Shown here: positions 1 through 64,000 of the stretch, piece after piece
Position numbering within the stretch: the first letter of the stretch is position 1
Layout of the letters: each line of letters starts with the position of its first letter
Source: Candidatus Nanohalarchaeota archaeon
Lineage (GTDB): Archaea; Nanohalarchaeota; Nanosalinia; Nanosalinales; JAFCCC01
Assembly: GCA_017610385.1 (NCBI GenBank)
Contig: JAFCCC010000001.1
Location: forward strand, 1 to 64,000
Length of the DNA: 64,000 nt
Direction: 5' to 3'
Program-made: the position numbers and the translations under genes
Notes under the pieces: generated by a model
The model's database searches: none
What the model was told of the DNA's origin: nothing
The model's input: the letters and a program-made list of their open reading frames with translations, nothing else

Positions 1-73
1 TGCATACGATATAATCTCCGAGCCTAACAACCCTGTTTATAGAGTAAAAGCACTAAGAGATTTTAGAGATGCT

Positions 74-433
74 ATGGGAATCAAAATACCAACATCTACT
101 TTAGAAAAAATAACAGGTCACTCTTTAAGGAATTCTGAATGGACTTACCCCCACGCACTCGTAGAAATAGACGAAAAATTGGGGGATTTACCAGAATATA
201 AGAAAGTAGAAATAGATCCCACACAGGCACAGCAGGCATATATGAATTGCCTTCCTAAAATAAATGAACATAAGGACGATAACTATTCTCGTTTTTTGGC
301 ATGGCGCGACGTGCTTGGTATTGAACCCTCGGAAGAAGTTTATCGTGCCTTGTTTGATTCATTGAATGAAAGAACTTGGCCATCTGTACCGGACACATTA
401 GATGCATTTAGAAGTGAGGGGGTAGAAGGATGA
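74..433 (+). CDS. hypothetical protein (may start upstream of the window)
   Basis: ORF overlaps the next start (ATGA); no recognised motif. Confidence 0.55.
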   Translation: MGIKIPTSTLEKITGHSLRNSEWTYPHALVEIDEKLGDLPEYKKVEIDPTQAQQAYMNCLPKINEHKDDNYSRFLAWRDVLGIEPSEEVYRALFDSLNERTWPSVPDTLDAFRSEGVEG

Positions 434-1890
434 GATTAAAACAAACACAAAAACAAAATGTTTCGAGGATAAAGAAAAATATACCCGATCAGAGGGAAGT
501 ATTAAAATATGGAAATCTTTTAATAGAAGAAAGATCAGTACCAGAATTTTTGGATCCAGCCCGCACATTCTCTTGGATGGAGGATTACTTTGAAGGGGGT
601 TTTCCATATAACATTGATACAAAATTTCGTTCAGGTAGTTATGCTAAAGAATTAAAAATAAGGCAAGAAAAAGGTTTTAGTAGGTTTCCGCACCCTCGAG
701 AGATAATGAATGTATTGTACGAATATAATGAAAATGAGGGAGCATTAATAGAACATTCTTCAAGAAAATATGATGATCGCGACGCCCTAGACAAATGTGG
801 GCCTCTTGAAGGACTTCTAGATAATTTACCAGATCTAAGTCTTAGTATAGATCCTGATCTTAAAAATTTTGCAACAGATTTCTTCAGAACGCCTTATGGG
901 GAGTGGACTAATTTAGCAATGGAACGTACTCCTGACCGCATCATACTAACTGAAATTCTTCCTTATTATACAGCAGACTCTGTTGGTGTATCTGAAAGGA
1001 AATACAAAGGTCAATTAAAAACAGATCCAAAACAAATTGAATTTAGAATATCTGAAAAAGTATTGCCTTCTGAAACTCCATTATCTTTACGAGATATATC
1101 AGAAATTTTTCATGAACGAGGGACTATCGGCACACATCTTACAACATCACCAGATACGTGGTTAGAGTTTATAAAATTAACTTGGTATTTGTTTGGAAAC
1201 ACGCAGGCGTATGTACGTAGTGAAAATCTTGGAATTTATCTTCCACCAATAGGAATGAAAGGATTTGTCTCTTTTGGAACTGGAAAGTATAAATTGCATT
1301 TAGGAACCTTTCCAGACAAAAGCGGAACACTTTATAACACAAAGGTTGGTCGTGGAGTCAGAACAACAAGAACTGATGAAATATATACTTCTTTGCTAGG
1401 AGGAAAAAAACGGAGAGGAGAAATAACTCTAAAACAATATTCTGGTAATGGCTCTGAGATTCCAGAATCAGTCATTCTTCCAAATTTGAATATTCCTAAA
1501 CAAGAAGGATTAGAAAAATATCCGTTAAGATATGAAAAAGAATCTTGTGGTTGGCAGGGCATAAAGATGTCTTTTAAGGATGGAGAAACTTTTTTAACTG
1601 TAGAAGATTTTGCAGACCTATTAACTGATAGACCTACAGCCGAGATTTGGGAGAAAACTCATGGAAGAAAAAATATCTTTGCAGGAGAATGGGAAAGCCC
1701 ATTACAAGGAATTCGGGGTCCTGGTTTGTTTGGAGTGCGAGAAAGATTAAAGGGATATCCACATTTGGCAGATGTTCTTTCGGTTTGGGATGGTTTAAAC
1801 AGCTTATGCGAATCCTATGACGTACTCAAAAACAAGACTGGAAGACTTAGTCTTATTCCTAAAAAGAATAATCAGGGTGATGAAAAATGA
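430..1890 (+). CDS. hypothetical protein
   Basis: 486-aa ORF, translationally coupled to both neighbours. Confidence 0.75.
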   Translation: MRLKQTQKQNVSRIKKNIPDQREVLKYGNLLIEERSVPEFLDPARTFSWMEDYFEGGFPYNIDTKFRSGSYAKELKIRQEKGFSRFPHPREIMNVLYEYNENEGALIEHSSRKYDDRDALDKCGPLEGLLDNLPDLSLSIDPDLKNFATDFFRTPYGEWTNLAMERTPDRIILTEILPYYTADSVGVSERKYKGQLKTDPKQIEFRISEKVLPSETPLSLRDISEIFHERGTIGTHLTTSPDTWLEFIKLTWYLFGNTQAYVRSENLGIYLPPIGMKGFVSFGTGKYKLHLGTFPDKSGTLYNTKVGRGVRTTRTDEIYTSLLGGKKRRGEITLKQYSGNGSEIPESVILPNLNIPKQEGLEKYPLRYEKESCGWQGIKMSFKDGETFLTVEDFADLLTDRPTAEIWEKTHGRKNIFAGEWESPLQGIRGPGLFGVRERLKGYPHLADVLSVWDGLNSLCESYDVLKNKTGRLSLIPKKNNQGDEK

Positions 1891-2657
1891 ACTTAATTCA
1901 ACGACATCGAGAGAAGAAGATCCTCGGTTATATGGCACAGGAGTTAGAATACGATCTTGATGGCAAAACTTGGGCAACTATTGAAAAATTAACAAATAAA
2001 CATGACTCGGAAGACATAGGATTTATGGTATATATTGGACCTCGACCGAGAGACAAAATCCAGGAACCAGACTACGACTTTGAATACGGCATAGAGGGAG
2101 TCATAATAGAAGGAACTAGGATAAGATTTATGGGGTGTGAGGAAGGACTAATTGATAAAATAGCATATGCAGAATTTATTCGTAGAGTTCCTAGTCGTTG
2201 GGAATTGGAAAACCATCTTAGTAGAGGGGCAAGGAATACCTTAGCACGTGGGGTCATCTATAGCTCTGACATTCGTGCATATCAAGTGGTAAGAGAAGAT
2301 AAGGAGGGTTTTTACTTAGTCTTTGATGAGGAACATGATAAAATTTCAGGAAGAATAGACGCATTAGAAATAGGTTCATACCATGCTTCAACAACAAGAT
2401 TCTCAAATGGAGTAGTATTACAAGGCAATATGCCTCCAATATATGGAGAAAAAGGTATAGAACCTTATGCGGGCGTAGGATATGGTTCAGGAATATATAG
2501 TCCAAAAGATGGTTCTAGAAGTCGTATTTCGCTCAAAAAAAGAGATGAGTTAAAAGACATGTTAAATCAAATAGAGAATAAAAAAGACATCCAGGGATTT
2601 TTAGTTCAAAGGGATTTGCAGGAGATTTTGCGTAGAACAAAAAACCTAGTTGAATAA
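1887..2657 (+). CDS. hypothetical protein
   Basis: 256-aa ORF with GGTGA Shine-Dalgarno and ATGA overlap. Confidence 0.75.
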   Translation: MNLIQRHREKKILGYMAQELEYDLDGKTWATIEKLTNKHDSEDIGFMVYIGPRPRDKIQEPDYDFEYGIEGVIIEGTRIRFMGCEEGLIDKIAYAEFIRRVPSRWELENHLSRGARNTLARGVIYSSDIRAYQVVREDKEGFYLVFDEEHDKISGRIDALEIGSYHASTTRFSNGVVLQGNMPPIYGEKGIEPYAGVGYGSGIYSPKDGSRSRISLKKRDELKDMLNQIENKKDIQGFLVQRDLQEILRRTKNLVE

Positions 2658-2670
2658 AGAGATGTAAAAA

Positions 2671-3816
2671 ATGAGTAAATGGTTTAATTTAAACAATAAG
2701 GAGTTGATAAAATCTTGCAAACCAGCACTTAAAGAGCTCTTTCAAAAAAGTAAGAAAAAATATATTGAACTCTTTTTGCAGGAGAAAGATACTGAAATTA
2801 AAGGAATTAATTTGGATCCTCTTCTTAAAACTGAAATAATTAAAAGAGTTGGAAACAAATTTCGGGCCAATGTTCAGGTTTTCCCTCTTTCAGGAAAATT
2901 TGTATGTACAGACTTCATATTTTCAATTCATAGAATCAAAAACAGTCGATTTATAAGACGAATAAATGATGTTTGGGCAATATTGCCTTATGAATCTGCT
3001 TACATAGCAAAAAAAGCGATAGTAAATGAAAAGGATTTTGTTCTTGATTTGGCTACTGGTTCTGGAATAATTGCAATTTTTTGTGCAGACAAGGCAAAAA
3101 AAGTGATTGCTACAGATATAAATCCCAAAGCAGTAAATTATGCGAAATTTAATGTAATTCTAAATGATTTAGAAGATAAAATTGAAGTTAGGGAAGGGAA
3201 TTTATTTGAACCTGTAAATGATTTAAAGTTTGATTTAATTATCTGGAATGGGCCAACAGTTGCCGTCCCAAAAACACCAGAGAAATATCCAATTTATGCT
3301 TATGGTGGTTTAGATGGTTTGGATTTTACGAGAAAATTTATTAAACAATCTCCAAAACACCTACAGAAAAAGGGTAGAATACAATGGTTAGAATTTGGGA
3401 TAGGAAATGTAAACCGGCCAGAAATTCTTAAAATAATTGAAAAAGAATGGCAAAATCTTAATTTTAAAGTTTTATTTGAGAGAAGAGTAAAACCAGCAGA
3501 TCTTTTTAGAGTTATAAATTATCATGACGAAAGAATGGAAGAAAATCCTTTAAATCGCCCATCTTTTCCTCTGTGGATAAAACCTATTAATAAGGAAGAA
3601 GAACAAAATTGGCACAATTTCCTTAAAAAAAATAATTTTACTCACATTCATAGTGGAGTTATTAAAGTTTATCCTAACACACATTTTGAGATAAAAATAG
3701 CTTCTTTAGAAGAAAAAGAATCATTTAAAAGGATGTTGTATTTTCTGCCAAATGATTGGCATTTTTTGGGTTATAAAAGAATCTTACAAATACTTAAAAT
3801 CTGCGAAAATTATTAA
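2671..3816 (+). CDS. class I SAM-dependent methyltransferase (HemK-like)
   Basis: VLDLATGSG motif I, DINP, FDLIIWNGP (NPPY-like), YGGLDG. Confidence 0.85.
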   Translation: MSKWFNLNNKELIKSCKPALKELFQKSKKKYIELFLQEKDTEIKGINLDPLLKTEIIKRVGNKFRANVQVFPLSGKFVCTDFIFSIHRIKNSRFIRRINDVWAILPYESAYIAKKAIVNEKDFVLDLATGSGIIAIFCADKAKKVIATDINPKAVNYAKFNVILNDLEDKIEVREGNLFEPVNDLKFDLIIWNGPTVAVPKTPEKYPIYAYGGLDGLDFTRKFIKQSPKHLQKKGRIQWLEFGIGNVNRPEILKIIEKEWQNLNFKVLFERRVKPADLFRVINYHDERMEENPLNRPSFPLWIKPINKEEEQNWHNFLKKNNFTHIHSGVIKVYPNTHFEIKIASLEEKESFKRMLYFLPNDWHFLGYKRILQILKICENY

Positions 3817-3824
3817 AAATCAAT

Positions 3825-4064
3825 CTATTTTTTTATAGTCTTTTCATCTAGATTTTCAAGGGTTTTACCGATCCAAATAGTTACAAGTACGGCCAGAATA
3901 GTCACAATAACCGCATAAACCCAAACCCCTCCTGAAGCTAAAAAATGTAATGGCCCTCCAACTGCAAAAAGAGATTTAATTGCTTCGTTCCACGCTAATG
4001 CAGCTACAAGTCCAAATGCGGCAGTAATCAGAGCAGCTAATTTTTCAATCACTTGCTTATTCAT
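3825..4064 (-). CDS. small 2-TM membrane protein (DUF5654-like)
   Basis: LITAAFGLVAALAWNEAI signature. Confidence 0.8.
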   Translation of the reverse strand: MNKQVIEKLAALITAAFGLVAALAWNEAIKSLFAVGGPLHFLASGGVWVYAVIVTILAVLVTIWIGKTLENLDEKTIKK

Positions 4065-4137
4065 AAGATCCCTTCCTAAAAACTAATGGGCTAAAATATA
4101 AATCCGTATGTTTTTTCAAAGAAGCAATATGCTTTTT

Positions 4138-4713
4138 TTAAAGTCCAACTTGGTCAGAAATCTTTTGAATCGCGGAAATAGATAATTCAAAAAATTCAGT
4201 TAGGCTTAATCCTAATTCTTCACATTCTTTAATAACATCCCTATTTATTTTTCTGGCAAAGCTCAGATCCTTAAACTTTTTATTTAGACCTTTAACCTTC
4301 ATTTCATTCATACCACCACGCATAAGTGCATACGCATGAATTAATCCCGTCAAGGTTTCTGCACAAGCCAGTGCATGTTCAATAGGTTTAGTTCTTACCT
4401 GGTCTTTAAGACCAGCACAATCAAATCCATATCCATGGGATTTAATTACTTCAATAAATTCTTCGCCAAATCCATTTTCCTTTAAAATTTGCGGTGCTTT
4501 TGTCAAATGATTTTTCTCATTTTCACGCGTAAGTTCCCAATCAATATCATGTAGTAACCCTAACATGCCCCAAGATTCTTCATTTTTCCCTAGTTTCTTC
4601 GCTAGAGCCTTCATAATCGCCTCGCTCTCAAGATAATGATTAAGACTTGTAGAGTCTTTATTATACTTCTTAACTAATTCCCAAGCAGATTCTCTGGTAA
4701 TTGGTAAATTCAT
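4138..4713 (-). CDS. HD/HDIG-domain hydrolase
   Basis: H...GLLHDID...H motifs. Confidence 0.85.
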   Translation of the reverse strand: MNLPITRESAWELVKKYNKDSTSLNHYLESEAIMKALAKKLGKNEESWGMLGLLHDIDWELTRENEKNHLTKAPQILKENGFGEEFIEVIKSHGYGFDCAGLKDQVRTKPIEHALACAETLTGLIHAYALMRGGMNEMKVKGLNKKFKDLSFARKINRDVIKECEELGLSLTEFFELSISAIQKISDQVGL

Positions 4714-4748
4714 TTTAACCTAAACTAAAATACGTAAAAAATAATAAA

Positions 4749-4994
4749 TTAATTTTCTTTTGGTTTTTCAGTTTCTTCGTTTTCTACTTTTTCAACTGTG
4801 GTTTTTTCCTCAAGGGATTCTTTCTCAATGGGTTTTACGGGTGTTTTAGCAATAGTGGAATACCCGCATTTTCCACAAGTAAGTCTGTTTTTATGATTTG
4901 CTAAAAGACCTCCACAGCGCGGACATCGTTCCCCTTTTAAAGTTCCATCAGAACCATATTTTTCATAAAGCTTAACTTTTGCATGTTTTGGCAT
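4749..4994 (-). CDS. rps27ae: 30S ribosomal protein S27ae with acidic tail
   Basis: CPRCG...H..RLTCGKCGY. Confidence 0.9.
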   Translation of the reverse strand: MPKHAKVKLYEKYGSDGTLKGERCPRCGGLLANHKNRLTCGKCGYSTIAKTPVKPIEKESLEEKTTVEKVENEETEKPKEN

Positions 4995-5474
4995 TTAGAT
5001 CGCCTCTGTATTCTCTTCAGGTTTTTCAGTTTCTTCTACTTTTAATTCTTCTTTTGCAGTTTTCTTTATTTTTTCATTAGAAGGGTTTTCTTTAGCGATA
5101 ACCGCAGTTTTTTCTTCAACAGAAGTTTTTTCTATAGTTTCCACTTTTTCTTCTGCGGGAGTTTCCTTATTTTTTTCTTCGATAGCAGAAGTCTTTTCTT
5201 CTTCTTTTGCAACTTCTACTATTTCTTCTTTTAGTTTCAAACGTTCCTGAGATTCGTCCCAGACCTTAATTATGCCTTTAGAAAATGGAGATCCATAAAT
5301 AGAATGAATAAATTTAACTTCAATTCTATTTAAATCCCAATCTTTTTCAGTAGACAATTTTCTTCTAATAGATTCTTTAGAGGGAGTTGCACCACCTTCA
5401 TGATCAATAATCACTTCTAAATCTAATCTTTTCAATAATGAATTTCTTTCCTCTTTTTGGATTTTAAATTTCAT
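4995..5474 (-). CDS. rps24e: 30S ribosomal protein S24e with long acidic tail
   Basis: NSLLKR...HEGGATPSK; conserved operon context. Confidence 0.85.
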   Translation of the reverse strand: MKFKIQKEERNSLLKRLDLEVIIDHEGGATPSKESIRRKLSTEKDWDLNRIEVKFIHSIYGSPFSKGIIKVWDESQERLKLKEEIVEVAKEEEKTSAIEEKNKETPAEEKVETIEKTSVEEKTAVIAKENPSNEKIKKTAKEELKVEETEKPEENTEAI

Positions 5475-5483
5475 TTAATCACC

Positions 5484-5669
5484 TTATGCTCTTACTCGAA
5501 TTGCATATCTGCCGGGAGAAGTAATTCCTACTTTTTTGGCAATCTCACTCTCAGCATCATAAACAATTAATAAACCACTCCAAGACGCAGTTAAATCTTT
5601 ACTTCTACAAATTGGACATTCATTACCCGTCGTTATAAGTCTTCTACAGTTTTTACAGGCTTTTTCCAT
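5484..5669 (-). CDS. spt4: transcription elongation factor Spt4 (RpoE'')
   Basis: ACKNC...CPIC...WSG...PGRYAI. Confidence 0.95.
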   Translation of the reverse strand: MEKACKNCRRLITTGNECPICRSKDLTASWSGLLIVYDAESEIAKKVGITSPGRYAIRVRA

Positions 5670-6239
5670 TTATTTTTCCGCCTCTAGTTTCTTTTTCTTT
5701 TCTTCTTCTTTTTCAGAAATCCAAGTTATACTTCCTAAACCGGGCTGTCTCATTGTCAAATTTACCTTATTAACTTCCCTTTTATCCAAAGAAACTGCAG
5801 TAACCCTAGTAATAACTTCATCTCCAACCTGCAAACTTCTTTTATTATCTCGCCCAACAAACCTATTTTGTTTATCATCATAACTCACAAAATCATCCAT
5901 AATTTGTGAAACATGACATAAACCATCTAAAGGTCCAATTCTTACAAAAGAACCAAATTCTGTAATCTCAGTAACTTCTCCTTTAATAATTTCATGCAGT
6001 TCTGGCTGAAAAACAACTGCACGGTATTTTGTATCGAAAAATACGCCTGCATCTTCTGGTTCAATAAGGCCGTCTCCTATATCTGAAACATCTAAAATAG
6101 CTAAAAAAACTCCAGCATCTCTGCTTACTTTACCTTCTAATGAATCAGCAAGACTACTAATTATAGCTTCTTTTACGTTTGTGCCTAATTTTTCAGGAGG
6201 CACCCTTATACGATCTTCAATTGTGAGAATTCTGTACAT
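5670..6239 (-). CDS. rpoE1: RNA polymerase subunit E' (Rpo7)
   Basis: IRVPPEKLG and S1 domain FVRIGPLDGLCHVSQI; start moved to ATG at 6239. Confidence 0.95.
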   Translation of the reverse strand: MYRILTIEDRIRVPPEKLGTNVKEAIISSLADSLEGKVSRDAGVFLAILDVSDIGDGLIEPEDAGVFFDTKYRAVVFQPELHEIIKGEVTEITEFGSFVRIGPLDGLCHVSQIMDDFVSYDDKQNRFVGRDNKRSLQVGDEVITRVTAVSLDKREVNKVNLTMRQPGLGSITWISEKEEEKKKKLEAEK

Positions 6240-6359
6240 AACAATCGCTCTCCTACCGAATGTATTAAATATCTTTATAAAGTAATTTCTTCTTGGATGA
6301 AGTTTAAACAATAAAACATTAAAAGATTTCTTTTATATTTCTAAAAATTAAGCAAATAA

Positions 6360-6743
6360 TTATTTAAATCGATCAAATTGTTCTAATTGCAATTTATTCT
6401 TTTGCCGCATGAAAATATGATTAACTCGTTTTTTGTACAAGTGTGATCTTAATTCTTTATCATTAGTCGCAATAATGTACCCTACCGTGCCTAATTCTAA
6501 AAGTAGATCATCTACTGGAATATTTTTTTCGTTCTCTAAGATCGTAATATTATGCAAATCTATAATTTTTTTACACAAAGACACATAGCGCCCATTTTCT
6601 AAATGATAAAGTTCATCAACGCTTCTTTCTAATAAATACAGTTTGAAATTATCTAAAAGTCTGTTAAATTCTGAAAAAATATCTACATGAAACTGAATTG
6701 GAATTAAAATAAAATTAGTATCTAATATAATTTTTTCTAACAT
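6360..6743 (-). CDS. PIN-domain nuclease (Fcf1-like)
   Basis: ILDTNFI, VDD, ATNDKEL; lies downstream of aIF2 gamma. Confidence 0.9.
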   Translation of the reverse strand: MLEKIILDTNFILIPIQFHVDIFSEFNRLLDNFKLYLLERSVDELYHLENGRYVSLCKKIIDLHNITILENEKNIPVDDLLLELGTVGYIIATNDKELRSHLYKKRVNHIFMRQKNKLQLEQFDRFK

Positions 6744-6837
6744 AAATAAAACTTAGAAATCAATATTTAAAAATAAGAGAAAGTATAAAAATAAAAATTC
6801 ATATTGTGTGTAGTAATTAAACTACATCACTACGAGA

Positions 6838-6984
6838 CTACCAATCTTCATCTTCAAAATCTTCATCTAAAGGATCGTCAGCCTCATCTGGGTTTTCATT
6901 TTTTTCCTTTTCTTTTTTATCTGCTTCGTCGTCCCAAAAAGCCCCTTCATCATCATCCATGGTATGAATCCAATTTTTAATCAT
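6838..6984 (-). CDS. small, highly acidic protein (48 aa, not in ORF track)
   Basis: MIKNWIHTMDDDEGAFWDDEAD...DEDFEDEDW*, with GGAGATGA Shine-Dalgarno. Confidence 0.55.
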   Translation of the reverse strand: MIKNWIHTMDDDEGAFWDDEADKKEKEKNENPDEADDPLDEDFEDEDW

Positions 6985-7091
6985 ATTAAATCATCTCCAT
7001 GTATTCTTAATCGAGAAATGTTGTGCACATTTAAATACTTTATTATATTTTTTGCGCTTAGAACAAATATATACTTTTGAAATAATTTAAA

Positions 7092-8312
7092 TTAGTTTTT
7101 AATCATGCCGTATCCAATAAGTCTCCATCGAGATCCAACAATTCTAGAAATAACTACTTTTTGATTTTTTTCTGTACAAACTGGCAGATTTAGTCGAATG
7201 GTTGTAATTTTACCAACATCTAGAATGGTTCCGGAAGTTTTGGCAGTGCCAACACTAAGCAGTATAACTTCTCCTTTTTTTAAAGCACTAATTTTTTCTT
7301 CATCTCCACTACCAAGAACTCTTTCCATTAAAGTAATCTCTAAGTCCAAGGCGTCTTGTGCATCAGGAACTTGACCTATATTTCCAAGAACATTTCCCAC
7401 CAAGGCATCTGCTTTAGTTAGGGAAGGATCTAAATAAGTTTCAATTGCCAATAATCCTCCTGGAGAACCAATATCTAAATCTTCATTTCCTTGTCTAATA
7501 TTCTTTATTTTTGTGAAAACCGGTTTCCAAGAATTTTTTTCTTTAAATCCCGGCCTAATCTCAATTTCATCTCCAATTTTTAAGGATCCGGAAATCAAAC
7601 TACCTCCCAAAACACCTCCATGCAATTTATCAATAGGCGTTGCTGGACGATTAATATCAAAACTTCGTGCAATTAACATTCGTGCATTTGCCTTTATATT
7701 CCTTTTAGGTGTTTTAATCGTATTCTGAATTGTTTCTATTAATAAATCAATATTTACCTTGTGTTGTGCGGATATAGGAATAATTGGTGCGTTTTCTGCA
7801 ATTGTATTCTTAACAAACTTTAAAATTTCTTGATAGCTTTCTTTTGCACGTTCTAAAGAAACGGCATCGATTTTATTTTGAACAATTATAATATTTTTAA
7901 TTCCAACTATATCTAAAACAGCTAAATGCTCTTTGGTTTGTGGTTGAGGGCACGCTTCATCAGCAGAGATTACTAATAAGGCCCCATCCATTATTGCAGC
8001 ACCACTTAACATATTTGCCATAAGCGTCTCGTGTCCGGGAGCATCAACCAAACTAACTGTTCTAAGAATATCTGTCTTTTCATTACAATGACTGCATTTT
8101 TTAGCAGTAGTATATGCTACAGATCCCTGACATTTCTTACATTTTCGTATAGCAATATCCGCATAACCTAATCTAATCGTAATACCTCTTTTAATTTCTT
8201 CAGAATGAGTATCAACCCACAGTCCACTTAGAGCCTGAACTAGAGTTGTCTTTCCAGAATCTACATGACCTACTAATCCAATATTTACTTCGGGAATTAA
8301 TTTATTTGACAT
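7092..8312 (-). CDS. eif2g: translation initiation factor aIF2 gamma
   Basis: GHVDSGKT, RGITIRLGY, DAPGHE, NKID. Confidence 0.97.
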   Translation of the reverse strand: MSNKLIPEVNIGLVGHVDSGKTTLVQALSGLWVDTHSEEIKRGITIRLGYADIAIRKCKKCQGSVAYTTAKKCSHCNEKTDILRTVSLVDAPGHETLMANMLSGAAIMDGALLVISADEACPQPQTKEHLAVLDIVGIKNIIIVQNKIDAVSLERAKESYQEILKFVKNTIAENAPIIPISAQHKVNIDLLIETIQNTIKTPKRNIKANARMLIARSFDINRPATPIDKLHGGVLGGSLISGSLKIGDEIEIRPGFKEKNSWKPVFTKIKNIRQGNEDLDIGSPGGLLAIETYLDPSLTKADALVGNVLGNIGQVPDAQDALDLEITLMERVLGSGDEEKISALKKGEVILLSVGTAKTSGTILDVGKITTIRLNLPVCTEKNQKVVISRIVGSRWRLIGYGMIKN

Positions 8313-8378
8313 ATGGCCTACTTTAACAACGAGCTTTTAATAATTGACTCAAAGATCATAGGAATTTTGTTTCTAATC

Positions 8379-8801
8379 CTATGTGCTTTTAGAATTTTTA
8401 TCTTCTACAGTTTCTATATTATTTAAATTCCAAAGTTCTTCAACAGATTTTTTTCCCTCTTTAATAATCTTAATATTTAATTGAGCAATTTGTTCAGAAA
8501 TAGTATTGCCTCTAATAGATTTTCTACGTCTATATCCATTTCTATTAGCGTTTTTGAAACCGATACCAGGAGTTAAAACAATAGAGACTCTATTTGCTCC
8601 TTCGATATTTCTTTTAGAGGGAAATCCTTCTTTATCGCTGGCACCAGTCACTTGTAAGTTATATCCCATTAAACCCACCAATGATCCATCGAATTCATCT
8701 CCGATTTTTAATCCTACTATATTCTCTATTTGATTTTCTTCAATCTCTTTTTGAAAAGTTTTTCCTGTTTTAGTTCCGATAACCAGTATTATTTTAATCA
8801 C
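8379..8801 (-). CDS. rps6e: 30S ribosomal protein S6e
   Basis: TGASDKEGFP, RRRKSIRGN, QLN. Confidence 0.95.
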   Translation of the reverse strand: MIKIILVIGTKTGKTFQKEIEENQIENIVGLKIGDEFDGSLVGLMGYNLQVTGASDKEGFPSKRNIEGANRVSIVLTPGIGFKNANRNGYRRRKSIRGNTISEQIAQLNIKIIKEGKKSVEELWNLNNIETVEDKNSKST

Positions 8802-8930
8802 TCAATAAACAGTTTTCAAATAAGCTTTTATAGCTTTGTACAATCATGCTGATTTTTGAATAATTTTATTTACGCTCCTAACTCAAACAAACATAATTGA
8901 TTTAAGGCAGTTTCAAGAAAGTATTGTCAT

Positions 8931-10769
8931 ATGGACTTATCTCCTCTCTTGTTAAAATTAGGAATACAGTTAAATTCAGAATTTAGCATATTGTTTACTA
9001 TTGGAATTATCATTATTACTGCAGCATTAATGGGTCTAATCGCTAGAGTATTAAAACAGCCACTAATTTTAGGATATTTATTCGCCGGATTAATTTTGGG
9101 CCCGAATTGTTTAGGATTAGTTACGAGTCATGAAATAATTGCTGCTTTCGCGGAACTTGGTGTAGCATTCTTATTATTTCTAGTAGGATTAGAATTAGAT
9201 TTATCTAAATTAAAGGAATGTGGAAAAGTCGCATTATTAGCAGGCATAATTGAAGTTTTGACGGTTTTTTCATTGGGATTTTTTATAGCCACTTTATTCA
9301 AATTTGGGTTGCTGTCCGCAGTGTATATGGGTATGATTCTATCGTTCAGTTCTACGGCCATTTTAATTCAGTTATTATCAAATAAAAGAAAACTCAGTAC
9401 ATTACATGGCAGAATTATTTTGGGAATTTTATTGGTTCAAGATGTTTTAGCTGTTATAGCATTGTCTATTTTAACTACTATTGGAAATTTTTCAATCGGG
9501 GCACTCGGTTCGTCATTATTAATTGGAGTAGGATTGGTGGCTTTAGCGATATTTCTAAGTCAATATCTTGTGCCAATCATATTCAAAAAAATCCAAAAAT
9601 CACCAGAATTAATGTTTTTAATCTCAATAGCGGTACTTTTCTTGTTTATTGGATTAACCACTAAGGTAGGTTTATCTTCTGCGATTGGCGGATTTATTGC
9701 CGGGATCAGTCTAAGTGCATTTCCATATAATGTAGAAATTATGAGTCGCGCAAAATCATTAAAGGATTTTTTTGTGACTATATTTTTTGTTTCTTTGGGC
9801 TTAATTATAGATCTATCCAATTTTTCTGCGATGATACTTCCTTTTTTAGCATTTTTAGGTGTTGTAATGATATTTAAACCATTTATTGTAACTTTAATAA
9901 TACACTTACAAGGATATAGACGTAGAACCGCATTGCTCTCTGGAATTTCTTTAGGGCAGATAAGCGAATTTTCGCTTGTATTGGCATTAACTGGATTAAG
10001 TTTAGGCCACATTAGCTCTCAAACATTTTCATTGGCGGCGCTGTTACTAATTGTTACGGTGATACTTACATCATACATAATTAAATTTGATAATCAAATA
10101 GCGAATAAACTTTCTTGGCTATTTTATTTTTCAGATAGCAAAAAAACAAGAAAAGAATCAGAAATTGAAAATATTCCAAAACACATTTCTAAACATATTG
10201 TACTGTTTGGAGCTCATGAAAAGGGCAGAAAAACCATAGATTACTTAAAGAAAAAGGGTATGCAGATCATAGCAGTAGATTATGATCCAGAAGTAGTTAG
10301 AAGACTGAAAAAAAGAGGTATTCCTTGTTTATATGGGGATGCAATGCATCCTGAAATTTTAGAAAGATTAAATCTAAAAAAAGCAGAATTGGTAATCTCA
10401 ACACTAATAGATTTTGATGATAATTTATTTTTAGTAAAAACAATTAAAGAATTAAATCCAGATGTTTTGGTATTTGTCTCAGCAGAAGATTTAGATTCTG
10501 CTTTAAGGTTATATGATAAAGGTGCAGATTATGTGTTGTGCCCAAAAACCGTTGCTAGTGAAGCATTATTAAGTGCAGTTGTAAACGCAATACATACAAA
10601 AGATAGATTAGAAAGACTTAAAATTTCTCAAATTCGGGAATTAGAACATAAGAAAGAAGAAGATGTATTAGGTACATTTGGACCAACATTCTTAAAAGAT
10701 ATAAAAAGAAGGATTAGTGAGAAATCTTGGAGAAGTAATAAAAATGAAACTGATCAAAAGCGGCGCTGA
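8931..10769 (+). CDS. Kef-type cation:proton antiporter with TrkA-N domain
   Basis: LFLVGLE, SFSSTAI, LLVQD, YGDA. Confidence 0.92.
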   Translation: MDLSPLLLKLGIQLNSEFSILFTIGIIIITAALMGLIARVLKQPLILGYLFAGLILGPNCLGLVTSHEIIAAFAELGVAFLLFLVGLELDLSKLKECGKVALLAGIIEVLTVFSLGFFIATLFKFGLLSAVYMGMILSFSSTAILIQLLSNKRKLSTLHGRIILGILLVQDVLAVIALSILTTIGNFSIGALGSSLLIGVGLVALAIFLSQYLVPIIFKKIQKSPELMFLISIAVLFLFIGLTTKVGLSSAIGGFIAGISLSAFPYNVEIMSRAKSLKDFFVTIFFVSLGLIIDLSNFSAMILPFLAFLGVVMIFKPFIVTLIIHLQGYRRRTALLSGISLGQISEFSLVLALTGLSLGHISSQTFSLAALLLIVTVILTSYIIKFDNQIANKLSWLFYFSDSKKTRKESEIENIPKHISKHIVLFGAHEKGRKTIDYLKKKGMQIIAVDYDPEVVRRLKKRGIPCLYGDAMHPEILERLNLKKAELVISTLIDFDDNLFLVKTIKELNPDVLVFVSAEDLDSALRLYDKGADYVLCPKTVASEALLSAVVNAIHTKDRLERLKISQIRELEHKKEEDVLGTFGPTFLKDIKRRISEKSWRSNKNETDQKRR

Positions 10770-11334
10770 AGCAGAAATATATCTTAAAAAAAATTCTATA
10801 ATTAAACGGAGAATTAATAAAGGGTATAGACAAGCAGAATTAGATTCAAAACTTATAAATAGTAGAACAAAATCTGAAGTAAAGATCTTAAGTAAATTAG
10901 AGAGGTTGGGTGTTCCTGTTCCAACAATAAAATTTTCTAACAAATCTGAAATAGAAATGGAATACTTAGACGGACCTATTTTAAAAAACATAATAGAAAA
11001 GAATTTAGATTTATGTGAAAAAATAGGAAACAATATCGCACTCTTGCATAAAAATGGGATAATTCATGGAGATTTAACAACATCAAATATGATTTTAAAA
11101 GATTCTAAAGTTTATTTTATTGATTTGGGACTTGGTTTTTTCTCAGATAGAATAGAAGACAAAGCAGTAGATTTACATTTATTATATCAGGTTTTAGAGA
11201 GCACTCATTCTAGCGTAGCGAATGAAGCATTCTCTAAAATTCTAAAAGCGTATCAGAAAAATTATATTAAAGGAAAGGAAGTCATAAATCGCTTAGAAAA
11301 GGTTGAGCTTAGAGGACGATATAAAAAGAATTAA
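10744..11334 (+). CDS. bud32: KEOPS kinase Bud32
   Basis: GAEA, IIHGDLTTSN, IDLGL, EDKAVDL, RGRY. Confidence 0.95.
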   Translation: MKLIKSGAEAEIYLKKNSIIKRRINKGYRQAELDSKLINSRTKSEVKILSKLERLGVPVPTIKFSNKSEIEMEYLDGPILKNIIEKNLDLCEKIGNNIALLHKNGIIHGDLTTSNMILKDSKVYFIDLGLGFFSDRIEDKAVDLHLLYQVLESTHSSVANEAFSKILKAYQKNYIKGKEVINRLEKVELRGRYKKN

Positions 11335-11948
11335 TTTTCTAATAAAGTTTTCATTCCTTTAACGTGCCCGGCACCGACAAAAACCAATATTTTCTCAAAT
11401 TCGGTTTCTAACAACTTTAATTTTTGAACCATAAGTTTATTTCTATCAGAAATTAAAACTTTGTAAAATTGAGGCAAAAATTTCTTAAATTCTTTTAAAA
11501 CCATATCAATTAATTTCTGAGACGGAACTTCTTTTAGATCCAACTGTAAATTTTTTTTACTATTAAATGGAACAAAAATAGATAACAGAGCGAACACGAT
11601 CTTAATTTTTTCTCTCGCTGGAATTCTTTTGAATTTTAGAACAGTAATTCCAATATCTTGATCAATTAACGCCATAGGAATTTTTCTAATTTTTGCTTGA
11701 TTATATGCCTCAAGCATTTCTCTACCAGGAATAATATTTACTTTTTTTCCAAAATATTTTTGTACTCTTTCCATTAAGAAAAAAATAGGGGTTCTGCTCT
11801 TTTTTAATCCTTTTTCGCCTAATAGTGCTTTAAGTCTTAATTCATCTAATTCTATAGCAATCAAATCTGGTTTTTCTTTATCAATTATTGTTTTAATCTG
11901 ATTAACTATCTTCTCGGAAATATGAGATGTGCCATAAATAGAAATCAT
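11331..11948 (-). CDS. TraB/PrgY family protein
   Basis: GTSHIS, IELD..R, DRN, VGAGH. Confidence 0.9.
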   Translation of the reverse strand: MISIYGTSHISEKIVNQIKTIIDKEKPDLIAIELDELRLKALLGEKGLKKSRTPIFFLMERVQKYFGKKVNIIPGREMLEAYNQAKIRKIPMALIDQDIGITVLKFKRIPAREKIKIVFALLSIFVPFNSKKNLQLDLKEVPSQKLIDMVLKEFKKFLPQFYKVLISDRNKLMVQKLKLLETEFEKILVFVGAGHVKGMKTLLEN

Positions 11949-11990
11949 AAAAAGGACATTAAATTAAAGTCTTTAATAGCTTTGTTATTT

Positions 11991-12723
11991 TTATTTGGAA
12001 ATTACCAAATAATTCAAAGCGTCCTGAATTGTTTTTACTTCTTTAATTGAAATTCCTGTTTGTTCTGAAAGATTTATTTTTTTACTGGTCAGTTCTGCAG
12101 CACAAAATTCTGCTTTTCCATAAATTTGACAATAATCCTCTGTCGTAGTCTCAATTAACTCACTTTGAGTGTATGGAACTAAAAATAAGGATTTGCCAAG
12201 TGATTTAGCTGCTTCTGCTTTTTCAGTAAGACCCTTTGCAGGACCAATTGTTCCATCGTGATTAATTGTGCCTGTAATTATTACATCATTATTTAAGGTA
12301 TAATTTAACAAAGCAGAAATGGTTGCTATTGTTAATGCGGCACCTGCAGAAGCACCTTCTATTGCTGGTGCATCAATATCTATGTGATAAACAACATCAT
12401 ACTTGTTTAAATCCTTTTTGGTATATTTAAAAGCATAATATGCGGCGGTTCTAGCAGAATATTCTGTATCTTCGTTGAGTAGAATATTTCCAACATCCGT
12501 TAGTATTAAACCGGTTCCTTTTTTGATTATAACTACAACCCGTCCAGCTATACCTGTTTCATCAGAAGAAATTGCGGGAATACTGATTATTGGAAAGTTC
12601 TCGGAAAAAACCGTGGGAGGTATTAATTCCAAAACCCACAAAGAAAGCTAAAATAACCATAATTAATAGTAAAATAACATAAATGTTAGTAGGAATTACG
12701 TGGTTTTTTGAAGTTTTTTCCAT
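11991..12723 (-). CDS. membrane-anchored Lon-like S16 serine protease, frame-disrupted near the 5' end
   Basis: EGASAGAA (Ser), ITGTI..DGTIGP..GL.EK (Lys); ATG at 12723 plus TM segment lie in another frame. Confidence 0.8.
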
Positions 12724-12758
12724 AGCTATCTTTTCTAAAATTTCATATATAAAATAAT

Positions 12759-13018
12759 GGGAATGCCAGAAAATGGACTTCTTTGAAAATCAGGTTAATC
12801 CATATCTTTTCTCTCCTCCGCGACCCCACAAACATTCAAAATACAGTTTATGGCTGCTCCCGTCAAGGTCTGACCCATTCGCTGCAAGTTAAATCCTGCA
12901 GGACGGAGAATCAACGTCCAGATATGGGCCATCTCCTCGAAGTAGCCTCTTCTCTGACTTCGACTCCGCTATAGAGGGTTTGCGGTAACAAGTTTCCCCT
13001 AAAAACCCAGTCTATCCC
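12759..13018 (-). ncRNA. ffs: archaeal SRP (7S) RNA
   Basis: helix 8 GGUCAGACCU-UGAC-GGGAGCAGCC; helix 6 CUGCAGG/CUUGCAG; paired ends GGGA/UCCC; TATA upstream. Confidence 0.88.
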
Positions 13019-13195
13019 AATGTAAAAATTCATCAGCATTTATATAACCTTTATGCCTGATTTTAGAAACAAATTTAAATCTGAATACAAAGTTATAGAA
13101 TAGGACAATGAAAAGTGATTGCCTTTGTCGGTGCCATTAACGGTCAAATTCTTTTATCAAGTTTAAAAACTAAAAAATCAATTAATTTAAAAAAT

Positions 13196-13266
13196 GCTGG
13201 GATGGCAGATCGGCCATGCGTCCGCCTGCAGAGCGGAATAGAGGGGTTCGACTCCCTTTCCTAGCT
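13196..13266 (+). tRNA. tRNA-Cys(GCA)
   Basis: acceptor GCTGGGA/TCCTAGC; anticodon loop CT-GCA-GA; T-loop TTCGACT; U73. Confidence 0.95.
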
Positions 13267-13290
13267 TTCAAAAATTAGGAGGTAAGAGTT

Positions 13291-13662
13291 ATGATTACAG
13301 AGAAAGAGCAAAAAAGAACCGCAGTAAGACGTGGAGACCGATTAGATGTAGGTTATTCGTATCTTGGCGCAGAAGTAATCCAAATAGAAGAAGAATTAAG
13401 AGATTTGGGTTATTATCCTACCACAGAAAAAGGACACTTAAAAGCAGAAGTAGCTGGAGGATTCGCTTATTTTGGGGAATTTAAAGCGAGAGTTTGTCCA
13501 ACACACCCAACAATAGACTTAGATCCAGATGTGCTAAAGATACTTTATGATTATTACCCACATTCAACGTCGGGTCGGAGGGAACTTTTAAATATTGTTG
13601 TCGGAATATCCTTTGCCAATTATGCATATCTAGGACTTATACTGGAGAAATATCTCTCTTAA
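13291..13662 (+). CDS. hypothetical protein
   Basis: GGAGGT Shine-Dalgarno, 123 aa. Confidence 0.7.
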   Translation: MITEKEQKRTAVRRGDRLDVGYSYLGAEVIQIEEELRDLGYYPTTEKGHLKAEVAGGFAYFGEFKARVCPTHPTIDLDPDVLKILYDYYPHSTSGRRELLNIVVGISFANYAYLGLILEKYLS

Positions 13663-13670
13663 GTATCGCA

Positions 13671-15071
13671 ATGAAAAAAATTTCAGTAGTTTTGTTTAAC
13701 ACCCTCTCACGAGAGAAAGAAGTTTTCAAACCAATTAAAGAGAAAACGGTGGGTCTTTACTCGTGTGGGCCAACCGTCTATCTTCATGCACATATAGGAA
13801 ATATGCGAGCGTATCTTTTTGTGGATTTCCTTCGCAGAACTTTAGAATACAATGGATTTAAAGTGAAACACGTAATGAACATTACAGATGTAGGACACTT
13901 ATTTGGAGACGAAGATGATGGCAAAGACAAAATGGAAGAAAGCGCTAAAAGAGAGAAAAAGAATATTTGGGATGTTGCAAAACATTATACAGATCTTTTT
14001 CTTAAGGACATTGATTCTTTGAATATATTAAGAGCAAATATACTGCCCCGAGCAACAGATCACATAAAAGATCAGATTGAATTGATTAAAACTTTAGAGA
14101 AGAAAGGTTACACTTACAGAATTTCTGATGGGATTTATTTTGATACCTCAAAATTAAAAGAATATGGTAAATTAGCGCGTTTGAATTTGAAAGGACTAAA
14201 GGAAGGTGCTAGAGTTAAAAAAAATATTGAAAAGAAAAATCCAACAGATTTTGCGCTTTGGAAATTCTCTCCAAAAGATAAGAAAAGGCAAATGGAATGG
14301 GATTCTCCATGGGGAATTGGTTTTCCTGGCTGGCACATAGAGTGTTCTACAATGTCTACAAAATACCTGGGGCAACCATTTGACATTCACACAGGAGGAA
14401 TTGACCACATTCCTGTTCATCACGTAAACGAAATTGCGCAAAGCGAAGCAGCATATGATAAACCATTAGCAAATTTTTGGATGCATAATGCATTTTTAAA
14501 CTTAAAAAATGGTAAAATGAGCAAATCAGAAGGTAAAATTTTAGTTTTGGATGATTTAATAAAAATGGGTTTCAGTGCATTAGACTTTAGATATTTAGTT
14601 TTAACGTCTCATTATCGTTCAGAGTTGAAATTTTCTAAAGAATCAATGATTGCTGCGCATAATACGTTTAATAGATTGAAAGAATATGTAATAGAACTTA
14701 AAAAAACTGCAAAAAATAAAATAAACAATGAAAATATTGAAAAATTCAAAGAGATGTTCTTAAAAGCAATTAATACTGATCTAAATACACCCGAAGCCTT
14801 AAGCGTTCTTTGGAAGGTTATTCGTTCGAATTTGAACACAGAAGAAAAATTAATTTTGATTGAAGATTTTGATCAGGTGTTAGGTTTGGGTTTGAAAGAT
14901 CTTAAAAACGAGTCAAAAATACCAAAAGAAATAGAAAAAGTAGTAAAAAAACGAGAAATTGCTCGCAAAGGAAAAAAATGGGCGGAAGCAGACAAACTAA
15001 GAAATTTAATTCTAGAAAAAGGATTTATTGTAGAAGACAGAAAAAGTGGACCAATGATAAAAAAGGCTTAA
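13671..15071 (+). CDS. cysS: cysteine--tRNA ligase
   Basis: CGPTVY, HIGN, GFPGWHIECS, KMSKS. Confidence 0.98.
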   Translation: MKKISVVLFNTLSREKEVFKPIKEKTVGLYSCGPTVYLHAHIGNMRAYLFVDFLRRTLEYNGFKVKHVMNITDVGHLFGDEDDGKDKMEESAKREKKNIWDVAKHYTDLFLKDIDSLNILRANILPRATDHIKDQIELIKTLEKKGYTYRISDGIYFDTSKLKEYGKLARLNLKGLKEGARVKKNIEKKNPTDFALWKFSPKDKKRQMEWDSPWGIGFPGWHIECSTMSTKYLGQPFDIHTGGIDHIPVHHVNEIAQSEAAYDKPLANFWMHNAFLNLKNGKMSKSEGKILVLDDLIKMGFSALDFRYLVLTSHYRSELKFSKESMIAAHNTFNRLKEYVIELKKTAKNKINNENIEKFKEMFLKAINTDLNTPEALSVLWKVIRSNLNTEEKLILIEDFDQVLGLGLKDLKNESKIPKEIEKVVKKREIARKGKKWAEADKLRNLILEKGFIVEDRKSGPMIKKA

Positions 15072-15111
15072 TTTTTATAAAGTGAAGAATTCAATTTATA
15101 CTTGATAAATT

Positions 15112-15363
15112 ATGGAAGATCTTCCCGAAGGCAAATTAATAGTATTTTGGATTGCGGGTTCTTTAGCAATCGTTTTTGGTGCATGGATTGCGGGTCATGT
15201 AGAAACAACCTTGGGTGTCACCACAGGAAGTTATGCATTAGCAATTATAATTGCAACACTATTGATAATGTTCGGAGGACTTTCTTGGATTGCGGTAGCA
15301 GTTACTGTAGCGCAGGAAAAGGAATTAGAAATAGAACGCGCAAAAAAACACAGAAAACATTAA
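15112..15363 (+). CDS. small 2-TM membrane protein
   Basis: two hydrophobic helices; TATA upstream. Confidence 0.75.
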   Translation: MEDLPEGKLIVFWIAGSLAIVFGAWIAGHVETTLGVTTGSYALAIIIATLLIMFGGLSWIAVAVTVAQEKELEIERAKKHRKH

Positions 15364-15527
15364 TTTTTATTTCTATAAAGATCTCTTTTTACCATTTCTG
15401 CAATATTCGTACCTAAAAATCCTTTAATAAAATTTACCTGTTTTGCTTTTTCTTCTTCTGTTGGGGACATATTCATAATTTTTACAGATTCCTATAAAAA
15501 TGTTCGTGTTATAGATAAATGTAATAT

Positions 15528-15763
15528 AGCCCGGTAGTGTAGTGGCCAAATAATCTTTTGATTAGGCTAGGCATAGGGGGTTTTGGGCGAACTTCCGTTC
15601 AAAACAGTGAGCACAGTTGTGCGGTGATCGGAAAAATCCCTCTGACTCAGGTTCGAATTCGAACTGCTGTCAGTTCGATCAATAAAGGCGACATTCATTT
15701 AGTGAAGTCTCCTTACCATACTTTTAATGACTGACACATTCAACGAAAATCCTGGCCGGGCTA
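15528..15763 (+). tRNA. tRNA-Gln(UUG) with three introns: 15550-15570 (21/22), 15587-15636 (37/38), 15658-15749 (59/60)
   Basis: spliced sequence AGCCCGGTAGTGTAGTGGCCAA|GCATAGGGGGTTTTGG|TCCCTCTGACTCAGGTTCGAA|TCCTGGCCGGGCTA folds as a cloverleaf; each junction forms a BHB. Confidence 0.92.
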
Positions 15764-15786
15764 TTCTTTTATTTTTAATACTTAGA

Positions 15787-15804
15787 ACTCCGAGCGCTCG
15801 GAGT
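15787..15804. repeat. perfect 18-bp palindrome (REP-like); related copy at about 58103-58122
   Basis: ACTCCGAGCGCTCGGAGT. Confidence 0.8.
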
Positions 15805-15843
15805 ACGAGTAACTGAATTACTCTATAGTGTTTACCTATAGAC

Positions 15844-15876
15844 CTCTCTGATTTGCGCGGTAAAAGGATGTGGGGG
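15844..15876 (+). repeat. intergenic motif, copy R1
   Basis: CTCTCTGATTTGCGCGGTAAAAGGATGTGGGGG. Confidence 0.65.
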
Positions 15877-15953
15877 AATCTGGTTTCGGAGTTTGAGGGG
15901 AAGCGTATGGATTCATTACAAAAGATTAAAAACCTTTAGAACAATGCTAAAGT

Positions 15954-16402
15954 ATGAGCCTTAACTATGACACTCTAAGGCGAACCGCATCTGGTATCTG
16001 GGAAAAATTAAAGTTCCATGTTATTTTCTTGCAGGAGCATCCCTGGCGGCTATCTTAGCAGGACTATCTGATTTAGATAAGACATATCGAGAGGAAATAA
16101 ATCAGAATTTAGTTAGAATGAGACTACTTGCAGATTCTGTAATTTCAACAACAATAAACTTAAATGGAAATCCAAATGATCTTACTTGGGAAGAACAAAG
16201 GGCTTTGCTATCCGGAATAAAATTTGAAGGGTTACAAATAGAAGGAACACCTATAGAAGTATTGCCTTGGTATTCTAAAGATGTTAAGGGATTTCAAACT
16301 CCAGAATATGGTCTGATGGTTGTGTACGGGAACAATAGACAAATTATATCCCCTGAAGTTGCTGAAGCATATCTTCAAGAAAATAATTCTTCTTCCAAAT
16401 AA
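15954..16402 (+). pseudogene. hypothetical membrane-anchored protein, frameshifted at an A-tract near 16002-16007
   Basis: MSLNYDTLRRTASGIWEK joins IKVPCYFLAGASLAAILAG...MRLLADS in the -1 frame. Confidence 0.55.
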
Positions 16403-16452
16403 CCTCCACACCTTCTATCGGGGGTTTTTCCTTTGGGAGGGAATGCAATCGG

Positions 16453-16485
16453 CTCTGAGAGTTACACGGTGGAAGTATATAGGAG
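16453..16485 (+). repeat. intergenic motif, copy R2
   Basis: CTCTGAGAGTTACACGGTGGAAGTATATAGGAG. Confidence 0.8.
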
Positions 16486-16513
16486 ATTTAAAATAAGAAA
16501 ACAAATAAGTGGT

Positions 16514-17263
16514 ATGGCATATCAGGAACTAAAAAAGAAGGATTTTTTAAATGACTTCGAAATGACAGAAGATCTAATTCCAGACTTCCTCGTAGTTGAA
16601 GGATTATATGATTTCAACAATCAGCTAAAAAAACGACAGAAATTTTTTGATAAGATAATTTTTGAAAGTAAGAGCAATTTCTTTTTTATTGGGGAGAAAA
16701 AAGGATTAAAAATTGGGTACTGTTGTGCTTATGGTCCAACACTTTCAGGTGAACTTGTTCATCAATTTGCTGTATTCGGTTCAAAAATTATACAAATTGG
16801 TTGTTATGGAGGACTCCAAAAAAAGAGCAATATCGGAGATTTCTTAATTGCCTCAGAAGTTAAGGCATTGGATGGGGTGTCTAAGTTTTATCAAAATAAT
16901 ACAGAAAAGATACTGCCGTCACAAAAGCTTTTGACAGTTATTGAAAAAGAAATTAAAACTCAAAGATTGCCATATTATAAAGAAAAACTTATTTCTTCGC
17001 CGACAATGTTGGGAGAATCTATAAAAATAATAAAAAGTTGGTCTAACGCAGGATTTTTTGGTGTAGATATGGAAACGGCATCGACACTTGCAATTGCCAA
17101 CCATTTCAACGTAGCTTCAGCATCAATATTGTATCTATTTGATTTAGTTATCCACGGACAAACAGTTCTTGATAAAAACACAGAAGACCAGAAAATTCGA
17201 AAGTTAAGAGATGAACAGATGATGTCTATAGTCTTTAATGTAATTAAAAATTACCGGGAATAG
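16514..17263 (+). CDS. nucleoside phosphorylase family protein (PNP/UDP)
   Basis: IQIGCYGG, DGVS..Y, GVDMETAS. Confidence 0.85.
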   Translation: MAYQELKKKDFLNDFEMTEDLIPDFLVVEGLYDFNNQLKKRQKFFDKIIFESKSNFFFIGEKKGLKIGYCCAYGPTLSGELVHQFAVFGSKIIQIGCYGGLQKKSNIGDFLIASEVKALDGVSKFYQNNTEKILPSQKLLTVIEKEIKTQRLPYYKEKLISSPTMLGESIKIIKSWSNAGFFGVDMETASTLAIANHFNVASASILYLFDLVIHGQTVLDKNTEDQKIRKLRDEQMMSIVFNVIKNYRE

Positions 17264-17305
17264 TATTTTAATTTCAATAATCCCTCACTTTCTGTCAGAA
17301 ACCGT

Positions 17306-17338
17306 CTCTATGATTTACATGGTAAAAGTAGATAAGAA
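17306..17338 (+). repeat. intergenic motif, copy R3
   Basis: CTCTATGATTTACATGGTAAAAGTAGATAAGAA. Confidence 0.75.
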
Positions 17339-17430
17339 GTTCGGAGTATGGTAAGTTTTTGTAGTTCGAGACGGGAATACGATACAAAAACAATACACTC
17401 CTTTTTAAAAAGTGAGCCGAACAGTTAATC

Positions 17431-17832
17431 ATGGCTGAAAAGCCGACAAAATACAAAGAGCCAACTGCAGAAGGTATTGCATATCTTGAAGCACGAGGTT
17501 TTGAACTTAGAGAATGGGATAAAAAGTTATCTCCTGCACAAAGACCTATTCCTAGATTAGAATTGACTCGTGGAGCATTTTATAAGAACGTGCCGTCTGG
17601 GGGCGTTCTAGGTACAAGCGGTGCAACACCATGGAATCCCACAAACGGTGAAACAGAGGCCTTGGTTAACGCACTCGCGTATATGATTTCAGAAACAAGA
17701 GACGATGGAAATCTAACTAGACATACTGAGCCAGGCGAACCAATACCTATTTTTATTAAACAGGATACGTATCCTTCTTGGAGAGACGCTATCGAAGCAT
17801 TGATTGAAAGATTCCCACCCACTTCCCAATAA
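17431..17832 (+). CDS. hypothetical protein
   Basis: 133-aa ORF with TATA about 25 nt upstream. Confidence 0.7.
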   Translation: MAEKPTKYKEPTAEGIAYLEARGFELREWDKKLSPAQRPIPRLELTRGAFYKNVPSGGVLGTSGATPWNPTNGETEALVNALAYMISETRDDGNLTRHTEPGEPIPIFIKQDTYPSWRDAIEALIERFPPTSQ

Positions 17833-17864
17833 CCTAATGACTATTTCTTCCTGAATAAAACCTG

Positions 17865-17897
17865 CTCTGAGAGTTACACGGTAAAAGCATATAGGAA
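17865..17897 (+). repeat. intergenic motif, copy R4
   Basis: CTCTGAGAGTTACACGGTAAAAGCATATAGGAA; first 18 nt identical to R2. Confidence 0.8.
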
Positions 17898-17969
17898 AGT
17901 AGATCTATGAGAACATTCTGGAATTTAAGCAATACATAATTTTAAATTTCTTGTAGATACTTTCAAGAT

Positions 17970-18299
17970 ATGGAAACCACAAAACCCCACACACTTCTAA
18001 GTTTTACAGGATATATTCATCATCCAGTTAAATATACTAGAACTTATCAAATCCAAGAAAATGGATTAAATAGATCGCTTATTGGAGAAACTCCAAGTAC
18101 TTTAGAGAACACTTACGGAATAACCCCGTTAAGAATTGGTCCAAGAACTCGCTGTAGGCATAATAGTGCGCACCAAAAAATTATACATGGGACAAAAATA
18201 GAAATCTGCGCAGGAGAAGAAACATTGCGTGATTTCGAAGAGGCAGTGGGTTTAGCTTCAGAAGAAGATCTTAATTTTGAACCAGAAGACACATATTGA
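17970..18299 (+). CDS. hypothetical protein
   Basis: 109-aa ORF with TATA upstream. Confidence 0.65.
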   Translation: METTKPHTLLSFTGYIHHPVKYTRTYQIQENGLNRSLIGETPSTLENTYGITPLRIGPRTRCRHNSAHQKIIHGTKIEICAGEETLRDFEEAVGLASEEDLNFEPEDTY

Positions 18300-18358
18300 G
18301 CGATTTAGCAAAATATTTAGAGGAGAGTAGTTTAGAATCCGTTAGAATCTGAAATGAG

Positions 18359-18378
18359 GTGGGTTGCTTGCACCTCGC
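18359..18378. repeat. 20-bp dispersed hairpin-forming repeat; second copy at 47563-47582
   Basis: GTGGGTTGCTTGCACCTCGC vs GTGGGTTGCTTGCAACTCGC. Confidence 0.7.
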
Positions 18379-18454
18379 TGTGCTTGTGAATTTTGTTCAC
18401 AAGTTAGGAAAACTCGTAAGAGTTTTACGTGGTGATCAAACTTCTTGAAGTTTG

Positions 18455-19012
18455 TTATAGAACTTCTGTTTTTCTAACTTCTAGAACTCTTAAAGGATAA
18501 ATTGTTTTAACAGACCTAAGAATTTTCTTTTGTAATGAATTCAAGAAAATTTCAGTCATAAAGCCGTTAAAATCTTTTTCTGCGGCGGCATTTACAACCA
18601 TCTCAGAAATCTTTGCTCTTAAATCATGTTTTGTCGCACTCTCTGTTCTTTTTAAAGTTATGGCTACTAATTTAACTCTTATTTTACTGCCGTCTTTGGT
18701 TTTAACATCTTGAATGATGTCTAATTTTGTGCTTCCTTTTCTTGCTAATCTAAATATATAAGAACGAGTGCAATCATGACCTTTTAAAACAGTTAAGGCT
18801 TTTTCTCCTTCAATAGATTTAACTTGTAAAAAAACATAAACATAATGTTTATCACTATTTTGCATTACTTTTTTTAATCCTATTTTCATTAGTCTATTCT
18901 TTAATTTCTTTGGGTCATCTGTCAAAGTCTCAGAAACCTCAACATCATTAAAAATATTTGGGGCAATGATTTTATACCAGGATTTTTTTGGTGTTTTAGT
19001 TTTTCTTGCCAT
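18455..19012 (-). CDS. rps3ae: 30S ribosomal protein S3Ae
   Basis: KSWYKIIAP..F, TKDG, IYPLR..EVRK. Confidence 0.95.
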   Translation of the reverse strand: MARKTKTPKKSWYKIIAPNIFNDVEVSETLTDDPKKLKNRLMKIGLKKVMQNSDKHYVYVFLQVKSIEGEKALTVLKGHDCTRSYIFRLARKGSTKLDIIQDVKTKDGSKIRVKLVAITLKRTESATKHDLRAKISEMVVNAAAEKDFNGFMTEIFLNSLQKKILRSVKTIYPLRVLEVRKTEVL

Positions 19013-20372
19013 TTTTTTCCTCTAAATTAAATCTCTTGACAACTTCATTTAAAAGGTTTATAAACTTTTCCTCATTTTCTTGGGGAATTCTTCCGCCGGC
19101 AGCTAATTTATGCCCACCTGCTTTTCCACCACAATCAGAACAAATTTCTGATAATATACTATTTATACAAAAGTTTTTATTTAATGCTTCTTGAGAAGAT
19201 CTGCCAGAAATTTTGATAGAATCATTTTCTGCATAAGCAGTACCAATTAGTACAGAGCACTTTAAAGTATTTGATCGATGCAAAATGGAGGTGATTGTTC
19301 CAATCATATTCGCATGAACTTTATTCTTTGCAATAATTACCTTTACCCAGTCCATCTGTCGAATAACTTCTGGATTTTGTATATTTTGCTCAACGTAATT
19401 TAAATATCTTGCAATTTTTCTTCCGTATTCTTTTGAAAGTTTATTTGCAATTTCCATATTATTAGTTAAACAGAGTTCTAACCCAACATCTGCTTTTTCT
19501 AAACGACCACAGGCATTCAACATAGACGAAAACTCAGAAATTTCCCAACCATTATCTAAAATCAAAATTTCACCTAGAAGTTCCTCTGCAGGGTAACCTC
19601 TAATTAACAATCCATTGATGATTTTTTTTTCTTCATCTAAATCTAAATCCTGAAAAGTCCTCCATTTTCCGTTTACCTTTAAGGGAATTCCTAATTCAGA
19701 AATAAATTGAACTGCACCGGATTCATTATATGTTATCCCTGGCAAATATGGTTCAGTTGTATAAGTTAATGCTTGGGGAATCGGTTTTCTTCCTCGACCA
19801 TAAATTTTTAAACCTTTTTTAGTTTTTAAAAGACCTAGTCGTTTAGCATCTTCTAAAAAACCTCTATTTAATCCTAAAAAACCATTTTCATCATTTTGAA
19901 TATCTCCTGTAGCACCAATCAAAGCAAAAGGAAGTAAATCTATGTTTTTGGAGTCAATCATTTTCATTAATAAATAAGTAATACCCGCACCAGAGATATC
20001 TTTTCCACCATCTATTCCAACTAGGTGTGGATTTAATTGAATCAACTTTGTTTCTTTCTCTGGCTGATGATGATCTGAAATAATTATTTTTTTAGTCTTT
20101 GCAATTTCTTCTAAGTTTGAAATTTGGCCAGAACCAATATCTGTAAATAAAATCAAAGGTTCTTCAAAGGTTTTAATTAATTCAACTTCTTTATCACCAA
20201 TTTCTTTTACAAAAGTGAATTTAACAGGAATATTTTCTCGTTTTAGGGCTTTATAAACTATGGCGGCGCTAGCGATACCGTCACAATCGTAATGAGAAAC
20301 ACAGTGAACACTTTTACTGGTTTTAAATTCATTAGATACTTTTTGTGCTAATTCAATCAGTTCTTTATTCAT
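18996..20372 (-). CDS. RecJ-like DHH phosphoesterase
   Basis: HYDCDG, DIGSG, DHH, GGH..AAG; sits between S15 and S3Ae. Confidence 0.92.
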   Translation of the reverse strand: MNKELIELAQKVSNEFKTSKSVHCVSHYDCDGIASAAIVYKALKRENIPVKFTFVKEIGDKEVELIKTFEEPLILFTDIGSGQISNLEEIAKTKKIIISDHHQPEKETKLIQLNPHLVGIDGGKDISGAGITYLLMKMIDSKNIDLLPFALIGATGDIQNDENGFLGLNRGFLEDAKRLGLLKTKKGLKIYGRGRKPIPQALTYTTEPYLPGITYNESGAVQFISELGIPLKVNGKWRTFQDLDLDEEKKIINGLLIRGYPAEELLGEILILDNGWEISEFSSMLNACGRLEKADVGLELCLTNNMEIANKLSKEYGRKIARYLNYVEQNIQNPEVIRQMDWVKVIIAKNKVHANMIGTITSILHRSNTLKCSVLIGTAYAENDSIKISGRSSQEALNKNFCINSILSEICSDCGGKAGGHKLAAGGRIPQENEEKFINLLNEVVKRFNLEEKNGKKN

Positions 20373-20387
20373 TCACATCACAAGAAT

Positions 20388-20801
20388 TTATTTGTTTGAA
20401 ACGTTCAAACCTTTTTTGGTGTAATATTTAACTAATCTTCTAATTTTCGCTTTGGTTAATCCCAAATATCTCTTGGCGTTCATATCTTTCTTATTTTTTT
20501 CTAAATGACCACCAATACTTTTTGCTTTATTTTTTAGATTAGATAAATCCTCTGGTTCTTTGTAAAGGTTTTCTTTCTTGAGTACAGAAGTAATACTTTC
20601 TCCTAAAATGGATTTTACATCGGGAATGCCATATTTATCCCTTAAAATTAAGCCAATCTTGGCGGCAGGAATATTTTTCTTCCTAAAATTAATAATCAAT
20701 TCTCTAATTTCTTCTTTTTTATATTTCACAAAATCAAGAGATTGTCCCCTTGGCTTTTTTGAGCCAGATTTTCCTTTTTTTCGCGAGTGCATTCTTGCCA
20801 T
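20388..20801 (-). CDS. rps15: 30S ribosomal protein S15/S13e
   Basis: MARMHSRKKGKSGS, IGLILRD, KIRRLVKYY. Confidence 0.96.
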   Translation of the reverse strand: MARMHSRKKGKSGSKKPRGQSLDFVKYKKEEIRELIINFRKKNIPAAKIGLILRDKYGIPDVKSILGESITSVLKKENLYKEPEDLSNLKNKAKSIGGHLEKNKKDMNAKRYLGLTKAKIRRLVKYYTKKGLNVSNK

Positions 20802-20885
20802 TTTTACTAAGTTTACTTTATGCATAAAGTTTTTAAACGTTTGCTGACCGAAAAGCTTTTTTAAAGAGATATACAAAAATAAAAT

Positions 20886-21497
20886 ATGATCTCAAAAGCA
20901 ACTCAAAAAAAGAGACTTCATCAAAATAAAATCATAATTATCTCAATTCTATTAGTCCTTGGAGGGGTAATAAGCATATATCTTTATCAATTTTCGGAAA
21001 TTTGGTGTGACTTGTGTATAGACCCACCTTCTGTTGAATATATAGCTCATACGTGTAACAGCACATGCAATATACTTTCCCAGCAAGAAGTAGATAGTGC
21101 AGAATATTTAGATACCGTTTGGGAATATTGCTATACGTGGGTAGGTGAGGCTGCGGGAGACTATCCTACACAATTAAGAAAAATGGATGATGGAAATTAT
21201 TTCTGTAAAGACGGAGTTCATTGCTTTAATCTACTAGAAAATTACTGCGAAGTAGAGGGCCAAATCATTACTCCAGAATATTGTAAAGATATTGCGTGTA
21301 GAATACTAAAAAATTCAGGAAAAACAGAGAAGGAATCCGAGAGGATTATTAAGAATAGGATAAATGAAGGTAGTTGTAGTTTAACAAAAGGTCATACACT
21401 TTGGGCCGGACTTAAAAAAAAGAAAATTACAGAAGAAACTTGGTGGGAATTATACTTTGAAAATCCGGATTGTTCTGCAGTTTTCAACAGTTCTTAA
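20886..21497 (+). CDS. Cys-rich membrane-anchored extracellular protein
   Basis: N-terminal TM followed by many Cys. Confidence 0.7.
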   Translation: MISKATQKKRLHQNKIIIISILLVLGGVISIYLYQFSEIWCDLCIDPPSVEYIAHTCNSTCNILSQQEVDSAEYLDTVWEYCYTWVGEAAGDYPTQLRKMDDGNYFCKDGVHCFNLLENYCEVEGQIITPEYCKDIACRILKNSGKTEKESERIIKNRINEGSCSLTKGHTLWAGLKKKKITEETWWELYFENPDCSAVFNSS

Positions 21498-21528
21498 CTT
21501 TTTATTCCAAAGGCAATAAATAGGTTTT

Positions 21529-21900
21529 ATGAATCTTGATTTAATTTTAAAATCAATAAAAGAAAAATCATTTTCTTTGGAGTTTCACTTATTTTAGTAA
21601 TTTACGTAGCAACAATGTTTTCAATTCCGCACCAAACTTTTGGTACAGGTTTGATGTTGCCAGTTTGGGCGAAGGTCATTTTGGCACCCTTATTACCCTT
21701 TTTAATTTTAGGGGGGTTTTAGTTCTATAGTTATGCTCTTTTTGATTTTACAAATTGTATATCTTTATCTTCTATGTGCAGTTATGATAACATTTGGGAA
21801 CAATAAAAAAGTCAGGCAGTGATAAAATTGTTTATGATCTTTTATTTTATCGCGTCGATCTTACCTTTCGTCATACTCTTTTTATTCATACAATAACAAG
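21529..21900 (+). pseudogene. frameshifted membrane-protein remnant (approximate ends)
   Basis: hydrophobic segments continue across two frameshifts, one at GGGGGGTTTT. Confidence 0.4.
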
Positions 21901-21908
21901 ATATCTGT

Positions 21909-22370
21909 ATGCAAAATTTTGAAATGGAATTGGTTAACTCTTTTAATAAATTCTTTGAAGAGAAAAAAATAAAGGCCATTGCATATAGAAGAAAACAAGC
22001 TAAATTCGCTGATCAATTCTGTGACGTTTTAGTAGATTCTGGTCATTCTGAATTTTATTTGGCAATTGAAAATAAATCAGTTAATTTAAATTCAACTAAA
22101 AAACTGTATTTTAGCCAACATTTCCATTGCAACGAACGAGATCAATTAGAAAGAATTACTGATTTCTTAGAAAAATCAGGAAGGAAGGGTTTTTTAGCTT
22201 TAGAGATCCGGGAAGGTCGCGGAAAACTAAAGCGCGCATTTCTAATTGATTGGGAAGTCATTTGGGAAAAATATCAGAATGGGGAAAAAGGATTAGATCT
22301 AACACAAATCAAAAAGCTGAAAGGTATAAAAGAATTGAAACGACAGTCTAAATATTACTTGATGGGGTGA
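21909..22370 (+). CDS. PD-(D/E)xK nuclease, Holliday-junction-resolvase-like
   Basis: FE...DVLVDS...AIENKS. Confidence 0.7.
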   Translation: MQNFEMELVNSFNKFFEEKKIKAIAYRRKQAKFADQFCDVLVDSGHSEFYLAIENKSVNLNSTKKLYFSQHFHCNERDQLERITDFLEKSGRKGFLALEIREGRGKLKRAFLIDWEVIWEKYQNGEKGLDLTQIKKLKGIKELKRQSKYYLMG

Positions 22371-22966
22371 AATTAATGAGGTGGTTCATATACACCAAAC
22401 GAGAGGTTGGTGATTTAATAATTTCTTGTTTAATTATGGGATTTTCATTCATGGTTCTCTTATTTGAACGTAGCATTGTTGGATATTTTTTGGCACTAGG
22501 TTTGTCTATTCTCTGTTTTATGCCTAAAGAATTATTGCAAAGAGGGTATGCAAGAAAACTTTCTATGTACTCTCAATATAAGATTTGGATTCCTGGATTA
22601 ATTATGGCCATAATTTCTCCATTCATGGGGTTTGCATTTGTTACGCCGGGTCACGTAGATTTTTCTTCAAAATATTATGAAAGATATGGAAGAAAGCAAA
22701 TTTCAATTTCAATGAAACAAATTGGAATAATTATAAATGCAGGATTTTGGTTTAGTATGGGTTTTGGGATATTTTCAATGATCTTGGGCATTAGTGGATT
22801 AACTATTTTTTCAACAATAGCTAAAATGAACTTCTATATTGCATTTTTCAATATGTGGCCTCTTGCAAATTTAGATGGAGTTAAAATTATCAGGTGGAAA
22901 CCATCTTTATGGGTTTTTTATATAATTCTGAGTTTAGGTTTTCTAATCGGCTCATATTTTGTATAG
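22367..22966 (+). CDS. M50 (site-2 protease) family membrane protein, probably inactive
   Basis: FNMWPLANLDG retained; HExxH replaced by KELLQ. Confidence 0.75.
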   Translation: MKLMRWFIYTKREVGDLIISCLIMGFSFMVLLFERSIVGYFLALGLSILCFMPKELLQRGYARKLSMYSQYKIWIPGLIMAIISPFMGFAFVTPGHVDFSSKYYERYGRKQISISMKQIGIIINAGFWFSMGFGIFSMILGISGLTIFSTIAKMNFYIAFFNMWPLANLDGVKIIRWKPSLWVFYIILSLGFLIGSYFV

Positions 22967-23014
22967 ATTAATCAACTTTTTTATTTAAGCGAAAATAATA
23001 TAGTATTGACTATT

Positions 23015-24307
23015 ATGCCAAAGATTACTATTGGACGAAGTAGAGGAGATTTACAAAAATTTGGACCGGATTTAGGAACAGCCTATTTAGGAAGAAGCCT
23101 GGTTGGAGAAAAGCGTGAATCCCATGCTGCAAATATGTTGCGCATGGATATTGCTAGACCGCATGTAATTGGCGTCTTTGGTAAAAGAGGCTCTGGAAAG
23201 TCTTATACTTTGGCTGTAATAGCAGAAGAATTAATGAATGCTCCTCCAGAGATCAAAGAAAATATTTCAGTCATAATTGTGGATACAATGGGTATTTATT
23301 GGTCTATGAAATATCCCAATGATCGAGAAGCAGTTTTACTAGAAAAATGGCATTTAAAACCAACTGCAATTGGCATGGAACATTATATTCCAGAGGGACA
23401 AGTAAAAACATTTCAAAAAAACAACATCCCATTTGACAAGACATTTATGTTAAATCCAGGCGATTTAGATTCTTCTGATTGGGCTATGTCATTTAATATT
23501 GACCCAAATGAACCGATGGGAATTTTATTAGATCGAGCCATTAGAAACGTAAGAGAAACTATCGGAGATGTTTTTTCTATTGAAGAAATTATTGAAAGTG
23601 TTCGTACTATTCAGGGATTCGAAAAAAAAGAACAAGAAGCATTAATAAATAGATTTTATAATGCGATGGAGTGGGGGGTTTTTTCAAAAAATTACACAAA
23701 CCTAAGTGATTTAATGTTAAGAGGAAAAGTTTCTGTTTTAGATGTGAGTTTATTTGGAGAAATAACCGGTGGTTGGTCTGTTAGATCATTAGTCGTAGGT
23801 TTACTTGCCAAAAAAATACTGAGAGACAGAATGGAAGCTAGAAGAGTTGAAGAACTTGAAGAAATGGAAGGTGCTGCTACGATGAATATGCCAATTGTTT
23901 GGATGATTTTAGATGAAGCACATACTTTTGCACCAAGAAAAGAAAAGACACCCGCGTCCGTACCTTTACAACAATGGGTTAAATTGGGAAGGCAACCAGG
24001 GGTCTCATTAGTTGTGGCCACACAAATGCCTAATAAACTTCATGAAGACATTATTGCACAAATGGATTTAGTAATAAGTCATAGATTAACCGCGAGCTCT
24101 GATTTGAATTCTCTAAAAGAAATCATGCAAACCTACATGAGATACGATCTTTCAACATATATAGATAATCTTCCTCGAAAGGCGGGTGCTGCGATTTGTT
24201 TGGATGATAATTCTGAAAGATTATACGCTTTGCAGGTAAGACCCAGATTGTCTTGGCATGGAGGAGATACCCCAATAGCAATCAAAAGAAGCAAGAAAAT
24301 AATATAA
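23015..24307 (+). CDS. HerA/DUF87-family P-loop ATPase
   Basis: GKRGSGKS, ILDEAH, GRQPG, ATQ. Confidence 0.88.
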   Translation: MPKITIGRSRGDLQKFGPDLGTAYLGRSLVGEKRESHAANMLRMDIARPHVIGVFGKRGSGKSYTLAVIAEELMNAPPEIKENISVIIVDTMGIYWSMKYPNDREAVLLEKWHLKPTAIGMEHYIPEGQVKTFQKNNIPFDKTFMLNPGDLDSSDWAMSFNIDPNEPMGILLDRAIRNVRETIGDVFSIEEIIESVRTIQGFEKKEQEALINRFYNAMEWGVFSKNYTNLSDLMLRGKVSVLDVSLFGEITGGWSVRSLVVGLLAKKILRDRMEARRVEELEEMEGAATMNMPIVWMILDEAHTFAPRKEKTPASVPLQQWVKLGRQPGVSLVVATQMPNKLHEDIIAQMDLVISHRLTASSDLNSLKEIMQTYMRYDLSTYIDNLPRKAGAAICLDDNSERLYALQVRPRLSWHGGDTPIAIKRSKKII

Positions 24308-24344
24308 ATACAACTATTTCAAGTTCACATTCTAAAAAAGAATT

Positions 24345-26537
24345 ATGCCTTTTATAGAACATCCTCTTCTCAAAAAAAATCAGATTGAACAGAGACTTTA
24401 TCAAGAAATAATGGTTGCACAAGCAATCAAAAACAATTTAATGTGTGTAATACCTACCGGATTAGGAAAAACTGCGATTGCATTAGTACTCGCGGCATAT
24501 AGATTACAAAAATTTACAAGCTCTAAAATAATTATGATGGCACCCACTAAACCCCTAGTAGAACAACACAAGAATTATTTTCAAAATTTGTTTGAACTTC
24601 CAGAAAAAGATTTTATAACACTTACTGGAAAAACACAACCTGCAGAACGGAAAGAACTATGGAAAACTGGGAAATTATTTTTTGCTACACCACAGGTTGT
24701 TGAGAATGATATTATTACTGGAATTCTAAATTTAGAAAACTTTTCATTAATTATTTTTGATGAATGTCACAGAGCAGTACGTGATTATCCGTATTCTTAC
24801 ATTGCAAATAAATATATGCAAAGCAGTAAATTCCCAAGAATATTGGCTCTAACTGCCTCTCCAGGCGGAACTAAATCTAAAATCGAATCTGTTGCACAAA
24901 ATTTATTTATTGAGGCCTATGAAATAAGAACTGATGAAGATCTTGATGTAAGACCATATATACAGAAAAAGAACATTGAATGGATTCGAGTTCCACTTTC
25001 AAGAAATTTTGAAAGAGTTAAAGTCAACTTAGATAGAGTCTATCGCAATATTTTAAAACAATTAAAAGAACTGGGCATAATTACTTCTATTTTAGGTATA
25101 AAAAAAAGTGGTTTATTAAAAATTAGGGGTTCTTTATCCTCGCGACTTTCTCAGGAAAACGATCCGAAAATTTACAAAGCCATTTCCTTAATTGCAGCAG
25201 CCATTAAACTACAATACGCGCTTGAACTATTACAAACTCAAGGAATATTTCCAGTATATAAATATTTAGAAAAATTGAAAAAAGATCATTCGAAAGCGGC
25301 TCAAAAATTATTAAATGATCCGCTAATTCAAAATGTTTACGCAATTGTAGAATGGATGTATAATAATCAAGAAGAACATCCAAAACTCATAAAATTAGAA
25401 GAGTTGCTTAAGAACTTTAAGGGAAAATGTATTGTTTTTACACAATATAGAAATACTGTAGATTTAATTTTTGAAAGATTGAAAAATAATAAAAATCTCT
25501 CGCCAGTAAAGTTTAAAGGCCAAAAAGAGGGATTTACTCAGAAAAAACAAATAGAGATTCTAGATAAATTTAGAAGTGGTAAATTTAATACATTAATATC
25601 TACCTCAGTAGGAGAAGAAGGATTAGATATACCGAATGTAGATTTAGTAGTTTTTTATGAACCCATTCCTTCAGAGATAAGATCCATACAAAGAAGAGGA
25701 CGAACTGCGAGACAGAAGGAAGGTAAAATTTGTGTATTAATCACCAAAGATACATTGGATGAAGCATATTACTGGAGTTCATTTCATAAAGAAAGAGAAA
25801 TGAAAAATACTTTAAAAATGTTGAGGGGTGATTCTGTAAATATGATAACAAAAAGAGAGAGACCGTTAGATTCATTTATACAATCCAAAAAGGAAGAAAA
25901 AGTTATAATATATTGCGATGATCGAGAAAGAAAATTAATCAAAGAATTAAGTAATTCAGACATAATAATTAGATCAGTTAGACTTCCAATCGCAGATTTT
26001 GTTATTTCAGAAAGAGTAGGCGTTGAAAGAAAAACTTCAAGCGATTTTGTTAATTCAATAATAGATCAGAGATTATTTATTCAATTAAAAGAACTTAAGA
26101 AAGAGTTTGAACTTCCAATTTTACTAATTGAAGGGAACTCTTTTTTTGAAAGGGGAGTACATCCGAATGCAATTTTTGGTGCGCTTTCGTCTATTGCATT
26201 AGATTTTCAGATCCCAATTTTATGGTCTTCTAATTTAAAAGAAACTAAAGGAATTTTGATTTCTTTAGCCAAGCGCGAACAATGTGAATCTAAAAAAAGT
26301 TTTAGCATCCGTGGGGCAAGAAAAATGAAAAATGCATTTGAATTGCAAAAATTCATTGTGAGTGGTCTCCCAAACATCAACAATTTGTTAGCAGAGAGGT
26401 TGTTGTCTCATTTCAAATCTATAAAAAAGATTTTTAGTGCATCTGAGAGCGAGCTTAAAGAAATTGAAGGTATTGGAAAAGAGAAATCAAAAAGGATTTT
26501 TGATATAATAAATTATCAACATAACAACAAAGATTAG
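24345..26537 (+). CDS. hef: Hef helicase-nuclease (FANCM/XPF-like)
   Basis: PTGLGKT, DECH, TASP, QRRGRTAR, ERCC4 ERKT, HhH. Confidence 0.95.
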   Translation: MPFIEHPLLKKNQIEQRLYQEIMVAQAIKNNLMCVIPTGLGKTAIALVLAAYRLQKFTSSKIIMMAPTKPLVEQHKNYFQNLFELPEKDFITLTGKTQPAERKELWKTGKLFFATPQVVENDIITGILNLENFSLIIFDECHRAVRDYPYSYIANKYMQSSKFPRILALTASPGGTKSKIESVAQNLFIEAYEIRTDEDLDVRPYIQKKNIEWIRVPLSRNFERVKVNLDRVYRNILKQLKELGIITSILGIKKSGLLKIRGSLSSRLSQENDPKIYKAISLIAAAIKLQYALELLQTQGIFPVYKYLEKLKKDHSKAAQKLLNDPLIQNVYAIVEWMYNNQEEHPKLIKLEELLKNFKGKCIVFTQYRNTVDLIFERLKNNKNLSPVKFKGQKEGFTQKKQIEILDKFRSGKFNTLISTSVGEEGLDIPNVDLVVFYEPIPSEIRSIQRRGRTARQKEGKICVLITKDTLDEAYYWSSFHKEREMKNTLKMLRGDSVNMITKRERPLDSFIQSKKEEKVIIYCDDRERKLIKELSNSDIIIRSVRLPIADFVISERVGVERKTSSDFVNSIIDQRLFIQLKELKKEFELPILLIEGNSFFERGVHPNAIFGALSSIALDFQIPILWSSNLKETKGILISLAKREQCESKKSFSIRGARKMKNAFELQKFIVSGLPNINNLLAERLLSHFKSIKKIFSASESELKEIEGIGKEKSKRIFDIINYQHNNKD

Positions 26538-27008
26538 CGCGTTAATGAATATTTTTTAATTCAGAATCGCTTTCTTTGGAATTTATAAATTTTTGTGAGA
26601 TTTTATTTTAATCTATAATCTTGAAAGTACCATAAAAAGTGTATAAAACGTTTAGAGAGCATATAAAGAACACTGGAGGGCGCATACAGATAAAAAAATT
26701 TTATAAAATTGTATAAAATAATTAGAGATAGAATCATAGGTTAATTTAATAAAGAACTGATTTTAAATTTCTGATTTATTAAAAGAAAATTATACAGCAG
26801 TCTTAAGTAATAATACGTTCTATCTGATTATAATAGTGCTCTGTTGATTTTCTGCAGGAGTTATAAAATTTATAGAGTGAAATAACCAAAAGAACAGATT
26901 AGTTTTCTAAAACGATGTCTATGCTATACGTTTTAAAGCAATAAAAAGGACACGGGGATTATGACTTCAAGTTAATAATATACAATAATCTAATTAATAT
27001 ACAAAGAA

Positions 27009-27587
27009 ATGAGGAATATTTATTTTTTTCAGAAACTCAGAAGATATTTTCAAAAATTAGAAAAGAGAATCACAAAGAAGTTTAATAATACTCAAATGCA
27101 ACTTTGGAATATTTTTATTTTCTTAATGATTTTTGCAAGTTCTGCTTTAATTTTACATCTTTTAATTTGGATAAATTGGAATCCTGTCATGCTTCAAAAG
27201 ATAGATGCATGGCTGGTTTCAAAGATATTAAATTTAATAGGAATAAATACTATCTGGATAGGAACTTACATTAAAATAAGTGGTTTTGGTCTCATAGAAA
27301 TTATTAAAGATTGTCTTGGTTGGAAATCTTTTATTGCATTAACTAGTTTGATTGTGGCAAGCAATTTTGTTTCATGGAAAAATAAACTTTTAGGAATCTT
27401 TTTTGGAATGATATTCGTTTTTATTATAAATATTATTAGATTAGTCACTACATTTTATTTGGCAACTAAACAAATTATTAGCTTTGAAGTAATTCATTCT
27501 ATTTTATGGCGATGGGGCTTAACTTTGTTTATACTTTTATTTTGGTATATTTGGATTAAAATTTATGATAATCACAAAAAGGTGTAA
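27009..27587 (+). CDS. archaeosortase/exosortase family protein
   Basis: multi-TM; IIKDCLG (Cys), NIIR (Arg), His. Confidence 0.8.
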   Translation: MRNIYFFQKLRRYFQKLEKRITKKFNNTQMQLWNIFIFLMIFASSALILHLLIWINWNPVMLQKIDAWLVSKILNLIGINTIWIGTYIKISGFGLIEIIKDCLGWKSFIALTSLIVASNFVSWKNKLLGIFFGMIFVFIINIIRLVTTFYLATKQIISFEVIHSILWRWGLTLFILLFWYIWIKIYDNHKKV

Positions 27588-27705
27588 TGATGAAAGAATT
27601 TGTAATAATAAAAGCAGAAAACAATGTAATGTTCTTTTTTTAGGGGGTTATTTTTAAAAGATTTGGTTTTATAAAGGATATTAAGCTTCTTATGAGGGGG
27701 TCAAT

Positions 27706-28278
27706 ATGGAAACTAAAAACATGAAAAATAATCAAAATGAAATAAAGATTGAAAATGTTGTTGCTTCTTGTGATTTAGAAACAAAACTGCCTTTAGATAA
27801 AATCGCAATGCAGATAGATAACACAGAATATGAACCAGAGCAATTTCCTGGTTTAGTATATAGAATAAAGGATCCCAAAGCAGCGGCTTTGTTATTTGGA
27901 TCAGGAAAAGTTGTTTGTACCGGTACAAAATCACCAGAACAAGCAAAGATTGCAGTACAAAAAATAATAGAAGAATTAAATCAATCAAACATCCCTGTAA
28001 AAAGTAATCCTATAATCCATGTACAAAATATTGTAGCGTCAGCATCCTTACACGAAAAATTAAACTTGAACAAAATCGCTTTTGACTTGGAAGGTACAGA
28101 ATATGAACCAGAGCAATTTCCTGGTTTAGTATATAGATTAAAAGTACCGAAAGTTGCATTTTTGTTGTTCAGCTCCGGAAAGATTGTCTGTACGGGGGGA
28201 AAGAAGTATGAAGATGTTGAGATTGGAATAGAGAAAATGAAAGACAATTTGAGAGAAATCAACGCCTTAAAAGGTTAA
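27706..28278 (+). CDS. tbp: TATA-box binding protein
   Basis: two NV/IVAS...YEPEQFPGLVYR repeats. Confidence 0.98.
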   Translation: METKNMKNNQNEIKIENVVASCDLETKLPLDKIAMQIDNTEYEPEQFPGLVYRIKDPKAAALLFGSGKVVCTGTKSPEQAKIAVQKIIEELNQSNIPVKSNPIIHVQNIVASASLHEKLNLNKIAFDLEGTEYEPEQFPGLVYRLKVPKVAFLLFSSGKIVCTGGKKYEDVEIGIEKMKDNLREINALKG

Positions 28279-28279
28279 A

Positions 28280-30304
28280 ATGGAACTAAAAACATCCCAG
28301 AAATTAAATTTTCAAGATAAAATTGATCAGTTTGAAGAGTTCTTTAGAGATCAGTATAGTTCAGAAATAGCTATAATTTTGAGTGAAGGAATAACTCATC
28401 TAAAAATAGATTATCAAATTCTACAAAAATTCAATACACAATTAGCAGATATACTATTAGAGGATCCAGAAGAATGCCTTCAGTCGGCGCAAAAAGCATT
28501 AGAAAACATAAATGTGTTAGAAGGGATCTCGGTAGTTCCGCGCTTCTTTAATCTTAATAAAGAAGATTGTATACGAATTCGGGATCTAAGAAGCATTCAT
28601 ATCGGTAAATTAATTACAATTGAAGGCATGATTAAAAGAGCATCAGAAGTACGTCCAGAAGTTATTTCTGCTGTTTTTGAATGTTCAAATTGTGGTCAAA
28701 CGTATGAAAAAGAACAGAAATCTACAGAATTGAGATCTCCCTATGAATGTAGCAATTGTGGTCAAAGAAAATTTGAAATTGTTCAAAAGAAAATGATAGA
28801 TGTACAAGTAATAACTATTGAAGAAAGTCCAGAAGACATTGAAGGCACAGAACAACCAAGCAGAATATCCGGATATTTAAGAGGGGATTTAGTAGATCCA
28901 GAATTCAGAAAAAAGGTTGTTCCAGGAAACAAAGTTTCGCTTACTGGTGTTCTAAAGGAGTCTCCAATGAAATCAACATCTAAAAGATATGATCTTTTCA
29001 TGGAGGTTGGTTATTTAGAACCTAAAGAAATGGAATTTGAAGAGTTGGCGATTTTACCGAAAGAAGAAAAAGAGATTTTAAAATTATCTAAGGATCCTAT
29101 GATTTTAGAAAAAATAGTGGATTCTATGGCTCCATCAATTTATGGTTTCAGAGAAGTCAAAAAGTCAATAGCACTACAGTTATTTTCAGGAGTTAGAAAA
29201 GAAAGACTTGATGGGACAGTAACGAGAGGAGACATGCATATCTTACTTATTGGAGAACCAGGAACTGGTAAATCAATGATTTTAAAATTCGTTGGAAAAT
29301 TAGCGCCTAAAGGGAGATATATTGTGGGAAAATCTAGTACGGCGGCAGGAATTACTGCATCCGTAGTCAAAGATGAATTAACAGAGGGTTATGCCCTTGA
29401 AGCTGGTGCATTGGTCTTAGCAAATAAGGGTATTGCGTGTATAGATGAAATAGATAAGATGAGATCCGAGGATCGCAGTGCACTACATGAAGCAATGGAA
29501 CAACAAACAATCACAGTTAGTAAAGCAAATATTCATGCCACCTTACAATCTAGAACATCCGTTTTAGCTGCTGGTAATCCAAAATTTGGTAGATTTGATC
29601 CTTTTAAACCCGTAGCAGAGCAAATTAACATTTCAGATAGTTTATTATCCCGTTTTGATTTAATATTCCCCATAAGAGATATACCAAACAAAGAAAATGA
29701 TCTCAAATTAGTTAATCATATTTTGAGTATGCATAGAGAACCAAACAAAAAACGAGCAGTAATTGATCAAAAATTATTAAGAAAATATATTGCTTATGCT
29801 AAAAGAAATATTCATCCTAACCTTACTAATGACGCGGAAGACGAAATTAAAAAATTTTATATAGGCATAAGAACTAAAAAGGGTGCTAGAGAAGAAGGAG
29901 ATTTATCTATACCAATTTCAGCTAGACAACTAGAAGCTTTAATTAGATTATCAGAAGCAGCAGCAAAATCTAGGTTAAGTGAAGTTGTAGAAGTAAAAGA
30001 TACAAAAGTGGCAATAGATTCTCTAACTTTTTGTTTAAAAGAAGTTGGCATAGATCCTGAAACAGGTGAATTTGACATAGATAGAATAGAATCTGGCATT
30101 ACTACATCTCAAAGAAGCAGAATTAAGATTATCATGGATATAATACAAAATTTGAGTAACGAATTAGGAGAAGCGGTTCCAATAGAAGACGTAATTGCAG
30201 AATCTGAAGAACAAGGAATTACTGGCGTAGACGATATTATTAAAAAATTAAAGCAAGAAGGAGAAATATTTGAACCAAAATCCGGACACATACAAAAAAT
30301 TTAG
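28280..30304 (+). CDS. mcm: MCM replicative helicase
   Basis: Zn finger, GEPGTGKS, IDEIDKM, SRFD; no intein. Confidence 0.98.
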   Translation: MELKTSQKLNFQDKIDQFEEFFRDQYSSEIAIILSEGITHLKIDYQILQKFNTQLADILLEDPEECLQSAQKALENINVLEGISVVPRFFNLNKEDCIRIRDLRSIHIGKLITIEGMIKRASEVRPEVISAVFECSNCGQTYEKEQKSTELRSPYECSNCGQRKFEIVQKKMIDVQVITIEESPEDIEGTEQPSRISGYLRGDLVDPEFRKKVVPGNKVSLTGVLKESPMKSTSKRYDLFMEVGYLEPKEMEFEELAILPKEEKEILKLSKDPMILEKIVDSMAPSIYGFREVKKSIALQLFSGVRKERLDGTVTRGDMHILLIGEPGTGKSMILKFVGKLAPKGRYIVGKSSTAAGITASVVKDELTEGYALEAGALVLANKGIACIDEIDKMRSEDRSALHEAMEQQTITVSKANIHATLQSRTSVLAAGNPKFGRFDPFKPVAEQINISDSLLSRFDLIFPIRDIPNKENDLKLVNHILSMHREPNKKRAVIDQKLLRKYIAYAKRNIHPNLTNDAEDEIKKFYIGIRTKKGAREEGDLSIPISARQLEALIRLSEAAAKSRLSEVVEVKDTKVAIDSLTFCLKEVGIDPETGEFDIDRIESGITTSQRSRIKIIMDIIQNLSNELGEAVPIEDVIAESEEQGITGVDDIIKKLKQEGEIFEPKSGHIQKI

Positions 30305-30313
30305 GGGAATAAT

Positions 30314-31129
30314 GTGATAAGAAAAAGACAAATTGCGAGAAAAGCAGTAATAAAGGAAATAACTGCGGCAAAATATTTTAAAAAAGAAGGTTTTGAGCCA
30401 AATTATATAATAACACGGACTGGCCGAAAAATTTCAAGGGTTTCTTTTATTGCAACAATAGTAGATACTTATAAAAACGACGCAGGAACATACGGTGCAA
30501 TAACTTTTGATGATGGAACAGATACAATAAGAGCCAAATATTTTAAGGATTTAACAGACATGGAAGCTGCTTCAAAGGGAGAAATAGTGGAAGTGATAGG
30601 TAAAGTGAAAGAATATGGTGAAGAAGTGTACATAATTACAGAACACATGTTCCCGCGCGATGCATCCTTTGAATTATTAAGAAAAGTTGAACACAAACAA
30701 ATTATTTCTAAGTGGTTGCCTTTGGTTGATAAATTACGAGAAAAAATTAAGTCCAATGCATCACTTGAAGAGATTCTTATGGAATTTAATGGAAAACTAA
30801 CTGAGGAAGAAATTCAGGGGTTGTCTGAATTTTACTCTATAGAATCTGAATTTGGGGTTAAAAAAGAATCTGAGACGGTGGAATCACGGGCTTTAGAAGA
30901 AAAAGTAAGGGGAAATGCTTCCGAATCCAAAGAAAGTGAAAAGGTTTTAAGTAATGAAAAACTAATTTTGAAAATTGTAGACGAAGTAGATGATGGGTTA
31001 GGAGCAGAATATTCTCAAATAATACAAAAAGCCGACTTAAGTTCAGAGCAAGTTGAATCAACAATAAATAATTTATTAAGTGATGGTACGTGTTATGAAC
31101 CGCGACCAGGAAAAATAAAGAGGTTGTAA
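30314..31129 (+). CDS. RPA32-like OB-fold/wHTH protein
   Basis: DDGTDTI, C-terminal YEPRPG; follows mcm. Confidence 0.8.
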   Translation: MIRKRQIARKAVIKEITAAKYFKKEGFEPNYIITRTGRKISRVSFIATIVDTYKNDAGTYGAITFDDGTDTIRAKYFKDLTDMEAASKGEIVEVIGKVKEYGEEVYIITEHMFPRDASFELLRKVEHKQIISKWLPLVDKLREKIKSNASLEEILMEFNGKLTEEEIQGLSEFYSIESEFGVKKESETVESRALEEKVRGNASESKESEKVLSNEKLILKIVDEVDDGLGAEYSQIIQKADLSSEQVESTINNLLSDGTCYEPRPGKIKRL

Positions 31130-31131
31130 AT

Positions 31132-31521
31132 ATGAATTATGAAGAAATGTTAAATAGAGGAAGAAGCAGTATGCCAAAAGAAACAGGAGATAATCATAGA
31201 TTTGAAATTCCAAAACTAAAAGCCAGATTAGTGGGTAATAAAACCCTTATTCAGAATTTTAAAGAATTGTCTTTTACACTAAATCGAAGTGAGAATTTGC
31301 TTTCCAAACAATTATTAAAAGAAATTGGCACTTATGGAACTATTGAAAAACAAGGTTTATTGCTTAATGGAAAATTTTCACTAGTATTTTTAAATCAAAA
31401 ATTAAAAGACTATTGTAAAAAATACATTTTGTGTGAAAAATGTAATAGACCAGATACGAAGATTATCAAAAATGGAACTTTTCTAAAATGTGAGGCCTGT
31501 GGATTTACTAAACCGTTATAA
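31132..31521 (+). CDS. eif2b: translation initiation factor aIF2 beta
   Basis: RFEIP, C..C.RPDT, CEACG. Confidence 0.93.
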   Translation: MNYEEMLNRGRSSMPKETGDNHRFEIPKLKARLVGNKTLIQNFKELSFTLNRSENLLSKQLLKEIGTYGTIEKQGLLLNGKFSLVFLNQKLKDYCKKYILCEKCNRPDTKIIKNGTFLKCEACGFTKPL

Positions 31522-31608
31522 CTCTGATCTTGCATTCAAAATTCATGAAAATCTAAATTCTATGTGCAAGTAGTCAAGGTTTAAAAAGAATCCTTTCAAT
31601 GGTTATGC

Positions 31609-31944
31609 ATGGTTAGAAAAAATAGCAAGAAGACTCAACAGAATCCAGAAGAAATAATTACTAGAGCAAGACTTCCTAAATCTGGAGAAGTACTGGGAGT
31701 AGTGCTTTCAAAAATGGGTGGACGGCATTTTAGAGTATTTTGCTCAGACAAAAAAGAAAGACTTTGTAGAATTCCTGGTGGAAAAAAACGAGGAATGTGG
31801 ATTGATATTGATTCTTTTGTACTTGTTAAAATATGGGAAATTCAAGGAGACGAACGAGGAGATATTATTTGGAAATATAGAAAAGCGCAGATTAGATGGT
31901 TAGAAAAGAATGGTCATTTAAAAGATATGAAAGAGTTTCTATAA
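31609..31944 (+). CDS. eif1a: translation initiation factor aIF1A
   Basis: RLP, RLCRIPG, RGDIIWKY. Confidence 0.95.
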   Translation: MVRKNSKKTQQNPEEIITRARLPKSGEVLGVVLSKMGGRHFRVFCSDKKERLCRIPGGKKRGMWIDIDSFVLVKIWEIQGDERGDIIWKYRKAQIRWLEKNGHLKDMKEFL

Positions 31945-32008
31945 ACTAACACATAACTGGTGTTTTATAGTAGAATAATATTTATATATTCGTATATAGT
32001 ATAATAAT

Positions 32009-32515
32009 ATGCAGCTAATACTGATTCCGGAAAAAAGGGCATCTATACTCCTTAAAAATAGAAAAAAGAACGTTGAGAAGATTGAGAATTTACTTCATGC
32101 GAAGATTAAGGCCACAAAAACCGGTGAAGTAGAAGTCTCATGCACAGATGCTATTGAAGAACTAATTACTTGCGATATCATCAAAGCTATCGGCAGGGGA
32201 TTTTCAGTAGAAGACTCGTTAAAATTGTTAGAAGATAATTCCGGATTTCAAGTCATATCCATAACAGATTTTGTAAACACAAAGGCTGCGGAAATACGAC
32301 TAAAGGGGCGTATAATTGGAAGGGAAGGAAAAATCAAATCCTTTCTTGAAAAAGAATTAGATATAAATATGTGCATTTACGGAAAAACAGTATCAGTTAT
32401 TGGCAACTACAATAATATTGAAGTTGCAAAACAAATTATTGAACTTCTTTTGAAGGGCGGATCTTACGCGTCAATGCGTAAAATAATCCAAAAGAATTCA
32501 GAAAATATTCGGTGA
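32009..32515 (+). CDS. KH-domain rRNA-processing protein (Dim2/Pno1)
   Basis: AIGRGF, GRIIGREG, IYGKTV. Confidence 0.9.
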   Translation: MQLILIPEKRASILLKNRKKNVEKIENLLHAKIKATKTGEVEVSCTDAIEELITCDIIKAIGRGFSVEDSLKLLEDNSGFQVISITDFVNTKAAEIRLKGRIIGREGKIKSFLEKELDINMCIYGKTVSVIGNYNNIEVAKQIIELLLKGGSYASMRKIIQKNSENIR

Positions 32516-34149
32516 AATTAATGGACGAGCATAGAGAGATTAGCATTGCAGAGTTTTTTGAAAAAAATAGACATCTATTAGGATTTAGCAATTTCCAAAA
32601 AGCAATAGTTACTTGTGTAAAAGAAGCAGTTGATAATTCATTAGATGCAGCAGAAGAGGAGGACATACTTCCTGAAGTGCACGTAATAATAGAAGATTTA
32701 GGAAAAGATAGATTAAGACTAACTTTTAAAGATAATGCGTCGGGTATTGCTAAAAAACATATTCCAAAAGTCTTTGGAAAATTATTGTATGGAAGTAAAT
32801 TTCATAAATTGATGCAGAGCAGAGGACAGCAAGGCATAGGAATTTCTGCTGCCGCATTATACGCACAACTAACTACAGGAAATCCAATACAGATTATTTC
32901 AAAATTAAAAGGATCTACAAAAGTTCATGCGTTTACTTTACATTTGGATACTAGAAAAAACGAACCAGAAATTATTAAAGAAGAACTACTAGACACATAT
33001 GAATTCCCTCATGGAACATCTATTCAAATGGATATAGAAGCAAAATATACTCGAGGGACTCATTCTGTATTTCAGTATTTAAAAAGTGTAGCAATTGTAA
33101 ATCCGTCAGCAAAGCTCATACTACAAGAACCTGACGGAAAAATTTATGAATTCCCAAGAGTAACTAAAGACTTGCCGAAAAAAGCTAAAGAAATTAAACC
33201 ACACCCATATGGAGTCGAGCTCGGAATTTTAATGAGAATGCTAAAAGAAACTAAAGCTAGAACTATAGGTTCATTCTTGATGTCGGAATTTACTCGAGTT
33301 GGCAAGACCACTGCACAACAAATCTGTAAAGCTGCTGAGATTGATGTTGTAAATGGCATACGGTTTGTTACGGGATGGGAAAGACGCCCGAATACACTTT
33401 CTAAAGACGATATTGAAAGAATTTTAAGAGCAATGCAAACGACTAACATTCAGAATCCTCCAACAGATTGCCTAGCACCAATCGGAGAAGAATTACTGAA
33501 TAAAGGACTAATAAAAGAACTCAATCCAGAATTCTCCGCAGTAGTTACCAGAAATCCCTCTGTATATAGAGGAATGCCATTTCAGATAGAAACTGCAATA
33601 GCATATGGTGGTGGGATTACTGAAGGACGTTTGATGAGATTTGCCAATAAAGTTCCATTACTATATCAACAAAGTGCAGGAGTAACTATGAAAGCTTTAA
33701 AAAGCACGGATTGGCCAAGATATGGTTTAAAACAATCTGGAGATCTTCCACAGGGTCCTGTACTAGTATTAATGCATATGTGTTCTGTGTGGGTTCCATT
33801 TACATCTGAGGGTAAACAAGCAATTGCAGATTACCCAGAAATACTAAAAGAAATGAAACTTGCTCTTCAAGAAGTTGGAAGAAAACTGAGAACATATATA
33901 AGTAAAAAAAGAAAAGGCCAAATAGAAGAGAAAAAGTTTAAAACGCTTACCGCATATGCTAAAGAAATGGTTGAACCACTTGCTTATTTGGTGGAAACAA
34001 CAACAAAAGAAGACATATCTATGTATTTTGAAGCACTTTTAAAGTCTAAATATACGATGATTGGTGGTGTCGCAATAGATAATGAAACATTAAAAGAATT
34101 GCAAAAAGAGGTATCACAACAGGAGGAAGAAAATGCCAGCACTGAGTGA
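32512..34149 (+). CDS. top6B: DNA topoisomerase VI subunit B
   Basis: EAVDNSLDA, SRGQQGIG, RFANKVPL. Confidence 0.97.
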   Translation: MKLMDEHREISIAEFFEKNRHLLGFSNFQKAIVTCVKEAVDNSLDAAEEEDILPEVHVIIEDLGKDRLRLTFKDNASGIAKKHIPKVFGKLLYGSKFHKLMQSRGQQGIGISAAALYAQLTTGNPIQIISKLKGSTKVHAFTLHLDTRKNEPEIIKEELLDTYEFPHGTSIQMDIEAKYTRGTHSVFQYLKSVAIVNPSAKLILQEPDGKIYEFPRVTKDLPKKAKEIKPHPYGVELGILMRMLKETKARTIGSFLMSEFTRVGKTTAQQICKAAEIDVVNGIRFVTGWERRPNTLSKDDIERILRAMQTTNIQNPPTDCLAPIGEELLNKGLIKELNPEFSAVVTRNPSVYRGMPFQIETAIAYGGGITEGRLMRFANKVPLLYQQSAGVTMKALKSTDWPRYGLKQSGDLPQGPVLVLMHMCSVWVPFTSEGKQAIADYPEILKEMKLALQEVGRKLRTYISKKRKGQIEEKKFKTLTAYAKEMVEPLAYLVETTTKEDISMYFEALLKSKYTMIGGVAIDNETLKELQKEVSQQEEENASTE

Positions 34150-35254
34150 AGATAAAAATACAATTGAAAAATTAACGAATCTGGGTAAAAAATTACTTAG
34201 TGAATTAAAACAAAAGGAAAGTCCTTATTTTGATCGGCCAGTTAGGTCTCTTTCTAATGTCATATTTGATGAGAAGGCAGGAACCTTAAAATTAGGAGAT
34301 AGAACATCTAGAAGAACTTTTTTGAATATCGGACACGCACGAACTTTTATGCAATCGGTTATGATTGCGGCAAAATGTAAAGAATTAGTCAAAAATGAAA
34401 GATCTGCATCTATCAGAGAATTATATTATCAATTAAAACATACTATTCCGGGCCTTACTGACAATACTTTGGAAGGACAAGAAGAAAGCAATCCAGTAAT
34501 CGTAGATTTAGAAACTGCATTAGATGCATTAAGAGAATATTTACACTTAACAGCAGATCGAAGTGGTCAATTATTTGGACCATTAACAATAGAAGATCAG
34601 GGAGATAAAATAGATTGTTTGAGGTTAGGAAAATCAGGATTATCTATTCCATCCATTGTTGATGATTATAAATTCTTAGATCATGATGCTGAGTTTATTT
34701 TAGTCGTTGAAACAGGCGCTATGGGAGATAGATTAGTTGAAGAAAAATTTCATATAAAAAACAAAGCTATATTAGTATCAAGCGGGGGTCAGCCTTCTAG
34801 AGGAGTTAGGAGATTAACTCATTTACTGCATCAAAAGTTAGAATTACCAGTATACGTATTTACAGATGGGGATCCGTGGGGATTCTATATATATTCTGTT
34901 CTGAAAACAGGTTCAATGAACTTAGCTTTTGAATCTAAAAGATTAGCGACACCGTCTTCTAAATTCATTGGAATGACCATTGAAGATATTGAAAAATATG
35001 GTTTGAAAAAAGTTACAGAAAAATTAAAGGGCATTCCAGCCAAAAAAGCAGGAGGTCCTACAGAAGATTATAAAAGAGCTATTGAATTGAAAAATTATGC
35101 GTGGTTCAAACACGAACTATGGCAAAAAGAATTAGATAAAATGTTAGCAACGGGTATGAGAATAGAGCAACAGGCTTTGGCATCTAAAAAATTAGAGTTC
35201 GTGTCTGATACGTATCTTCCTGAAAAAATCAAAAATCACGAATTCCTCCCATAA
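34133..35254 (+). CDS. top6A: DNA topoisomerase VI subunit A
   Basis: RELYY, TDGDPWG, EQQAL. Confidence 0.97.
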   Translation: MPALSEDKNTIEKLTNLGKKLLSELKQKESPYFDRPVRSLSNVIFDEKAGTLKLGDRTSRRTFLNIGHARTFMQSVMIAAKCKELVKNERSASIRELYYQLKHTIPGLTDNTLEGQEESNPVIVDLETALDALREYLHLTADRSGQLFGPLTIEDQGDKIDCLRLGKSGLSIPSIVDDYKFLDHDAEFILVVETGAMGDRLVEEKFHIKNKAILVSSGGQPSRGVRRLTHLLHQKLELPVYVFTDGDPWGFYIYSVLKTGSMNLAFESKRLATPSSKFIGMTIEDIEKYGLKKVTEKLKGIPAKKAGGPTEDYKRAIELKNYAWFKHELWQKELDKMLATGMRIEQQALASKKLEFVSDTYLPEKIKNHEFLP

Positions 35255-35298
35255 GTTGGTTCAGCTTTTTATTTGTTTCCACAGAATACTTTATAGAC

Positions 35299-35372
35299 GG
35301 GACAATAGCTCAGCCTGGGAGAGCGCTCGGCTGAAGACCGAGGTGTCGTGGGTTCAAATCCCACTTGTCCCA
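35299..35372 (+). tRNA. tRNA-Phe(GAA)
   Basis: acceptor GGGACAA/TTGTCCC; arm CTCGG-CTGAAGA-CCGAG. Confidence 0.97.
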
Positions 35373-35479
35373 CACATAAATAATATATTACATACTCAAG
35401 TTCTGAATAATATTTGTAGTTAATTAACAAATTGATTTTACTATATATTTTTATATTAGCACACAATAAATGCTTAATT

Positions 35480-36226
35480 ATGCGCGCACTTAAAGGAACC
35501 TTTCATATTTATGGCCGGCAACCAGTAGTAGAAGCATTAAAATCTAATTATCTAGTCGAACAAGTTTGGCTTGCTAAAGACATTCAAGAAAAAATAATCG
35601 ATGAAGTAAGATATCTCGCAGGAAAAAAAGGTGTTCCTATAAAATTTGTAGATAAAAATGAAATTCAAAAAATAAGTGGTGCGGTTGTACATCAAGGAAT
35701 TGCTGCGGTCATGGATCACATTAAAATACAGTCTTTTGATAATCTAGGATCATTTTTAAAAAGGAAAAAAAATCCATTTTTAATAATTTTAGATCAGGTT
35801 CAGGATCCACATAATGTGGGAGCTATTCTAAGGACTGCCGAAAGCTGTGGAGCAGATGGAATTATCATCCCAGAAAAAGGCTCTGCACCATTAAATGATA
35901 CTGTTGCTAAAACAAGTGTTGGTGCGATATTTCATCTGAATATATTTAAAGTAAATAAATTAGAAAAAGTAATTGAATTTTTAAATGATCAACAAATAAA
36001 AACATGTGCACTCATGCCAAATTCTGAAACATCTATGTATAAAATTAATTTAAAATCTGGGGTGGCAATTCTTGTGGGTAGCGAAGGAGCAGGTGTACGT
36101 AAAAACATAAGGAAATTATGCTCAAATAAAATCACAATTCCTCAATTCGGTAAAATTGATTCGTTAAATGCGTCTGTAGCAACCGCAGTTGTTTTGTATG
36201 AAGTAGTACGTCAGAGACATTCTTAA
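35480..36226 (+). CDS. rlmB: 23S rRNA Gm2251 methyltransferase RlmB-like (SpoU)
   Basis: IYGR.PV.EAL, HQGI, DPHNVGAILRTA, GSEG.G, SLNASVA. Confidence 0.88.
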   Translation: MRALKGTFHIYGRQPVVEALKSNYLVEQVWLAKDIQEKIIDEVRYLAGKKGVPIKFVDKNEIQKISGAVVHQGIAAVMDHIKIQSFDNLGSFLKRKKNPFLIILDQVQDPHNVGAILRTAESCGADGIIIPEKGSAPLNDTVAKTSVGAIFHLNIFKVNKLEKVIEFLNDQQIKTCALMPNSETSMYKINLKSGVAILVGSEGAGVRKNIRKLCSNKITIPQFGKIDSLNASVATAVVLYEVVRQRHS

Positions 36227-36371
36227 AACGAGTTAAAACACATTAATTCTTTGATTTGAGATAAAAAGTAATTATGAAAATTCAAACTATTTCGATTTGA
36301 AATAAAAAAGAAAAGAAATTTGGAAGAGTATTTAGCTCTTCACGAATTTAACTTGACTATTCATCCAACAA

Positions 36372-39011
36372 TTAACTTGGATATTCTGCGCTTGTCAAAG
36401 TAATTTCACTTACACCTGTTGCTGCTTTGTCGCTAAATGGTGCTACATCATATGTAGCAACTGCTTTGCTTGCAGATCTGGTATCGTCGGCGCTGTGACC
36501 AGCTACGACTAATGCTACTTTTCCTGAGACAAATGCGTCTTCAACCAAGACAACTTGAGCCATACCATCGTGTGCTCCATCTCTCCAGGTATCTAAATCC
36601 CAGACAGTAGAACCTTCTTGTGCAGATAAATCAGCTACCAAAGTATTGATTGCTGGTCCACCTATCAAGATTAAGTTGTTATCGCTCTTAATTGATGGTG
36701 TTACTTCAGTGTCTAACCATGCAGCGTTAGCTAATAAGTCACCTTGTGTGCTTTCTGTGTAGGTAACATCAGTTGAACCGCCACCAATAGTTATAACTGG
36801 TTCTTCTCCTACTGCAACAGCTGCAATGGATTGCTCATCTGGATAATAGATGGTAATTGTTCCTTGTTCGTATGTGTACTGTTTTACGAAAGCACCATAT
36901 CGATCAACTGTTTTGTAGGTGTATGTGTCACCAATCATATTGTCTTTGTAGTTTGTTGCAGGTGCAGATGCATCTGTATAAACTACAGTTGAACTCCATC
37001 CCATTTTCATAGGCGCTGTTCCAGACGTTCCACCAATTGCAATGATTGCATCTCTTACTTCAGATCCACCACTATTCTTGCCTTTTTCTTCTAATAACAA
37101 GACCATTGGATGTAACAAAGGAAGGACTCCACCGATTGTAGTTATATTGGAGGTAGACATACCATTTGTCAAGGCGTATGTAATTCTTCCTGCACTAACA
37201 GACGTTGTTGCATTGGTAATCCCGACAATAGTTGTTCCTGCACTGCCACCGGGTACTTCATAATACGTTGTAGTGAGATTGCCATTAGCCAATCCTTGTG
37301 TTGAAACGTTGTTTAGGAAAGTTAGAAACTCTCCATTTGCTCCCTTGATTAAGGGGAATAGAGTGGTTATATTTCCTGTACTACCGAAGGTTGCTGTGTC
37401 AGTTGAATCTGCGTTCCAGGTAAATTTAGCTACAGCAGATGTTGCGTTGACAAAGTATGTCAATCCATCAATATATGCGGTTGCATTTGTATATCCTGGT
37501 GCTTCCAGATAGATTGTCGTTTTGTCGCCAGACATCATATCTGTTAACTCAACTTGTGGTGTTCCAGATGAATCTCCTACATCATCAATGTTTGATACTT
37601 GGAAGATGTGTGAGAAGTCTCCTTGAGATAGCAACACATATTCGTATTCAGGTACTGCTTCTCCTTCTATTACATGATACACCCTTGCGCTTGTATCTGT
37701 TAGGGTAGGAGTAACTGTTCCTGTGACTGTGTCGTTATCATAACCAATTGACAAAGTCTTTTCATATCCTCTGTAATCAGTGAACTTTAAGGTTTGTGCG
37801 TTATCCCCAGAGGTAGCTAAGTAGGTTTGTGATCTGCCAGCGTCTTCTAAGTCAGGACTTACACCACCGAAAGCCACTTTGAAAGATCCAAAAACTGGGT
37901 CTACAAATGAATTTCCTTTTGCGATGTAATCTCCGGTTGCGTCTGGTGCTGCAACAGCAACTTCTAATTTAGAGATACCAGAATACTGTGTACCTGTATT
38001 AGTTGTATAAGTTCCATCAACAGAAGTTAAACTTGTTCCGGTTTTTACTTTATTTGCATTGTCTAAGCTAATTTTTTCAGAACCTAAGCTCAACGTTGCG
38101 TAGTTCTGTGTTAGGTCTGTACTACTTGCGTAAAATACGCTTTTAATGTAGATATTTAGACCTTCCAAGGTTGTACTTTCTCCTTGTGCGTAAGTTGAAC
38201 CGTCACTTACTCCATTAACTGTAAATGCAACATTGGAACTCGTGTCTACGACAGCCTTAACTACATAGTCTGTTCCACCAACAGTAACTGTTTGTTCTAC
38301 TCCGTGTGTAAATTGATCAGTTACACCATATCCATAAAGAATTAGTGTATTGTAATCTGATCCACTACCAATAGTGTAATCTTTGTTGAACAAAGTTAAT
38401 GTCTTACCTTGTACTCTGGAATTAGATATATTCAATAATTTATTGAACACAACTCTTGCAGTATATAATGGTGCTGCAACATTAGTTCCACCAGTACCTG
38501 AATCTACATACATTACGGGATCTATACTTTCGCCAGATTTTCCAAACGTAACTGTTCGGCTTCCCATGACCAAGTATTGATCATAGGTGTAATCTACACC
38601 TGAAACACTAAGGGTACCAGATGCAAGAAGATTTGGTAATTCGTTTTTAGTTATTGTCGTTTTCGCGCTGTTTATGGCGTCGCCTAAATATAGTTTTGTA
38701 TTTGCAGTGTCTAAGGATTCACCACCTGTTACTGAAACAGATGCTGAGCCTGTTGCTGCAGTTGCGGTTTTTTCTTCGCTTGTTATAGCCAAGTTACCTA
38801 ATCGCTCTGCGATCTGGATACCACCAACTACGTCGGCAGTCATAGCCCCACTCCCAACTACAATTTGTGATGCAATATTTCCATTGCTCACAAAAGGACT
38901 TGGAAAGTCAGCTAGATCAAATGCGGAAACCATACCTAATGTGGCCCCCATCATTAATGCTCCAGATGCTAGTGCGCCAATCTTTCTGATCGTCGCTTTT
39001 AAATTTTGCAT
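36372..39011 (-). CDS. S-layer protein
   Basis: signal IRKIGALASGALMMGATL, FPSPFV, IVVG..A...DV; C-terminal NLILIGGPAIN...LVVAG...DT. Confidence 0.9.
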   Translation of the reverse strand: MQNLKATIRKIGALASGALMMGATLGMVSAFDLADFPSPFVSNGNIASQIVVGSGAMTADVVGGIQIAERLGNLAITSEEKTATAATGSASVSVTGGESLDTANTKLYLGDAINSAKTTITKNELPNLLASGTLSVSGVDYTYDQYLVMGSRTVTFGKSGESIDPVMYVDSGTGGTNVAAPLYTARVVFNKLLNISNSRVQGKTLTLFNKDYTIGSGSDYNTLILYGYGVTDQFTHGVEQTVTVGGTDYVVKAVVDTSSNVAFTVNGVSDGSTYAQGESTTLEGLNIYIKSVFYASSTDLTQNYATLSLGSEKISLDNANKVKTGTSLTSVDGTYTTNTGTQYSGISKLEVAVAAPDATGDYIAKGNSFVDPVFGSFKVAFGGVSPDLEDAGRSQTYLATSGDNAQTLKFTDYRGYEKTLSIGYDNDTVTGTVTPTLTDTSARVYHVIEGEAVPEYEYVLLSQGDFSHIFQVSNIDDVGDSSGTPQVELTDMMSGDKTTIYLEAPGYTNATAYIDGLTYFVNATSAVAKFTWNADSTDTATFGSTGNITTLFPLIKGANGEFLTFLNNVSTQGLANGNLTTTYYEVPGGSAGTTIVGITNATTSVSAGRITYALTNGMSTSNITTIGGVLPLLHPMVLLLEEKGKNSGGSEVRDAIIAIGGTSGTAPMKMGWSSTVVYTDASAPATNYKDNMIGDTYTYKTVDRYGAFVKQYTYEQGTITIYYPDEQSIAAVAVGEEPVITIGGGSTDVTYTESTQGDLLANAAWLDTEVTPSIKSDNNLILIGGPAINTLVADLSAQEGSTVWDLDTWRDGAHDGMAQVVLVEDAFVSGKVALVVAGHSADDTRSASKAVATYDVAPFSDKAATGVSEITLTSAEYPS

Positions 39012-39589
39012 TATTTTTTCACCTTTCTCAAATCAATTTTTGTTTTTCTCATTTTTCTCTGAACTAAGATTATCATCTATAAAACAATAGAGATAATTGT
39101 AAGTATCAAAGATGTTCTAAGAAGTATATTCTATAGATTCACATATATAACTGACTTGAAACCTTTGTGAAACCATTTTTAATCTGAATAAACATGCGCT
39201 TTATATGTTATTCTAGTATCACTTACTCCGTTCAATTGTTCCAATAGGCCCAAAAGACGGTAAAACTTGAAAGTAAGAGTATATAGCAGTTTTCGAATAT
39301 GTGAGTTTATTTTATTAATCTATTCTTTTAAATCCCTTCATATCCCTAAAAAGAAGTTATTATAACTTAAAGAACCTTATCGACAGCTTATCTATAAATA
39401 AGCTATGAGAAATAGTGATTTTTTGCATACAATCTAAAAAGTTATGATATTTTTAATAATTTTTCTTCATATTATTGTCGGTTTTGTTTGTTTTAGAAAT
39501 GTTTTAGAAGTATACTCTTAATAATTTTGTGACAATATATTAAAGTATTAATAACTGTTGAATAAACATATTACAAGTTATTCAAATTT

Positions 39590-39675
39590 GCCTTGGTAGC
39601 TTAGCTGGTAGAGCGCGTGGCTGTTAAAATTTTGCAGTAACCACGAGGTCGCAGGTTCAAGTCCTGCCCAAGGCG
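39590..39675 (+). tRNA. tRNA-Asn(GUU) with 13-nt intron 39627-39639 (37/38)
   Basis: cloverleaf; BHB CTGT/GCAG with TA|A bulges. Confidence 0.95.
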
Positions 39676-39732
39676 CACTGTTCTTAAAAATAAAACTATT
39701 ACATTTTTATCTCATTGATTTCAATTAGATGT

Positions 39733-40074
39733 ATGGAAATTAAACAAGTTATTCTTCTAAGAACGGATTTAAAAATGAGTATAGGAAAGAGTGTAGCTCA
39801 GGCATGTCATGCGTCTTTAGAATCATATAAATTAGCAGATAAAAAATCAGTGAAGTCGTGGGAAAGGCAAGGCATGAAAAAGGTTATACTTAAAGTAGAT
39901 CAAGAAACAATATTAGACACATACAAAAAAGTGAAAGGGGAAAAGCTGCCTTGTTATCTCGTAAAAGATGCTGGTAGAACAGAATTAGCTTCGGGAACTA
40001 TAACTGCTTTGGGTATTGGACCCACAGAAGAAGACAAAATAAATAAATTTACAAAAGATCTAAAACTATTATGA
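39733..40074 (+). CDS. pth2: peptidyl-tRNA hydrolase Pth2
   Basis: GKSVAQACHA, DAGRTE, GIGP. Confidence 0.96.
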   Translation: MEIKQVILLRTDLKMSIGKSVAQACHASLESYKLADKKSVKSWERQGMKKVILKVDQETILDTYKKVKGEKLPCYLVKDAGRTELASGTITALGIGPTEEDKINKFTKDLKLL

Positions 40075-40081
40075 GGTAAAA

Positions 40082-41227
40082 ATGAGTGAAAATTTTAATT
40101 GGGGTTATTATTCAAGGACCTCCGGGGTACGTGGAACAATTAAAGAACAAATAGACGATTTTATAGTTAGAGAAAGAGCTACACACGATTTAGAAAAAGG
40201 AAATCATCTTATTCTCAAAATGACTAAATATAATTTAACTACTTTGGAAGCATTAAGAGAACTTTCAAATATTCTTCATGTGCCACTGGAAATTTTTGGA
40301 TATGCAGGAAATAAAGATAAAAGAGCGATAACAACACAACACATCTCTGCAAAAAACATGGACAGGGAACAATTTAAGAGGGTTTTTATTCCAAATATAG
40401 AATTAGAACCTTTGGGCTATGGTAAACATATTTCTTTGGGTCAGTTAGAAAGCAATAGTTTTGATATAACCATTAGAAAGATTAATGTAGATAGTGAAGA
40501 TATAATTGCAAGACTAAATGAAATCTGGAAGGAACTTAACGGAAGAATACCAAATTATTTTGGAGATCAACGATTTGGCACTGTTAGACCCATAACGCAC
40601 ATTATTGGTAAACACATTCTACAAGGAGATTATGATGCAGCAGTTTGGACATATATTGGAAAATCAGTTGAGACAGAACCAGAAAGAATTAGAAAAGTAA
40701 GAAAAGAGCTTTGGGAATCTCGAGACGCATCCAGGGCCGCAGAAAAATTCCCGAAACAGTTTGTTTATGAGAAAGTTTTATTATACTACCTTGCAAAAAG
40801 ACCCAAGGATTCTGTAGGTGCTATAAAACAATTGCCGTTAGGTTTACAAAAGTTATTTGTCCACGGATATCAATCGTATTTATTTAATATTGTTCTTTCA
40901 GAACTAATCAAAAAAGGCTTTGATAAAGAGTATGAGTTACCTTTGGTGGGATATAAAACTACATTTAAAAATTCAGAACCAGATCAGAAACTCAAAGAAC
41001 TATTAGAAAAAGAAAAAATGGATATAAGTTCTTTCAAGTTGTATGATCTTCCGTATTTAAAATTAGAAGGTTCTTATAGATCGTGTTTTGCCAAAGTAAA
41101 AAATTTCCGTATCATAAAAGCAGGAGAAGATGAATTAAATATGGGCAAAAACAAAGCAAAAATTAGTTTCGAACTAGGAAAAGGCTGTTATGCTACATCT
41201 GTTCTTAGAGAATTTATGAAGAAATAA
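40082..41227 (+). CDS. truD: tRNA pseudouridine(13) synthase TruD
   Basis: DFIV.E, GNKDKRAITTQ, NYFGDQRFG, YAT..LRE. Confidence 0.96.
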   Translation: MSENFNWGYYSRTSGVRGTIKEQIDDFIVRERATHDLEKGNHLILKMTKYNLTTLEALRELSNILHVPLEIFGYAGNKDKRAITTQHISAKNMDREQFKRVFIPNIELEPLGYGKHISLGQLESNSFDITIRKINVDSEDIIARLNEIWKELNGRIPNYFGDQRFGTVRPITHIIGKHILQGDYDAAVWTYIGKSVETEPERIRKVRKELWESRDASRAAEKFPKQFVYEKVLLYYLAKRPKDSVGAIKQLPLGLQKLFVHGYQSYLFNIVLSELIKKGFDKEYELPLVGYKTTFKNSEPDQKLKELLEKEKMDISSFKLYDLPYLKLEGSYRSCFAKVKNFRIIKAGEDELNMGKNKAKISFELGKGCYATSVLREFMKK

Positions 41228-41253
41228 AAACCTTGACTATCCTATAATACTGT

Positions 41254-42501
41254 ATGGCATTTTCACCAATAGACGGAATATATCTTACATATTCAACAAT
41301 CGGGATATTTATTTTTAGTGTGTTTGTTTTATTACATCTTCAAAATAAATCTAAATTTTATGATCAACCTAAACTAAAATACACGCCATTAGTAAGCATC
41401 ATTGTTCCTGCATGGAATGAAGAAAACGTTTTATCCGGTACTTTGGATTCTATAAATAAATTGAATTGGCCTAGAGACAAACTAGAAGTTATTGTAGTAA
41501 ATGATGGAAGTACAGATAAGACTTCAGAAGTAGCTAAAAGGTATGGTTGGGTAAAATTAATTGAAAAAGAAAATGGAGGAAAAGCTAGTGCATTGAATGC
41601 GGGTATAAAAAAAGCTCAGGGGGGCTTTATTGCATGCATAGATTCTGATTCTTATCCAGAACCAGATGCATTAAAATATCTAATGCCTCATTTTGAGGAA
41701 GATGGGGTTGGTGCGGTAGTTGCAACCATATTGCCAAAATCTCCCAAAACGTTTATTCAAAAATTGCAAGCCATAGAATATACTGTTATAGCATGGAATA
41801 GAAAACTCCTGCAATTTATTGATGCGATTTATGTTACACCCGGTGCCTTGGCAATTTATAGAAAAGACGCTCTTGAAAAAATCGGTAATTTTGATGAAAA
41901 ATGCATCACAGAAGACATTGAAATAACCTGGAGACTTCAAAGAGCTAGATACAAGGTACGAGCAAGTTTAAATGCAAGAGTATATACAGATGTGCCAAAA
42001 ACACTACGAGTGTGGTGGAAACAAAGACTAAGATGGCATCTTGGAGGCGAACAAACTATTCTAAAACATAGAGGCGCATTTTTTGACAAAAATAAAAATA
42101 AAGTAAAAACATTTATTGCACCCTATCAAATTTCATCGTATATAGTAAGCATTTTAGGGATAAGTACTGGATTTTACATCTTCGCTCGTTTGATGTATAG
42201 ATTGATCTTGTTTGGCTCATTAGCCAGTAAAGTTGGGCTTACATTCAAAGAACAGACTAAGCTATTTGCACCAGTTTTTCTACCAAATATTTTCCTGATT
42301 TTTGGACTTTTAATTTTCACAACATCTATTATATTTACAAAGTTAGCAACCAGTAGCGTTAAATACGAGCAGGTAAGTACATTCTCCAGCATAAAATATG
42401 CAATTAGACTGCTAATCTATGTATCTTTATATGTTATGATATTCCCATTTGTACTTATACACTCCTTATGGAGGTTAGCAATTAGGAGGATTGATTGGTA
42501 A
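41254..42501 (+). CDS. GT2 processive glycosyltransferase
   Basis: DGSTD, GKASALN, DSD, TED, QRLRW. Confidence 0.92.
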   Translation: MAFSPIDGIYLTYSTIGIFIFSVFVLLHLQNKSKFYDQPKLKYTPLVSIIVPAWNEENVLSGTLDSINKLNWPRDKLEVIVVNDGSTDKTSEVAKRYGWVKLIEKENGGKASALNAGIKKAQGGFIACIDSDSYPEPDALKYLMPHFEEDGVGAVVATILPKSPKTFIQKLQAIEYTVIAWNRKLLQFIDAIYVTPGALAIYRKDALEKIGNFDEKCITEDIEITWRLQRARYKVRASLNARVYTDVPKTLRVWWKQRLRWHLGGEQTILKHRGAFFDKNKNKVKTFIAPYQISSYIVSILGISTGFYIFARLMYRLILFGSLASKVGLTFKEQTKLFAPVFLPNIFLIFGLLIFTTSIIFTKLATSSVKYEQVSTFSSIKYAIRLLIYVSLYVMIFPFVLIHSLWRLAIRRIDW

Positions 42502-42502
42502 A

Positions 42503-43174
42503 ATGAAAAAATTGATTTTAACTGCGGCCACAATAACTGCAACGGTTGTTCTTTTGGGTCTATTGATGGGTTATTGGATGGAAAATCGCAGGGTCTCTTC
42601 TATCAGTAAAGAAATCGAAGATCTAAGTATTCAAAACAATGATGCACTTCTTCAAATGGCTTATTTTGAAACGTTTCAGACTAAAGAAAATTTCTGCGAA
42701 TCTGTGGTACCAACAACAATAGACTTGCTGCGAAACGCCATTGATAAAGGAATGAAATTGGAAAGATATGAAACAATTAATCGGCTTGCACCGGGGTATA
42801 TTTTAGAAAAGAAAAAATATGCCACTATCTTGTTAAGATTGTGGTTTAATGTAATCCAATTAAGAGAAATTTGTGACGAAAACTATTCTACGATTATTTA
42901 TTTGTACAATCATGATCCAATTAATGGAGCAGAAAAAACAAGACAGGATATTCAAAGTAGAGCATTATTAGAATTAGAGCACGTATGTGGAAAAGAAAAA
43001 ATACTGTTGTTTGCATTACCTTCAGATTTAGAACTCACTACGATAACACTACTCAAAAAACAATATAATATCACTCAAGTACCAAGCATAATCATTAATG
43101 AAAAATACGTTTTTAAAGGTATAACAAATTATAATGAAATAATTCCGTATACGAATTGTGATTTAAATGGCTGA
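42503..43174 (+). CDS. membrane-anchored protein with C-terminal thioredoxin-like fold
   Basis: N-terminal TM; YNITQVPSIIIN. Confidence 0.65.
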   Translation: MKKLILTAATITATVVLLGLLMGYWMENRRVSSISKEIEDLSIQNNDALLQMAYFETFQTKENFCESVVPTTIDLLRNAIDKGMKLERYETINRLAPGYILEKKKYATILLRLWFNVIQLREICDENYSTIIYLYNHDPINGAEKTRQDIQSRALLELEHVCGKEKILLFALPSDLELTTITLLKKQYNITQVPSIIINEKYVFKGITNYNEIIPYTNCDLNG

Positions 43175-43499
43175 AAAAAAATCAACTAAAGAAATGTCTT
43201 TTAGATCAAAAATCTATTTCTTGATTCTGTTAGCCGTAATTATTTTTGCGGTAATTTTACTTTATAAATATTTTGATAATCAGGCAGTATTACGAGAATG
43301 TGCAGAAATAGAACAAGAAATTTTAATGAATCCAGAACTTCAAAAATTGAATTCAACATGCATTTGTCAGCCAGGACGATTATATAAAAATAAAATTAAC
43401 TATAGTGCGGAACTCGATAGCAAAGCAGAACTAAGATATATGGTAATTTGCCAGTCAAATAATCAAACAAGGCTTTATCCTATTTGGAAGTCTAAGTAA
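43167..43499 (+). CDS. hypothetical membrane-anchored protein
   Basis: single TM; overlaps the upstream gene. Confidence 0.7.
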   Translation: MAEKKSTKEMSFRSKIYFLILLAVIIFAVILLYKYFDNQAVLRECAEIEQEILMNPELQKLNSTCICQPGRLYKNKINYSAELDSKAELRYMVICQSNNQTRLYPIWKSK

Positions 43500-43536
43500 A
43501 AATTAAGAGGCGTTATTGTCTAAGTAAAAATTAAGA
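43490..43536. repeat. 19-bp direct repeat at a convergent gene junction
   Basis: GTCTAAGTAAAAATTAAGA at 43490 and 43518. Confidence 0.85.
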
Positions 43537-44475
43537 TGTGCTGTCTAATTTACCAATTTCTCGTTCAATCACAATCAAATTTGTTCTTCCGCGTTTTGTT
43601 TTTTTGATCAAATCTCTTTTTTCTAGATTATGAATCAGTCTAGATGCCTTTGCCTTTGATAGATTTAATTCTCGCACAATATTTCGTTGAGTGCTTTTCT
43701 TATCTTTTTTGATTAGAAATTCAAGAATCTGTTTTTCATCATCTGTTAAAGCAGGCATTAGGGACGCAATACTACCTGAGTTTTTCCTTAAAGTTCTTTT
43801 ATTATTAATTATAAAGAATACAATGACAATTGCAAAAATCACCCCAAGAGGTATAAAAACAAATATGGGGAAGTTACCGAAAAAGCCGATTTTTTCATAA
43901 TATGCTCTAAAATGCAAAGTTGTGCCTAAAACTACTTTGGCATCTGTCCAATCTATAGTTATCTGACGTCCAGTACTACCGATAATTCCTGTTGGTGGAT
44001 CTATTGGAATTACAGAACTATCATTTTCTTTAAAAATAACATATCCTTCAGGAAGAATCAATTTAACCGCATATAATTTAGTAGGATCTACAATACTGTG
44101 TTGATATTCAAATCGCTCTATTTTATCTTTTTGTGATACTAAATCTTTTGTCTGAAATGATAATTTAACACTATAATTCTCTTTAAATGTGGGAATACAA
44201 ATAAACTCTGTACCAATATTTAGGATTCTTATTTCACAATTAAGTCTTCCAAATGAATCGGAAGCAATAAATTTTTGAACATTATATGGAACCAAATACG
44301 AAAGCTTATCTGATGTTAGTTCTCGGTAGAATAACGTAATATCTACCGATGTAGACTTCCCCAGAGAAATACTTACTTCTTCGCGCGATATTTCTGTTCC
44401 GTGCACCACAAACACCAAAAACTGGGCTAATACCAATAATGAAACTATTTGGAACAGTCTACGAAGGATTCTCAT
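43531..44475 (-). CDS. membrane protein with C-terminal winged-HTH domain
   Basis: signal peptide, TM, LTDDE...TQ...LSKAKASR...GRTN. Confidence 0.85.
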   Translation of the reverse strand: MRILRRLFQIVSLLVLAQFLVFVVHGTEISREEVSISLGKSTSVDITLFYRELTSDKLSYLVPYNVQKFIASDSFGRLNCEIRILNIGTEFICIPTFKENYSVKLSFQTKDLVSQKDKIERFEYQHSIVDPTKLYAVKLILPEGYVIFKENDSSVIPIDPPTGIIGSTGRQITIDWTDAKVVLGTTLHFRAYYEKIGFFGNFPIFVFIPLGVIFAIVIVFFIINNKRTLRKNSGSIASLMPALTDDEKQILEFLIKKDKKSTQRNIVRELNLSKAKASRLIHNLEKRDLIKKTKRGRTNLIVIEREIGKLDSTS

Positions 44476-44580
44476 AATGAAAATTTGGTGTAATGATAAT
44501 ATAAAACTATGTAAAATTTCCCAAAAACAGACTAATCTTTAAAAAGCGCCAAAGATATATACTGTAATAGGTGAAATTAA

Positions 44581-44784
44581 ATGACTGAACTACCAAAAGC
44601 ACCAGTTAAAAGAATACTTGCTAATGCGGGAGCCAGAAGGGTTTCAAATAATGCTGTAGATGCGTTTGTTAAGGCATTAGAAAAATTTACTGCTGAACTT
44701 ACAAAAGACGCAGTAAAAATGGCAAAAAGAACTGGTCGCAAAACAATCCAAAAGAAAGATGTTCTTGCAGCAAGAAGAGCATAG
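44581..44784 (+). CDS. archaeal histone
   Basis: ELPKAPVKRI...GARRVS...GRKTI..KD. Confidence 0.95.
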   Translation: MTELPKAPVKRILANAGARRVSNNAVDAFVKALEKFTAELTKDAVKMAKRTGRKTIQKKDVLAARRA

Positions 44785-44826
44785 AAAAATGGGGACTTTT
44801 TAATTTATTTTTACTCCCTTTTATTT

Positions 44827-45255
44827 TTATTCTCGATCTAAAATAACTAAGCCACCAAGACCAGATTCTAAGAATTTGTGCATCATTCCGGCAACAGAAT
44901 TAACACCATCTTGAAGTTCCCCTAGATTAATTTCGATCTTTTTCGGTTCTAGAATTTCAATCATTGTAGGTCCATAATTTAAAGTAATATTAATTAAACT
45001 AGAAAAGCCATTAACAACGAATTCAATTTCACAAATTTGAGAATAACCTTTTTCTACTTTGGGGTGTGGTTTATCTATCTCCTGAACTTCTTCAAATGTT
45101 TCTTTGGTAAAACTAACTGTTTTCTCGTCTTTCAAGGATTTAATATGGTCTTTTAATGATTTTTCAGCTAGGGTTTTATCTGTAGCTAAAATTTCAAACA
45201 AGGCCCACACCATAATCTGCCCCTTTTTAAGTTCCATAAAATCAAATTTGAACAA
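44827..45255 (-). CDS. conserved hypothetical protein
   Basis: FEILA...YGPTMIEILEP pattern. Confidence 0.75.
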   Translation of the reverse strand: MFKFDFMELKKGQIMVWALFEILATDKTLAEKSLKDHIKSLKDEKTVSFTKETFEEVQEIDKPHPKVEKGYSQICEIEFVVNGFSSLINITLNYGPTMIEILEPKKIEINLGELQDGVNSVAGMMHKFLESGLGGLVILDRE

Positions 45256-45370
45256 ACTCTTAAGTAAGTTACGATTTTATTACCAAATATAAATCTTTAC
45301 ATTCACAGTTTGCATAAGTAGTAGATAAGCTTTTCAAATAAAAGCGAATAAACTGACGGGCATTTTAGCT

Positions 45371-45508
45371 GCCACAGTGGCTCAATTGGCAGAGCAGCTG
45401 CTTCGTATTGTAATGAGGAGGACACTTATTCCGATAAAATATGAGGACGTGAACACCCCCCGAACAAGAATCAGCAGCAGGTTGTGGGTTCAACTCCCAT
45501 CTGTGGCT
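45371..45508 (+). tRNA. tRNA-Thr(CGU) with 65-nt intron 45408-45472 (37/38)
   Basis: acceptor GCCACAG/CTGTGGC; GCTGC-TTCGTA|A-GCAGC; U73; BHB with one mismatch. Confidence 0.93.
45413..45463 (+). ncRNA. box C/D sRNA inside the tRNA-Thr intron
   Basis: ATGAGGA-11nt-CCGA-6nt-ATGAGGA-12nt-CCGA. Confidence 0.8.
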
Positions 45509-45792
45509 ATAGTAAATAAAATAACAATAGAAAAATACATCAAAACATTTTGAAAATAGAAAGTGTATCATAATACGTTTTGAGGTGAGATTAACTGATT
45601 TTAACTATAAAGTATACGGGATATTGGTATTAAACAATAGAAAAATGCAACAAAAGAATTAACAGGATGATAACCTTGATTTGAAGTATCATTTAAATTT
45701 AATGCAAAAGATAGGGAAAATGTTTCACACAAAGGAAGAATTAGAAAATAGAGGCATAGTTATTTTAGGTATAAGAAACAAATATAGGTATA

Positions 45793-46098
45793 ATGATAAT
45801 AGAGAAAAAAACATGGCCTGAACTTTTTCAGGATATATCTGATGGGAAGAAAAAATTCGATGTCAGAATGGCTGACTTTAAATGTCGGGTAGGGGATACA
45901 CTAATTCTAAAAGAATGGCTTCCAGATAAAGAAGATTATACGGGAAGAGAATTAGAAAAAGAAGTAAGTTATGTTTTAAAAACGAAATATCATCCCTTTT
46001 GGAGTAAAGATCAATCGAGCAAATATGGATTCCAAATAATAGGATTTAAACAAGAGGAAGAGAAAAAACCAGAAGAAATTATTAAAAGTGAAAACTAA
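45793..46098 (+). CDS. ASCH/DUF3850 domain protein
   Basis: KTWPELF...GKKKFDVR...GD.L.L.EW...YTGR. Confidence 0.85.
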   Translation: MIIEKKTWPELFQDISDGKKKFDVRMADFKCRVGDTLILKEWLPDKEDYTGRELEKEVSYVLKTKYHPFWSKDQSSKYGFQIIGFKQEEEKKPEEIIKSEN

Positions 46099-47093
46099 GA
46101 TTTTCCATTAAGAATTTCCTCATAAACGTGAATGTATTTGTTTGCAGTTTTATCTAAAGAGCGTGCTTTAGCTGCATTTCTTCCGTTTTTGATAAACCTT
46201 TCCCTAATTTTTGGATGTTCTATTAGTTTAGATAATTTTTCTTTAAGATCTAATGTGTCTTGGCATAAAAAACAATTTTTTCTATCTTTCAATAATCCAT
46301 GATATGCAGGAATATCGCGCGCAACAATAGCGGTGCCACAACCCAATGCCTCCAAAACAACTAAACCCTCTGTTTCAAATTTAGAACATTGTAAAAATAC
46401 TTTAGCGGAATTATACGCACCAATCATCTCAGTTTGAGATAAATAACCCAAAAAATTAAAGTTTGGTGGAGCTTTAATGTGATTAAATAGCCGTTTAGCA
46501 AAAGACGTTGGGAAGATAGGTAAAATCTCTCCGGCATGCGCAAACTCGTATTCAGTTTCGCTAGCTATCTTTATTGCTGTTTTTAAATCTTTTCTTGGAT
46601 CATTTATTCTTCCAATTACAAAAACAAAGTCTTTTAATCCGAAATTATCTTCAAAGTGCTTTTTTAAGTCATTATTTCGACGCATAGTTCTTAAATCAAT
46701 TCCATTAGAAATTGTAATTACTTTTTCGAAATTTTGCGTTCTCATTGCAGATTCAACATGTTTTGTAGGTGTAATTAGTAAATCGAACTTAGAATAGAAT
46801 TTTTTGTAAAAATCCCAACTTAATTTGTTCACAAACTCAAACGGCACATATGCATTTTTGAAATCATTTGGATTCGCGTGAATCGTTCCAACAAATTTCT
46901 TATCAGGATACTTATTCAATACATAATGCGCAATATGCAATGGAGAGTGAGCATGAATTATATCTGCATCTTTAAATCCATTATTCCTATAAACTGTGAT
47001 TCCTTTTTCTTCTAACCTTTGTATAATACGATTAACAGCATATGTTCTTCCATAACCAATCGTTTCAAATTCCGAAATAAAGGAAACTTTCAT
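46095..47093 (-). CDS. GT4 glycosyltransferase
   Basis: ISNGID, ETEGLVVLEA. Confidence 0.9.
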   Translation of the reverse strand: MKVSFISEFETIGYGRTYAVNRIIQRLEEKGITVYRNNGFKDADIIHAHSPLHIAHYVLNKYPDKKFVGTIHANPNDFKNAYVPFEFVNKLSWDFYKKFYSKFDLLITPTKHVESAMRTQNFEKVITISNGIDLRTMRRNNDLKKHFEDNFGLKDFVFVIGRINDPRKDLKTAIKIASETEYEFAHAGEILPIFPTSFAKRLFNHIKAPPNFNFLGYLSQTEMIGAYNSAKVFLQCSKFETEGLVVLEALGCGTAIVARDIPAYHGLLKDRKNCFLCQDTLDLKEKLSKLIEHPKIRERFIKNGRNAAKARSLDKTANKYIHVYEEILNGKS

Positions 47094-47148
47094 CTTTTAT
47101 TTAATTAATCTTGGCAAAGTTTTTAATATTCTTTTCGCACATAATAAA

Positions 47149-47514
47149 GTGATAAATATGGAAGAACTACAAAAAAAAGCGGATTCTATTTTTGTAAAGG
47201 TTGATGGATACAGAATTATTCTTCAAGATTTAGAAGGTACAAAACAGATTATTGAGAATTTGAAGGAAGCAATCTCTGTGTTAAATCGGGTTACAGAAGT
47301 AAAAGAAAAAAGTGTGTCTGCGGTTATAGATAACATTGCCAGATTAAATGAAAAACTAATTTCAATTTCTTCACAATTACCCGATGTAAGAGAACCAATT
47401 TTAAATCCAATAATGTCTCAGCAAATGCCGTCGCAAGGAATCATTAAAGATACGGTAAATGATCTCAGAGGAGAACTTGAAACACTAAAGAATGATCTCT
47501 CTAAAATCAGATAA
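47149..47514 (+). CDS. hypothetical coiled-coil protein
   Basis: IFVKVDGY followed by heptad pattern. Confidence 0.7.
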   Translation: MINMEELQKKADSIFVKVDGYRIILQDLEGTKQIIENLKEAISVLNRVTEVKEKSVSAVIDNIARLNEKLISISSQLPDVREPILNPIMSQQMPSQGIIKDTVNDLRGELETLKNDLSKIR

Positions 47515-47607
47515 TTTTGTCTTTAGACAGATATTTAAATTTGTTCTCAGAATGAAAGGGTAGTGGGTTGCTTGCAACTCGCAGGTGTGTTAACTGGCAT
47601 TTCAGTT

Positions 47608-47721
47608 GCGGGGGTAGCCAAGTGGTCAACGGCGATAGGCTCAAGTACTGAATTTGAGATCTGATTTAATGAAGAAACCTATTCCCATAGGGGTTCGTCG
47701 GTTCGAATCCGGCCTCCCGCA
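47608..47721 (+). tRNA. tRNA-Leu(CAA) with 31-nt intron 47646-47676 (37/38)
   Basis: acceptor GCGGGGG/CTCCCGC; long variable arm; ATAGG-CTCAAG|A-CCTAT. Confidence 0.93.
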
Positions 47722-47847
47722 CAATCCCAAAATCTTGATTTAATTCTAATTGGCGCCGAAAAAGTGAACGAACTATCAAATAGATTAAGAAAAGATGGCT
47801 TTAGTGTTATTCAAAAAGAAATACTGGGATGGCTTGTGAATTTATTC

Positions 47848-48180
47848 TCATTTCTTTGGTTCTAATATTTGAAATTCAAATCCGTTTGTCAATTTTGCAT
47901 TTCTGTTGCAGATTGGACAGCGAGCATTACTCATTCCTTTATGTGTAATTCCTTCTCCTTCATAACCACATTCGCATTTAATCAGAGAGCGGGTTGTTAC
48001 AATATCTAATGTGGTATGAGTCAGTTGTGTATTTTTGGTCATTAAATCAAAAATCATTCTAAACGTGGTGGGGTCCGCTAGAACAGAACCTAATCTCAAT
48101 ACAATTGATCCATTATATTTTCTATTTAGAACCTCTAAAATAGTATTCATTACCAAATCTGCTTCCTTCATTTTCTTCAC
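47848..48180 (-). CDS. HypA-like Zn-finger protein
   Basis: LRLG...F..MTKNT, CECG...CPIC...G.EF; MHE motif reads MKE. Confidence 0.7.
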   Translation of the reverse strand: MKKMKEADLVMNTILEVLNRKYNGSIVLRLGSVLADPTTFRMIFDLMTKNTQLTHTTLDIVTTRSLIKCECGYEGEGITHKGMSNARCPICNRNAKLTNGFEFQILEPKK

Positions 48181-48602
48181 TTAATTTTTTGAATCTGTGA
48201 ACAGTAGGTGTATATTTCGTATTCGTCTTTATATTTCTGAAATTTTCCTTCAACACTCACACGATCTCCTATAGTTAGATCGCTTTTACCTTTATAGGCA
48301 CTACAAAAAATCAGAATTTCATTTGATCCATCAGAAACCTTAAGTCGTTGATAAACGTAACCTTTTTTAGAAGTATAATCCTTCAAAACAGCAGAAATAT
48401 TGCCTGCTACTTTAATATTTTGATCTAAAGGACGCTTAGACAACAACTGGGTTATTGTATATGTTCCACTATTCTTGGTTGAATCAAATTGTGTTGAATT
48501 GGACATAGAAGAAGCTGTTGTATCAGAAAATATTAAAGAAATCAAAACAGTTCCAATAATTAAAATTGTGACGTAAATGAATCTTTTTAACTCTTTATCC
48601 AT
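48177..48602 (-). CDS. membrane-anchored OB-fold protein
   Basis: TM followed by VSDGS...GDRVSVEG..Y...EI. Confidence 0.75.
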   Translation of the reverse strand: MDKELKRFIYVTILIIGTVLISLIFSDTTASSMSNSTQFDSTKNSGTYTITQLLSKRPLDQNIKVAGNISAVLKDYTSKKGYVYQRLKVSDGSNEILIFCSAYKGKSDLTIGDRVSVEGKFQKYKDEYEIYTYCSQIQKIK

Positions 48603-49015
48603 ACAATCAACCTCTGATGATATTTCCATAAAACAAAAATTAAAAGTGAAAATAAAATAATCATTAAGTTTCCTAGTAGACTACTAGAATAAACTAAATT
48701 TAAAGAGTAGTATTTTTCATACGGAAAAAGCCACATAATTCCCATAGGCGTTAATGAATCTAAAAATAAATGAGTTAAAAAACCAATGGCAAAAGCCAAA
48801 GTCGAACTTTTATTTTGGGTTATTAAATAGAACAGAGTCGTTAGAACAATTAGCGCAATAGGCGTGTGCAGAATTCCTCTATGTACTAAAGGAAAAGCGA
48901 AGGTAAAGGTTAAATCCAAATCAGGGAGAATAGAGCTAATTATTCCTGCGACAATAGGCAATCTTAGAATATAAATTAGTGAAAATGCGAAAATCACATG
49001 AGTTAATCCGATCAT
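48587..49015 (-). CDS. YdjM-like inner-membrane metal-dependent hydrolase
   Basis: TH, LPDLD, HRGILH, HLFLD..T..G. Confidence 0.88.
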   Translation of the reverse strand: MIGLTHVIFAFSLIYILRLPIVAGIISSILPDLDLTFTFAFPLVHRGILHTPIALIVLTTLFYLITQNKSSTLAFAIGFLTHLFLDSLTPMGIMWLFPYEKYYSLNLVYSSSLLGNLMIILFSLLIFVLWKYHQRLIVWIKS

Positions 49016-49112
49016 TGAATTATAATTAAATTCTTGGCCATAAATTTATAACGGAACAAGAGGAATGGCGCTTAAAGCGAGTTTAAACGTGCTTAAGACA
49101 AATAAAAAGAAA

Positions 49113-49218
49113 TAGCGAGAGATGGATTTGAATTCGACAGATTTGGCCATGACCAATAATCTTCCATCGACCTTCGGGTTATGAGCCCGACGAGCACTCC
49201 TGACTGCTCCATCTCGCT
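49113..49218 (-). tRNA. initiator tRNA-Met(CAU) with 31-nt intron 49133-49163 (53/54)
   Basis: A1-U72; GGG/CCC anticodon stem; BHB CGAT/GTCG with GG|A and AA|T bulges and AGATT/AATCT stem. Confidence 0.93.
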
Positions 49219-49268
49219 ATATAATCTACATTAATTTTATACATAAACCTTATAAACGTGATGCCACC

Positions 49269-49970
49269 ATGTTCAAAACTTCGCCTGCTGTTTTAAATTT
49301 AAGTCCTAATCTTTCACGCTGTGTGGGGTTGTGGTTAGCGGAAGGAGATAATAAAACTAAATCAGAAATAACATTTACTAATTCTTGTGCCGATTTAGTT
49401 GACTTTTTTGCTGAGACAATTATTCAGGAATTTGCGTTCAAAGGAAATCCAAGAATATACTGTTATTCTCATGAAAATCTTATGAAACTAAAGAAAATTG
49501 GAATCGCCGATTTGCATCCTCTAAAGAAAATTGCATTCGAACGAATGGTTGAAACTTACAAAGAAATTCATTATCCTGCCCATTTTTTGAAAAATAGAAT
49601 TTGGAAAGATCTTAAAGTACCTCATACATCTCAACAACTTTCGAAAAAATCTGATCGTTCTATTGCGAGAATACAAGATATAGTGATACAGCTTAAGAAA
49701 GATGGTAAAATTAAAGATTTTAGAGTGGAAAGTACAAACTATTGGATTCGGAGTGATCAGAATATGATAATCATCTCCAACACAAAAAAGAAATATCTGG
49801 ATCTATTGGGAGCTGAAGCTCTGTCAATAAAAAAAATATCTTCTCATTTCGAAGTGAGACTGCGTTCTTCGTACAAAATTCTTAAGAGATTAGAACAATT
49901 GAGATTAATTAAAAAAGATAATCATAAATGGAGAAAAGTTCATACAAATAAGAAGGTGATTGTTTTGTGA
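49269..49970 (+). CDS. LAGLIDADG-like protein with C-terminal HTH repeats
   Basis: GLWLAEGD...ITFTNS; two wHTH-like segments. Confidence 0.6.
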   Translation: MFKTSPAVLNLSPNLSRCVGLWLAEGDNKTKSEITFTNSCADLVDFFAETIIQEFAFKGNPRIYCYSHENLMKLKKIGIADLHPLKKIAFERMVETYKEIHYPAHFLKNRIWKDLKVPHTSQQLSKKSDRSIARIQDIVIQLKKDGKIKDFRVESTNYWIRSDQNMIIISNTKKKYLDLLGAEALSIKKISSHFEVRLRSSYKILKRLEQLRLIKKDNHKWRKVHTNKKVIVL

Positions 49971-50674
49971 AAGAAATTAAACTAATATTAGGCATCGATG
50001 AGGCGGGCAGATCTTGAAAGTCTCTTGGTTTTCAGGGGCCCAAAGGGCCTGTAATCGGTAGCATGTTCGTAGCAGGGGCAGTCATAGAAGAAAACCGAGA
50101 ATCTGAATTAAAAAAACTGGGAGTAAAAGACTCTAAAATGCTCAAAGAAAAAGATAGAGAAAGAATGGCTGCGGAATTACCCGGAATTCTTAATAAATAC
50201 GCAGTTAAAGAAGTTACAGCTATGCAAATCGATGAATTAATGAAAACAATTAATTTGAATGTTATTGAAATGCAAATGTTCGCTAAAATAATTCAAGAAT
50301 TAAAGCCAGATAAAGTAATAATAGACCTTCCGGAAAATAATGCTGAAAAATTCATCTTGAAAGTAAAAAAATTCATGGATCCAAAACAGTATAAAAATCT
50401 TGAGTTTGTTGCAGAACACAAAGCAGATGAAAATTATCCGATTGTAAGTGCAGCTTCAATTTTAGCGAAGAGTGCAAGAGAAAAACATGTAAAAGATCTT
50501 TATGGGGAATATGGTTATTTCCGAACAGGTTATCCTCATGATGAAGACACAATAAATATGCTTGAAAGGTATGTTAAAGCAAACAAAAAGCTTCCAGAAA
50601 TAGCCAGACATTCATGGAGTACATCTAAACGAATTTTAAAGAAGTTCGCCCAGAAAAAATTAGGGCAATTTTGA
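49967..50674 (+). CDS. rnhB: ribonuclease HII, spliced: join(49967..50010,50044..50674)
   Basis: AGGTGA Shine-Dalgarno plus GTG; splicing restores ILGIDEAGRGPVIGSM; DSK, KAD, VSAASILAK, GYP. Confidence 0.92.
50011..50043 (+). other. 33-nt BHB mRNA intron in rnhB
   Basis: GGGC AG|A TCTTGAAAG...TTTTCAGGG GCCC AA|A; contains in-frame TGA. Confidence 0.88.
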
Positions 50675-50708
50675 AATTTATTTATATAATCTAAACCTTA
50701 TTAAAACT

Positions 50709-50849
50709 ATGCTTGGTCATATAAAAAAATTAAGTAAAAAGCAATTAATTTCTACATTTGCGATTGTTCTACTTATTTTGGTGTTTGGTATATTGATATT
50801 CAATGGAACAATAACAGGAAGCGTAATTAGAAATGCACTTTTAAGATAA
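50709..50849 (+). CDS. small single-TM protein (46 aa, not in ORF track)
   Basis: MLGHIKK...AIVLLILVFGILIFNGTITGSVIRNALLR*; TATA upstream. Confidence 0.55.
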   Translation: MLGHIKKLSKKQLISTFAIVLLILVFGILIFNGTITGSVIRNALLR

Positions 50850-50903
50850 TTCATCTCGCAAAGAATAAAAAGATTTTAAAAGAACTTATTGAAAAGAGTT
50901 ATT

Positions 50904-52214
50904 ATGAACTTAAAAGATCGAATCACAATTTCTGAGGCATTAAAAACAAAAGAAGGATCTAAAGTAAGTGTTGCTGGTTGGCTAGAAAATCTAAATGTTT
51001 TGGGCAAGATTGCCTTTCTGAAACTAAGAGATGGAACAAGCATAATGCAACTGGTTGTTTCTAACAAAAAATTATTAGAAGAATTAAAATTAATCCACCC
51101 AGAAACAGTTGTTTTAGTCGAAGGACTTATACAAAAAGGCCAACAAAAGTCAGGTGATAGGGAATTAGTCGCTGAAAAATTTGAATATTTGGGCTTTGCT
51201 GAGGCACCATTACCTATTGATTTTTCTGGAAAGATTGCAACGTCTATGGATAAAAAATTGGATTGGAGGTGCTTAAGCTTAAGAAATAAGAAAGATCACT
51301 CAATTTTCAAAGTTCAAGCCAAATTAATAGAAGGAATTCAGGAATGGCTAAATAAAAATGGATTTTATCAAGTATTTACTCCTTGTATTATGGGTACGCC
51401 GTCAGAATCTGGAAGTGAAGTTTTTGAAATTAAGTATTACAATAAAAAAGCATTTTTGAGACAAGATCCGCAGTTGCATAGACAATTAACAATTGCAGGA
51501 GGACTAACAAAAATTTATGACATTGGGCCTAGTTGGAGAGCTGAAAAGAGTCATACAAGTAGACATTTATGTGAGCATAGAACTTGTGCAGTTGAAATTG
51601 GATTTATTAAATCAGAACAAGATACTATGCGAATTGAAGAACAAGTTATTATTTCAGCATTTAGAAAAGTTAATGAATCCTGCCAAGCAGAATTAAAAGA
51701 ATTACAAATTAAATTAAAAATCCCAAAAGCACCATTTCTAGAACTGAAATTTCCAGAAGTATATTCTATCTTAGAAAAAATGAATAAAAAGAAGCAAATT
51801 GGGGATACATTAGATACAGAAGATGATAAATTATTGTGGGAATACATTCAAAAAGAATATCCTGCATGCGAATTTTACTTTATTAATGGGTTTCCCTTTG
51901 CTCATAAACCATTTTACGTGATGAATAATGAGAATTCAAAATACGCCAGAAGCGTTGATTTATATTATAAAGGAATAGAAATGTCTTCTGGAGGACAAAG
52001 AGAACACAGATACAATAAACTTATAGATGCAATTAAAGAAAAGAAATTGAATCCAAAATCTGTGGAGTGGTTTACAAAATTTTTCAAATATGGGGTTCCA
52101 CCACACGGAGGTTTTGCTTTAGGTATTGAAAGAATCACAATGGCCTTATTGGATTTAGATAACATTCGAAAGGCGGTTTTATTTCCTCGGGATTCAGAAA
52201 GATTCTCACCATAG
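50904..52214 (+). CDS. aspS: aspartate--tRNA ligase (archaeal type)
   Basis: FLKLRD, RAEKSHTSRHL.E, SGGQREH, PPHGGFALGIER, FPRD. Confidence 0.93.
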   Translation: MNLKDRITISEALKTKEGSKVSVAGWLENLNVLGKIAFLKLRDGTSIMQLVVSNKKLLEELKLIHPETVVLVEGLIQKGQQKSGDRELVAEKFEYLGFAEAPLPIDFSGKIATSMDKKLDWRCLSLRNKKDHSIFKVQAKLIEGIQEWLNKNGFYQVFTPCIMGTPSESGSEVFEIKYYNKKAFLRQDPQLHRQLTIAGGLTKIYDIGPSWRAEKSHTSRHLCEHRTCAVEIGFIKSEQDTMRIEEQVIISAFRKVNESCQAELKELQIKLKIPKAPFLELKFPEVYSILEKMNKKKQIGDTLDTEDDKLLWEYIQKEYPACEFYFINGFPFAHKPFYVMNNENSKYARSVDLYYKGIEMSSGGQREHRYNKLIDAIKEKKLNPKSVEWFTKFFKYGVPPHGGFALGIERITMALLDLDNIRKAVLFPRDSERFSP

Positions 52215-52261
52215 TCTTTTCGAGAAAATATTTATAACCTTCTCGAATAAATAAGAAAGAT

Positions 52262-54805
52262 ATGGCAAGGATTAATAAACTTACAATGGAAGGTTTCAAG
52301 TCGTTCCAACGGAAAACCGCCATACCATTCTTTCCCGGTTTAACTGCGATTGTTGGAGAAAATGGCGCAGGTAAAACCAACATTTTAGATGCGTTATTCT
52401 TTGTTATGGGTAATCGTACATCAAAGTTAAGAACAGATAAAATGACTCATCTAATTTTTAATGGTGGAAAAAATCATAAACCAGCGGAATATGCTATGGT
52501 TACCTTGCATATTAATAATAAAGACAAGTTATTTGACGAATATCTGGGTGGTGCTCATGCAGAAGAAATTACAATTGCTAGAAAAGTGACTCGGGCGTCC
52601 TCAACATATAAATTCATGGGGAAAAATTGCCAAAGAAATATTGTTGATGAAATTCTTTCTAAATTAGCGCTAGACTCTTTTGAAAATAGCTTCATAAAAC
52701 AAAATGAAATTACTAGAATAGTAAAAAAGAATGCTCTTGAACGAAGAAAAATTGTGGATGAACTTTCAGGTGTGGCCGCCTTTGAAGAAAAAAAACAAAA
52801 AGCGATGAAAGAGTTAGAAAAAGTTGAATTAAACCTAAGAGAAAAAGATATTATTTTAGAGGAAAGAAAAACATTATTATTAAAATTAAAGTATGAAAAA
52901 GACAGCGCCTTGAAATACAAGAACCTTGACGAGTTGAAAAATAAATTAGAATTTGCAATTCTCATGTTACGAAAGAAAGTACTAATGGCTCAGGTAGAAA
53001 AAAACATTGAAAAAATCAAAGAATTAAAAATCAGAGAAAGTGAATTTACCACAGATTTAAGTGAATTAGATGTATCTTTGGATTCTACGGAAGAAGAAAT
53101 GGGTAGTTTGGATGAAGGAATTGAAAAAAACCAAGAACTATCTATTTTTAGAGAAATAGAGCATTTGAAAAACCAGGTTTTCAGGAGACAAGGCGAAATT
53201 AAAAGTAAATTATCTGAAATACGAACAATAGAACAATCTATTGAAGAAATTAACAATCTACGAAACAGATATCAAGGACGAGGTGAAAACAAGGCAGTTC
53301 GGTCAATTCTTGAATTAAATTGGATGGGGGTACATGGAACTGTAAGAGAATTAATTAGTGTGCCAGAGAGATATTCTATTGCATTAGAAACCGCTGCAGG
53401 AGGACATCTATCCGATTTGGTGGTAAATACTCGAGAAATTTCAATTAAGTGTATAAACTACCTGAAAAAAGAAAATCTAGGGCGAGTTAGGATTTTGCCA
53501 TTAGAAAAACTATCAAATCATGCTAAAAATCCAAGAACCGAGAGAGCATTACAAAATCCGGGAGTTATAGATTATGCAATTAATTTGATAAGTTTTGAAC
53601 CAAATTTCGGAAAAGCAGTAAGATATGTTTTGCAAGATACTTTGGTGGCAGAAAATTTGGAAGCAGTTAAAAATGTCGAAGGAGTACGTGTAGTTACTTT
53701 AGAAGGGGACTCTCTAAGTGCGGGTGGTGCAATGGTTGGCGGGTCAAAAATTCAATCAAGGAAAACAGAAACCAAATCTTTTGATGTATCACACAAAATA
53801 AAACGCGTTGAACTTCTAAAAAAAGAAATTGAAGATTTAAAAAGAGAGATTGGAGATTTAAATGGTGTTTTAGATCAAAAGAGATCTTTAGAAGAAAAAG
53901 AGAGTACAGATTCTAGAAGTCTAATTGATAAAAGGAAAGATATTACCAAAAGATTAGATGATTTAAGAAAATCAAGAGAGAATAGTTATTCTGAGCTATC
54001 TAATACGAAAATGACTTTGAATAAATTAGAAGGAAGTAATTTGCATTTTGAAAATGAATTAACAGAAATTGAACAAATGAGAAAAGAAATTAAAGAGTAT
54101 AAAGACAAAGAAATTGAAGAATTCATGACGTCTACTGTAGAGACTTTAAAATATAAAAGAACCTCTGCGATTAAAAAGCTCAATAACATAGGTATTGTTA
54201 ATTTTAAATCAATAGACGAGTATGACCAGTTCAAAGAAGAATATGACAAGTATAAAAACAAGGTAGAAGGCATACGAATAGAAAAAGAAGAAATTGAACA
54301 GATAATTAAAGAGGCAGAAAATAGAAAGAAAGAAAAATTTATGATTTCTTTCAAAAAACTGACAAATGATTTTGACAAGGTTTTCAAAAAAATATTTGAT
54401 GGAGGAGAAGCTTTTCTGGAGTTGGAAGATTCAGAAAATATTGAAAGTGGATTGATTATCAAAGCGCATCCACCACACAAGAAACCACATGTTATAGATT
54501 CTTTAAGTGGGGGAGAACAGACTTTAACAGCCATAGCGTTTATTTTTGCTGTTCAAGAACAAAAAAAGAGTCCTTTTTACATTTTAGACGAAATTGATGC
54601 TTCATTAGATGCAAGTAATTCTAAAAAAGTGGCGAAACTATTAAAGAAATACGCGGAAAATTTACAATTGATTATGGTTTCACATAACCAAGAAACAGTA
54701 AGATTTGCTGACCGTGTTTATGGGGTTTCCATGGAATCTGGAGTTTCCAAAATAAGATCTATTGATTTAAGTAATATTATGGATACCAAAGAATCAAATA
54801 ATTAA
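52262..54805 (+). CDS. smc: chromosome segregation protein SMC (short, 847 aa)
   Basis: GFKSF, GENGAGKT, hinge, LSGGE, ILDEID. Confidence 0.93.
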   Translation: MARINKLTMEGFKSFQRKTAIPFFPGLTAIVGENGAGKTNILDALFFVMGNRTSKLRTDKMTHLIFNGGKNHKPAEYAMVTLHINNKDKLFDEYLGGAHAEEITIARKVTRASSTYKFMGKNCQRNIVDEILSKLALDSFENSFIKQNEITRIVKKNALERRKIVDELSGVAAFEEKKQKAMKELEKVELNLREKDIILEERKTLLLKLKYEKDSALKYKNLDELKNKLEFAILMLRKKVLMAQVEKNIEKIKELKIRESEFTTDLSELDVSLDSTEEEMGSLDEGIEKNQELSIFREIEHLKNQVFRRQGEIKSKLSEIRTIEQSIEEINNLRNRYQGRGENKAVRSILELNWMGVHGTVRELISVPERYSIALETAAGGHLSDLVVNTREISIKCINYLKKENLGRVRILPLEKLSNHAKNPRTERALQNPGVIDYAINLISFEPNFGKAVRYVLQDTLVAENLEAVKNVEGVRVVTLEGDSLSAGGAMVGGSKIQSRKTETKSFDVSHKIKRVELLKKEIEDLKREIGDLNGVLDQKRSLEEKESTDSRSLIDKRKDITKRLDDLRKSRENSYSELSNTKMTLNKLEGSNLHFENELTEIEQMRKEIKEYKDKEIEEFMTSTVETLKYKRTSAIKKLNNIGIVNFKSIDEYDQFKEEYDKYKNKVEGIRIEKEEIEQIIKEAENRKKEKFMISFKKLTNDFDKVFKKIFDGGEAFLELEDSENIESGLIIKAHPPHKKPHVIDSLSGGEQTLTAIAFIFAVQEQKKSPFYILDEIDASLDASNSKKVAKLLKKYAENLQLIMVSHNQETVRFADRVYGVSMESGVSKIRSIDLSNIMDTKESNN

Positions 54806-54883
54806 TATTAAACAAATGAAAGAAAGCTTTTAATACTATAGAGAGGTATATGTTTGAAAAGGGGGGCGGGCAAAGGAATTTAT

Positions 54884-55618
54884 ATGCTCGACTTAGAACT
54901 GCCAGAAACAGAGATTGCAAAGGAAGAACTTAGTATGGAGTTTATTCTAAAAAATAACTGGAATTTGGTATTAGATACACTTTCTAGAGGTCTGGATCCA
55001 TGGAATGTGGATATAACTAAACTTGCATCAAGATACAAAAAATACATTCAATCGATGGAAGATTATAACCTTAAAGTACCTGCAAGATTTATTCTTGTTT
55101 GTTCGATTCTTCTACGAATGAAAGCAGATATTTTATTTGGAAAGCGGGTTATCCATTCTGAATTACCAATAGAAGAATTTAATGAAGATTTCTTTGATAA
55201 CGACCCGCAAAAAGAGCAGTATATCCCAAATATAAGTTTTCCTGTAAGGCGTGCTCCAGTAAGAAGAGTAACTTTGGAGGACTTGAAATCTGAACTCGCA
55301 AAGGCGATGAATATTGAATACTCCCGTAAAAAAAGATGGTCTGAAAGAAAAACAGATTTTGGAATTCATTTGAAAAAATCAAATATAGAAGAAAAACTCA
55401 ATGGAATGATGGAAATACTAAGAAACGTTTTAGTAGGTCATAAAACAATTTCATTTGAAGAATTATTACAGGATAAAAATAAAAAAGAAGTGGTGGAAAA
55501 ATTCGTAAATATTTTACGATTGGAAAATAAAGATCAAATAAAATGTAGCCAAAAAGAATTTTTAGGAAAGATTCTAATAAAATTAAAAAAAGAAATGCAG
55601 GCAAGAGAAAATGAATGA
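54884..55618 (+). CDS. scpA: kleisin ScpA
   Basis: LDPWNVDI..LA, LLRMK, VTLEDL, F..IL.L. Confidence 0.9.
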   Translation: MLDLELPETEIAKEELSMEFILKNNWNLVLDTLSRGLDPWNVDITKLASRYKKYIQSMEDYNLKVPARFILVCSILLRMKADILFGKRVIHSELPIEEFNEDFFDNDPQKEQYIPNISFPVRRAPVRRVTLEDLKSELAKAMNIEYSRKKRWSERKTDFGIHLKKSNIEEKLNGMMEILRNVLVGHKTISFEELLQDKNKKEVVEKFVNILRLENKDQIKCSQKEFLGKILIKLKKEMQARENE

Positions 55619-56108
55619 TAAATTGGCATTGTTAGAAGCTGCGTTGTTTTTGTCAGCGAAAGCACTTAGTGTTAATAACCTTGCAGATATTTTGGGTTTT
55701 GGTTCTCCAGGATATGTACAAAAAATAATAGATGAATTGAAAGAAGAACTAAAAAAAGATTATAGAGGCATTGAATTAATTGAAAGTAATGGAAAATATG
55801 AATTAAAGGTTAAATCGAGTTTAATTAATAAAGTTGCATATCTTGCTCCAGATCAAGATATTTCCTCGGGAACTCTTAGAACACTATCTCTAATAGCCTA
55901 TGAAACACCAGTTCAACAAAGCAAAATAATTGAAATTAGGGGAAATCGAGGATATTATCAAATTCAAGAATTAAAGGAAAGGGGTTTTGTAACTTCTGAA
56001 AGAAAGGGAAGGACCAATGTTTTAAGTATCACCAAAAGCTTCTTGGATTATTTTGGATTAGAAACTCCCGAAGAATTTAGAATGAATTTTTCAGCTGATT
56101 CTCAGTAA
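55611..56108 (+). CDS. scpB: ScpB
   Basis: LEAALF, TLSLIAY..P, IRG, FLDYFG. Confidence 0.93.
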   Translation: MNDKLALLEAALFLSAKALSVNNLADILGFGSPGYVQKIIDELKEELKKDYRGIELIESNGKYELKVKSSLINKVAYLAPDQDISSGTLRTLSLIAYETPVQQSKIIEIRGNRGYYQIQELKERGFVTSERKGRTNVLSITKSFLDYFGLETPEEFRMNFSADSQ

Positions 56109-56153
56109 ACGCAATAGTACAGAATTATAAACTTTCAAATAGTAGAGTTTCTT

Positions 56154-58124
56154 ATGGTTTATGAAATTTCATCTATTGATTTATTGGCATTGCTTCCTGA
56201 GTTGCAACAATTAGAAGGAAGTAGAATAAGTAAAATTTATCAAAGAGATAATGAAATAATCTTGGATGTGTATAAAAGTGGGGATAAAAAATATTCCTTG
56301 TTCTTGGCTGCCGGAAAGGCATTTCTAACAAATTATAAAAGAAAAGTTCCAGAGATTCCTCCAAATTTTTGCATGTTTCTTAGGAAATATTTGTTAGGAA
56401 AATATATTACAAAAATAAAACAAAGGAGTTTTGATAGGATTTTAGAAATTCAGATAGAACATTATATTTTAATTTGTGAGGTATTCGGTTCAGGCAACTT
56501 CATTCTAGTGAGTCATGAAAAAATTTTGGCGGCTATGCATCCAAAAAAATGGAAAGACCGTTCTATTTTTAGAGGTGAGTTATACAAAGCCCCGCCTTCG
56601 TCTTTAGACCCCCGACTAATAAAACCAGAATCATTTGCAAATATAAGAAATTTTGACAAACCAATTGTTTCTGCACTTTCTACTATATTTGGAATTGGTG
56701 GGAATTACGCAGAAGAGGTATTATACAGAACTGGGGTAGATAAGAATACCTCATGTAAAACTCTAGAAATAAAACAACTAAACCTGATCTTACACACACT
56801 AATAAAACTAATTTTAGGAGTAAATACTCTTTTTAAACCGAATATTGTGTATAAGGATGGTGAACCTTTGCTAGTTCTTCCAATAGACTTTTTTAAATAC
56901 AAAAATTTTGAAAAAACATATTTTGAAACTTTTTCCAGAGCATTAGACGAATATTATACCTCCCTTGAAAAAAAAGAATCTATAGAAGAATTTATTGCGC
57001 CACAACAGAATAAAGTAGAGGAATTAGAAAGAATTAAAAAACAACAAATTGAAACACTTTCTAAATTGGAAAATGAGCATGAAAAAAGTAAGGAAAAAGC
57101 AGATTTGATATATCGTAATTATTCTCTAGTCGAAACAATTATCAGTGCTCTAAATTCTGCAAGAGGAAAATATGATCAAAAAGAAATAGAAGAAAAACTA
57201 TCACAAGAAAAAGCGCGGGGCGGTATTGAAGCAGGAGCAGTTATTTCAATTAATTTTGCAACCAAGATGGTTCTATTGGATTTGGAACAAGAAATTGAAG
57301 TTGATTTTTCGTTGGGTGTAGAAAAAAATGCTGAGCGATATTATGAACAATCGAAACAAGCCAATAGAAAAATGGGTGGCCTAAGAAAGGCCTTAGAAGA
57401 AACCAAATTAAAATTGAATAAACTTGAGAGTAAGGAAATTCCAATACAATCTGAATCATTTCGACCAATTTATAGTAATCGAAAAAAATATTGGTATGAG
57501 ACATTTCGATGGTATTTTACTAAAGAAAATATCTTGGTCATTGGTGGAAAAGATGCTATGACCAATGAAATTTTAATTAAAAAATACACAGAAAGCACAG
57601 ATATTGTAATGCACGCCGAGCTACCTGGTGCACCGTTTGTAGTAATTAAATCAAACGGAGGCAATATTTCTGAAGAAGTACTCAAAGAAGCTGCGATATT
57701 TGGTATATCTTATTCTTCTTCATGGAGCAAAGGAATAGGAAATGCAGATATTTATTATATTAAACCAGAACAGGTTGTTAAAGTTCCTGGGTTATCAAAG
57801 GGAGCGTTTCAAATACAAGGTAAGCGAAATTATATCTATCATGCACCACTAGAACTGGCTATAGGCCTTCTTGAAAAAGATTCGGATCTTCGAATCATGG
57901 GTGGCCCAATAAACTCTGTAAAAGACGTATGTAAAACATACGTGATAATTAAATATGGCGTGGATAAAAAATCAGATATTGCAAAGAAAATCAAATTCTA
58001 TTTCGAAAAAAACATTAAAGAAAAAATAGACTTAGATGAAATAATTCGAGCATTGCCTCCTGGAAATTGTAAAATTGAGAGATATTCTGAACAAATAAAT
58101 AGAACTACGAGCACTCGTAGTTAA
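56154..58124 (+). CDS. ribosome quality-control protein Rqc2/NFACT
   Basis: FCMFLRK, FDRI, WYETFRW, GGKDA..NE. Confidence 0.93.
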   Translation: MVYEISSIDLLALLPELQQLEGSRISKIYQRDNEIILDVYKSGDKKYSLFLAAGKAFLTNYKRKVPEIPPNFCMFLRKYLLGKYITKIKQRSFDRILEIQIEHYILICEVFGSGNFILVSHEKILAAMHPKKWKDRSIFRGELYKAPPSSLDPRLIKPESFANIRNFDKPIVSALSTIFGIGGNYAEEVLYRTGVDKNTSCKTLEIKQLNLILHTLIKLILGVNTLFKPNIVYKDGEPLLVLPIDFFKYKNFEKTYFETFSRALDEYYTSLEKKESIEEFIAPQQNKVEELERIKKQQIETLSKLENEHEKSKEKADLIYRNYSLVETIISALNSARGKYDQKEIEEKLSQEKARGGIEAGAVISINFATKMVLLDLEQEIEVDFSLGVEKNAERYYEQSKQANRKMGGLRKALEETKLKLNKLESKEIPIQSESFRPIYSNRKKYWYETFRWYFTKENILVIGGKDAMTNEILIKKYTESTDIVMHAELPGAPFVVIKSNGGNISEEVLKEAAIFGISYSSSWSKGIGNADIYYIKPEQVVKVPGLSKGAFQIQGKRNYIYHAPLELAIGLLEKDSDLRIMGGPINSVKDVCKTYVIIKYGVDKKSDIAKKIKFYFEKNIKEKIDLDEIIRALPPGNCKIERYSEQINRTTSTRS

Positions 58125-58275
58125 ACCTTTTTTAGTGGAATACTGGAACGCAGGTAACTACTAAGTTATGTAAAATCTTTAATAAATAAAGATAGTGTCT
58201 TAAAAAGCTTATGTGAATTAAAAATTCAGTAATAAAACGCATTTGAATTTAAGATGCAACTGGTCTGTGTTAGAA

Positions 58276-60540
58276 ATGAAAATCGAATCCTTATTAGGTA
58301 TGAATTTACCAAAATACGTTATTGATAACTTAAAGAAAAACAACATAGTTGAATTAAATCCACCACAAGAAAAAGCAATATCTTTGGGTGTGTTAACTGG
58401 TCAAAGCTTAATTGTGTCCACTCCAACCGCGTCAGGAAAAACTTTAATTGCGACTTTGGCTATTTCAAAACTCTTTACTGATTCTAAAGGAAAAGCCATT
58501 TACATAGTTCCATTAAAAGCCCTGGCTAATGAAAAATATAACTACTTCAAAGAGTTTTTTAACTCTCAAAAGATAAATGTTGGAATTTCAACAGGAGATT
58601 TTGATTCAAAAAGCCCACAGTTAGCAGATAAAGACCTAATTATTGCTACTGTAGAACGTGTTGATTCTTTGTTAAGACATAATGTTCCTTGGTTGTCTCA
58701 GGTCAAACTAGTAATAGCTGATGAGATACACCTTTTAAATGACCGTTCCCGAGGCCCAACATTAGAAGTTGCTTTAACCCGTTTAAAAGAAATTATAGAT
58801 TTTCAATTTTTAGGATTAAGCGCCACCATTAAAAATTCAGAGGAGCTTGCCGCTTGGCTAAATTGCAAAGTAATTAACAGCGAATATCGTCCAGTGGAAT
58901 TAGAAGAAGGTATTTTATATAATAATGAAATAGAGTTTTATTCTACTAAAAAAGATAAATCAGAATTTCAAAGAGGTAGTAATTTTTTGAAAGAGGGATG
59001 TAGGTCACAAAAAATCATCAAAGAATTTAACAGCGGCTTATTTGACTTAATAAAAGATACTTTAAAAAAAGATAAACAGGCATTGGTTTTTGTAAGAAGT
59101 AGAAGAAGTGGGGAAAGTACTGCTAAGAAATCAACTAAGATTTCACAATCGTTTTTGAATAAAAAGGAATCTGAAAAACTAATGCAAATGTCACTCAAAG
59201 CAGAAAATGTGCTTTCTACCCCTACTGCTCAGTGTAAAAATTTATCATACTGTTTAAAATCTGGTGTGGCATTTCATCATGCGGGTTTATTAAACGAACA
59301 AAAAAGAATAATTGAGACTGCGTTTAGAGAAGGATTAATTAAAATAATTTTTGCGACTCCGACACTTGCAATGGGTGTTTCTTTACCAGCTTATCGCGTA
59401 ATAATACAGGATTTACGTCGATATAGCAATTATGGCTTGAATTTTATCCCTGTTTTAGAATATAAACAATTTGCGGGGCGAGCGGGGCGACCAGAGCACC
59501 ATATGACAGGAGAATCGATTTGTATTGCAAAAGATCTTAAAATGAAAGAAGAAATTAAAAAAAGATATATTTTTGGCGATGTTGAAAATATTTATTCTAA
59601 ATTGGCTGTGGAACCAATTCTCAGAACGCATATTCTAAGTCTAATTGCTACGCATTCTGTTTCAAGTCAAGCAGAATTGCTGGATTTTTTTTCTAAAACC
59701 TTTTACGCATATCAGTATCGCAATTTAAGCAAAATAGAGACTCATTTAGAAAATATTATCAATAACCTAACAGAATATGGATTTATAAAACAAGGGAAAG
59801 AATTAGAAGCAGATTTTTTAGGTAAACGTGTCTCTGAATTATATATAGATCCATACACTGCCCAGTACCTCTTGAGTAATTTAGAGCCACATAAAGACCA
59901 TCAAATTCATGAAATTGGTCTTTTAAAGCTCCTTTGTGATTCAATAGAAATGAAACCGCTCTTATCCCTAAAAAAAGCAGATTACGCATACTTAGAAGGA
60001 TTATTAGAAGGAAGTGAACAAGTCCTGCTGGGAACCATTCCAAAAGAATGGGATTATAATTATGAGCAGTTTTTAAGATCATTCAAAACCGCATTGGCAA
60101 TACATGAATGGATAAATGAACAAGGAGAGGATAAATTAATGCAAACTTACGGAGTATCTCCCGGCAGCCTAAGAGTTAAATCAGAAATACTAAATTGGCT
60201 ATTATACGCGTGTAAGGAATTTTGTTCTATTAAAAAGTGGAATAATCTCTATTCACAAATTGAGTTATTAAGAATAAGATTAAAATACGGTGTAAAAGCA
60301 GAATTGCTTCCATTATTGAAATTTAGAGGGATTGGACGAGTGCGGGCGCGAAAATTATTTGATAAAAACATTAAAAACTCTCAGGATTTACTCAATTGCT
60401 CATTTGAGCGTTTAAAAACAATTGTTGGTAAACAGACTGCAATAAATATTAAAAACGAACTTGGTCAACGTCATTTTGATAGAGAAAATGTATTAGATTA
60501 CTTTAAAAATACTTCGGTGGACGATAAAATGCCGCTCTAA
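58276..60540 (+). CDS. hel308: Ski2-like helicase Hel308
   Basis: PTASGKT, DEIH, LSAT, FHHAGL, GRAGRP, GIGRVRAR. Confidence 0.95.
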   Translation: MKIESLLGMNLPKYVIDNLKKNNIVELNPPQEKAISLGVLTGQSLIVSTPTASGKTLIATLAISKLFTDSKGKAIYIVPLKALANEKYNYFKEFFNSQKINVGISTGDFDSKSPQLADKDLIIATVERVDSLLRHNVPWLSQVKLVIADEIHLLNDRSRGPTLEVALTRLKEIIDFQFLGLSATIKNSEELAAWLNCKVINSEYRPVELEEGILYNNEIEFYSTKKDKSEFQRGSNFLKEGCRSQKIIKEFNSGLFDLIKDTLKKDKQALVFVRSRRSGESTAKKSTKISQSFLNKKESEKLMQMSLKAENVLSTPTAQCKNLSYCLKSGVAFHHAGLLNEQKRIIETAFREGLIKIIFATPTLAMGVSLPAYRVIIQDLRRYSNYGLNFIPVLEYKQFAGRAGRPEHHMTGESICIAKDLKMKEEIKKRYIFGDVENIYSKLAVEPILRTHILSLIATHSVSSQAELLDFFSKTFYAYQYRNLSKIETHLENIINNLTEYGFIKQGKELEADFLGKRVSELYIDPYTAQYLLSNLEPHKDHQIHEIGLLKLLCDSIEMKPLLSLKKADYAYLEGLLEGSEQVLLGTIPKEWDYNYEQFLRSFKTALAIHEWINEQGEDKLMQTYGVSPGSLRVKSEILNWLLYACKEFCSIKKWNNLYSQIELLRIRLKYGVKAELLPLLKFRGIGRVRARKLFDKNIKNSQDLLNCSFERLKTIVGKQTAINIKNELGQRHFDRENVLDYFKNTSVDDKMPL

Positions 60541-61261
60541 TTCTATTTTTAAGTGATTTTTCTTTTGGTTCTACACCTAAAAGCCTATATGCAGTATTCA
60601 TAAATTGTCGAGAAACTTTGGATTTAGGAGAATAAGTAACAACAGGTATTCTTAATGCAATTGCTTCTCTAACACGTTTATGATCTGTTATTTCTCCTAA
60701 AAGTCGCTGATTTAATGTCTCTTCAATGTTCTGTGCAGTTAATTGACTTTTTTCATTTCTTTTCTTATTAATTACTACACCCGAAATTGGGCGGTTATAT
60801 TTTTCAGCAAGTTTGATAATTCCAATCGCGTTAGTTATAGAAGGCATTTCTGGCTCAGTAACTATAATTATCTCGTCAGATGCCTGAATGACGCCTTCTG
60901 CTACTTTTCCAGATCCAGAAGGACCGTCTATTAAAATTACATCTCGATCTCCTGTAAAATCTAATAGAATATTTTTTAATCTTGTAATATCCTCACTATA
61001 ATCCAAAATAGATGCGGGAATAATTGCTACGCCGTTAATTTTATAAAAAGCTTCTGTAATAAATGCGCGACCGGCCATAACGTCATTTAACGTAGTCAGA
61101 GGCTCTATTCCAAAATGTTGAATCAAATTTGCACCACTTAAATCCGCATCAACAATTAAAACACTTTTACTAAGGTTAGAAAGTGCTGAACCCAGGTTTG
61201 CAACTAAAGTCGTTTTACCAACGCCTCCTTTTCCAGAAAGAACACCAATAGTTCTAGTCAT
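60503..61261 (-). CDS. minD: MinD/ParA family ATPase
   Basis: SGKGGVGKT, DADL. Confidence 0.88.
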   Translation of the reverse strand: MTRTIGVLSGKGGVGKTTLVANLGSALSNLSKSVLIVDADLSGANLIQHFGIEPLTTLNDVMAGRAFITEAFYKINGVAIIPASILDYSEDITRLKNILLDFTGDRDVILIDGPSGSGKVAEGVIQASDEIIIVTEPEMPSITNAIGIIKLAEKYNRPISGVVINKKRNEKSQLTAQNIEETLNQRLLGEITDHKRVREAIALRIPVVTYSPKSKVSRQFMNTAYRLLGVEPKEKSLKNRIRAAFYRPPKYF

Positions 61262-61351
61262 ACTTACCTTTTGTTAAATTTCCTTAATAAATGTAGTTGA
61301 AATTAAAAAACAGATATAAAGTTATGTTCTTGCAATAACTAACAGATAAAA

Positions 61352-61897
61352 ATGTCAATTACAGGGACGCTCGCACAAAATAAAGTTAGAGTTACAAAAG
61401 AAATAGATCAGATTCACTCAGAAAAATATTATGGAAAAATAATTTCTGATTCTGGAAAAGATGTATTAGAATTATCTCTAACAGAAACGATGCATCTAGT
61501 CAATAAAGGAGAATTAACATTAAAGGACGGTAGAAAAAAATTAAATAATGAAGTAGTTTACGAGCGATTCTGCGAAATCGATGCAGAATTTCCACAGAAA
61601 TACACAGTTTATGCGGATTTGCGGGAACGAGGATATATTGTAAAAAGTGGTTTCAAATTTGGTACACACTTTAGAGTTTATTCCAGAGGAGTAAACCCTT
61701 ACAAAGAAGGCCAAAAAGAACAAAAAGAACATACTAAATGGGTTGTACATGCAGTTCCTGAAAATTATACATTATCTTATCAAGAAATGTCAAGATCTGT
61801 CCGTTTGGCTCAAAACATTAGAACTAAAATGCTTTGGGCGGTTGTAGATTCGGAAAATGAAGTCACGTACTATGAGATATATCGTTTAAGACCATAG
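61352..61897 (+). CDS. endA: tRNA-intron (BHB) splicing endonuclease, catalytic subunit
   Basis: VYADLRERGY, GFKFG.HFRVY, EH, VRLAQNIRTK. Confidence 0.95.
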   Translation: MSITGTLAQNKVRVTKEIDQIHSEKYYGKIISDSGKDVLELSLTETMHLVNKGELTLKDGRKKLNNEVVYERFCEIDAEFPQKYTVYADLRERGYIVKSGFKFGTHFRVYSRGVNPYKEGQKEQKEHTKWVVHAVPENYTLSYQEMSRSVRLAQNIRTKMLWAVVDSENEVTYYEIYRLRP

Positions 61898-62042
61898 AAC
61901 TATGAAAGAAATCTTTACTGGCATCGATCTAAATAAAGTAGAATTAAGCACAATTAGAAGATTCTAATATAATTCTCATAATGGTTCTAAGATACTACTG
62001 ATAATAGCTAACTTGAAATAAAGAGATTCATAAATATATGGT

Positions 62043-62774
62043 ATGCAAAAGAAAGGGCAAAGTGTGGGGATTGATTTTAGTGTGGGCCTCTTTGTAATGT
62101 TACTAATTATTGGAATTTCAATAAATTATATCTCAAACTCAGTTTCTACAAAAAGTTCTTTTTCCGAACCAATTAAAAATGCAGCGTATTCTACAATAAA
62201 TAAATTAACGCGGAACTTACAATGGATTGTTTATCAAATGCCAATTTTAGTAGAAACAAATCACAGTTTAACAAATCAAAAATTAGGATTTTATTTTAAT
62301 TTTTCTAAAGTTGATGTTAATTCAGTTATATTGCTTCAAAATGGAGAAATGATTCCTTACTTACGAATAGACAATTCAGTATTATTTGAAGCGAATTTAA
62401 GTTCTGGAAAAAATCTAATTCAACTTACCTACACGAAAGACACAAATTTGGATTATATTAGTCCTATTTCATCTTTTAATAGCTCACAGCCAGAAAGCTT
62501 CTTTACATATCCTCTTAAAATTCTTTCAGAAACAGAAATAGTTGGACTATCTGAAGAGAAAATACAAGAGTATTTTCTAAAAACAAATGATCAGATCGGC
62601 GAGATTTTAAATCTTGGATCTTTTGAATTTAATATAACAATTCCAGGAGAAATAAGTGTGGGGGGAGTTTTGCCTGAATCCCAAGAAACTTATGTGCTTT
62701 CTACACCAAGGCACATTCTATATCGATTTGGAAATCAAAGCACAAAAAGAATGGAGGTAGCAATATGGGCTTAG
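62043..62774 (+). CDS. pilin-like protein (class III signal peptide)
   Basis: KKGQ followed by a hydrophobic stretch. Confidence 0.75.
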   Translation: MQKKGQSVGIDFSVGLFVMLLIIGISINYISNSVSTKSSFSEPIKNAAYSTINKLTRNLQWIVYQMPILVETNHSLTNQKLGFYFNFSKVDVNSVILLQNGEMIPYLRIDNSVLFEANLSSGKNLIQLTYTKDTNLDYISPISSFNSSQPESFFTYPLKILSETEIVGLSEEKIQEYFLKTNDQIGEILNLGSFEFNITIPGEISVGGVLPESQETYVLSTPRHILYRFGNQSTKRMEVAIWA

Positions 62775-63406
62775 AGTCTAAGGGATTTATTAAGTCTTTA
62801 GAAGCAGTTATGTCCGCTTCATTAATTTTAATTTTCGTTATTGGAATTTTTCCAACCATGCAGTCACATTCTGAAATCAAAAACAATGTTTTTAATCTTT
62901 TATCTTTCGTAAAAAATGCAGACGATCCAGAATTTAGAATTGCGATAATAAATAAGGATAATAATAGTATTTCAGAAAAATTAAAACAAGAATTCCCAAC
63001 AAAACAGATTAACGTGGGTTTTTTAGATTTGCGTTCTACAAAAGAAACACTTACAAAGGCCAATACCCTTGTGTTTTCACTCGAAAAAGCTAAGTCCACC
63101 AAAGAAATTCTTTATATTTTTCTAGTCAATCTTGAAAATATAACCATTAAATTAAATAATGAGGAAATTTATTCTAAAAATCAATTAGAAGATAAGTTAA
63201 GCTTAGAATTTGATTTAACGAATAAAACAAATGAGGGCAATAACCAATTAGATTTATTAGGTACGTTTGAAAAATTAGATTATATTTTGGATTTTTATTA
63301 TTATGAAATTAATGCCCCAGATAAAGATACAGTTGAAAGCATCAGTTACTTTATATCTGGAAACCAAACAATATTACAACCGAGCACATTGGTGCTAATG
63401 AGGTAA
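62765..63406 (+). CDS. pilin-like protein
   Basis: KG|FIKSLEA followed by a hydrophobic stretch. Confidence 0.72.
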   Translation: MGLESKGFIKSLEAVMSASLILIFVIGIFPTMQSHSEIKNNVFNLLSFVKNADDPEFRIAIINKDNNSISEKLKQEFPTKQINVGFLDLRSTKETLTKANTLVFSLEKAKSTKEILYIFLVNLENITIKLNNEEIYSKNQLEDKLSLEFDLTNKTNEGNNQLDLLGTFEKLDYILDFYYYEINAPDKDTVESISYFISGNQTILQPSTLVLMR

Positions 63407-63407
63407 A

Positions 63408-63905
63408 ATGAAAAAAGGAATTTCTCCATTAATATCCTTTGTACTTTATACGGCAATAGCTATAATGGCTATTTCAATGATAATTAGCGTTGGTTTTCCA
63501 TATTTAGAAAAAATTAGAGATTCTGTTGCAATTAAACAAGCCCAGGATTTTTTAGGTGTATTTGATTCTGTTGTTTCAGAAGTGGCGTTTTCTGGGCAAA
63601 ATTCAAAGGTTCCAATAACCTTAAGATTTGAAAGAGGTAAATATATTTTCTCAGACGATCAAAATGAATTGAGATTTAAAATAGAAACTGACTCAAATAT
63701 AGTTTCGCCAGGTGCCTCTGCGAGACTTGGTCCATTGAGTTTGGAAGCAGACGAAAATGCAACATATGTAATTTTAAAATATAATACAACAGAACTCATT
63801 TTAGCAGGATATAATAAAACACTATTTTCAGGAACACATAAACTTATTGTTCGGAACCTGGGCGTAGAAAATAATCAACTTATTATTGAGGTAAACTCCC
63901 AATGA
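63408..63905 (+). CDS. pilin-like protein
   Basis: MKKG|ISPLIS class III signal. Confidence 0.8.
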   Translation: MKKGISPLISFVLYTAIAIMAISMIISVGFPYLEKIRDSVAIKQAQDFLGVFDSVVSEVAFSGQNSKVPITLRFERGKYIFSDDQNELRFKIETDSNIVSPGASARLGPLSLEADENATYVILKYNTTELILAGYNKTLFSGTHKLIVRNLGVENNQLIIEVNSQ

Positions 63906-64000
63906 GAAAGGGACAATATTTTTTAATTAGTACAATAATGTTCATTGGCATTTTAACAGCGTTAACGTTCTCGCGCGGTCACTATGTTGTATCTAATTTG
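63902..64000 (+). CDS. pilin-like protein (partial, runs off the window)
   Basis: MRKG|QYFLISTIMFIGIL. Confidence 0.7.
   Translation, partial: MRKGQYFLISTIMFIGILTALTFSRGHYVVSNL

Follow-up and report, generated by a model that had tools for sequence, protein, structure and literature searches.

In euryarchaea, the intron of pre-tRNA-Trp is a full C/D RNA for Cm34 and Um39, known as sR50 in Pyrococcus, and the guide in the Haloferax volcanii pre-tRNA-Trp intron has been demonstrated in vitro, from which action in trans was concluded (PMC7994747, PMC2584109; our sources here and below are excerpts of the cited reports). An intron with related features is found in the elongator tRNA-Met of Nanoarchaeum equitans. 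This stable, 66-nt RNA combines a GC hairpin of 6 bp with a box D and a variant of box C, and it has been put forward as a possible C/D sRNA (Randau 2012, PMC3491384).

Nucleotide 34 is also reached by guides that are encoded apart from the tRNA. In Pyrococcus, nucleotide 34 of tRNA-Leu(CAA) and tRNA-Leu(UAA), of tRNA-Met, and of tRNA-Trp is a C/D target (PMC7994747), and separate sRNAs are directed to the first three (PMC7994747, PMC2584109). Nucleotide 34 of Haloferax tRNA-Met is served by a trans-acting C/D sRNA, and a guide for U34 of tRNA-Gln(UUG) is predicted in Sulfolobus acidocaldarius. As for particles with a single site, Hardin and Batey (2006) described a single-site C/D complex that was active in vitro without site selection, specificity needing both motifs (PMC1635284). 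A crystal structure of a half-mer C/D RNP is mentioned in PMC6239191.

The window analyzed here, a stretch of 64,000 nucleotides, represents contig C13 of an archaeal genome (G000) that comprises 788 kb in 18 contigs, is 93.5% complete, and has 32% G+C. Within the window, the ends of the segment 15528-15763 form the acceptor stem of a tRNA-Gln, and neither ARAGORN nor Rfam calls a tRNA in the unspliced locus. Removal of three introns in silico gives a canonical tRNA, which ARAGORN recognizes as a clean, 74-nt cloverleaf of tRNA-Gln(ttg), and this tRNA is obtained only with all three introns removed. An Rfam search of 15300-16000 returned no relevant match up to an E-value of 10 and no curated C/D family. 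The coordinates of the gene and of the elements discussed below are collected in Table 1.

Table 1. Positions in the window of the tRNA-Gln(UUG) gene, the elements of its anticodon intron, and two other intron RNAs.
Feature	Position	Strand	Basis
tRNA-Gln(UUG) gene, three introns	15528-15763	+	In-silico splicing, ARAGORN
tRNA-Gln(UUG) exons	15528-15549, 15571-15586, 15636-15657, 15750-15763	+	
D-loop intron, 21 nt, between nucleotides 21 and 22	15550-15570	+	Whole-precursor fold; spliced product folds correctly
Target strand: G31, U32-U35, G36, G37, and the opening three bases of the intron (U34 at 15583)	15580-15589	+	Sequence; paired to guide in minimum-energy folds
Anticodon intron, canonical 37/38 position, 49 nt	15587-15635	+	In-silico splicing
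Guide, box positions 11 to 2 (15596-15605), and spacer base A15606, position 1	15596-15606	+	Sequence, register test
D'-like box GTGA	15607-15610	+	Sequence; CTGA at the equivalent place in the G001 orthologue
Predicted K-turn canonical stem, hairpin GCAC / AGTT / GTGC	15611-15622	+	Fold; stem identical in G001, loop different
C'-like strand: 3-nt bulge GGT (15623-25), then GATCG (15626-30)	15623-15630	+	Sequence
3' strand of alternative BHB; A-rich bulge contains 3' splice site	15630-15636	+	Constrained folds
T-loop intron, 92 nt, between nucleotides 59 and 60, outside the guide	15658-15749	+	Paralogue alignment; correct spliced product
Two-box C/D-like RNA in tRNA-Thr(CGU) intron (gene 45371-45508)	45408-45467	+	Sequence
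Sister case in tRNA-Leu(CAA) intron (gene 47608-47722)	47653-47675	+	Register and sequence

The boundaries of the D-loop intron, which were taken from a predicted fold showing a helix, an AAA bulge, and a second helix in this region, and those of the T-loop intron were set by hand and checked by the correct spliced product. The 3' end of the anticodon intron is ambiguous by one base and falls at 15635 or 15636. An earlier reading of this DNA, made from the sequence only and referred to here as the sequence-only reading, had placed the anticodon intron at 15587-15636. If A15636 is nucleotide 38, the last base of that interval belongs to the exon; the longer interval stands as an alternative register that ARAGORN also accepts. 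The D-loop and T-loop introns were absent from that reading. A paralogous gene for tRNA-Gln(CUG) is located at G000:C9:11854-12039 and has a D-loop intron as well, and the T-loop introns of tRNA-Gln(UUG) and tRNA-Gln(CUG) (G000:C9:11854-11973) are 98% identical. The Gln-CUG and Lys-CUU genes of G000 are without an anticodon intron.

The anticodon intron of tRNA-Gln(UUG) contains a ten-base guide, CGTTCAAAAC, which pairs antiparallel with GTTTTGGGCG through eight Watson-Crick pairs and two G.U pairs that are adjacent to each other. The fifth base upstream of GTGA, A15602, lies opposite T15583, which corresponds to U34 of the anticodon. This is the placement that the sequence-only reading had claimed, and each of the sequence elements it listed is present at the position it gave. 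At the sequence level, the elements downstream of the guide have the geometry of a K-turn, with GTGA and GGTGATC arranged around a 4-bp stem (GCAC, 15611-14; GTGC, 15619-22; AGTT as the loop) and a 3-nt bulge. Possible pairs within the K-turn are the sheared pairs G15626.A15610 and A15627.G15609, a U.U pair (T15628.T15608), and C15629-G15607. Both boxes are non-consensus, with GTGA for CTGA and TGATCG for TGATGA, and the second GA is missing. The minimum-energy fold calculated by RNAfold has both the guide helix and the GCAC/GTGC hairpin, whether the anticodon arm is folded alone (-21.1 kcal/mol) or as part of the whole precursor (z = -3.9), and the loop that joins target and guide is 6 nt long. 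The 49-nt intron was also inspected for a two-motif C/D architecture (terminal C/D plus internal C'/D') and for a Trp-type pair of guides to nucleotides 34 and 39; it has one box pair and a single guide, directed to nucleotide 34 only. A second K-turn in the D-loop or T-loop intron that would complete a two-motif RNA was considered and rejected, the flanks not being complementary by eye.

Based on these features and on the comparisons described below, our current hypothesis is that the anticodon intron of tRNA-Gln(UUG) is a natural single-K-turn, single-guide C/D-type RNA that directs formation of Um34 and acts before splicing, a reading to which we assign a probability of roughly three in four. 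Geometry, conservation, the register, and the genes for three proteins are the observations behind it; from them we infer that the proteins bind, that U34 is methylated, that the guide acts in cis and not between two precursors, and that methylation comes before splicing.

The K-turn hairpin as a bare motif is no commoner than chance. Searched for as TGA, a hairpin whose stem has 4 bp or more, and NNTGAT, it has 21 matches in the 788 kb of the genome versus 16-26 in ten shuffles. A looser scan for guide, box, and partner gave 807 matches versus 798-821 in shuffled and 567 in reversed sequence; it had no discriminating power and was dropped. Such frequencies, in a genome this rich in AT, are what would be seen if an ordinary intron hairpin happened to lie beside two GA dinucleotides and the pairing of intron with exon were inconsequential. 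What does exceed chance is the place of the motif in an anticodon intron, its register, and its recurrence in other tRNAs and genomes. Three of the 21 genome matches sit in anticodon introns, namely those of tRNA-Gln, tRNA-Lys(UUU), and tRNA-Met(CAU), and comparative tests were undertaken as a result. Because the bare pattern is at chance level genome-wide, the support for the Gln guide is comparative. Motif and register are kept in a second genome despite divergence of the remaining intron, and the same design is present in seven other tRNAs of G000 and across the phylum with stems that vary, which makes coincidence a very improbable explanation.

Two further scans of G000 concerned guides in general. 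Strict scans for canonical C/D sRNAs gave two candidates, or none once a terminal stem of 4 bp or more was required; strict C/D patterns are unproductive in this genome because the boxes there are too variant. A search for other targets of the Gln guide was set aside as uninformative, as its 9-mer with one mismatch is found hundreds of times in the AT-rich genome.

For the comparative analysis, 70 genomes of the phylum, all from one order, were compared. Among the genomes other than G000, only G001, which belongs to a different family, has the Gln hairpin. The tRNA-Gln(UUG) intron of G001 is 98 nt long and has diverged outside the module, and its elements follow in the order guide, canonical CTGA, GCAC, a different loop, GTGC, and AATGATC. 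The guide forms eight contiguous pairs and U34 is again at box+5, that is, opposite the fifth guide base upstream of the box. Guide position 11 and intron base 3 change together, from C-G in G000 to U-A in G001. At guide position 9, the U is constant and its partner, intron base 1, differs, giving U.G in G000 and U-A in G001. Guide position 8, opposite G37, changes from U in G000 to C in G001. The K-turn stem is the same in both genomes and hence provides no covariation. Covariation in homologous introns had been suggested as a check by the sequence-only reading, and in G001 the K-turn and the placement of U34 at box+5 are retained while changes at the start of the intron are matched by changes in the guide.

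The Gln guide has a narrow distribution. When the tRNA-Gln(UUG) genes of 14 genomes were read (13 parsed by script and that of G012 by eye), the guide was present in two; the other 12 had no such guide, seven of them containing a different anticodon intron and five containing none. The Gln K-turn pattern matched 12 stretches in a large collection of genome contigs, comprising the relevant G001 contig and 11 bacterial stretches, and 10 stretches in metagenome contigs, all of which were chance matches in unrelated DNA. A strict search of the 70 genomes for a trans-acting C/D guide to U34 of tRNA-Gln gave five matches, none of which was sRNA-like.

The module consisting of a guide, NUGA, a stem-loop or short loop, and NNUGA(U) recurs in many of the tRNA introns surveyed, the survey covering every tRNA of G000 in which ARAGORN detects an intron, plus the tRNAs of G001. 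The register was assessed in 29 anticodon introns (20 from G000 and nine from G001). Every TGA was considered, nucleotide 34 was placed opposite guide positions r = 1-10, and the number of contiguous pairs running through nucleotide 34 was taken as the score; registers were not hand-picked. Runs of at least seven pairs were found at box+5 in 11 of the 29 introns, the positives being partly orthologues and thus not independent, versus four of 261 cells for the nine other registers. The runs at r = 5 in G000 were 10 pairs for Gln, nine each for Lys-UUU and Met, eight each for one Trp gene and Leu-UAA, seven each for Leu-CAA and Glu-UUC, and six for Arg-UCU; those in G001 were 14 for Lys-UUU, eight each for Gln and Leu-UAA, and seven for Met. 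The tRNAs counted as positive (Gln-UUG, Lys-UUU, Glu-UUC, Leu-UAA, Leu-CAA, Arg-UCU, Trp-CCA, and Met-CAU) all decode NNR codons. The negatives were three Ser, two Ala, two Thr-CGU, Pro, Asn, Gly, Arg-UCG, Ile-UAU, Glu-CUC, Lys-CUU, Phe, Tyr, and the second Trp gene. Among the 29 introns, the module was not found in those of G34 tRNAs or of tRNAs for four-codon boxes.

The K-turn geometry is shared along with the register. When the bulge is set to 3 nt, 16 of 17 members have 3 bp or more of stem separating the box from a GA, versus six to eight of 17 when it is set to other sizes. The weakest cases are Leu-CAA and Glu-UUC of G000, which have no canonical stem and a short, K-loop-like loop. In the tRNA-Leu(CAA) gene, which lies in the same window, the guide (47653-60) is followed by CTGA (47661-64), a K-loop-like loop of 5 nt, and TGAAGA (47670-75); box+5 is C34 (47642), and the run of seven pairs appears at box+5 only. 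The distance between guide and target is variable, as shown by tRNA-Lys of G001, where the guide is 46 nt from its target, so that a tight hairpin is not required.

The tRNA-Met introns show how widely such a module is spread in the phylum. The pattern GCTCATA, 3-33 nt, TRTGAG, NNN, TGA was found in 47 of the 70 genomes and in 24 of the 28 high-quality ones, with one of 70 in the reversed control. In 30 tRNA-Met loci that were fetched, a complementary stem directly follows the box in 28 and the NNTGAT partner is present in 24. The stems are of varied sequence, and the box is ATGA in 19 loci and CTGA in 11. The tRNA-Lys(UUU) module is present in G000, G001, G004, G035, and G053, which represent four families; the corresponding pattern search matched 15 of the 70 genomes, the same level as the reversed control, and four of its matches lie in tRNA-Lys (G000, G004, G053, and G035). 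As judged from these alignments and patterns, the Gln intron is one member of a candidate guide family with representatives in at least eight tRNAs of G000 and in most genomes of the phylum. As a separate observation, by eye, the tRNA-Thr(UGU) introns of G004 and G008 also have the module, with box+5 on U39.

The guide helix occupies bases that splicing would also use. In the BHB form, U32-U35 pair with GGAA or GAAA near the 3' end of the intron, and the guide helix and the BHB are mutually exclusive because both need U32-U35. This agrees with the exclusion put forward from the sequence, and constrained folds give a sense of the balance: the BHB conformers are predicted at -14.0 kcal/mol and the guide conformer at -21.1 kcal/mol, the BHB being 7 kcal/mol less stable. 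A relaxed BHB is possible for the Gln intron of G000, with UUUU pairing with GGAA, bulges of GGG and AAA, and no inner helix h'; in G001, a clean hBHBh' can be made out by eye in the tRNA-Gln(UUG) intron. Splicing of the G000 anticodon intron is putative on these models, and its BHB is weak.

The competition between the two structures could itself serve as a timing device, which brings up a role for the K-turn in which methylation has no part. Several archaeal RNAs of unrelated kinds contain K-turns that are bound by L7Ae, and in the present case the protein might act as a folding or assembly aid that holds the three-intron precursor together and times access of the endonuclease. That the motif has no second box pair would fit this role. 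A folding aid, however, leaves unexplained why nucleotide 34 is placed at box+5 in the register test, why the module is restricted to NNR-decoding tRNAs, and why the tRNA-Met register is kept in two-thirds of the genomes (47/70), and we consider it quite unlikely to be the whole function of the motif.

The machinery for a guided methylation is encoded in G000. Fibrillarin (266 bits), Nop5 (121 bits), and L7Ae (100 bits) were all identified above the Pfam cut-offs, at G000:C11:25296-25952, C11:65994-66617, and C18:5379-5654, respectively; a genome without fibrillarin and Nop5 had been named in the sequence-only reading as evidence against a guide. Nop5 consists of 284 aa, of which residues 78-283 align to the Archaeoglobus fulgidus chain 1NT2_B. 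A Nop5 that lacks the dimerizing coiled coil and would form a half particle was considered and rejected because of this alignment over most of the protein, and a Nop5 dimer of the short A. fulgidus type is expected from the sequence. With this machinery, the covariation in G001, and the family of intron guides, the idea that the Gln intron works as the tRNA-Trp intron does, but with a single K-turn and a single guide, has gained support since it was first proposed from the sequence.

We propose the following course of events. In the unspliced transcript, the intron would fold back, and ten intron bases would pair with G31-G37 and the first three bases of the intron. Directly 3' of this guide helix, GUGA and GGUGAUC would enclose the 4-bp hairpin and make up a K-turn that belongs to the internal C'/D' type. 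L7Ae would bind the K-turn, Nop5 and fibrillarin would then join, and fibrillarin would methylate the 2'-OH of U34, the base opposite the guide position that is fifth upstream of the box. Formation of the BHB would demand that U32-U35 switch to the 3' end of the intron and that the guide helix be released; since splicing needs this release, methylation would precede it.

The guide might instead act in trans only, with another precursor or an excised, perhaps circular, intron methylating a different pre-tRNA-Gln molecule. The conclusion reached in vitro for the Haloferax pre-tRNA-Trp provides a precedent (PMC7994747, PMC2584109, in the excerpts used), a single dimer of the A. fulgidus-type Nop5 could take two one-K-turn RNAs, and the spacing in tRNA-Lys of G001 shows that no tight hairpin is required. 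In the Gln precursor of G000, on the other hand, target and guide are joined by a short loop and fold together at minimum energy, and an intramolecular helix should beat an intermolecular one. Action in trans only is thus an unlikely account of this intron, and we favor methylation of U34 by the guide of the same molecule.

A second intron in the window provides a control for the use of tRNA introns as guides. The tRNA-Thr(CGU) intron contains a full two-box C/D-like RNA made up of two copies of ATGAGGA, 11-12 nt, and CCGA; its boxes are variant, and its terminal stem is 4 bp long. Its D guide can form 11 bp with 23S rRNA (G000:C6:2854-2864), and box+5 is a U whose aligned counterpart in E. 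coli is the first U of GGCTGTTCGCC. Annotated coordinates place this E. coli position at 2552-2554, varying with the annotated 5' end, and we take the U to be A-loop U2552. The ribose of U2552 is described as universally methylated. The control therefore indicates that tRNA introns in this genome host C/D guides, that variant boxes are used, and that the box+5 rule finds a known site.

With regard to the chemistry at the wobble position, a search of the 93.5%-complete genome did not turn up the C-terminal domain of Elp3, and a fragment of an NcsA-like 2-thiolase is present. Since Elp3 is not detectable but an NcsA-like thiolase is, s2Um34 is possible, and it is plausible that Um34 or s2Um34 takes the place of an xm5-type wobble uridine. 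The tRNAs of the guide family are those in which misreading of NNY codons by the wobble base has to be avoided, and stiffening or restriction of the wobble base is the likely role of the guides in these NNR-reading tRNAs.

More tentatively, and with the odds somewhat against it, we suggest that throughout the phylum every tRNA for a two-codon NNR box has its wobble nucleotide ribose-methylated by a hemi-C/D particle built on its own intron. The intron would then be a checkpoint before splicing because the guide helix cannot coexist with the splice structure, and there would be no splicing, and hence no functional tRNA, until nucleotide 34 is modified. If true, this would establish a site-specific, natural single-site C/D enzyme, and it would supply a selective reason for the many tRNA introns in reduced genomes and for dispensing with Elp3. 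Already at the level of the Gln intron, a guide would give tRNA introns of reduced DPANN genomes a concrete function, in which a simple structural switch could order modification before splicing. There are consequences for annotation as well, as this gene with its three introns is missed by tRNA finders and such guides are missed by C/D finders.

Compared with the known systems as the excerpted reports describe them, the Gln intron resembles that of euryarchaeal tRNA-Trp. In both, the guide lies in the anticodon intron and has the tRNA's own wobble base at box+5, and the duplex takes in intron bases; for Gln as for Trp, the substrate would therefore be the unspliced precursor, and the same three proteins would be involved. 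The tRNA-Trp intron, in contrast, has two motifs and guides to nucleotides 34 and 39 in about 100 nt, whereas the Gln(UUG) intron has one K-turn and one guide in 49 nt, non-consensus boxes, and U34 as its predicted target. The trans-acting C/D sRNAs match the proposed guides in chemistry and position and, for the most part, in the tRNAs they address, and Um34 in tRNA-Gln(UUG) has a precedent among them, but they are separate genes with two box pairs. Engineered half-mers, which are active in vitro with the three proteins, likewise combine one K-turn with one guide (PMC1635284, PMC6239191). Those man-made complexes were reported to be non-specific for site, unlike the Gln guide, whose register is conserved in nature and whose duplex is closed at its far end by a loop. 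A natural single-K-turn C/D guide, if confirmed, would contrast with the view from in vitro work that specificity needs both box pairs (excerpts of PMC1635284); the conserved box+5 register argues that specificity can be attained otherwise, perhaps through the closed end of the hairpin.

The remaining comparison is with N. equitans. Its tRNA-Met intron, too, comes from a DPANN archaeon, lies in the anticodon region, and combines a hairpin with a single box D and a single motif resembling box C. It differs from the Gln case in that it concerns one tRNA and a free sRNA candidate, for which the excerpts state no target or register, and the comparison is by description only. On that basis, it is probably the same module as that found in the tRNA-Met introns of the genomes surveyed here. 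Beyond this case, full-text searches of the main text of published papers turned up no account of single-K-turn intron guides as a class and none of such a guide for tRNA-Gln. The family described here would widen intron-guided tRNA methylation from Trp to a class that includes Gln, Lys, Glu, Leu, Arg-UCU, Trp, and Met. Taken together, the Gln intron would extend the principle known from the tRNA-Trp intron in a new form.

The one-K-turn module, an intron-borne guide proposed to direct methylation of nt 34, also occurs in other tRNA introns. In the tRNA-Leu(CAA) intron, C34 lies opposite the fifth guide position upstream of the D-type box (box+5), and as the intron has no canonical stem, its module is K-loop-like. 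We read the tRNA that ARAGORN calls Pro(agg) as a tRNA-Arg(UCU) that is interrupted twice, by an intron at approximately 29/30 within the anticodon stem and by another at 37/38 that contains the K-turn guide. This gene is located just downstream of the 23S rRNA and RNase P RNA genes. The two tRNA-Trp(CCA) genes of the source genome are quite dissimilar and contain long introns of 177 nt (contig C13) and 167 nt (C17); a K-turn guide for C34 is present in the C17 copy only. By eye, the module was also recognized in tRNA-Thr(UGU) introns of two related genomes (L118 in G004 and L134 in G008), where box+5 is U39 rather than nt 34, and the G004 module uses CCGA as its box.

Coordinates of RNA features in the source genome (contig numbers are given for positions outside the window)
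Feature	Position	Strand	Remarks
SRP RNA, archaeal	window 12755-13022	-	Rfam, 110 bits
~23-nt hairpin copies	window 15659-15682; C9:173-190; C9:11940-11957		
tRNA-Asn(GUU)	window 39590-39676	+	ARAGORN, introns allowed; 13-nt intron
C/D-like sRNA, two box pairs	window 45408-45467	+	within anticodon intron of tRNA-Thr(CGU), 45371-45508
tRNA-Leu(CAA)	window 47608-47722	+	intron: guide, CTGA, 5-nt loop, TGAAGA
Candidate C/D sRNA	window 59229-59280	-	ATGATGA ... CTGA, 52 nt
tRNA-Ile(UAU)	C3:26062-26186		anticodon TAT; intron-bearing
23S rRNA	C6:248-3192		
RNase P RNA	C6:3321-3594		
tRNA-Arg(UCU)	C6:4145-4296		Pro(agg) in ARAGORN
tRNA-Ala	C9:100-173		
tRNA-Gln(CUG)	C9:11854-12039	-	paralogue of tRNA-Gln(UUG)
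tRNA-Trp(CCA)	C13:67127-67376		beyond the window
tRNA-Trp(CCA)	C17:23520-23757		

The tRNA-Gln(UUG) gene shares a 92-nt T-loop intron with its paralogue tRNA-Gln(CUG). Because this intron is 98% identical between the two genes while their exons and D-loop introns are unlike, the sequences suggest a recent gene conversion or intron transfer. Both T-loop introns contain a perfect hairpin of ∼23 nt (CGAACTG, 4 nt, CAGTTCG, and flanks), which is present in many copies in G003, G008, G014, G024, G029, and G032 and is 90 to 100% identical among genomes that are related only at the order level. The hairpin is also found in a tRNA-Asn intron of G008, directly following CTGATGA, and it adjoins tRNA 5′ ends as well, at tRNA-Ala in the source genome and at G008:C2:276837. 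Separately, in five relatives (L013 in G022, L023 in G007, L026 in G025, L014 in G020, and L016 in G010), tRNA-Gln has beside it one to three additional copies of its own 5′ or 3′ end. Such copies resemble scars left by the integration of elements at this tRNA, or else pieces of split or duplicated genes.

Intron-bearing tRNAs with a UAU anticodon were found in the source genome and in two relatives (L116 in G035 and L119 in G004), and AUA may be decoded by this tRNA in the lineage. The tRNA-Asn(GUU) was assigned a four-base anticodon under default ARAGORN settings. Among protein genes, fibrillarin and Nop5 are both encoded on C11, non-adjacent and ∼40 kb apart, and a search of the whole source genome (93.5% complete) for the Elp3 C-terminal domain (PF16199) found none.

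A strict C/D sRNA pattern scan returned the candidate in the table as the sole plausible stand-alone one. The tRNA-Thr(CGU) intron encodes a two-box C/D-like RNA, in which the unit ATGAGGA, 11 to 12 nt, and CCGA, with variant boxes, occurs twice and is closed by a 4-bp terminal stem. No convincing target was found for its D′ guide. The D guide forms an 11-bp pairing with 23S rRNA (C6:2854-2864), placing at box+5 a U that aligns with the Escherichia coli A-loop U, which we take to be U2552.

Follow-up and report, generated by a model that had tools for sequence, protein, structure and literature searches.

Which tRNA reads the commonest glutamine codon of a genome in which tRNA finders call no tRNA-Gln(UUG)? 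The window, that is, the whole stretch of 64,000 nt analyzed here, lies on contig C13 of assembly G000 (0.79 Mb, 32% GC, 93.5% complete). Its host writes glutamine mostly as CAA: 417 long ORFs contain 3933 CAA codons versus 1194 CAG codons, so that CAA accounts for 77%. From the letters of the window, a gene for tRNA-Gln(UUG) whose D-loop, anticodon loop and T-loop each contain an intron had been proposed at 15528–15763 (plus strand). Our analysis leads to the conclusion that this locus is very probably a functional tRNA-Gln(UUG) gene, and most likely the sole one, of an uncultivated DPANN archaeon with a small genome.

Gene structure

The gene was read from the sequence as four exons and three introns (Table 1). 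Joining the exons in a script yields a 73-nt cloverleaf that ARAGORN calls as tRNA-Gln(ttg). The acceptor stem is perfect with 7 bp, and the D-stem, anticodon stem and T-stem have 4, 5–6 and 5 bp, respectively. The joined exons are 58.9% GC versus 32% for the genome, and the gene carries no CCA. The call on the spliced exons, together with the junctions of the orthologs described below, bears out the proposed identity and the three intron-bearing loops, and the intron lengths read from the sequence are the 21, 50 and 92 nt given originally. Placing intron 3 anywhere from 57/58 to 59/60 leaves the product unchanged.

On the unspliced gene ARAGORN makes no call, and no Rfam tRNA model matches it at either gathering or permissive thresholds. 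A search of 15300–16000 against Rfam with permissive E-values returned two chance-level matches only; the introns belong to no known RNA family. Gene finders miss this tRNA-Gln(UUG) because three small introns, of the kind predicted to be spliced by proteins, interrupt the gene, and the expectation that standard annotation could overlook it holds for both ARAGORN and Rfam/Infernal. The assignment of the upstream A/T box as a promoter is a guess, because no common upstream motif was seen among 27 tRNA genes of the genome.

Table 1. Positions of the tRNA-Gln(UUG) gene, its introns and the related features discussed in the text (window numbering unless a contig is named).
Feature	Position	Strand	Description
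Exon 1	15528–15549	+	Acceptor 5′ strand, positions 8–9, D-stem 5′ strand, D-loop
Intron 1	15550–15570	+	21 nt; between last D-loop nucleotide and D-stem 3′ strand (21/22 in our numbering)
Exon 2	15571–15586	+	D-stem 3′ strand, position 26, anticodon stem 5′ strand, loop positions 32–37
Anticodon UUG	15583–15585	+	Within exon 2
Intron 2	15587–15636	+	50 nt; anticodon loop, canonical position 37/38
Exon 3	15637–15657	+	Position 38, anticodon stem 3′ strand, variable loop, T-stem 5′ strand, T-loop positions 54–59
Intron 3	15658–15749	+	92 nt; T-loop, 59/60
Exon 4	15750–15763	+	T-loop position 60, T-stem 3′ strand, acceptor 3′ strand, discriminator A
TATA-like A/T box	15491–15500	+	28–37 nt upstream of the gene; possible promoter
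T-rich tract	15764–15780	+	Directly 3′ of the gene; possible archaeal terminator, by inference only
Candidate minimal K-turn guide	15596–15630	+	Inside intron 2; putative function
Guide strand	15596–15605	+	Pairs with 15580–15589, anticodon included
D′-like GUGA	15607–15610	+	One base after the guide strand
C-stem hairpin	15611–15622	+	4 bp, directly after GUGA
GGU bulge, then GA (C′-like box)	15623–15630	+	After the C-stem
Hairpin module	15659–15682	+	5′ end of intron 3; 8-bp stem, CUGU loop, GAUCAA tail
SRP RNA	12755–13022	−	Archaeal
Intron-containing tRNA gene	45371–45508	+	
Intron-containing tRNA gene	47608–47721	+	
Intron-containing tRNA gene	39590–39675	+	
EndA	61352–61897	+	181 aa, alpha-type; PF01974 at 97.7 bits, sole match in the genome
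tRNA-Gln(CUG) paralog (L002/L043)	G000:C9:11854–12039	−	21-nt D-loop and 92-nt T-loop introns at the same sites
tRNA-Gly(UCC)	G000:C3:8918–9175	+	Hidden or mis-called; 100-nt anticodon and 86-nt T-loop introns
tRNA-Tyr(GUA)	C11:129954–130131	+	Hidden or mis-called; introns of 32 and 74 nt
tRNA-Gly(CCC)	C12:15460–15632	+	Hidden or mis-called; 102-nt T-loop intron opening with a variant of the hairpin module
tRNA-Lys(UUU) (L107)	G000:C11:148624–148787	+	Mis-parsed by ARAGORN; 37/38 intron with U34 guide and K-turn (by eye)

Orthologs and exon junctions

The tRNA-Gln(UUG) of G001, a related genome of another family, has the 37/38 intron only, and its D-loop and T-loop run continuously across the junctions predicted here. 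Exon 1 is 95% identical to the start of this ortholog, with 1 mismatch in 22 nt, and the BLAST match stops at exon-1 position 22. In L075, a metagenome contig, the D-loop and the D-stem are contiguous, with the junction exactly as predicted for intron 1. At the level of sequence comparison, the predicted exon junctions are fixed by these contiguous orthologs, beyond what the fold alone provides.

A survey of tRNA-Gln in the order fetched 30 loci from 21 of its 70 genomes, from which 25 tRNA-Gln genes were parsed; L042 (not a tRNA), L036 (at a contig end), duplicates of counted loci, and three parses whose start fell on incomplete copies of the 5′ end lying upstream were left out. Introns are absent from 7 of the 25 genes, and most of the UUG genes have one intron at 37/38. 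The D-loop is a contiguous 9 nt in 17 of the 25 as well as in L075, while 7 of the 25, including both genes of this genome, have an insert at the D-loop site. G011 carries there a 20-nt intron of the same design as intron 1, the genomes of family f5 carry longer introns at the same site, and the sizes of such inserts in other families range from 20 to about 109 nt. T-loop introns are confined, among the 25, to the two genes of this genome, and the window gene is the only one of the 25 with three introns. When metagenomes were scanned, the strict intron-2 pattern gave no match and a pattern of the 5′ exon plus anticodon gave two loci. Partial copies of the first 16–18 nt of tRNA-Gln were observed 52–59 nt upstream of the full gene at three loci (L034, L035 and L039, in G022, G010 and G007, respectively).

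The tRNA-Gln(CUG) paralog of this genome is interrupted in two of the same loops. The stem of its D-loop intron, GAAUU/AAUUC, is compensatory to the UAAUC/GAUUA stem of intron 1. The 92-nt T-loop intron appears identical in the UUG and CUG genes (BLAST 98% over 120 nt, with the mismatches located in the exons). That the T-loop introns are alike but the D-loop introns and the exons differ points to copying in recent times or to gene conversion. The tRNA-Gln(CUG) genes of five other genomes in the order are intron-free.

Splicing motifs

For each intron, the central helix was taken as the pairing of two 4-nt segments, one in the exon and one in the intron, whose last nucleotides lie two bases short of the 5′ cut and of the 3′ cut, respectively. 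The three helices named in the original prediction (GGCC/GGCT, TTTT/GAAA and TTCG/CGAA as DNA) are all present in the correct register for bulge-helix-bulge (BHB) motifs. The pairs are GU, GC, CG and CG in GGCC/GGCU of intron 1; UA, UA, UA and UG in UUUU/GAAA of intron 2; and UA, UA, CG and GC in UUCG/CGAA of intron 3. All 12 pairs are standard, and 3-nt bulges accompany the helices in register. When the introns were shuffled in 20000 trials, all four pairs were retained in 206 (1.0%), 2351 (11.8%) and 349 (1.7%) cases for introns 1, 2 and 3, respectively. The match of central helices and cloverleaf is more than chance.

The BHB central helix proposed for each intron is found in all three, but pairing potential for the complete hBHBh′ is found in intron 2 only. 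There the motif can form from the anticodon stem, UUUU/GAAA, the bulges GGG and AAU, and a 3-bp h′, and the homologous introns of G001 and L075 show clean hBHBh′ pairing. Intron 1 folds as a relaxed HBh′, in which GGCC/GGCU is followed by a 3-nt AAA bulge and the 5-bp UAAUC/GAUUA hairpin takes the place of h′; its 3′ site lies within a small internal loop beside the D-stem, with no closed 3-nt bulge. Intron 3, in cloverleaf-constrained and local folds, is a relaxed hBH plus hairpin. The T-stem serves as its outer helix and UUCG/CGAA as its central helix, with AAU in each bulge; an 8-bp hairpin follows the 5′ bulge directly, with no long-range h′, and the 3′ bulge is closed on both sides.

The computed ensemble favors the central helix of intron 1 only, at a pair probability of 0.99–1.00 in every splicing intermediate. 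For intron 2 the probability of the BHB helix is about 0 and a 10-bp alternative helix wins, the fold energies being −20.2 kcal/mol for the alternative versus −13.9 kcal/mol for the BHB, a difference of 6.3 kcal/mol. The central helix of intron 3 has a probability of 0 to 0.3, depending on the introns already removed. Since the ensemble disfavors the helices of introns 2 and 3, splicing would need folding that is assisted by proteins or driven by tertiary structure, two factors that these computations ignore. The fold probabilities can be taken as a hint about the order of splicing and the need for refolding; they are no evidence against splicing.

A recurrent hairpin module in intron 3

The hairpin at the 5′ end of intron 3 is found well beyond this gene. 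Matches of 23 nt at 83–100% identity occur in 11 of 60 related genomes, and one match in this genome lies at the tRNA-Ala leader of its rRNA operon (G000:C9:173–195). Seventeen distinct contexts were distinguished: 5 lie inside tRNA introns, in either orientation, 4 abut tRNA ends within 0–2 nt, and for the remaining 8 either a called tRNA stands within about 130 nt or there is no tRNA call. The intronic contexts are those of the two Gln genes of this genome, according to our parse, and three identified by ARAGORN. The module is conserved across families of the order and occurs in both orientations, and its association with tRNA introns and gene ends is confirmed. Its general form, seen at loci L005–L020, is 22–24 nt long with a stem of 6–8 bp; CA(U/G) and then another hairpin, variable in sequence, usually come next.

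Such a module may serve as a ready-made inner helix, which on landing beside a suitable tetranucleotide would create a cleavable site. If this is true, a portable module would provide a concrete route to gaining non-canonical introns.

Intron 2 as a candidate methylation guide

The alternative fold of intron 2 resembles a small guide RNA aimed at its own anticodon. The fifth nucleotide upstream of the D′-like box pairs with U34 (15583), and the helix of anticodon and guide appears in the unconstrained MFE fold. A detector was used that requires NUGA, a hairpin, GA behind three arbitrary bases, and a duplex that covers N+5 and has a minimum length of 6 or 7 bp; the target may lie at any upstream position. 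For this intron it reports a 10-bp duplex in which N+5 is the first anticodon base. Applied to 14 UUG genes with a 37/38 intron, the detector gave 3 matches, namely the window gene, G001 and L075, plus one non-tRNA row. Applied to 30 loci with a tRNA-Lys-like 5′ end, it gave the introns of 4 tRNA-Lys(UUU) genes (this genome, G001, G046 and G035) and of 2 tRNA-Trp genes. All 9 matches in tRNA introns are aimed at position 34. The C-stems covary across these introns, and the third base of the bulge, left free by the detector, is U in 9/9.

The K-turn hairpin alone was found at 7 distinct sites genome-wide versus 5–15 in ten shuffles and is not enriched. For this reason the signal consists in 2 of these 7 sites lying in the Gln and Lys introns with a guide in register. 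A loose guide/K-turn pattern, searched through the class (represented by the same 70 genomes as the order), occurred about as often as in a reversed control with the G001 tRNA-Gln as its only real match, and was dropped. By eye, no C box was seen about 12 nt upstream of the guide, and a single K-turn, D′/C′, is recognizable; intron 2 thus does not have the full C, D′, C′, D set with two K-turns. The CUGA of exon 3, located 11 nt after C′, was considered as a D box completing a full C/D RNA and rejected, since neither G001 nor L075 conserves it.

L7Ae, Nop5 and fibrillarin are all encoded in the genome. ELP3 (TIGR01211) gave no match at E ≤ 0.001 in the 93.5%-complete assembly; in the control for this search, 4 of 14 genomes, presumed to be the four archaea among them, exceeded the family cut-off. 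One PF01171 (ATP_bind_3) protein is located at C10:14479–15015.

Judged from these sequence features, binding of L7Ae by intron 2 has about an even chance of being real, and direction of Um34 by the intron somewhat less than that. A joint reading of the introns can be offered tentatively, with confidence a little short of even: the introns would not be equivalent, in that intron 2 would act as a self-targeting, single-K-turn guide for Um34 before splicing and the hairpin of intron 3 would act as a portable inner helix. Within the joint reading, tRNA-Lys(UUU) in at least three families of the order may carry the same guide device. As no Elp3 was found, intron-guided ribose methylation may tune the wobble uridine of split-box tRNAs in these reduced archaea. 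The guide conformer and the splicing conformer are mutually exclusive, so that methylation would be a checkpoint before splicing. If the guide is real, U34 of tRNA-Gln and tRNA-Lys joins the short list of intron-guided tRNA methylations, and one of these introns gains a reason to persist.

Glutamine decoding and hidden tRNA genes

The original prediction had raised the possibility of an intact tRNA-Gln(UUG) elsewhere. None was found in the assembly by four search methods: ARAGORN with introns allowed, the Rfam tRNA model genome-wide, an 18-nt pattern of the 5′ end with 2 mismatches, and blastn-short of the spliced product. The only other Gln tRNA gene of the genome is tRNA-Gln(CUG). A second tRNA-Gln(UUG) copy could be unassembled, because the assembly is 93.5% complete.

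Across the whole genome, neither ARAGORN nor Rfam gave a tRNA for Glu, Asp, Met (initiator and elongator), Ile(GAU), Thr(GGU/UGU), Val(GAC/CAC) or Arg(UCU). With many isoacceptors uncalled by these tools, further multi-intron genes are likely. T-loop introns ending in CGAAAA are present in four more tRNA genes of this genome, those for Gly-UCC, Tyr, Gly-CCC and Gln-CUG. The structured scan that found the T-loop-intron genes returned 15 candidates, of which 5 are real T-loop-intron tRNAs and 10 are chance; another scan, for the T-loop motif outside called tRNAs, gave 137 matches, almost all in coding sequence, and was dropped.

Several other loci were observed along the way. In the tRNA-Lys(UUU) gene L107, a second insert of about 44 nt was seen by eye at the boundary of the T-stem 5′ strand and the T-loop. 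The locus G000:C17:28093–28241 (plus strand) shares its 19-nt 5′ end with tRNA-Lys(UUU) and has a long D-arm insert, with a CUU anticodon loop downstream; it probably represents a tRNA-Lys(CUU) gene whose D-arm holds an intron, and ARAGORN calls it as Gly(tcc) with an intron. The same window also contains an archaeal SRP RNA and three further intron-containing tRNA genes of 138, 114 and 86 nt. On its contig, C13:49113–49218 (minus strand) matches the Rfam tRNA model and receives no ARAGORN call.

The sole decoder found here for the commonest Gln codon is invisible to ARAGORN and to the Rfam tRNA model, so counts of "missing tRNAs" in DPANN may partly reflect hidden genes. Missing DPANN tRNAs were raised as an open problem in the text available from Kaneta et al. 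2018 (PMC5829648).

Splicing enzymes and proposed processing

The window itself encodes the splicing endonuclease EndA, with both the N- and the C-terminal Pfam domains. Its closest solved structures are the EndA proteins of M. kandleri, M. jannaschii and ARMAN-2. The catalytic Tyr-His loop is 7 residues longer than in M. jannaschii and contains a lysine-rich insertion, and 4 extra residues relative to M. jannaschii are present at the site aligned with the ASL loop of ARMAN-2. No second subunit or paralog was found below E = 0.1 when EndA was compared by phmmer with 2425 six-frame ORFs; the three best weak matches were inspected by eye as possible second subunits and rejected as not EndA-like. 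In the older literature, the plain alpha4 EndA was held to be strict. This strictness is revised for L3-bearing enzymes in PMC5829648, the accessible text of which describes an alpha4-type EndA bearing L3 in several DPANN lineages, together with more disrupted tRNA genes. By alignment, the insertion site of the present EndA is the site named L3 by Kaneta et al. 2018, and the position of the L3 loop in ARMAN-2 EndA is given in the available part of PMC3488258. One RtcB is encoded (G000:C9:33031–34329), whose nearest named relatives, at 72–74% identity, come from MAGs labelled Candidatus Undinarchaeota.

From the gene and these enzymes we infer a processing route and the order of its steps. A precursor of about 236 nt plus flanks would be transcribed. 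Intron 1 would present a pre-formed HBh′ motif, and intron 3 would recruit the T-stem and the UUCG of the T-loop as outer and central helix. Intron 2 would fold first into the duplex of guide and anticodon beside the K-turn, and would then refold, or be captured by EndA, before splicing. Cleavage by EndA would take place at six sites in three bulge-helix-bulge-type motifs, RtcB would ligate the four exons into the 73-nt tRNA, and CCA would be added after ligation, because the gene does not encode it.

Alternative explanations

The locus could instead be a decaying tRNA gene, broken by hairpin cassettes and unprocessed, with the working copy located in the 6.5% of the genome that the assembly lacks. 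The module that opens intron 3 does occur outside genes and in both orientations, in the manner of a DNA-level mobile element, the assembly is incomplete, and computed folding disfavors two of the three BHB helices. However, the four exons are all intact with a perfect cloverleaf, and the register of every insertion creates 3-nt bulges and a central helix of 4 bp. The CUG isoacceptor has the same construction, at least four other tRNAs have T-loop introns of the same design, and no other decoder was found for the 3933 CAA codons, so that we consider decay improbable.

It is also conceivable that the gene has two introns only and that the 21-nt D-loop insert persists after maturation, forming an additional hairpin of the D-arm, given how small the insert is and how relaxed the motif at the 3′ site of intron 1. 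The contiguous 9-nt D-loop of 17 of the 25 parsed genes and of L075 speaks against retention, as does the HBh′ geometry, which forms with a probability of about 1; elsewhere, inserts at the same site measure 20 to about 109 nt, sizes that would be intolerable as D-loops. Retention of the insert appears to us more improbable still than decay. That four GC-rich fragments merely happen to make a tRNA is hardly credible: its one point in favor is the lack of a call by standard tools, while each exon is matched 100%, in order and orientation, by the spliced model, close orthologs exist, and the 7-bp acceptor stem is perfect. The reading we prefer is that of a functional tRNA-Gln(UUG) gene from which all three introns would be removed.

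Comparison with known systems

The candidate guide in intron 2 resembles the box C/D guide in pre-tRNA-Trp of Haloferax volcanii and Pyrococcus (sR50), where, in the available text of PMC7994747, PMC11408192 and PMC3491384, a guide within the 37/38 intron pairs with its own anticodon loop. As in pre-tRNA-Trp, the wobble nucleotide stands at N+5 of a D-type box, and L7Ae, Nop5 and fibrillarin are encoded. The same sources, in the parts available, describe a C/D-like RNA in the tRNA-Met intron of Nanoarchaeum equitans. Unlike the pre-tRNA-Trp guide, intron 2 has one K-turn (D′/C′ with a hairpin C-stem) rather than the full C, D′, C′, D set. The accessible literature that was searched contained no report of U34 of tRNA-Gln(UUG) or tRNA-Lys(UUU) as the target of an intron guide.

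The sharing of intron sequence between genes also has a precedent. In a 2010 case cited in the available text of PMC4033280, near-identical intron sequence is common to different tRNA genes; in the present case, by contrast, the shared module is found outside introns as well, at tRNA gene ends and in both orientations. A tRNA gene of a red alga has three introns distributed over the same three arms, yet its host is eukaryotic, the endonuclease is another one, and the introns are unrelated.

Closer in lineage is the pre-tRNA-Cys(GCA) of ARMAN-2 (Ca. Micrarchaeum acidiphilum), likewise DPANN, with a T-loop intron in a relaxed motif and an EndA bearing loops near the active site (PMC3488258). In the text available from that paper, the ARMAN-2 EndA is a three-unit epsilon2 enzyme of about 390 aa with an ASL loop, whereas the protein found here is an alpha protein of 181 aa, and three introns in a single gene are not described.

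Up to three introns per tRNA gene are found in Thermoproteales, for instance in Pyrobaculum calidifontis (PMC8450103; reviewed in PMC4033280), and PMC4033280 also reports such introns in N. equitans, M. kandleri, Korarchaeum and ARMAN-1/2, as given in the accessible parts of these sources. The view that triple-intron tRNAs are rare and mostly described from Thermoproteales agrees with the available text of both papers. No description of a three-intron tRNA in DPANN or Undinarchaeota came up in the accessible literature searched. As three-intron tRNAs are already known from Thermoproteales, the present gene is a known kind of gene, here in a DPANN (Undinarchaeota-like) lineage. It shares with the Thermoproteales genes three introns of the protein-spliced type, one at the canonical and two at non-canonical positions, with BHB or relaxed BHB motifs, and related intron sequences in several tRNA genes. 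It differs in its host, a 0.79-Mb DPANN genome whose RtcB is nearest to Undinarchaeota-labelled MAGs and not a crenarchaeon, and in its endonuclease: Thermoproteales have an (alpha-beta)2 EndA with a Crenarchaea-specific loop, whereas here a single alpha-type EndA with an L3-like insertion is encoded and no beta subunit was found. The maximum of three introns, until now linked with Thermoproteales, is in this way extended to DPANN with a single alpha-type endonuclease, and the coexistence of three introns with such an enzyme supports the idea that introns can spread owing to loop insertions and not to subunit composition.

What the first reader, a model, noticed from the sequence alone, without database searches (positions are those of the whole stretch)
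45408..45472. tRNA-Thr intron is a full C/D sRNA with covarying boxes, probably guiding the 23S A-loop
Seen: C ATGAGGA, guide GGACACTTATT, D' CCGA, C' ATGAGGA, guide CGTGAACACCCC, D CCGA. In both K-turns the usual U.U pair is replaced by G-C. The D guide is complementary to GGGG-UGUUC-AC, which contains the conserved A-loop UGUUC, and D+5 falls on the first U (E. coli U2552, a widely conserved Um). Neither guide matches the host tRNA, so it would act in trans. The D' target (AAUAAGUGUCC) is unresolved.
Basis: partly seen in the sequence, partly recalled or inferred. Interest (0 to 1): 0.8.

Follow-up and report, generated by a model that had tools for sequence, protein, structure and literature searches.

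The report
A-loop methylation guide inside tRNA intron
The intron of a threonine tRNA gene in this tiny archaeal genome is itself a small guide RNA that most likely directs methylation of a universally important nucleotide in the ribosome's catalytic centre, a job that a protein enzyme does in bacteria.

Summary
Observation confirmed; interpretation supported. Window 45371-45508 is a tRNA-Thr(CGU) gene (Rfam 52.6 bits) with a 65-nt intron (45408-45472) at the canonical 37/38 site. The intron has C, D', C' and D boxes exactly as described (AUGAGGA/CCGA twice, spacers 11 and 12 nt).

- **Target.** The D guide matches 11 nt of this genome's own 23S rRNA once, in helix 92 (GGGGG-UGUUC-ACCC). The N+5 position falls on the first U, the E. 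coli U2552 equivalent.
- **Machinery.** The genome encodes fibrillarin, Nop5, L7Ae, splicing endonuclease and RtcB. It has no recognisable RlmE; across all 70 genomes of the phylum held, the best FtsJ match is 37.8 bits and partial.
- **Relatives.** A model of the sRNA finds homologues in 53 of 70 genomes, and all 69 loci carry an A-loop guide. In one family they are free-standing with canonical boxes (AUGAUGA/CUGA). In four genomes of another family they sit in the same tRNA-Thr(CGU) intron.
- **Boxes.** The G-C substitution covaries and gives a U4-snRNA-type k-turn.
- **Open points.** The D' guide has no stable-RNA target. There are no expression or methylation data.

This is a new variant of a known kind: a tRNA-intron C/D sRNA acting in trans on rRNA.

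The parts
45371..45508 (+). tRNA-Thr(CGU) gene with intron (pre-tRNA, 138 nt)
   Evidence: Rfam RF00005, 52.6 bits, full model 1-71. Cloverleaf in the MFE fold. Hand parse of the sequence: acceptor GCCACAG/CUGUGGC, anticodon CGU, discriminator U.
45371..45407 (+). 5' exon (positions 1-37, anticodon CGT at 45404-45406)
   Evidence: Hand parse. Same layout in four relatives.
45408..45472 (+). Intron, 65 nt, at the canonical 37/38 position; equals the box C/D sRNA
   Evidence: Hit of sRNA model R1 at 45409-45467, E 4.4e-10.
45473..45508 (+). 3' exon (A38 to discriminator U73)
   Evidence: Hand parse.
45402..45405 (+). 5' strand of the central BHB helix (U32 U33 C34 G35). It pairs with 45467-45470 (AGAA); the G35.A pair is a mismatch.
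   Evidence: In the four relatives the same positions are CUCG/CGAG (4 Watson-Crick pairs); C32-G changes to U32-A compensatorily.
45409..45411 (+). 5' strand (UGU) of the 3-bp helix that is both the outer BHB helix and the C-stem of the terminal k-turn. It pairs with 45464-45466 (ACA).
   Evidence: Relatives have CGC/GCG, CGU/GCG and CGU/ACG, with compensatory changes at two of the three pairs.
45413..45419 (+). Box C, AUGAGGA (canonical RUGAUGA with U5 changed to G)
   Evidence: Aligned with AUGAUGA of free-standing homologues (alignment A1).
45420..45430 (+). D' guide GGACACUUAUU (11 nt), no stable-RNA target found
   Evidence: Best rRNA/tRNA scores 8.5-9.5 of 11-12 with mismatches. The only exact genomic match is antisense to ORF 13671-15071.
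45431..45434 (+). Box D', CCGA
45435..45440 (+). Loop UAAAAU between D' and C' (the shortest in the family)
   Evidence: Relatives have 13-30 nt, often a small hairpin.
45441..45447 (+). Box C', AUGAGGA
45448..45459 (+). D guide CGUGAACACCCC. Positions 45449-45459 pair with 23S GGGGUGUUCAC. A45455 (N+5) pairs with the U2552 equivalent.
   Evidence: Exact 11-nt match at G000:C6:2854-2864 in the LSU rRNA. Complementarity reaches 12 nt if the first C of box D is counted.
45460..45463 (+). Box D, CCGA (canonical CUGA with U2 changed to C)
45464..45472 (+). 3' end of the intron: ACA (stem), AGAA (central BHB helix), UC (3' bulge together with A38)
61589..61870 (+). tRNA-splicing endonuclease catalytic domain (accessory; needed to release the sRNA)
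   Evidence: Pfam PF01974, 97.7 bits, open frame 184 aa. RtcB ligase lies elsewhere (C9:33031-34329, 531.6 bits).

Best explanation
The intron of tRNA-Thr(CGU) is a box C/D sRNA that acts in trans on the large-subunit rRNA.

1. The pre-tRNA is transcribed. The splicing endonuclease cuts at a bulge-helix-bulge whose outer 3-bp helix is also the C-stem of the terminal k-turn.
2. The 65-nt intron is released and probably circularised by RtcB, as reported for other archaeal tRNA introns.
3. L7Ae binds the C/D k-turn and the C'/D' k-loop. Both have a G-C pair at the 3b.3n position, as in U4 snRNA. Nop5 and fibrillarin then assemble.
4. The D guide pairs with 11 nt of helix 92 in nascent 23S rRNA, and fibrillarin methylates the 2'-OH of the first A-loop uridine (E. 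coli U2552).

The lineage has no recognisable RlmE, so this RNP is the likely sole source of that methyl group. The D' guide of this copy is probably an orphan.

Shown: the sequence anatomy, the unique target match, the presence of the protein genes, and homology with canonical sRNAs. Inferred: splicing, accumulation, RNP assembly and the methylation itself.
For: **Anatomy.** There are two box pairs with 11- and 12-nt spacers and a 3-bp terminal stem placed one nucleotide before the R of box C, so the bulge is 3 nt. The pattern is unique in the genome and absent from 30 shuffled genomes.

**Target.** The 11-nt exact match is unique in the rRNAs, lies in helix 92, and puts N+5 on the first U of UGUUC. 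29 of 20000 shuffled 11-mers match any rRNA.

**Proteins.**
- Fibrillarin 266.5 bits, Nop5 121.5 bits, L7Ae 99.8 bits.
- EndA 97.7 bits, RtcB 531.6 bits.
- Fibrillarin was found in 67 of 70 genomes of the phylum.

**No RlmE.** rrmJ equivalog 24.3 bits against a cut-off of 300. The best FtsJ Pfam match in any of the 70 genomes is 37.8 bits and partial.

**Homology.**
- The exact pattern TGANGACGTGAACACC occurs in 12 of 70 genomes, with 0 control hits.
- Model R1 hits 53 of 70 genomes. All 69 loci I read carry an AACACC-type A-loop guide.
- Family f4 copies are free-standing with canonical AUGAUGA/CUGA boxes.
- G010, G004, G022 and G007 (f5) carry the sRNA in the same tRNA-Thr(CGU) intron with the same architecture.

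**Conservation.** The D guide and the boxes are kept, while the D' guide, the loop and overall base composition have diverged.

**Target in relatives.** GGGUGUUCAC is present in all 29 helix-92 sequences recovered.

**K-turn.** Passages of PMC4382518 state that U4 k-turns are strongly biased to 3b.3n = G-C or G-U, and that a G-C variant of Kt-7 folds on adding L7Ae.
Against: - There are no RNA or modification data. No RNA run holding the stretch was listed.
- The target is invariant in the phylum, so there is no guide-target covariation to count.
- The central BHB helix of this copy has a G.A mismatch where relatives have G-C, so splicing efficiency is assumed.
- The boxes are non-canonical for archaeal sRNAs, and no Rfam C/D family matched at gathering score.
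- The D' half has no target.
- A 169-aa methyltransferase with a weak FtsJ-like N-terminus exists at C3:9371-9736. It cannot be fully excluded as a very divergent RlmE, although the ESM Atlas places it among generic class I methyltransferases.
- Model R1 was built from A-loop sRNAs and is biased towards finding them.
Confidence: 0.8

Rival explanations
1. The intron sRNP binds helix 92 but serves mainly as a folding chaperone or assembly checkpoint for the peptidyl-transferase region. The methyl group is absent or unimportant.
For: The duplex is long for this family: 11-12 bp here, against 7-10 bp in several f4 copies by my reading of the guides. A chaperone role for archaeal C/D sRNAs is discussed in the literature cited in the review PMC7994747 (reference list seen).
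Against: The N+5 register is kept exactly on U2552 in 46 genomes. A paralogue shifted by exactly one nucleotide, to G2553, is found in 27 genomes. This argues that the position of the methyl group is under selection, not only the pairing. Fibrillarin is retained in 67 of 70 genomes.
Confidence: 0.07
2. U2552 is methylated by a very divergent protein enzyme (the 169-aa FtsJ-like methyltransferase at C3:9371-9736). The sRNA is redundant, much as snR52 and Spb1 overlap in yeast.
For: Pfam FtsJ 31.9 bits, above the 24.1 cut-off, over profile positions 9-123. rrmJ equivalog E 6e-6 over the N-terminal 60 residues.
Against: The score is far below the equivalog cut-off (25.8 against 300). PDB matches are as good to fibrillarin and to N-methyltransferases. 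Atlas neighbours are generic class I methyltransferases, none FtsJ. The match does not cover the C-terminal third of the FtsJ profile.
Confidence: 0.06
3. The intron guide acts in cis on its own pre-tRNA, as the tRNA-Trp intron does in Haloferax and other Euryarchaeota.
For: This is the known precedent for tRNA-intron C/D sRNAs (PMC7994747 and PMC4090602, passages seen).
Against: Neither guide reached the reporting threshold (9 of 12 for D, 8.5 of 11 for D') against the host tRNA-Thr, which was included among the targets scanned. The best tRNA match of the D guide is 9 of 12 with three mismatches, in a different tRNA.
Confidence: 0.02
4. It is a decaying relic: an sRNA captured in an intron that is no longer assembled into an RNP, with a guide that has simply not yet drifted.
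For: Non-canonical boxes, an orphan D' guide, the shortest internal loop in the family, and a mismatch in the BHB helix.
Against: Both box pairs keep intact tandem G.A/A.G positions. Their changes are compensatory (G-C), not random. The D guide is the best match to helix 92 in the whole family, although the genome has drifted to 32% G+C. The C/D proteins are all retained in a 788-kb genome.
Confidence: 0.05

Closest known systems
tRNA-Trp intron box C/D guide of Haloferax volcanii and other Euryarchaeota (Clouet d'Orval 2001, as cited in PMC7994747 and PMC4090602; passages seen)
   Same: A box C/D sRNA is encoded in a BHB-type tRNA intron at the canonical position. It is released by the splicing endonuclease and uses L7Ae, Nop5 and fibrillarin.
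   Different: The host is tRNA-Thr(CGU), not tRNA-Trp. The guides do not match the host tRNA, and the target is 23S rRNA helix 92. The boxes carry G-C instead of U.U.
Nanoarchaeum equitans elongator tRNA-Met intron (66 nt, stable, C/D-like; Randau 2012, PMC3491384, passages seen)
   Same: It comes from a DPANN archaeon with a reduced genome. It is a ~65-nt tRNA intron with box C/D features, and the paper reports a T-to-G change in box C.
   Different: The host tRNA differs, and the passages I read name no target. Here a unique rRNA target and a phylum-wide family of homologues are identified. I did not compare the two sequences. That paper's additional files (target lists) were not opened.
Yeast snR52 (guides Um2921, the U2552 equivalent, in cytoplasmic 25S rRNA; stated in PMC2584109, passage seen)
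   Same: The same nucleotide of the A loop is methylated by an RNA-guided fibrillarin RNP rather than by an RlmE-type enzyme.
   Different: snR52 is a eukaryotic snoRNA and is not in a tRNA intron. No homology is claimed; the likeness is functional.
RlmE/RrmJ/FtsJ (E. coli Um2552 methyltransferase; a homologue is reported in H. volcanii, PMC2584109)
   Same: Same product (Um2552) in the same helix.
   Different: It is a stand-alone protein enzyme. No recognisable orthologue occurs in this genome or in the 70 genomes of its phylum.
Free-standing A-loop C/D sRNAs of the same phylum (families f4 and f3; found here)
   Same: They are homologous: same D guide core GAACACC, same N+5 register, same box order and spacer lengths (alignment A1).
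   Different: They are independent genes and are not in a tRNA intron. No tRNA overlaps them in the three loci scanned: G014, G039 and G015. f4 copies have canonical AUGAUGA/CUGA boxes. f4 usually has a second paralogue aimed at G2553, and its D' guide has a conserved core GACAUCG that is missing here.
U4 snRNA 5' stem-loop k-turn (PMC4382518, passages seen)
   Same: The k-turn has tandem G.A/A.G pairs followed by G-C at 3b.3n. It is bound by an L7Ae-family protein and does not fold in Mg2+ alone.
   Different: It has a different RNA and function. The resemblance concerns the protein-binding motif only.

Membership tests
Archaeal box C/D sRNA | Box C (RUGAUGA) and box D (CUGA) able to form a k-turn: 3-nt bulge and tandem sheared G.A/A.G pairs | tested here: met
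   AUGAGGA plus CCGA keeps G3, A4 of box C and G3, A4 of box D. A 3-bp stem UGU/ACA leaves a 3-nt bulge. Position 5 of C and position 2 of D are G and C instead of U and U.
Archaeal box C/D sRNA | Internal C'/D' motif, with guide spacers of about 12 nt on both sides | tested here: met
   C' is AUGAGGA and D' is CCGA. The spacers are 11 and 12 nt and the loop is 6 nt.
Archaeal box C/D sRNA | A guide complementary to a stable RNA, with the N+5 nucleotide at a plausible methylation site | tested here: met
   The D guide has an 11-nt exact match to the organism's own 23S helix 92, with N+5 on the U2552 equivalent. The D' guide has no target.
Archaeal box C/D sRNA | Homology to sRNAs with canonical boxes | tested here: met
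   Alignment A1. Model R1 hits 53 of 70 genomes. f4 copies have AUGAUGA/CUGA.
Archaeal box C/D sRNA | L7Ae, Nop5 and fibrillarin encoded in the genome | tested here: met
Archaeal box C/D sRNA | Stable accumulation, RNP formation and guided 2'-O-methylation | not testable with these tools
   No RNA run holding the stretch was listed. This needs wet-lab work.
Archaeal box C/D sRNA | Match to a curated Rfam C/D family | tested here: not met
   No C/D family reached gathering score in the window, nor in seven relatives' loci. The family appears to be undescribed in Rfam 15.
Archaeal BHB tRNA intron | An intron at 37/38 flanked by a bulge-helix-bulge (3-nt bulges, 4-bp central helix) | tested here: inconclusive
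   The position is canonical, and the bulges UA|U and UC|A are present. The central helix UUCG/AGAA has three pairs plus a G.A mismatch. The four f5 relatives have a perfect CUCG/CGAG helix.
Archaeal BHB tRNA intron | Splicing endonuclease and RtcB ligase encoded | tested here: met
cis-acting tRNA-intron guide (tRNA-Trp type) | Guides complementary to the exons of the host tRNA | tested here: not met
   The host tRNA was among the targets scanned, and neither guide reached the reporting threshold against it.
RlmE-dependent Um2552 (alternative route) | An RlmE/FtsJ orthologue in the genome | tested here: not met
   TIGR00438 best score 24.3 bits against a cut-off of 300. Pfam FtsJ gives a 31-bit partial match in a generic 169-aa methyltransferase. 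The other two weak hits are an NPPY-motif methyltransferase and a 391-aa ORF that I read by eye as a NOL1/NOP2/Sun-type methyltransferase. The best match among the 70 genomes is 37.8 bits.

The most novel reading that the evidence does not exclude
In this phylum the whole box C/D machinery (L7Ae, Nop5, fibrillarin) may be kept for one or two guide RNAs that all aim at the ribosomal A loop (U2552, G2553). In this 788-kb genome it may be down to a single sRNA with a single working guide, locked inside the intron of a tRNA gene. The methylation guide and the tRNA would then be made from one transcript, and neither the intron nor the RNP could be lost. The intron-borne state may even be ancestral, since it is shared by the deepest family f1 and by f5. 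In that case the free-standing sRNA genes of the other families would have been born from a tRNA intron.
Probability: 0.3. Interest if true: 0.75.

Novelty: new variant of a known kind. Interest (0 to 1): 0.62.

Why it matters
Um2552 in the A loop is one of the most conserved rRNA modifications. Bacteria, and the haloarchaea discussed in PMC2584109, use the protein RlmE, whereas the yeast cytoplasm uses a snoRNA.

- **RNA-guided replacement.** A whole archaeal phylum with very small genomes appears to have no RlmE and an RNA guide aimed exactly at that nucleotide. This gives a natural case in which the RNA-guided route has fully replaced the protein route.
- **A new intron function.** The tRNA intron would do a job in trans on the ribosome, not on its own tRNA. 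That parallels eukaryotic intron-encoded snoRNAs and gives a selective reason for keeping a tRNA intron.
- **A series for evolution and structure.** Homologous copies, free-standing and intron-borne, canonical and G-C (or other) k-turn variants, form a ready-made natural series. It could be used to study how C/D sRNA genes move, and how much k-turn sequence L7Ae tolerates.
- **A minimal test system.** If the repertoire really is one or two guides, this is the smallest C/D system known to me. It would be a clean system for testing what a single ribose methylation does.

Tried and rejected
- **ARAGORN** does not find this tRNA and mislabels several other intron-bearing tRNAs. I relied on Rfam and a hand parse.
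- **D' guide.** The exact complement AATAAGTGTCC occurs once outside the intron, antisense to ORF 13671-15071. I estimate about 0.5 such matches by chance from base composition, so I treat it as chance. The best rRNA/tRNA matches have two or more mismatches. D' guides of relatives also find no site in this genome's rRNAs, nor in the partial 23S of their own genomes beyond a 7-bp CGAUGUC match.
- **Other C/D sRNAs in this genome.**
  - Strict and relaxed box scans gave only the intron, plus one A/T-rich candidate at C13:59229-59280(-) with two box mismatches.
  - Box-guide-box half units occur at chance frequency: 7 against 6.8 in shuffles.
  - Units with 10-nt complementarity to stable RNAs are no commoner than against reversed targets: 8 against 8, after dropping two units that lie antisense within the rDNA itself.
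  - A unit at C13:16745(-) lacks a second half.
  - These scans would miss sRNAs with degenerate boxes.
- **Guide-target covariation** was not informative, because helix 92 is invariant over the paired stretch in 29 of 29 sequences. None of the 8 f5 genomes has an assembled 23S.
- **Searches that added nothing.** The short pattern GGTGTTCAC was too unspecific. Two of my regular expressions for helix 92 were wrong and were corrected. The 'phylum' search returned the same 70 genomes as 'order'.
- **Naming the lineage.** The search for related loci with fibrillarin gave only matches of 36-54% identity to assorted archaea, mostly DPANN, and did not name the lineage.
- **Fibrillarin tree.** This is a quick tree; the careful search did not finish. 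f3, f4 and f5 are each one group and together have SH-aLRT 91. G000 lies outside them and is unresolved against other DPANN. It cannot decide between capture and release of the sRNA.
- **RNA evidence.** No RNA holder was listed.
- **Literature.** Searches found no paper describing a tRNA-Thr intron sRNA, or a tRNA-intron sRNA aimed at rRNA. The library is limited to open-access papers and bioRxiv preprints.
Full report
**What is there.**
The window belongs to a 788-kb, 18-contig archaeal genome with about 32% G+C. Archaeal SRP RNA and archaeal LSU and SSU rRNA models match. Rfam finds a tRNA at 45371-45508 (+) with 52.6 bits over the full model. ARAGORN misses it.

By hand, the exons give a regular cloverleaf. 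The acceptor stem is GCCACAG/CUGUGGC, the anticodon stem is GCUGC/GCAGC, the anticodon is CGU (Thr) and the discriminator is U. A 65-nt insert lies between A37 (45407) and A38 (45473).

**The intron as a box C/D RNA.**
The order of elements is:

| Element | Sequence | Coordinates |
|---|---|---|
| Bulge nucleotide | U | 45408 |
| Stem strand | UGU | 45409-45411 |
| Bulge nucleotide (L1) | A | 45412 |
| Box C | AUGAGGA | 45413-45419 |
| D' guide (11 nt) | GGACACUUAUU | 45420-45430 |
| Box D' | CCGA | 45431-45434 |
| Loop | UAAAAU | 45435-45440 |
| Box C' | AUGAGGA | 45441-45447 |
| D guide (12 nt) | CGUGAACACCCC | 45448-45459 |
| Box D | CCGA | 45460-45463 |
| Stem strand | ACA | 45464-45466 |
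| Central helix strand | AGAA | 45467-45470 |
| Bulge nucleotides | UC | 45471-45472 |

- The stem UGU/ACA leaves a three-nucleotide bulge (A, A, U) before the G.A and A.G positions. This is k-turn geometry.
- Compared with the consensus RUGAUGA/CUGA, box C position 5 is G and box D position 2 is C, in both motifs. The usual U.U is therefore replaced by a Watson-Crick G-C.
- This dual-unit pattern occurs once in the whole genome. It never occurred in 30 locally shuffled genomes.

**Target.**
The complement of the D guide, GGGGTGTTCAC, occurs exactly once outside the intron. The site is G000:C6:2854-2864, within the LSU rRNA hit C6:248-3192. The context is GGGUGGGGG-UGUUC-ACCCAUUAAAG.

From general knowledge of 23S rRNA, I identify this as helix 92, the A loop, whose loop in E. 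coli is U2552 G2553 U2554 U2555 C2556. The guide nucleotide five positions upstream of box D (A45455) pairs with the first U.

Complementarity extends to 12 nt if the first C of box D is counted. Only 29 of 20000 shuffles of the 11-mer, and 18 of 20000 random genomic 11-mers, match any rRNA of this genome.

The D' guide has no comparable match in rRNAs, the SRP RNA or the 31 tRNA hits. Its one exact genomic match is antisense to an ORF and is what chance predicts.

**Machinery.**

| Protein | Score |
|---|---|
| Fibrillarin | 266.5 bits |
| Nop5 | 121.5 bits |
| L7Ae | 99.8 bits |
| Splicing endonuclease (window 61589-61870) | 97.7 bits |
| RtcB | 531.6 bits |

A recognisable RlmE is missing.
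- The rrmJ equivalog model scores at most 24.3 bits against a cut-off of 300.
- The only Pfam FtsJ hit above cut-off is a partial 31-bit match in a 169-aa protein.
- That protein's PDB matches are as good to fibrillarin and to N-methyltransferases. Its Atlas neighbours are generic class I methyltransferases.
- The two other weak hits are an NPPY-motif methyltransferase and a 391-aa ORF that I read by eye as a NOL1/NOP2/Sun-type protein.
- Over all 70 genomes of the order, the best FtsJ match is 37.8 bits and partial. These 70 are also all the genomes of the phylum in the collection.

**Relatives.**
A BLAST of the gene found the C'-guide-D half in five other genomes. It also found an intron-less tRNA-Thr in G001.

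The pattern TGANGACGTGAACACC is present in 12 of 70 genomes, with no hit of the reversed control. From 11 copies I built alignment A1 and a sequence-only model, R1.

R1 finds 70 matches in 53 of 70 genomes at E <= 0.01, and in 25 of the 28 high-quality genomes. In this genome it finds only the intron. I read all the loci. There are 69 sRNA loci, because one locus in G007 is hit in two pieces. Every one carries an AACACC-type guide against the A loop.

By register (73 guide units in 53 genomes):
- 46 genomes have a guide with N+5 on U2552.
- 27 genomes have one shifted by a single nucleotide, to G2553.
- 20 genomes have both.
- In five sRNAs the D' guide aims at G2553 and the D guide at U2552.

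R1 was built from such sRNAs. This shows the family is widespread; it does not show that no other C/D sRNA exists.

Helix 92 reads GGGUG(G/A)GGGUGUUCACC(C/U)AUUAAA in all 29 sequences recovered (20 with G, 9 with A). The target is therefore invariant, and guide-target covariation cannot be scored.

**Context and box variation.**

| Group | Location | Terminal boxes (C / D) |
|---|---|---|
| f4 | Free-standing | AUGAUGA / CUGA |
| G014, G008 (f3) | Free-standing, 5-bp terminal stem | AUGAGGA / CCGA |
| f3 genus g3 | Free-standing | AUGAAGA / UUUA |
| G010 (f5) | tRNA-Thr(CGU) intron | AUGAGGA / CCGA |
| G004, G022 (f5) | tRNA-Thr(CGU) intron | AUGCGGA / CCAA |
| G007 (f5) | tRNA-Thr(CGU) intron (198 nt) | GAUGAGGA / CUGA |
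| G000 (f1, this genome) | tRNA-Thr(CGU) intron (65 nt) | AUGAGGA / CCGA |

- No tRNA overlaps the sRNA in the three free-standing loci scanned with Rfam: G014, G039 and G015.
- In G010, G004, G022 and G007 the sRNA lies in the intron of tRNA-Thr(CGU). The position and layout are the same as here: one bulge nucleotide, a 3-nt stem, box C ... box D, a 3-nt stem, a 4-nt central helix strand and two bulge nucleotides.
- The 3-bp stem changes compensatorily: UGU/ACA here; CGC/GCG, CGU/GCG and CGU/ACG there.
- So does the first pair of the central BHB helix: U32-A here, C32-G there. The f5 copies have a perfect bulge-helix-bulge. This copy has a G35.A mismatch at one end of the central helix.

Passages of PMC4382518 state two relevant things. 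U4 snRNA k-turns are strongly biased to G-C or G-U at this position. A G-C variant of Kt-7 does not fold in Mg2+ but does fold on L7Ae binding. The variant boxes are therefore a known, protein-dependent kind of k-turn, not a defect.

**Mechanism proposed.**
The pre-tRNA is cut at the BHB, and the intron is released and probably circularised. Circular tRNA introns and RtcB are described in passages of PMC7994747.

L7Ae, Nop5 and fibrillarin then assemble on it. The D guide pairs with helix 92 of nascent 23S rRNA, and the U2552 equivalent is 2'-O-methylated.

The outer BHB helix and the k-turn C-stem are the same three base pairs. Splicing and RNP assembly may therefore be coupled or may compete. 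This is inference.

Everything beyond sequence, homology and gene presence is inferred. No RNA data set holding the locus was listed.

**Comparison with what is known.**
- C/D sRNAs in tRNA introns are known for tRNA-Trp, where they act on the host tRNA (PMC7994747 and PMC4090602; passages).
- A stable 66-nt C/D-like intron is reported for tRNA-Met of Nanoarchaeum equitans, with a T-to-G change in box C (PMC3491384, passages).
- Helices 90-93 are reported hotspots of archaeal guide-directed methylation (PMC7994747).
- Um2552 is made by RrmJ in E. coli, with a homologue in H. volcanii. It is made by snR52 in the yeast cytoplasm (PMC2584109).

Four literature searches found no description of a tRNA-Thr intron sRNA, or of a tRNA-intron sRNA aimed at rRNA. 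Supplements were not opened, and subscription journals are not covered.

**What appears new.**
- The host tRNA.
- The trans target on rRNA.
- The U4-type boxes in both motifs.
- The phylum-wide A-loop sRNA family, in a lineage without recognisable RlmE.

**Direction of evolution.**
A quick fibrillarin tree groups f3, f4 and f5 (each one clade; together SH-aLRT 91). It leaves this genome outside them and unresolved against other DPANN lineages. The careful search did not finish.

The identical intron architecture in f1 and f5 argues for one origin of the intron-borne state. Whether that state is ancestral to the phylum or derived cannot be decided with this tree.

**Is it the only C/D sRNA here?**
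- Strict and relaxed box scans find no other convincing candidate.
- Half units occur at chance frequency.
- sRNAs with degenerate boxes would escape these scans, so this remains a possibility and not a result.

**Verdict.**
I put confidence at about 0.8 that this is a functional trans-acting A-loop methylation guide released from a tRNA intron. It is a new variant of a known kind.

Noticed in passing
Relatives' loci, e.g. L194-L208 and L214-L231 (f4 genomes); tally: Family f4 genomes usually carry two paralogous free-standing A-loop sRNAs whose D guides differ in register by one nucleotide. One ends ...GAACACCCA|CUGA (N+5 on U2552). The other ends ...GAACACCU|CUGA (N+5 on G2553). In G032, G033, G044, G058 and G034 one sRNA aims D' at G2553 and D at U2552.
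   Followed up: partly
f4 sRNA loci; 23S parts L051-L053 and L071: The D' guide of most f4 copies has a conserved core GACAUCG(U/A). In the partial 23S of the same genomes the best match is only 7 bp, to CGAUGUC in the peptidyl-transferase region. By my recollection of E. coli numbering, N+5 would fall on U2504. The target is not settled, and this genome's copy lacks that guide.
   Followed up: partly
L033 and L034 (G004, G022); L210-L213 (f3 genus g3): The terminal k-turn departs further in some relatives. AUGCGGA/CCAA changes the second sheared pair A.G to C.A. AUGAAGA/UUUA gives A.U, A-U and G.U at positions 2 to 4. In both cases the two boxes change together.
   Followed up: no
L036:542-812 (G007): The tRNA-Thr(CGU) intron of G007 is 198 nt. 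A large insertion lies between D' and C', and it includes a second stretch resembling the D' guide segment (..CUCUUUGAGU..).
   Followed up: no
G000:C6:2845-2875 and 28 relatives: Helix 92 of the whole phylum reads GGGGG-UGUUC-ACCC(A). The pair closing the A loop is therefore G.A rather than the C-G I recall from E. coli.
   Followed up: no
Whole genome G000; in the window 39590-39675 and 47608-47721: 16 of the 31 Rfam tRNA hits are longer than 90 nt, so introns are very common in this small genome. None of the other inserts shows C/D boxes by eye. ARAGORN mislabels several of them.
   Followed up: partly
G000:C3:9371-9736 (-) (L014:1375-1884): This 169-aa class I methyltransferase has an N-terminus that weakly resembles FtsJ/RrmJ (31.9 bits Pfam), without the C-terminal part of the profile. 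Its function is unknown.
   Followed up: partly
window 12755-13022 (-) and 61589-61870 (+): Archaeal SRP RNA (110.2 bits) and the tRNA-splicing endonuclease gene lie in the same window.
   Followed up: no
window 45332-45343: An A/T-rich TTTCAAATAAAA stretch lies 28-39 nt upstream of the tRNA start and may be the TATA box of the gene. This is read by eye and not tested.
   Followed up: no

Follow-up and report, generated by a model that had tools for sequence, protein, structure and literature searches.

Why does a tRNA-Leu(CAA) gene of a nanohalarchaeal genome keep an intron of 31 nt, in which a poor splice motif overlaps one of the short segments that resemble the boxes of a methylation guide? 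We examined this question in a stretch of 64,000 nucleotides (hereafter referred to as the window; G000:C13:1-64000, where G000 is the genome, 788 kb in size, 32% G+C and 93.5% complete). The original prediction, made on the letters of the window, had read the intron as a K-loop guide aimed at C34 of its own tRNA, and the comparative data described below support this reading, the methylation itself being a predicted outcome. We found the module to be real and conserved, with structural support. Its best-supported explanation, to which we assign a probability of about 0.65, is that the intron serves as a minimal, single-kink-turn ('half-mer') guide of the box C/D type for 2′-O-methylation of nucleotide 34 (Nm34), nested within the pre-tRNA.

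The features of the locus are listed in Table 1. By hand reading, the acceptor stem of the tRNA is GCGGGGG/CTCCCGC. The intron boundaries could be fixed because relatives have intron-less genes with the loop CTCAAGA and the conserved A38, together with the stem ATAGG/CCTAT; these intron-less genes share the exon body of the G000 gene. A model with a 19-nt intron and a weak anticodon stem, proposed by ARAGORN with the -i option, was rejected in favor of the ATAGG/CCTAT stem with the 31-nt intron. Like canonical archaeal introns, that of tRNA-Leu(CAA) lies between nt 37 and 38 in a genome that encodes the splicing endonuclease. An Rfam scan of positions 47560-47780, with E-values up to 10, found nothing but the tRNA above noise.

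Table 1. Coordinates of the tRNA-Leu(CAA) gene, of the putative guide module in its intron and of other features of the window
Feature	Position	Strand	Basis or remark
Class II tRNA-Leu(CAA)	47608-47721	+	Rfam tRNA, 42.9 bits; hand-parsed cloverleaf
Exon 1, nt 1-37	47608-47645	+	Exons match the intron-less genes of relatives
Anticodon stem ATAGG/CCTAT	47635-47639 / 47678-47682	+	Hand parse
Anticodon-loop nt 32-37, CUCAAG	47640-47645	+	C34 = 47642
Intron, 31 nt, canonical 37/38 position	47646-47676	+	Flanked by anticodon stem and conserved A38
Leader	47646-47651	+	U47646 pairs with A47652, closing the helix; 47647-47651 form a 5-nt hairpin loop (MFE)
Antisense element AUUUGAG	47652-47658	+	Pairs with nt 32-37 plus intron nt 1 (47640-47646)
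Spacer N2 N1, AU, 2 nt	47659-47660	+	N2 = A facing G31, unpaired
Box D′-like CUGA	47661-47664	+	Sequence reading
K-loop linker UUUAAU, 6 nt	47665-47670	+	Begins with the TTTA spacer (47665-47668)
Box C′-like AUGAAGA	47669-47675	+	Sequence reading
3′ splice-motif remnant	47671-47677	+	GAAG (47671-47674) with CUCA, 2/4 pairs; bulge A47675 A47676, then A47677; overlaps box C′
Exon 2	47677-47721	+	A38 (47677), long variable arm, T arm, acceptor, discriminator A47721
EndA, tRNA splicing endonuclease	61589-61870		PF01974, 97.7 bits; 184-aa ORF
Archaeal SRP RNA	12755-13022	-	Rfam RF01857, 110 bits

The antisense element and its target form an antiparallel duplex of 7 bp, consisting of six Watson-Crick pairs and one G·U (G47645·T47653), and G47656, the fifth nucleotide upstream of CUGA (N+5), stands opposite C34 (C47642). 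This pairing of ATTTGAG with CTCAAGT, including its single G·U and the placement of G47656 on C34, had been predicted exactly to the base, and the coordinates given at that time for CTGA, TTTA and ATGAAGA were all correct. The arrangement would be that of a box C/D guide, in which the antisense lies directly upstream of D′ and its target at N+5. CUGA and AUGAAGA, joined by the 6-nt linker, can form a K-loop with predicted tandem sheared G·A pairs (G47663·A47672 and A47664·G47671) followed by U47662-A47673 and C47661-G47674, a pairing pattern that would match the K-turn/K-loop of box C/D guides. The end of the linker, AAU, stands in for the 3-nt bulge of a kink-turn; in homologues, the linker as a whole is replaced by loops of 5-11 nt or by a G+C hairpin that carries a bulge of 3 nt. 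The minimum free energy (MFE) structure calculated by RNAfold for the whole precursor contains, besides the cloverleaf, both the 7-bp helix and a stem of 3 bp that closes the K-loop, and the predicted fold sequesters the entire anticodon loop.

Some properties of the module count against a guide. The duplex is short, at 7 bp with one G·U, and position 5 of C′ is A instead of U, so that a Watson-Crick pair replaces the U·U that is usual in box C/D kink-turns. Only one D-like and one C-like box are present in the 31 nt, as opposed to the two sets of box C/D guides, and no second, conserved box pair was found among the homologues. Nothing in the Leu(CAA) intron is aimed at nt 39, leaving a single guide. 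With one motif set instead of two, the module would act like a box C/D guide without being a standard member of these sRNAs.

To evaluate conservation, we assembled Leu(CAA) introns from genome contigs, metagenome contigs and 371 genomes of the DPANN phylum that includes genome G070 and is titled Aenigmatarchaeota (hereafter, G070's phylum), where 39 of the 371 genomes gave matches, one of them not a tRNA. Parsing of 49 Leu(CAA) genes yielded 46 distinct introns. The layout of antisense, two nucleotides and YYGA was found in a fixed register in 34 of the 46, most of them from G070's phylum; the original prediction had named loss of the register in relatives as grounds for abandoning it, and the register is kept. 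The GAG of the antisense is retained in 33 of these 34 introns, the remaining one, L106, having GCG. Module-bearing introns are 22-53 nt long with guide duplexes of 5-7 bp, and include near-copies of the G000 layout such as the 26-nt intron of G148. The leader varies in both length and sequence from homologue to homologue. The 12 introns without the module are L012 and L093, which have a canonical bulge-helix-bulge (BHB) motif, and L082, L092, L085, L108, L140, L142-L145 and L147; L082 and L092 come from large genomes, one of which is titled Heimdallarchaeota, and the D′ box of L140 is degenerate.

Some of these genes have peculiarities of their own. The smallest module intron is the 22-nt intron of L129 (genome G219), in which the C′ box extends into exon 2; A38 would pair with position 1 of D′, placing the 3′ splice site inside the K-loop stem. 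Several of the genes L073, L100, L106, L108 and G000:C11:148623-148788 have two introns, that of the module and another located in the T-loop or close to it. Many Leu(CAA) introns of this design (loci L111-L139) end in UAAG-AA or GAAG-AA, a tail that is typical of Leu(UAA) introns and pairs fully with CUUA in Leu(UAA). Because of this shared tail, the sequences suggest that the Leu(CAA) genes may have arisen from Leu(UAA) genes, with the upstream antisense alone having been updated.

We then evaluated the proposed pairings in the homologues. An alignment (A1, made with MAFFT) of 26 Leu(CAA) introns of the K-loop type had standard pairs in 89.9% of the cells of the whole structure, as compared with 33-55% when the partners were slid. 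In A1, N7 pairs with nt 36 in 26/26 introns and N8 with nt 37 in 14/26, and position 1 of D′ is pairable with position 6 of C′ (D′1:C′6) in 25/26. The nt31:N2 combination is GC in 22, AU in three and otherwise in one, the exception being G000. For a larger sample, 34 Leu(CAA) and 40 Leu(UAA) design introns were registered mechanically at the first UGA to occur 2 nt or more downstream of D′; this rule was chosen since GAUGA offers two GA steps, and it left a few rows mis-registered. The 40 Leu(UAA) introns had been picked by D′ type only, with their C′ boxes not yet visible. D′1:C′6 is C-G in 17, U-A in 41, U·G in 10 and unpaired in six of the 74 introns, and hence pairable in 68. The association of C at D′1 with G at C′6 gave a Fisher p of 1e-6 overall, 3.8e-7 for Leu(UAA) alone and a weak 0.1 for Leu(CAA) alone, values that ignore shared ancestry and so overstate significance. 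CCGA is accompanied by GAGG and UCGA by GAGA, and G occurs at C′5 in 6 of the 10 introns with C at D′2 as opposed to 8 of the 64 with U. Thus, the box pair proposed to form a D′/C′ K-loop covaries. N2 is complementary to nt 31 of the tRNA in 62/64 homologues (A:U in 28, G:C in 34), in contrast to G000, whose A at N2 leaves G31 unpaired, a further point against a guide function there.

The original prediction had also spoken of another intron of the same register and of a general class of self-guiding mini-introns. No other intron of this design was found within the window, where the 13-nt intron of tRNA-Asn and the 65-nt intron of tRNA-Thr do not have this register. Outside the window, other tRNAs of G000 carry the module. 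It occurs in the Leu(UAA) gene at C9:9376-9499 (-), which has a consensus AUGAUGA C′ box; in a gene hand-read as Glu(UUC) at C9:6351-6504 (-), with AUGA as D′; and in the Lys(UUU) gene at C11:148623-148788 (+), with CUGA as D′, a hairpin and an NC pair that is imperfect. N+5 falls on nt 34 in all three genes as parsed by hand, which agrees with the notion of a general class. All four module tRNAs of G000 decode purine-ending split codon boxes. The Asn, Ser(CGA) and Arg(UCG) introns of G000, as read by hand, have plain BHB strands without the module. Within the window, tRNA-Asn(GUU) (39590-39676) provides a contrast to tRNA-Leu, in that the mini-BHB strand of its 13-nt intron is plain (GCAG and then UA ahead of A38). 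The intron of tRNA-Thr(CGT) (45371-45508; intron at about 45408-45472) resembles an entire box C/D sRNA whose boxes are variants, AUGAGGA...CCGA...AUGAGGA...CCGA, with a G5-C2 pair in each of the two motifs. The D guide of this intron matches 11/12 nt of 23S rRNA at G000:C6:2854 (23S gene, C6:248-3192), and neither of its guides addresses its own anticodon.

Because the T-loop is a weak anchor where A+T content is high, a search for the design across the whole G000 genome was noisy, and we used its matches in tRNAs only. For other genomes, the pattern devised on Leu(CAA) was recast for Leu(UAA) and Lys(UUU), with the reversed pattern serving as the control. Among 201 sampled genomes of G070's phylum, the Leu(UAA) pattern was found in 98, as compared with 28 having control matches, and the Lys(UUU) pattern in 51, as compared with 24 control genomes. 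The layout is thus widespread in another DPANN phylum as well, in support of a general class. The pattern GGCGNNNNNCTCAAGB was discarded as a Leu(CAA) probe because it was too unspecific, its controls being matched equally often.

The distribution in the closer relatives of G000 is different. G000 is the sole member of its family, and its order coincides with its phylum in the collection (70 genomes). Leu(CAA) genes found there by similarity are mostly intron-less, and a Leu(CAA) intron of 23-53 nt is present only in G000 and G048, a third match not being tRNA-like; the 50-nt intron of G048 is a canonical BHB intron (CUCA/UGAG). The restriction of the Leu(CAA) module to G000 among the 70 genomes of this phylum counts against a guide. 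The Leu(UAA) pattern had, beyond G000, merely two doubtful matches in this order. Module introns and an anticodon stem ending in GG thus link G000 to G070's phylum rather than to its own sampled relatives. This sharing possibly reflects ancient retention followed by loss in halophilic lineages, transfer of introns, or a doubtful placement of the one-member family of G000.

G000 encodes the proteins that a box C/D guide would need: fibrillarin (PF01269, 266 bits), Nop5 (PF01798, 121 bits) and L7Ae (PF01248, 99.8 bits). Its Nop5 is 284 aa long, and the best match among solved structures is the short Nop5 of A. fulgidus (1NT2_B, residues 78-283); given this match, the idea that the G000 protein is devoid of the dimerising coiled coil had no basis and was dropped. 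Fibrillarin is present in 199 of the 201 genomes of G070's phylum, and its co-occurrence with the module is uninformative. The endA gene resides in the same window as four tRNA genes, intron-bearing or plain. Elp3 (TIGR01211) was not found in the 93.5%-complete G000 genome, whereas four archaeal controls scored above the cut-off. One gene of the PF01171 type (Ncs6/TtcA-like) was noted at C10:14479-15015.

The guide pairing has to be set against what splicing demands. No canonical hBHBh′ motif, in which two bulges of 3 nt flank a 4-bp helix between nt 32-35 and the 4 nt preceding the last 2 of the intron, was found at the 3′ splice site of G000: as originally noted, the helix there is poor, with CUCA and GAAG forming only two of four pairs, and the MFE structure contains no BHB. 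A relaxed splice motif is possible at this site. The 3′ strand makes 3-4 pairs in 28/28 Leu(UAA) design introns, and in 32/34 of those of Leu(CAA) AG is present at positions -4 and -3. In Leu(CAA), the 3′ BHB strand is often xAAG, giving 2/4 pairs in 19/34 and fitting U34 better. As the guide and splice pairings are mutually exclusive, a refolding step of the kind considered for pre-tRNA-Trp is implied; the guide helix covers nt 32-37, including the nucleotides at the 5′ splice site, and the RNA must therefore refold before it is cut by the endonuclease.

Could the module instead be a resemblance that arose by chance, or a remnant of the splicing signal itself? A chance origin, from short A/U-rich motifs within a relic intron, is suggested by the lengths of the motifs, merely 4 and 7 nt in a 32% G+C genome, and by the post hoc writing of the strict rule used for counting (GAG followed after 2 nt by YYGA and, one or more nucleotides further on, by UGA, the NC positions being pairable). 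This rule was satisfied by 47 of 200,000 mononucleotide shuffles of the Leu(CAA) intron and by 31 of the 46 distinct Leu(CAA) introns, against 0.029 expected from the shuffles. Together with the Leu(UAA) replication (98/201 genomes versus 28 control genomes) and the covariation, these comparative data already contradict chance, which we consider very improbable. A more serious alternative is that the K-loop is an architectural element, bound by L7Ae, that either assists a relaxed splice motif or stabilises or marks the excised intron, with no methylation guided and with the antisense helix being the old central helix of the BHB. The geometry invites such an interpretation, since UGAG plus two unpaired nucleotides is also the canonical 37/38 BHB arrangement before exon 2, as in L093 and L012, and the K-loop occupies the position at which exon 2 starts in canonical introns. 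If the K-loop was inserted at that point of the BHB, then N+5 falls on C34 automatically, so that the register alone does not decide between the readings. It also fits that the 3′ splice site lies 1-6 nt downstream of C′ in homologues, that the 3′ BHB strand of G000 is weak and absent from the MFE structure, and that DPANN endonucleases with inserts reportedly tolerate non-canonical motifs (PMC5829648). What argues against it is the extent of the antisense: it reaches nt 36 (26/26), nt 37 (14/26) and nt 31 (complementary in 62/64), destroying the 5′ bulge and opening the last pair of the anticodon stem, effects not expected of a splice helix. The antisense is thus not the splicing helix, because its cover of nt 36 and 37 buries the bulge at the 5′ splice site. 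A separate 3′ strand is, moreover, retained in the 32/34 introns with AG at -4 and -3, and since C34 is matched by the upstream GAG but often not by the 3′ strand (xAAG), it is in the upstream copy that pairing at nt 34 is under selection. The complementarity between N2 and nt 31 is what a guide duplex starting at N2 would predict, and is not predicted by a BHB bulge. The caveat attached to the original prediction, that TGAG may simply be a relic BHB helix, is thus correct as to the geometry, which does coincide, and fails to account for the antisense spanning nt 36-37 and nt 31 or for the separate 3′ strand. Moreover, tRNAs with the module are known from elsewhere as C/D targets at nt 34, and a role of L7Ae in tRNA splicing is not described in the literature searched. 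On balance, we regard a contribution to splicing or intron fate in place of methylation as unlikely.

Still less probable, in our view, is that the module recruits some kink-turn-dependent activity other than fibrillarin or merely masks the anticodon loop, thereby affecting timing or quality control or blocking wobble modification. Such a role would be in keeping with the predicted fold, which hides the anticodon loop fully, and with the absence of a detectable Elp3, by which wobble chemistry in G000 may be unusual. A precedent is the modification of C34 of tRNA-Leu(CAA) in yeast and human, which depends on the intron and is carried out by a protein enzyme (PMC4090602). The fixed 2-nt spacing to D′ and the pairing that begins at N2 are, in contrast, a specific signature of box C/D guides. 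We know of no other tRNA enzyme in archaea that is guided by a K-turn, which likewise weighs against recruitment of this kind.

The guide reading can be placed among known systems. In Pyrococcus, nt 34 of tRNA-Leu(CAA), Leu(UAA), Met and Trp are predicted C/D sRNA targets, and the Trp guide alone is intronic (PMC7994747; PMC7668247); the statement in the original prediction that Cm34 of tRNA-Leu(CAA) is guided there by a separate sRNA is backed by these sources, as a prediction for P. furiosus. The target nucleotide and the tRNAs are identical to those considered here, but the Pyrococcus sRNAs are bipartite, have their own genes and act in trans, whereas the Leu(CAA) module is intronic. The closest counterpart is the intron of pre-tRNA-Trp(CCA) (Haloferax volcanii; Pyrococcus sR50), which guides Cm34 and was called a 'unique example' in a 2014 review (PMC4090602). 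Both introns are located at 37/38, both have an antisense to their own anticodon region with C34 at N+5, and in both the guide pairing excludes the splice motif (PMC4090602; PMC7994747). With a length of about 65 nt or more, the Trp intron has a full set of C, D′, C′ and D boxes with two guides, for C34 and U39. Unlike it, the Leu(CAA) intron has 31 nt, one D′/C′ pair and one guide, so that what it shares with the Trp type is the antisense to its own anticodon loop with N+5 at nt 34 and not a complete nested sRNA. Elongator tRNA-Met of Nanoarchaeum equitans has a 66-nt intron that is a candidate C/D sRNA (PMC3491384). It is likewise a DPANN tRNA intron with box C/D features, but is long and has terminal C and D boxes, and self-targeting of nt 34 does not figure in the passages of that paper that concern it.

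Natural guides have been described with two sets of C/D motifs (PMC9670817), and the bipartite form has been called 'absolutely conserved' (PMC1635284). Engineered RNAs with one motif, the 'hemi' or half-mer RNAs, resemble the Leu(CAA) module in having one kink-turn and one guide; their activity required high concentrations of salt or SAM, and site specificity was lost (PMC1635284). These RNAs are artificial, whereas the Leu(CAA) guide is tethered covalently to its target through the hairpin loop. Compared with a canonical archaeal BHB intron, that of Leu(CAA) shares the 37/38 site, the 3′ strand pairing with nt 32-33(-35) and the 2-nt bulge before A38, with EndA being encoded, but its central helix has only 2/4 pairs and it has the additional upstream antisense and the inserted K-loop. 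The eukaryotic Trm4/NSUN2 system acts on the same nucleotide of the same tRNA and requires the intron (PMC4090602); it differs in that a protein enzyme reads the shape of the precursor and modifies the base, without a guide RNA. Our search of openly accessible full texts found no description of single-kink-turn guide introns in tRNA-Leu or in DPANN. The base modification made by Trm4/NSUN2 at C34 is m5C; PMC4090602 describes it in other terms.

Taken together, the comparisons point to a guide that may work as follows, with protein binding, methylation and the order of events being inferred steps. CUGA as D′ and AUGAAGA as C′ would fold into the K-loop through the tandem sheared G·A, U-A and C-G pairs; L7Ae would bind it, and Nop5 and fibrillarin would then assemble on the complex. 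The upstream antisense would pair with its own anticodon loop, and C34, opposite N+5, would receive the 2′-O-methyl group (Cm34). Methylation might take place before splicing or after it, the intron acting in cis within the precursor or in trans once excised. For cleavage, the RNA would adopt a second fold, in which CU(32-33) and AG(47673-47674) are paired and AA|A38 is bulged out.

If the Leu(CAA) intron is such a guide, the only textbook case of a tRNA intron encoding a guide for its own tRNA, tRNA-Trp, would be extended to several other tRNAs and into a large portion of the archaea that has been little studied. It would also provide a natural minimal substrate for the box C/D RNP, of 22-50 nt with one kink-turn, would bear on why guide RNPs are bipartite, and would supply a selective reason for keeping introns in tiny genomes. 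A broader proposal, which we consider evenly balanced between true and false, is that natural box C/D guides with one kink-turn ('hemi' guides) form an entire class in the introns of DPANN archaea, by which each precursor would program the 2′-O-methylation of its own wobble nucleotide; it would cover tRNAs for purine-ending split boxes, namely Leu UUR, Lys AAR, Glu GAR and probably others. Should this class exist, the view of methylation guides as necessarily bipartite would be overturned, and Nm34 may be the chief restriction on wobble where Elp3-like enzymes are absent, Elp3 not having been found in G000. The introns would then be functionally indispensable, which would explain their retention in reduced genomes.
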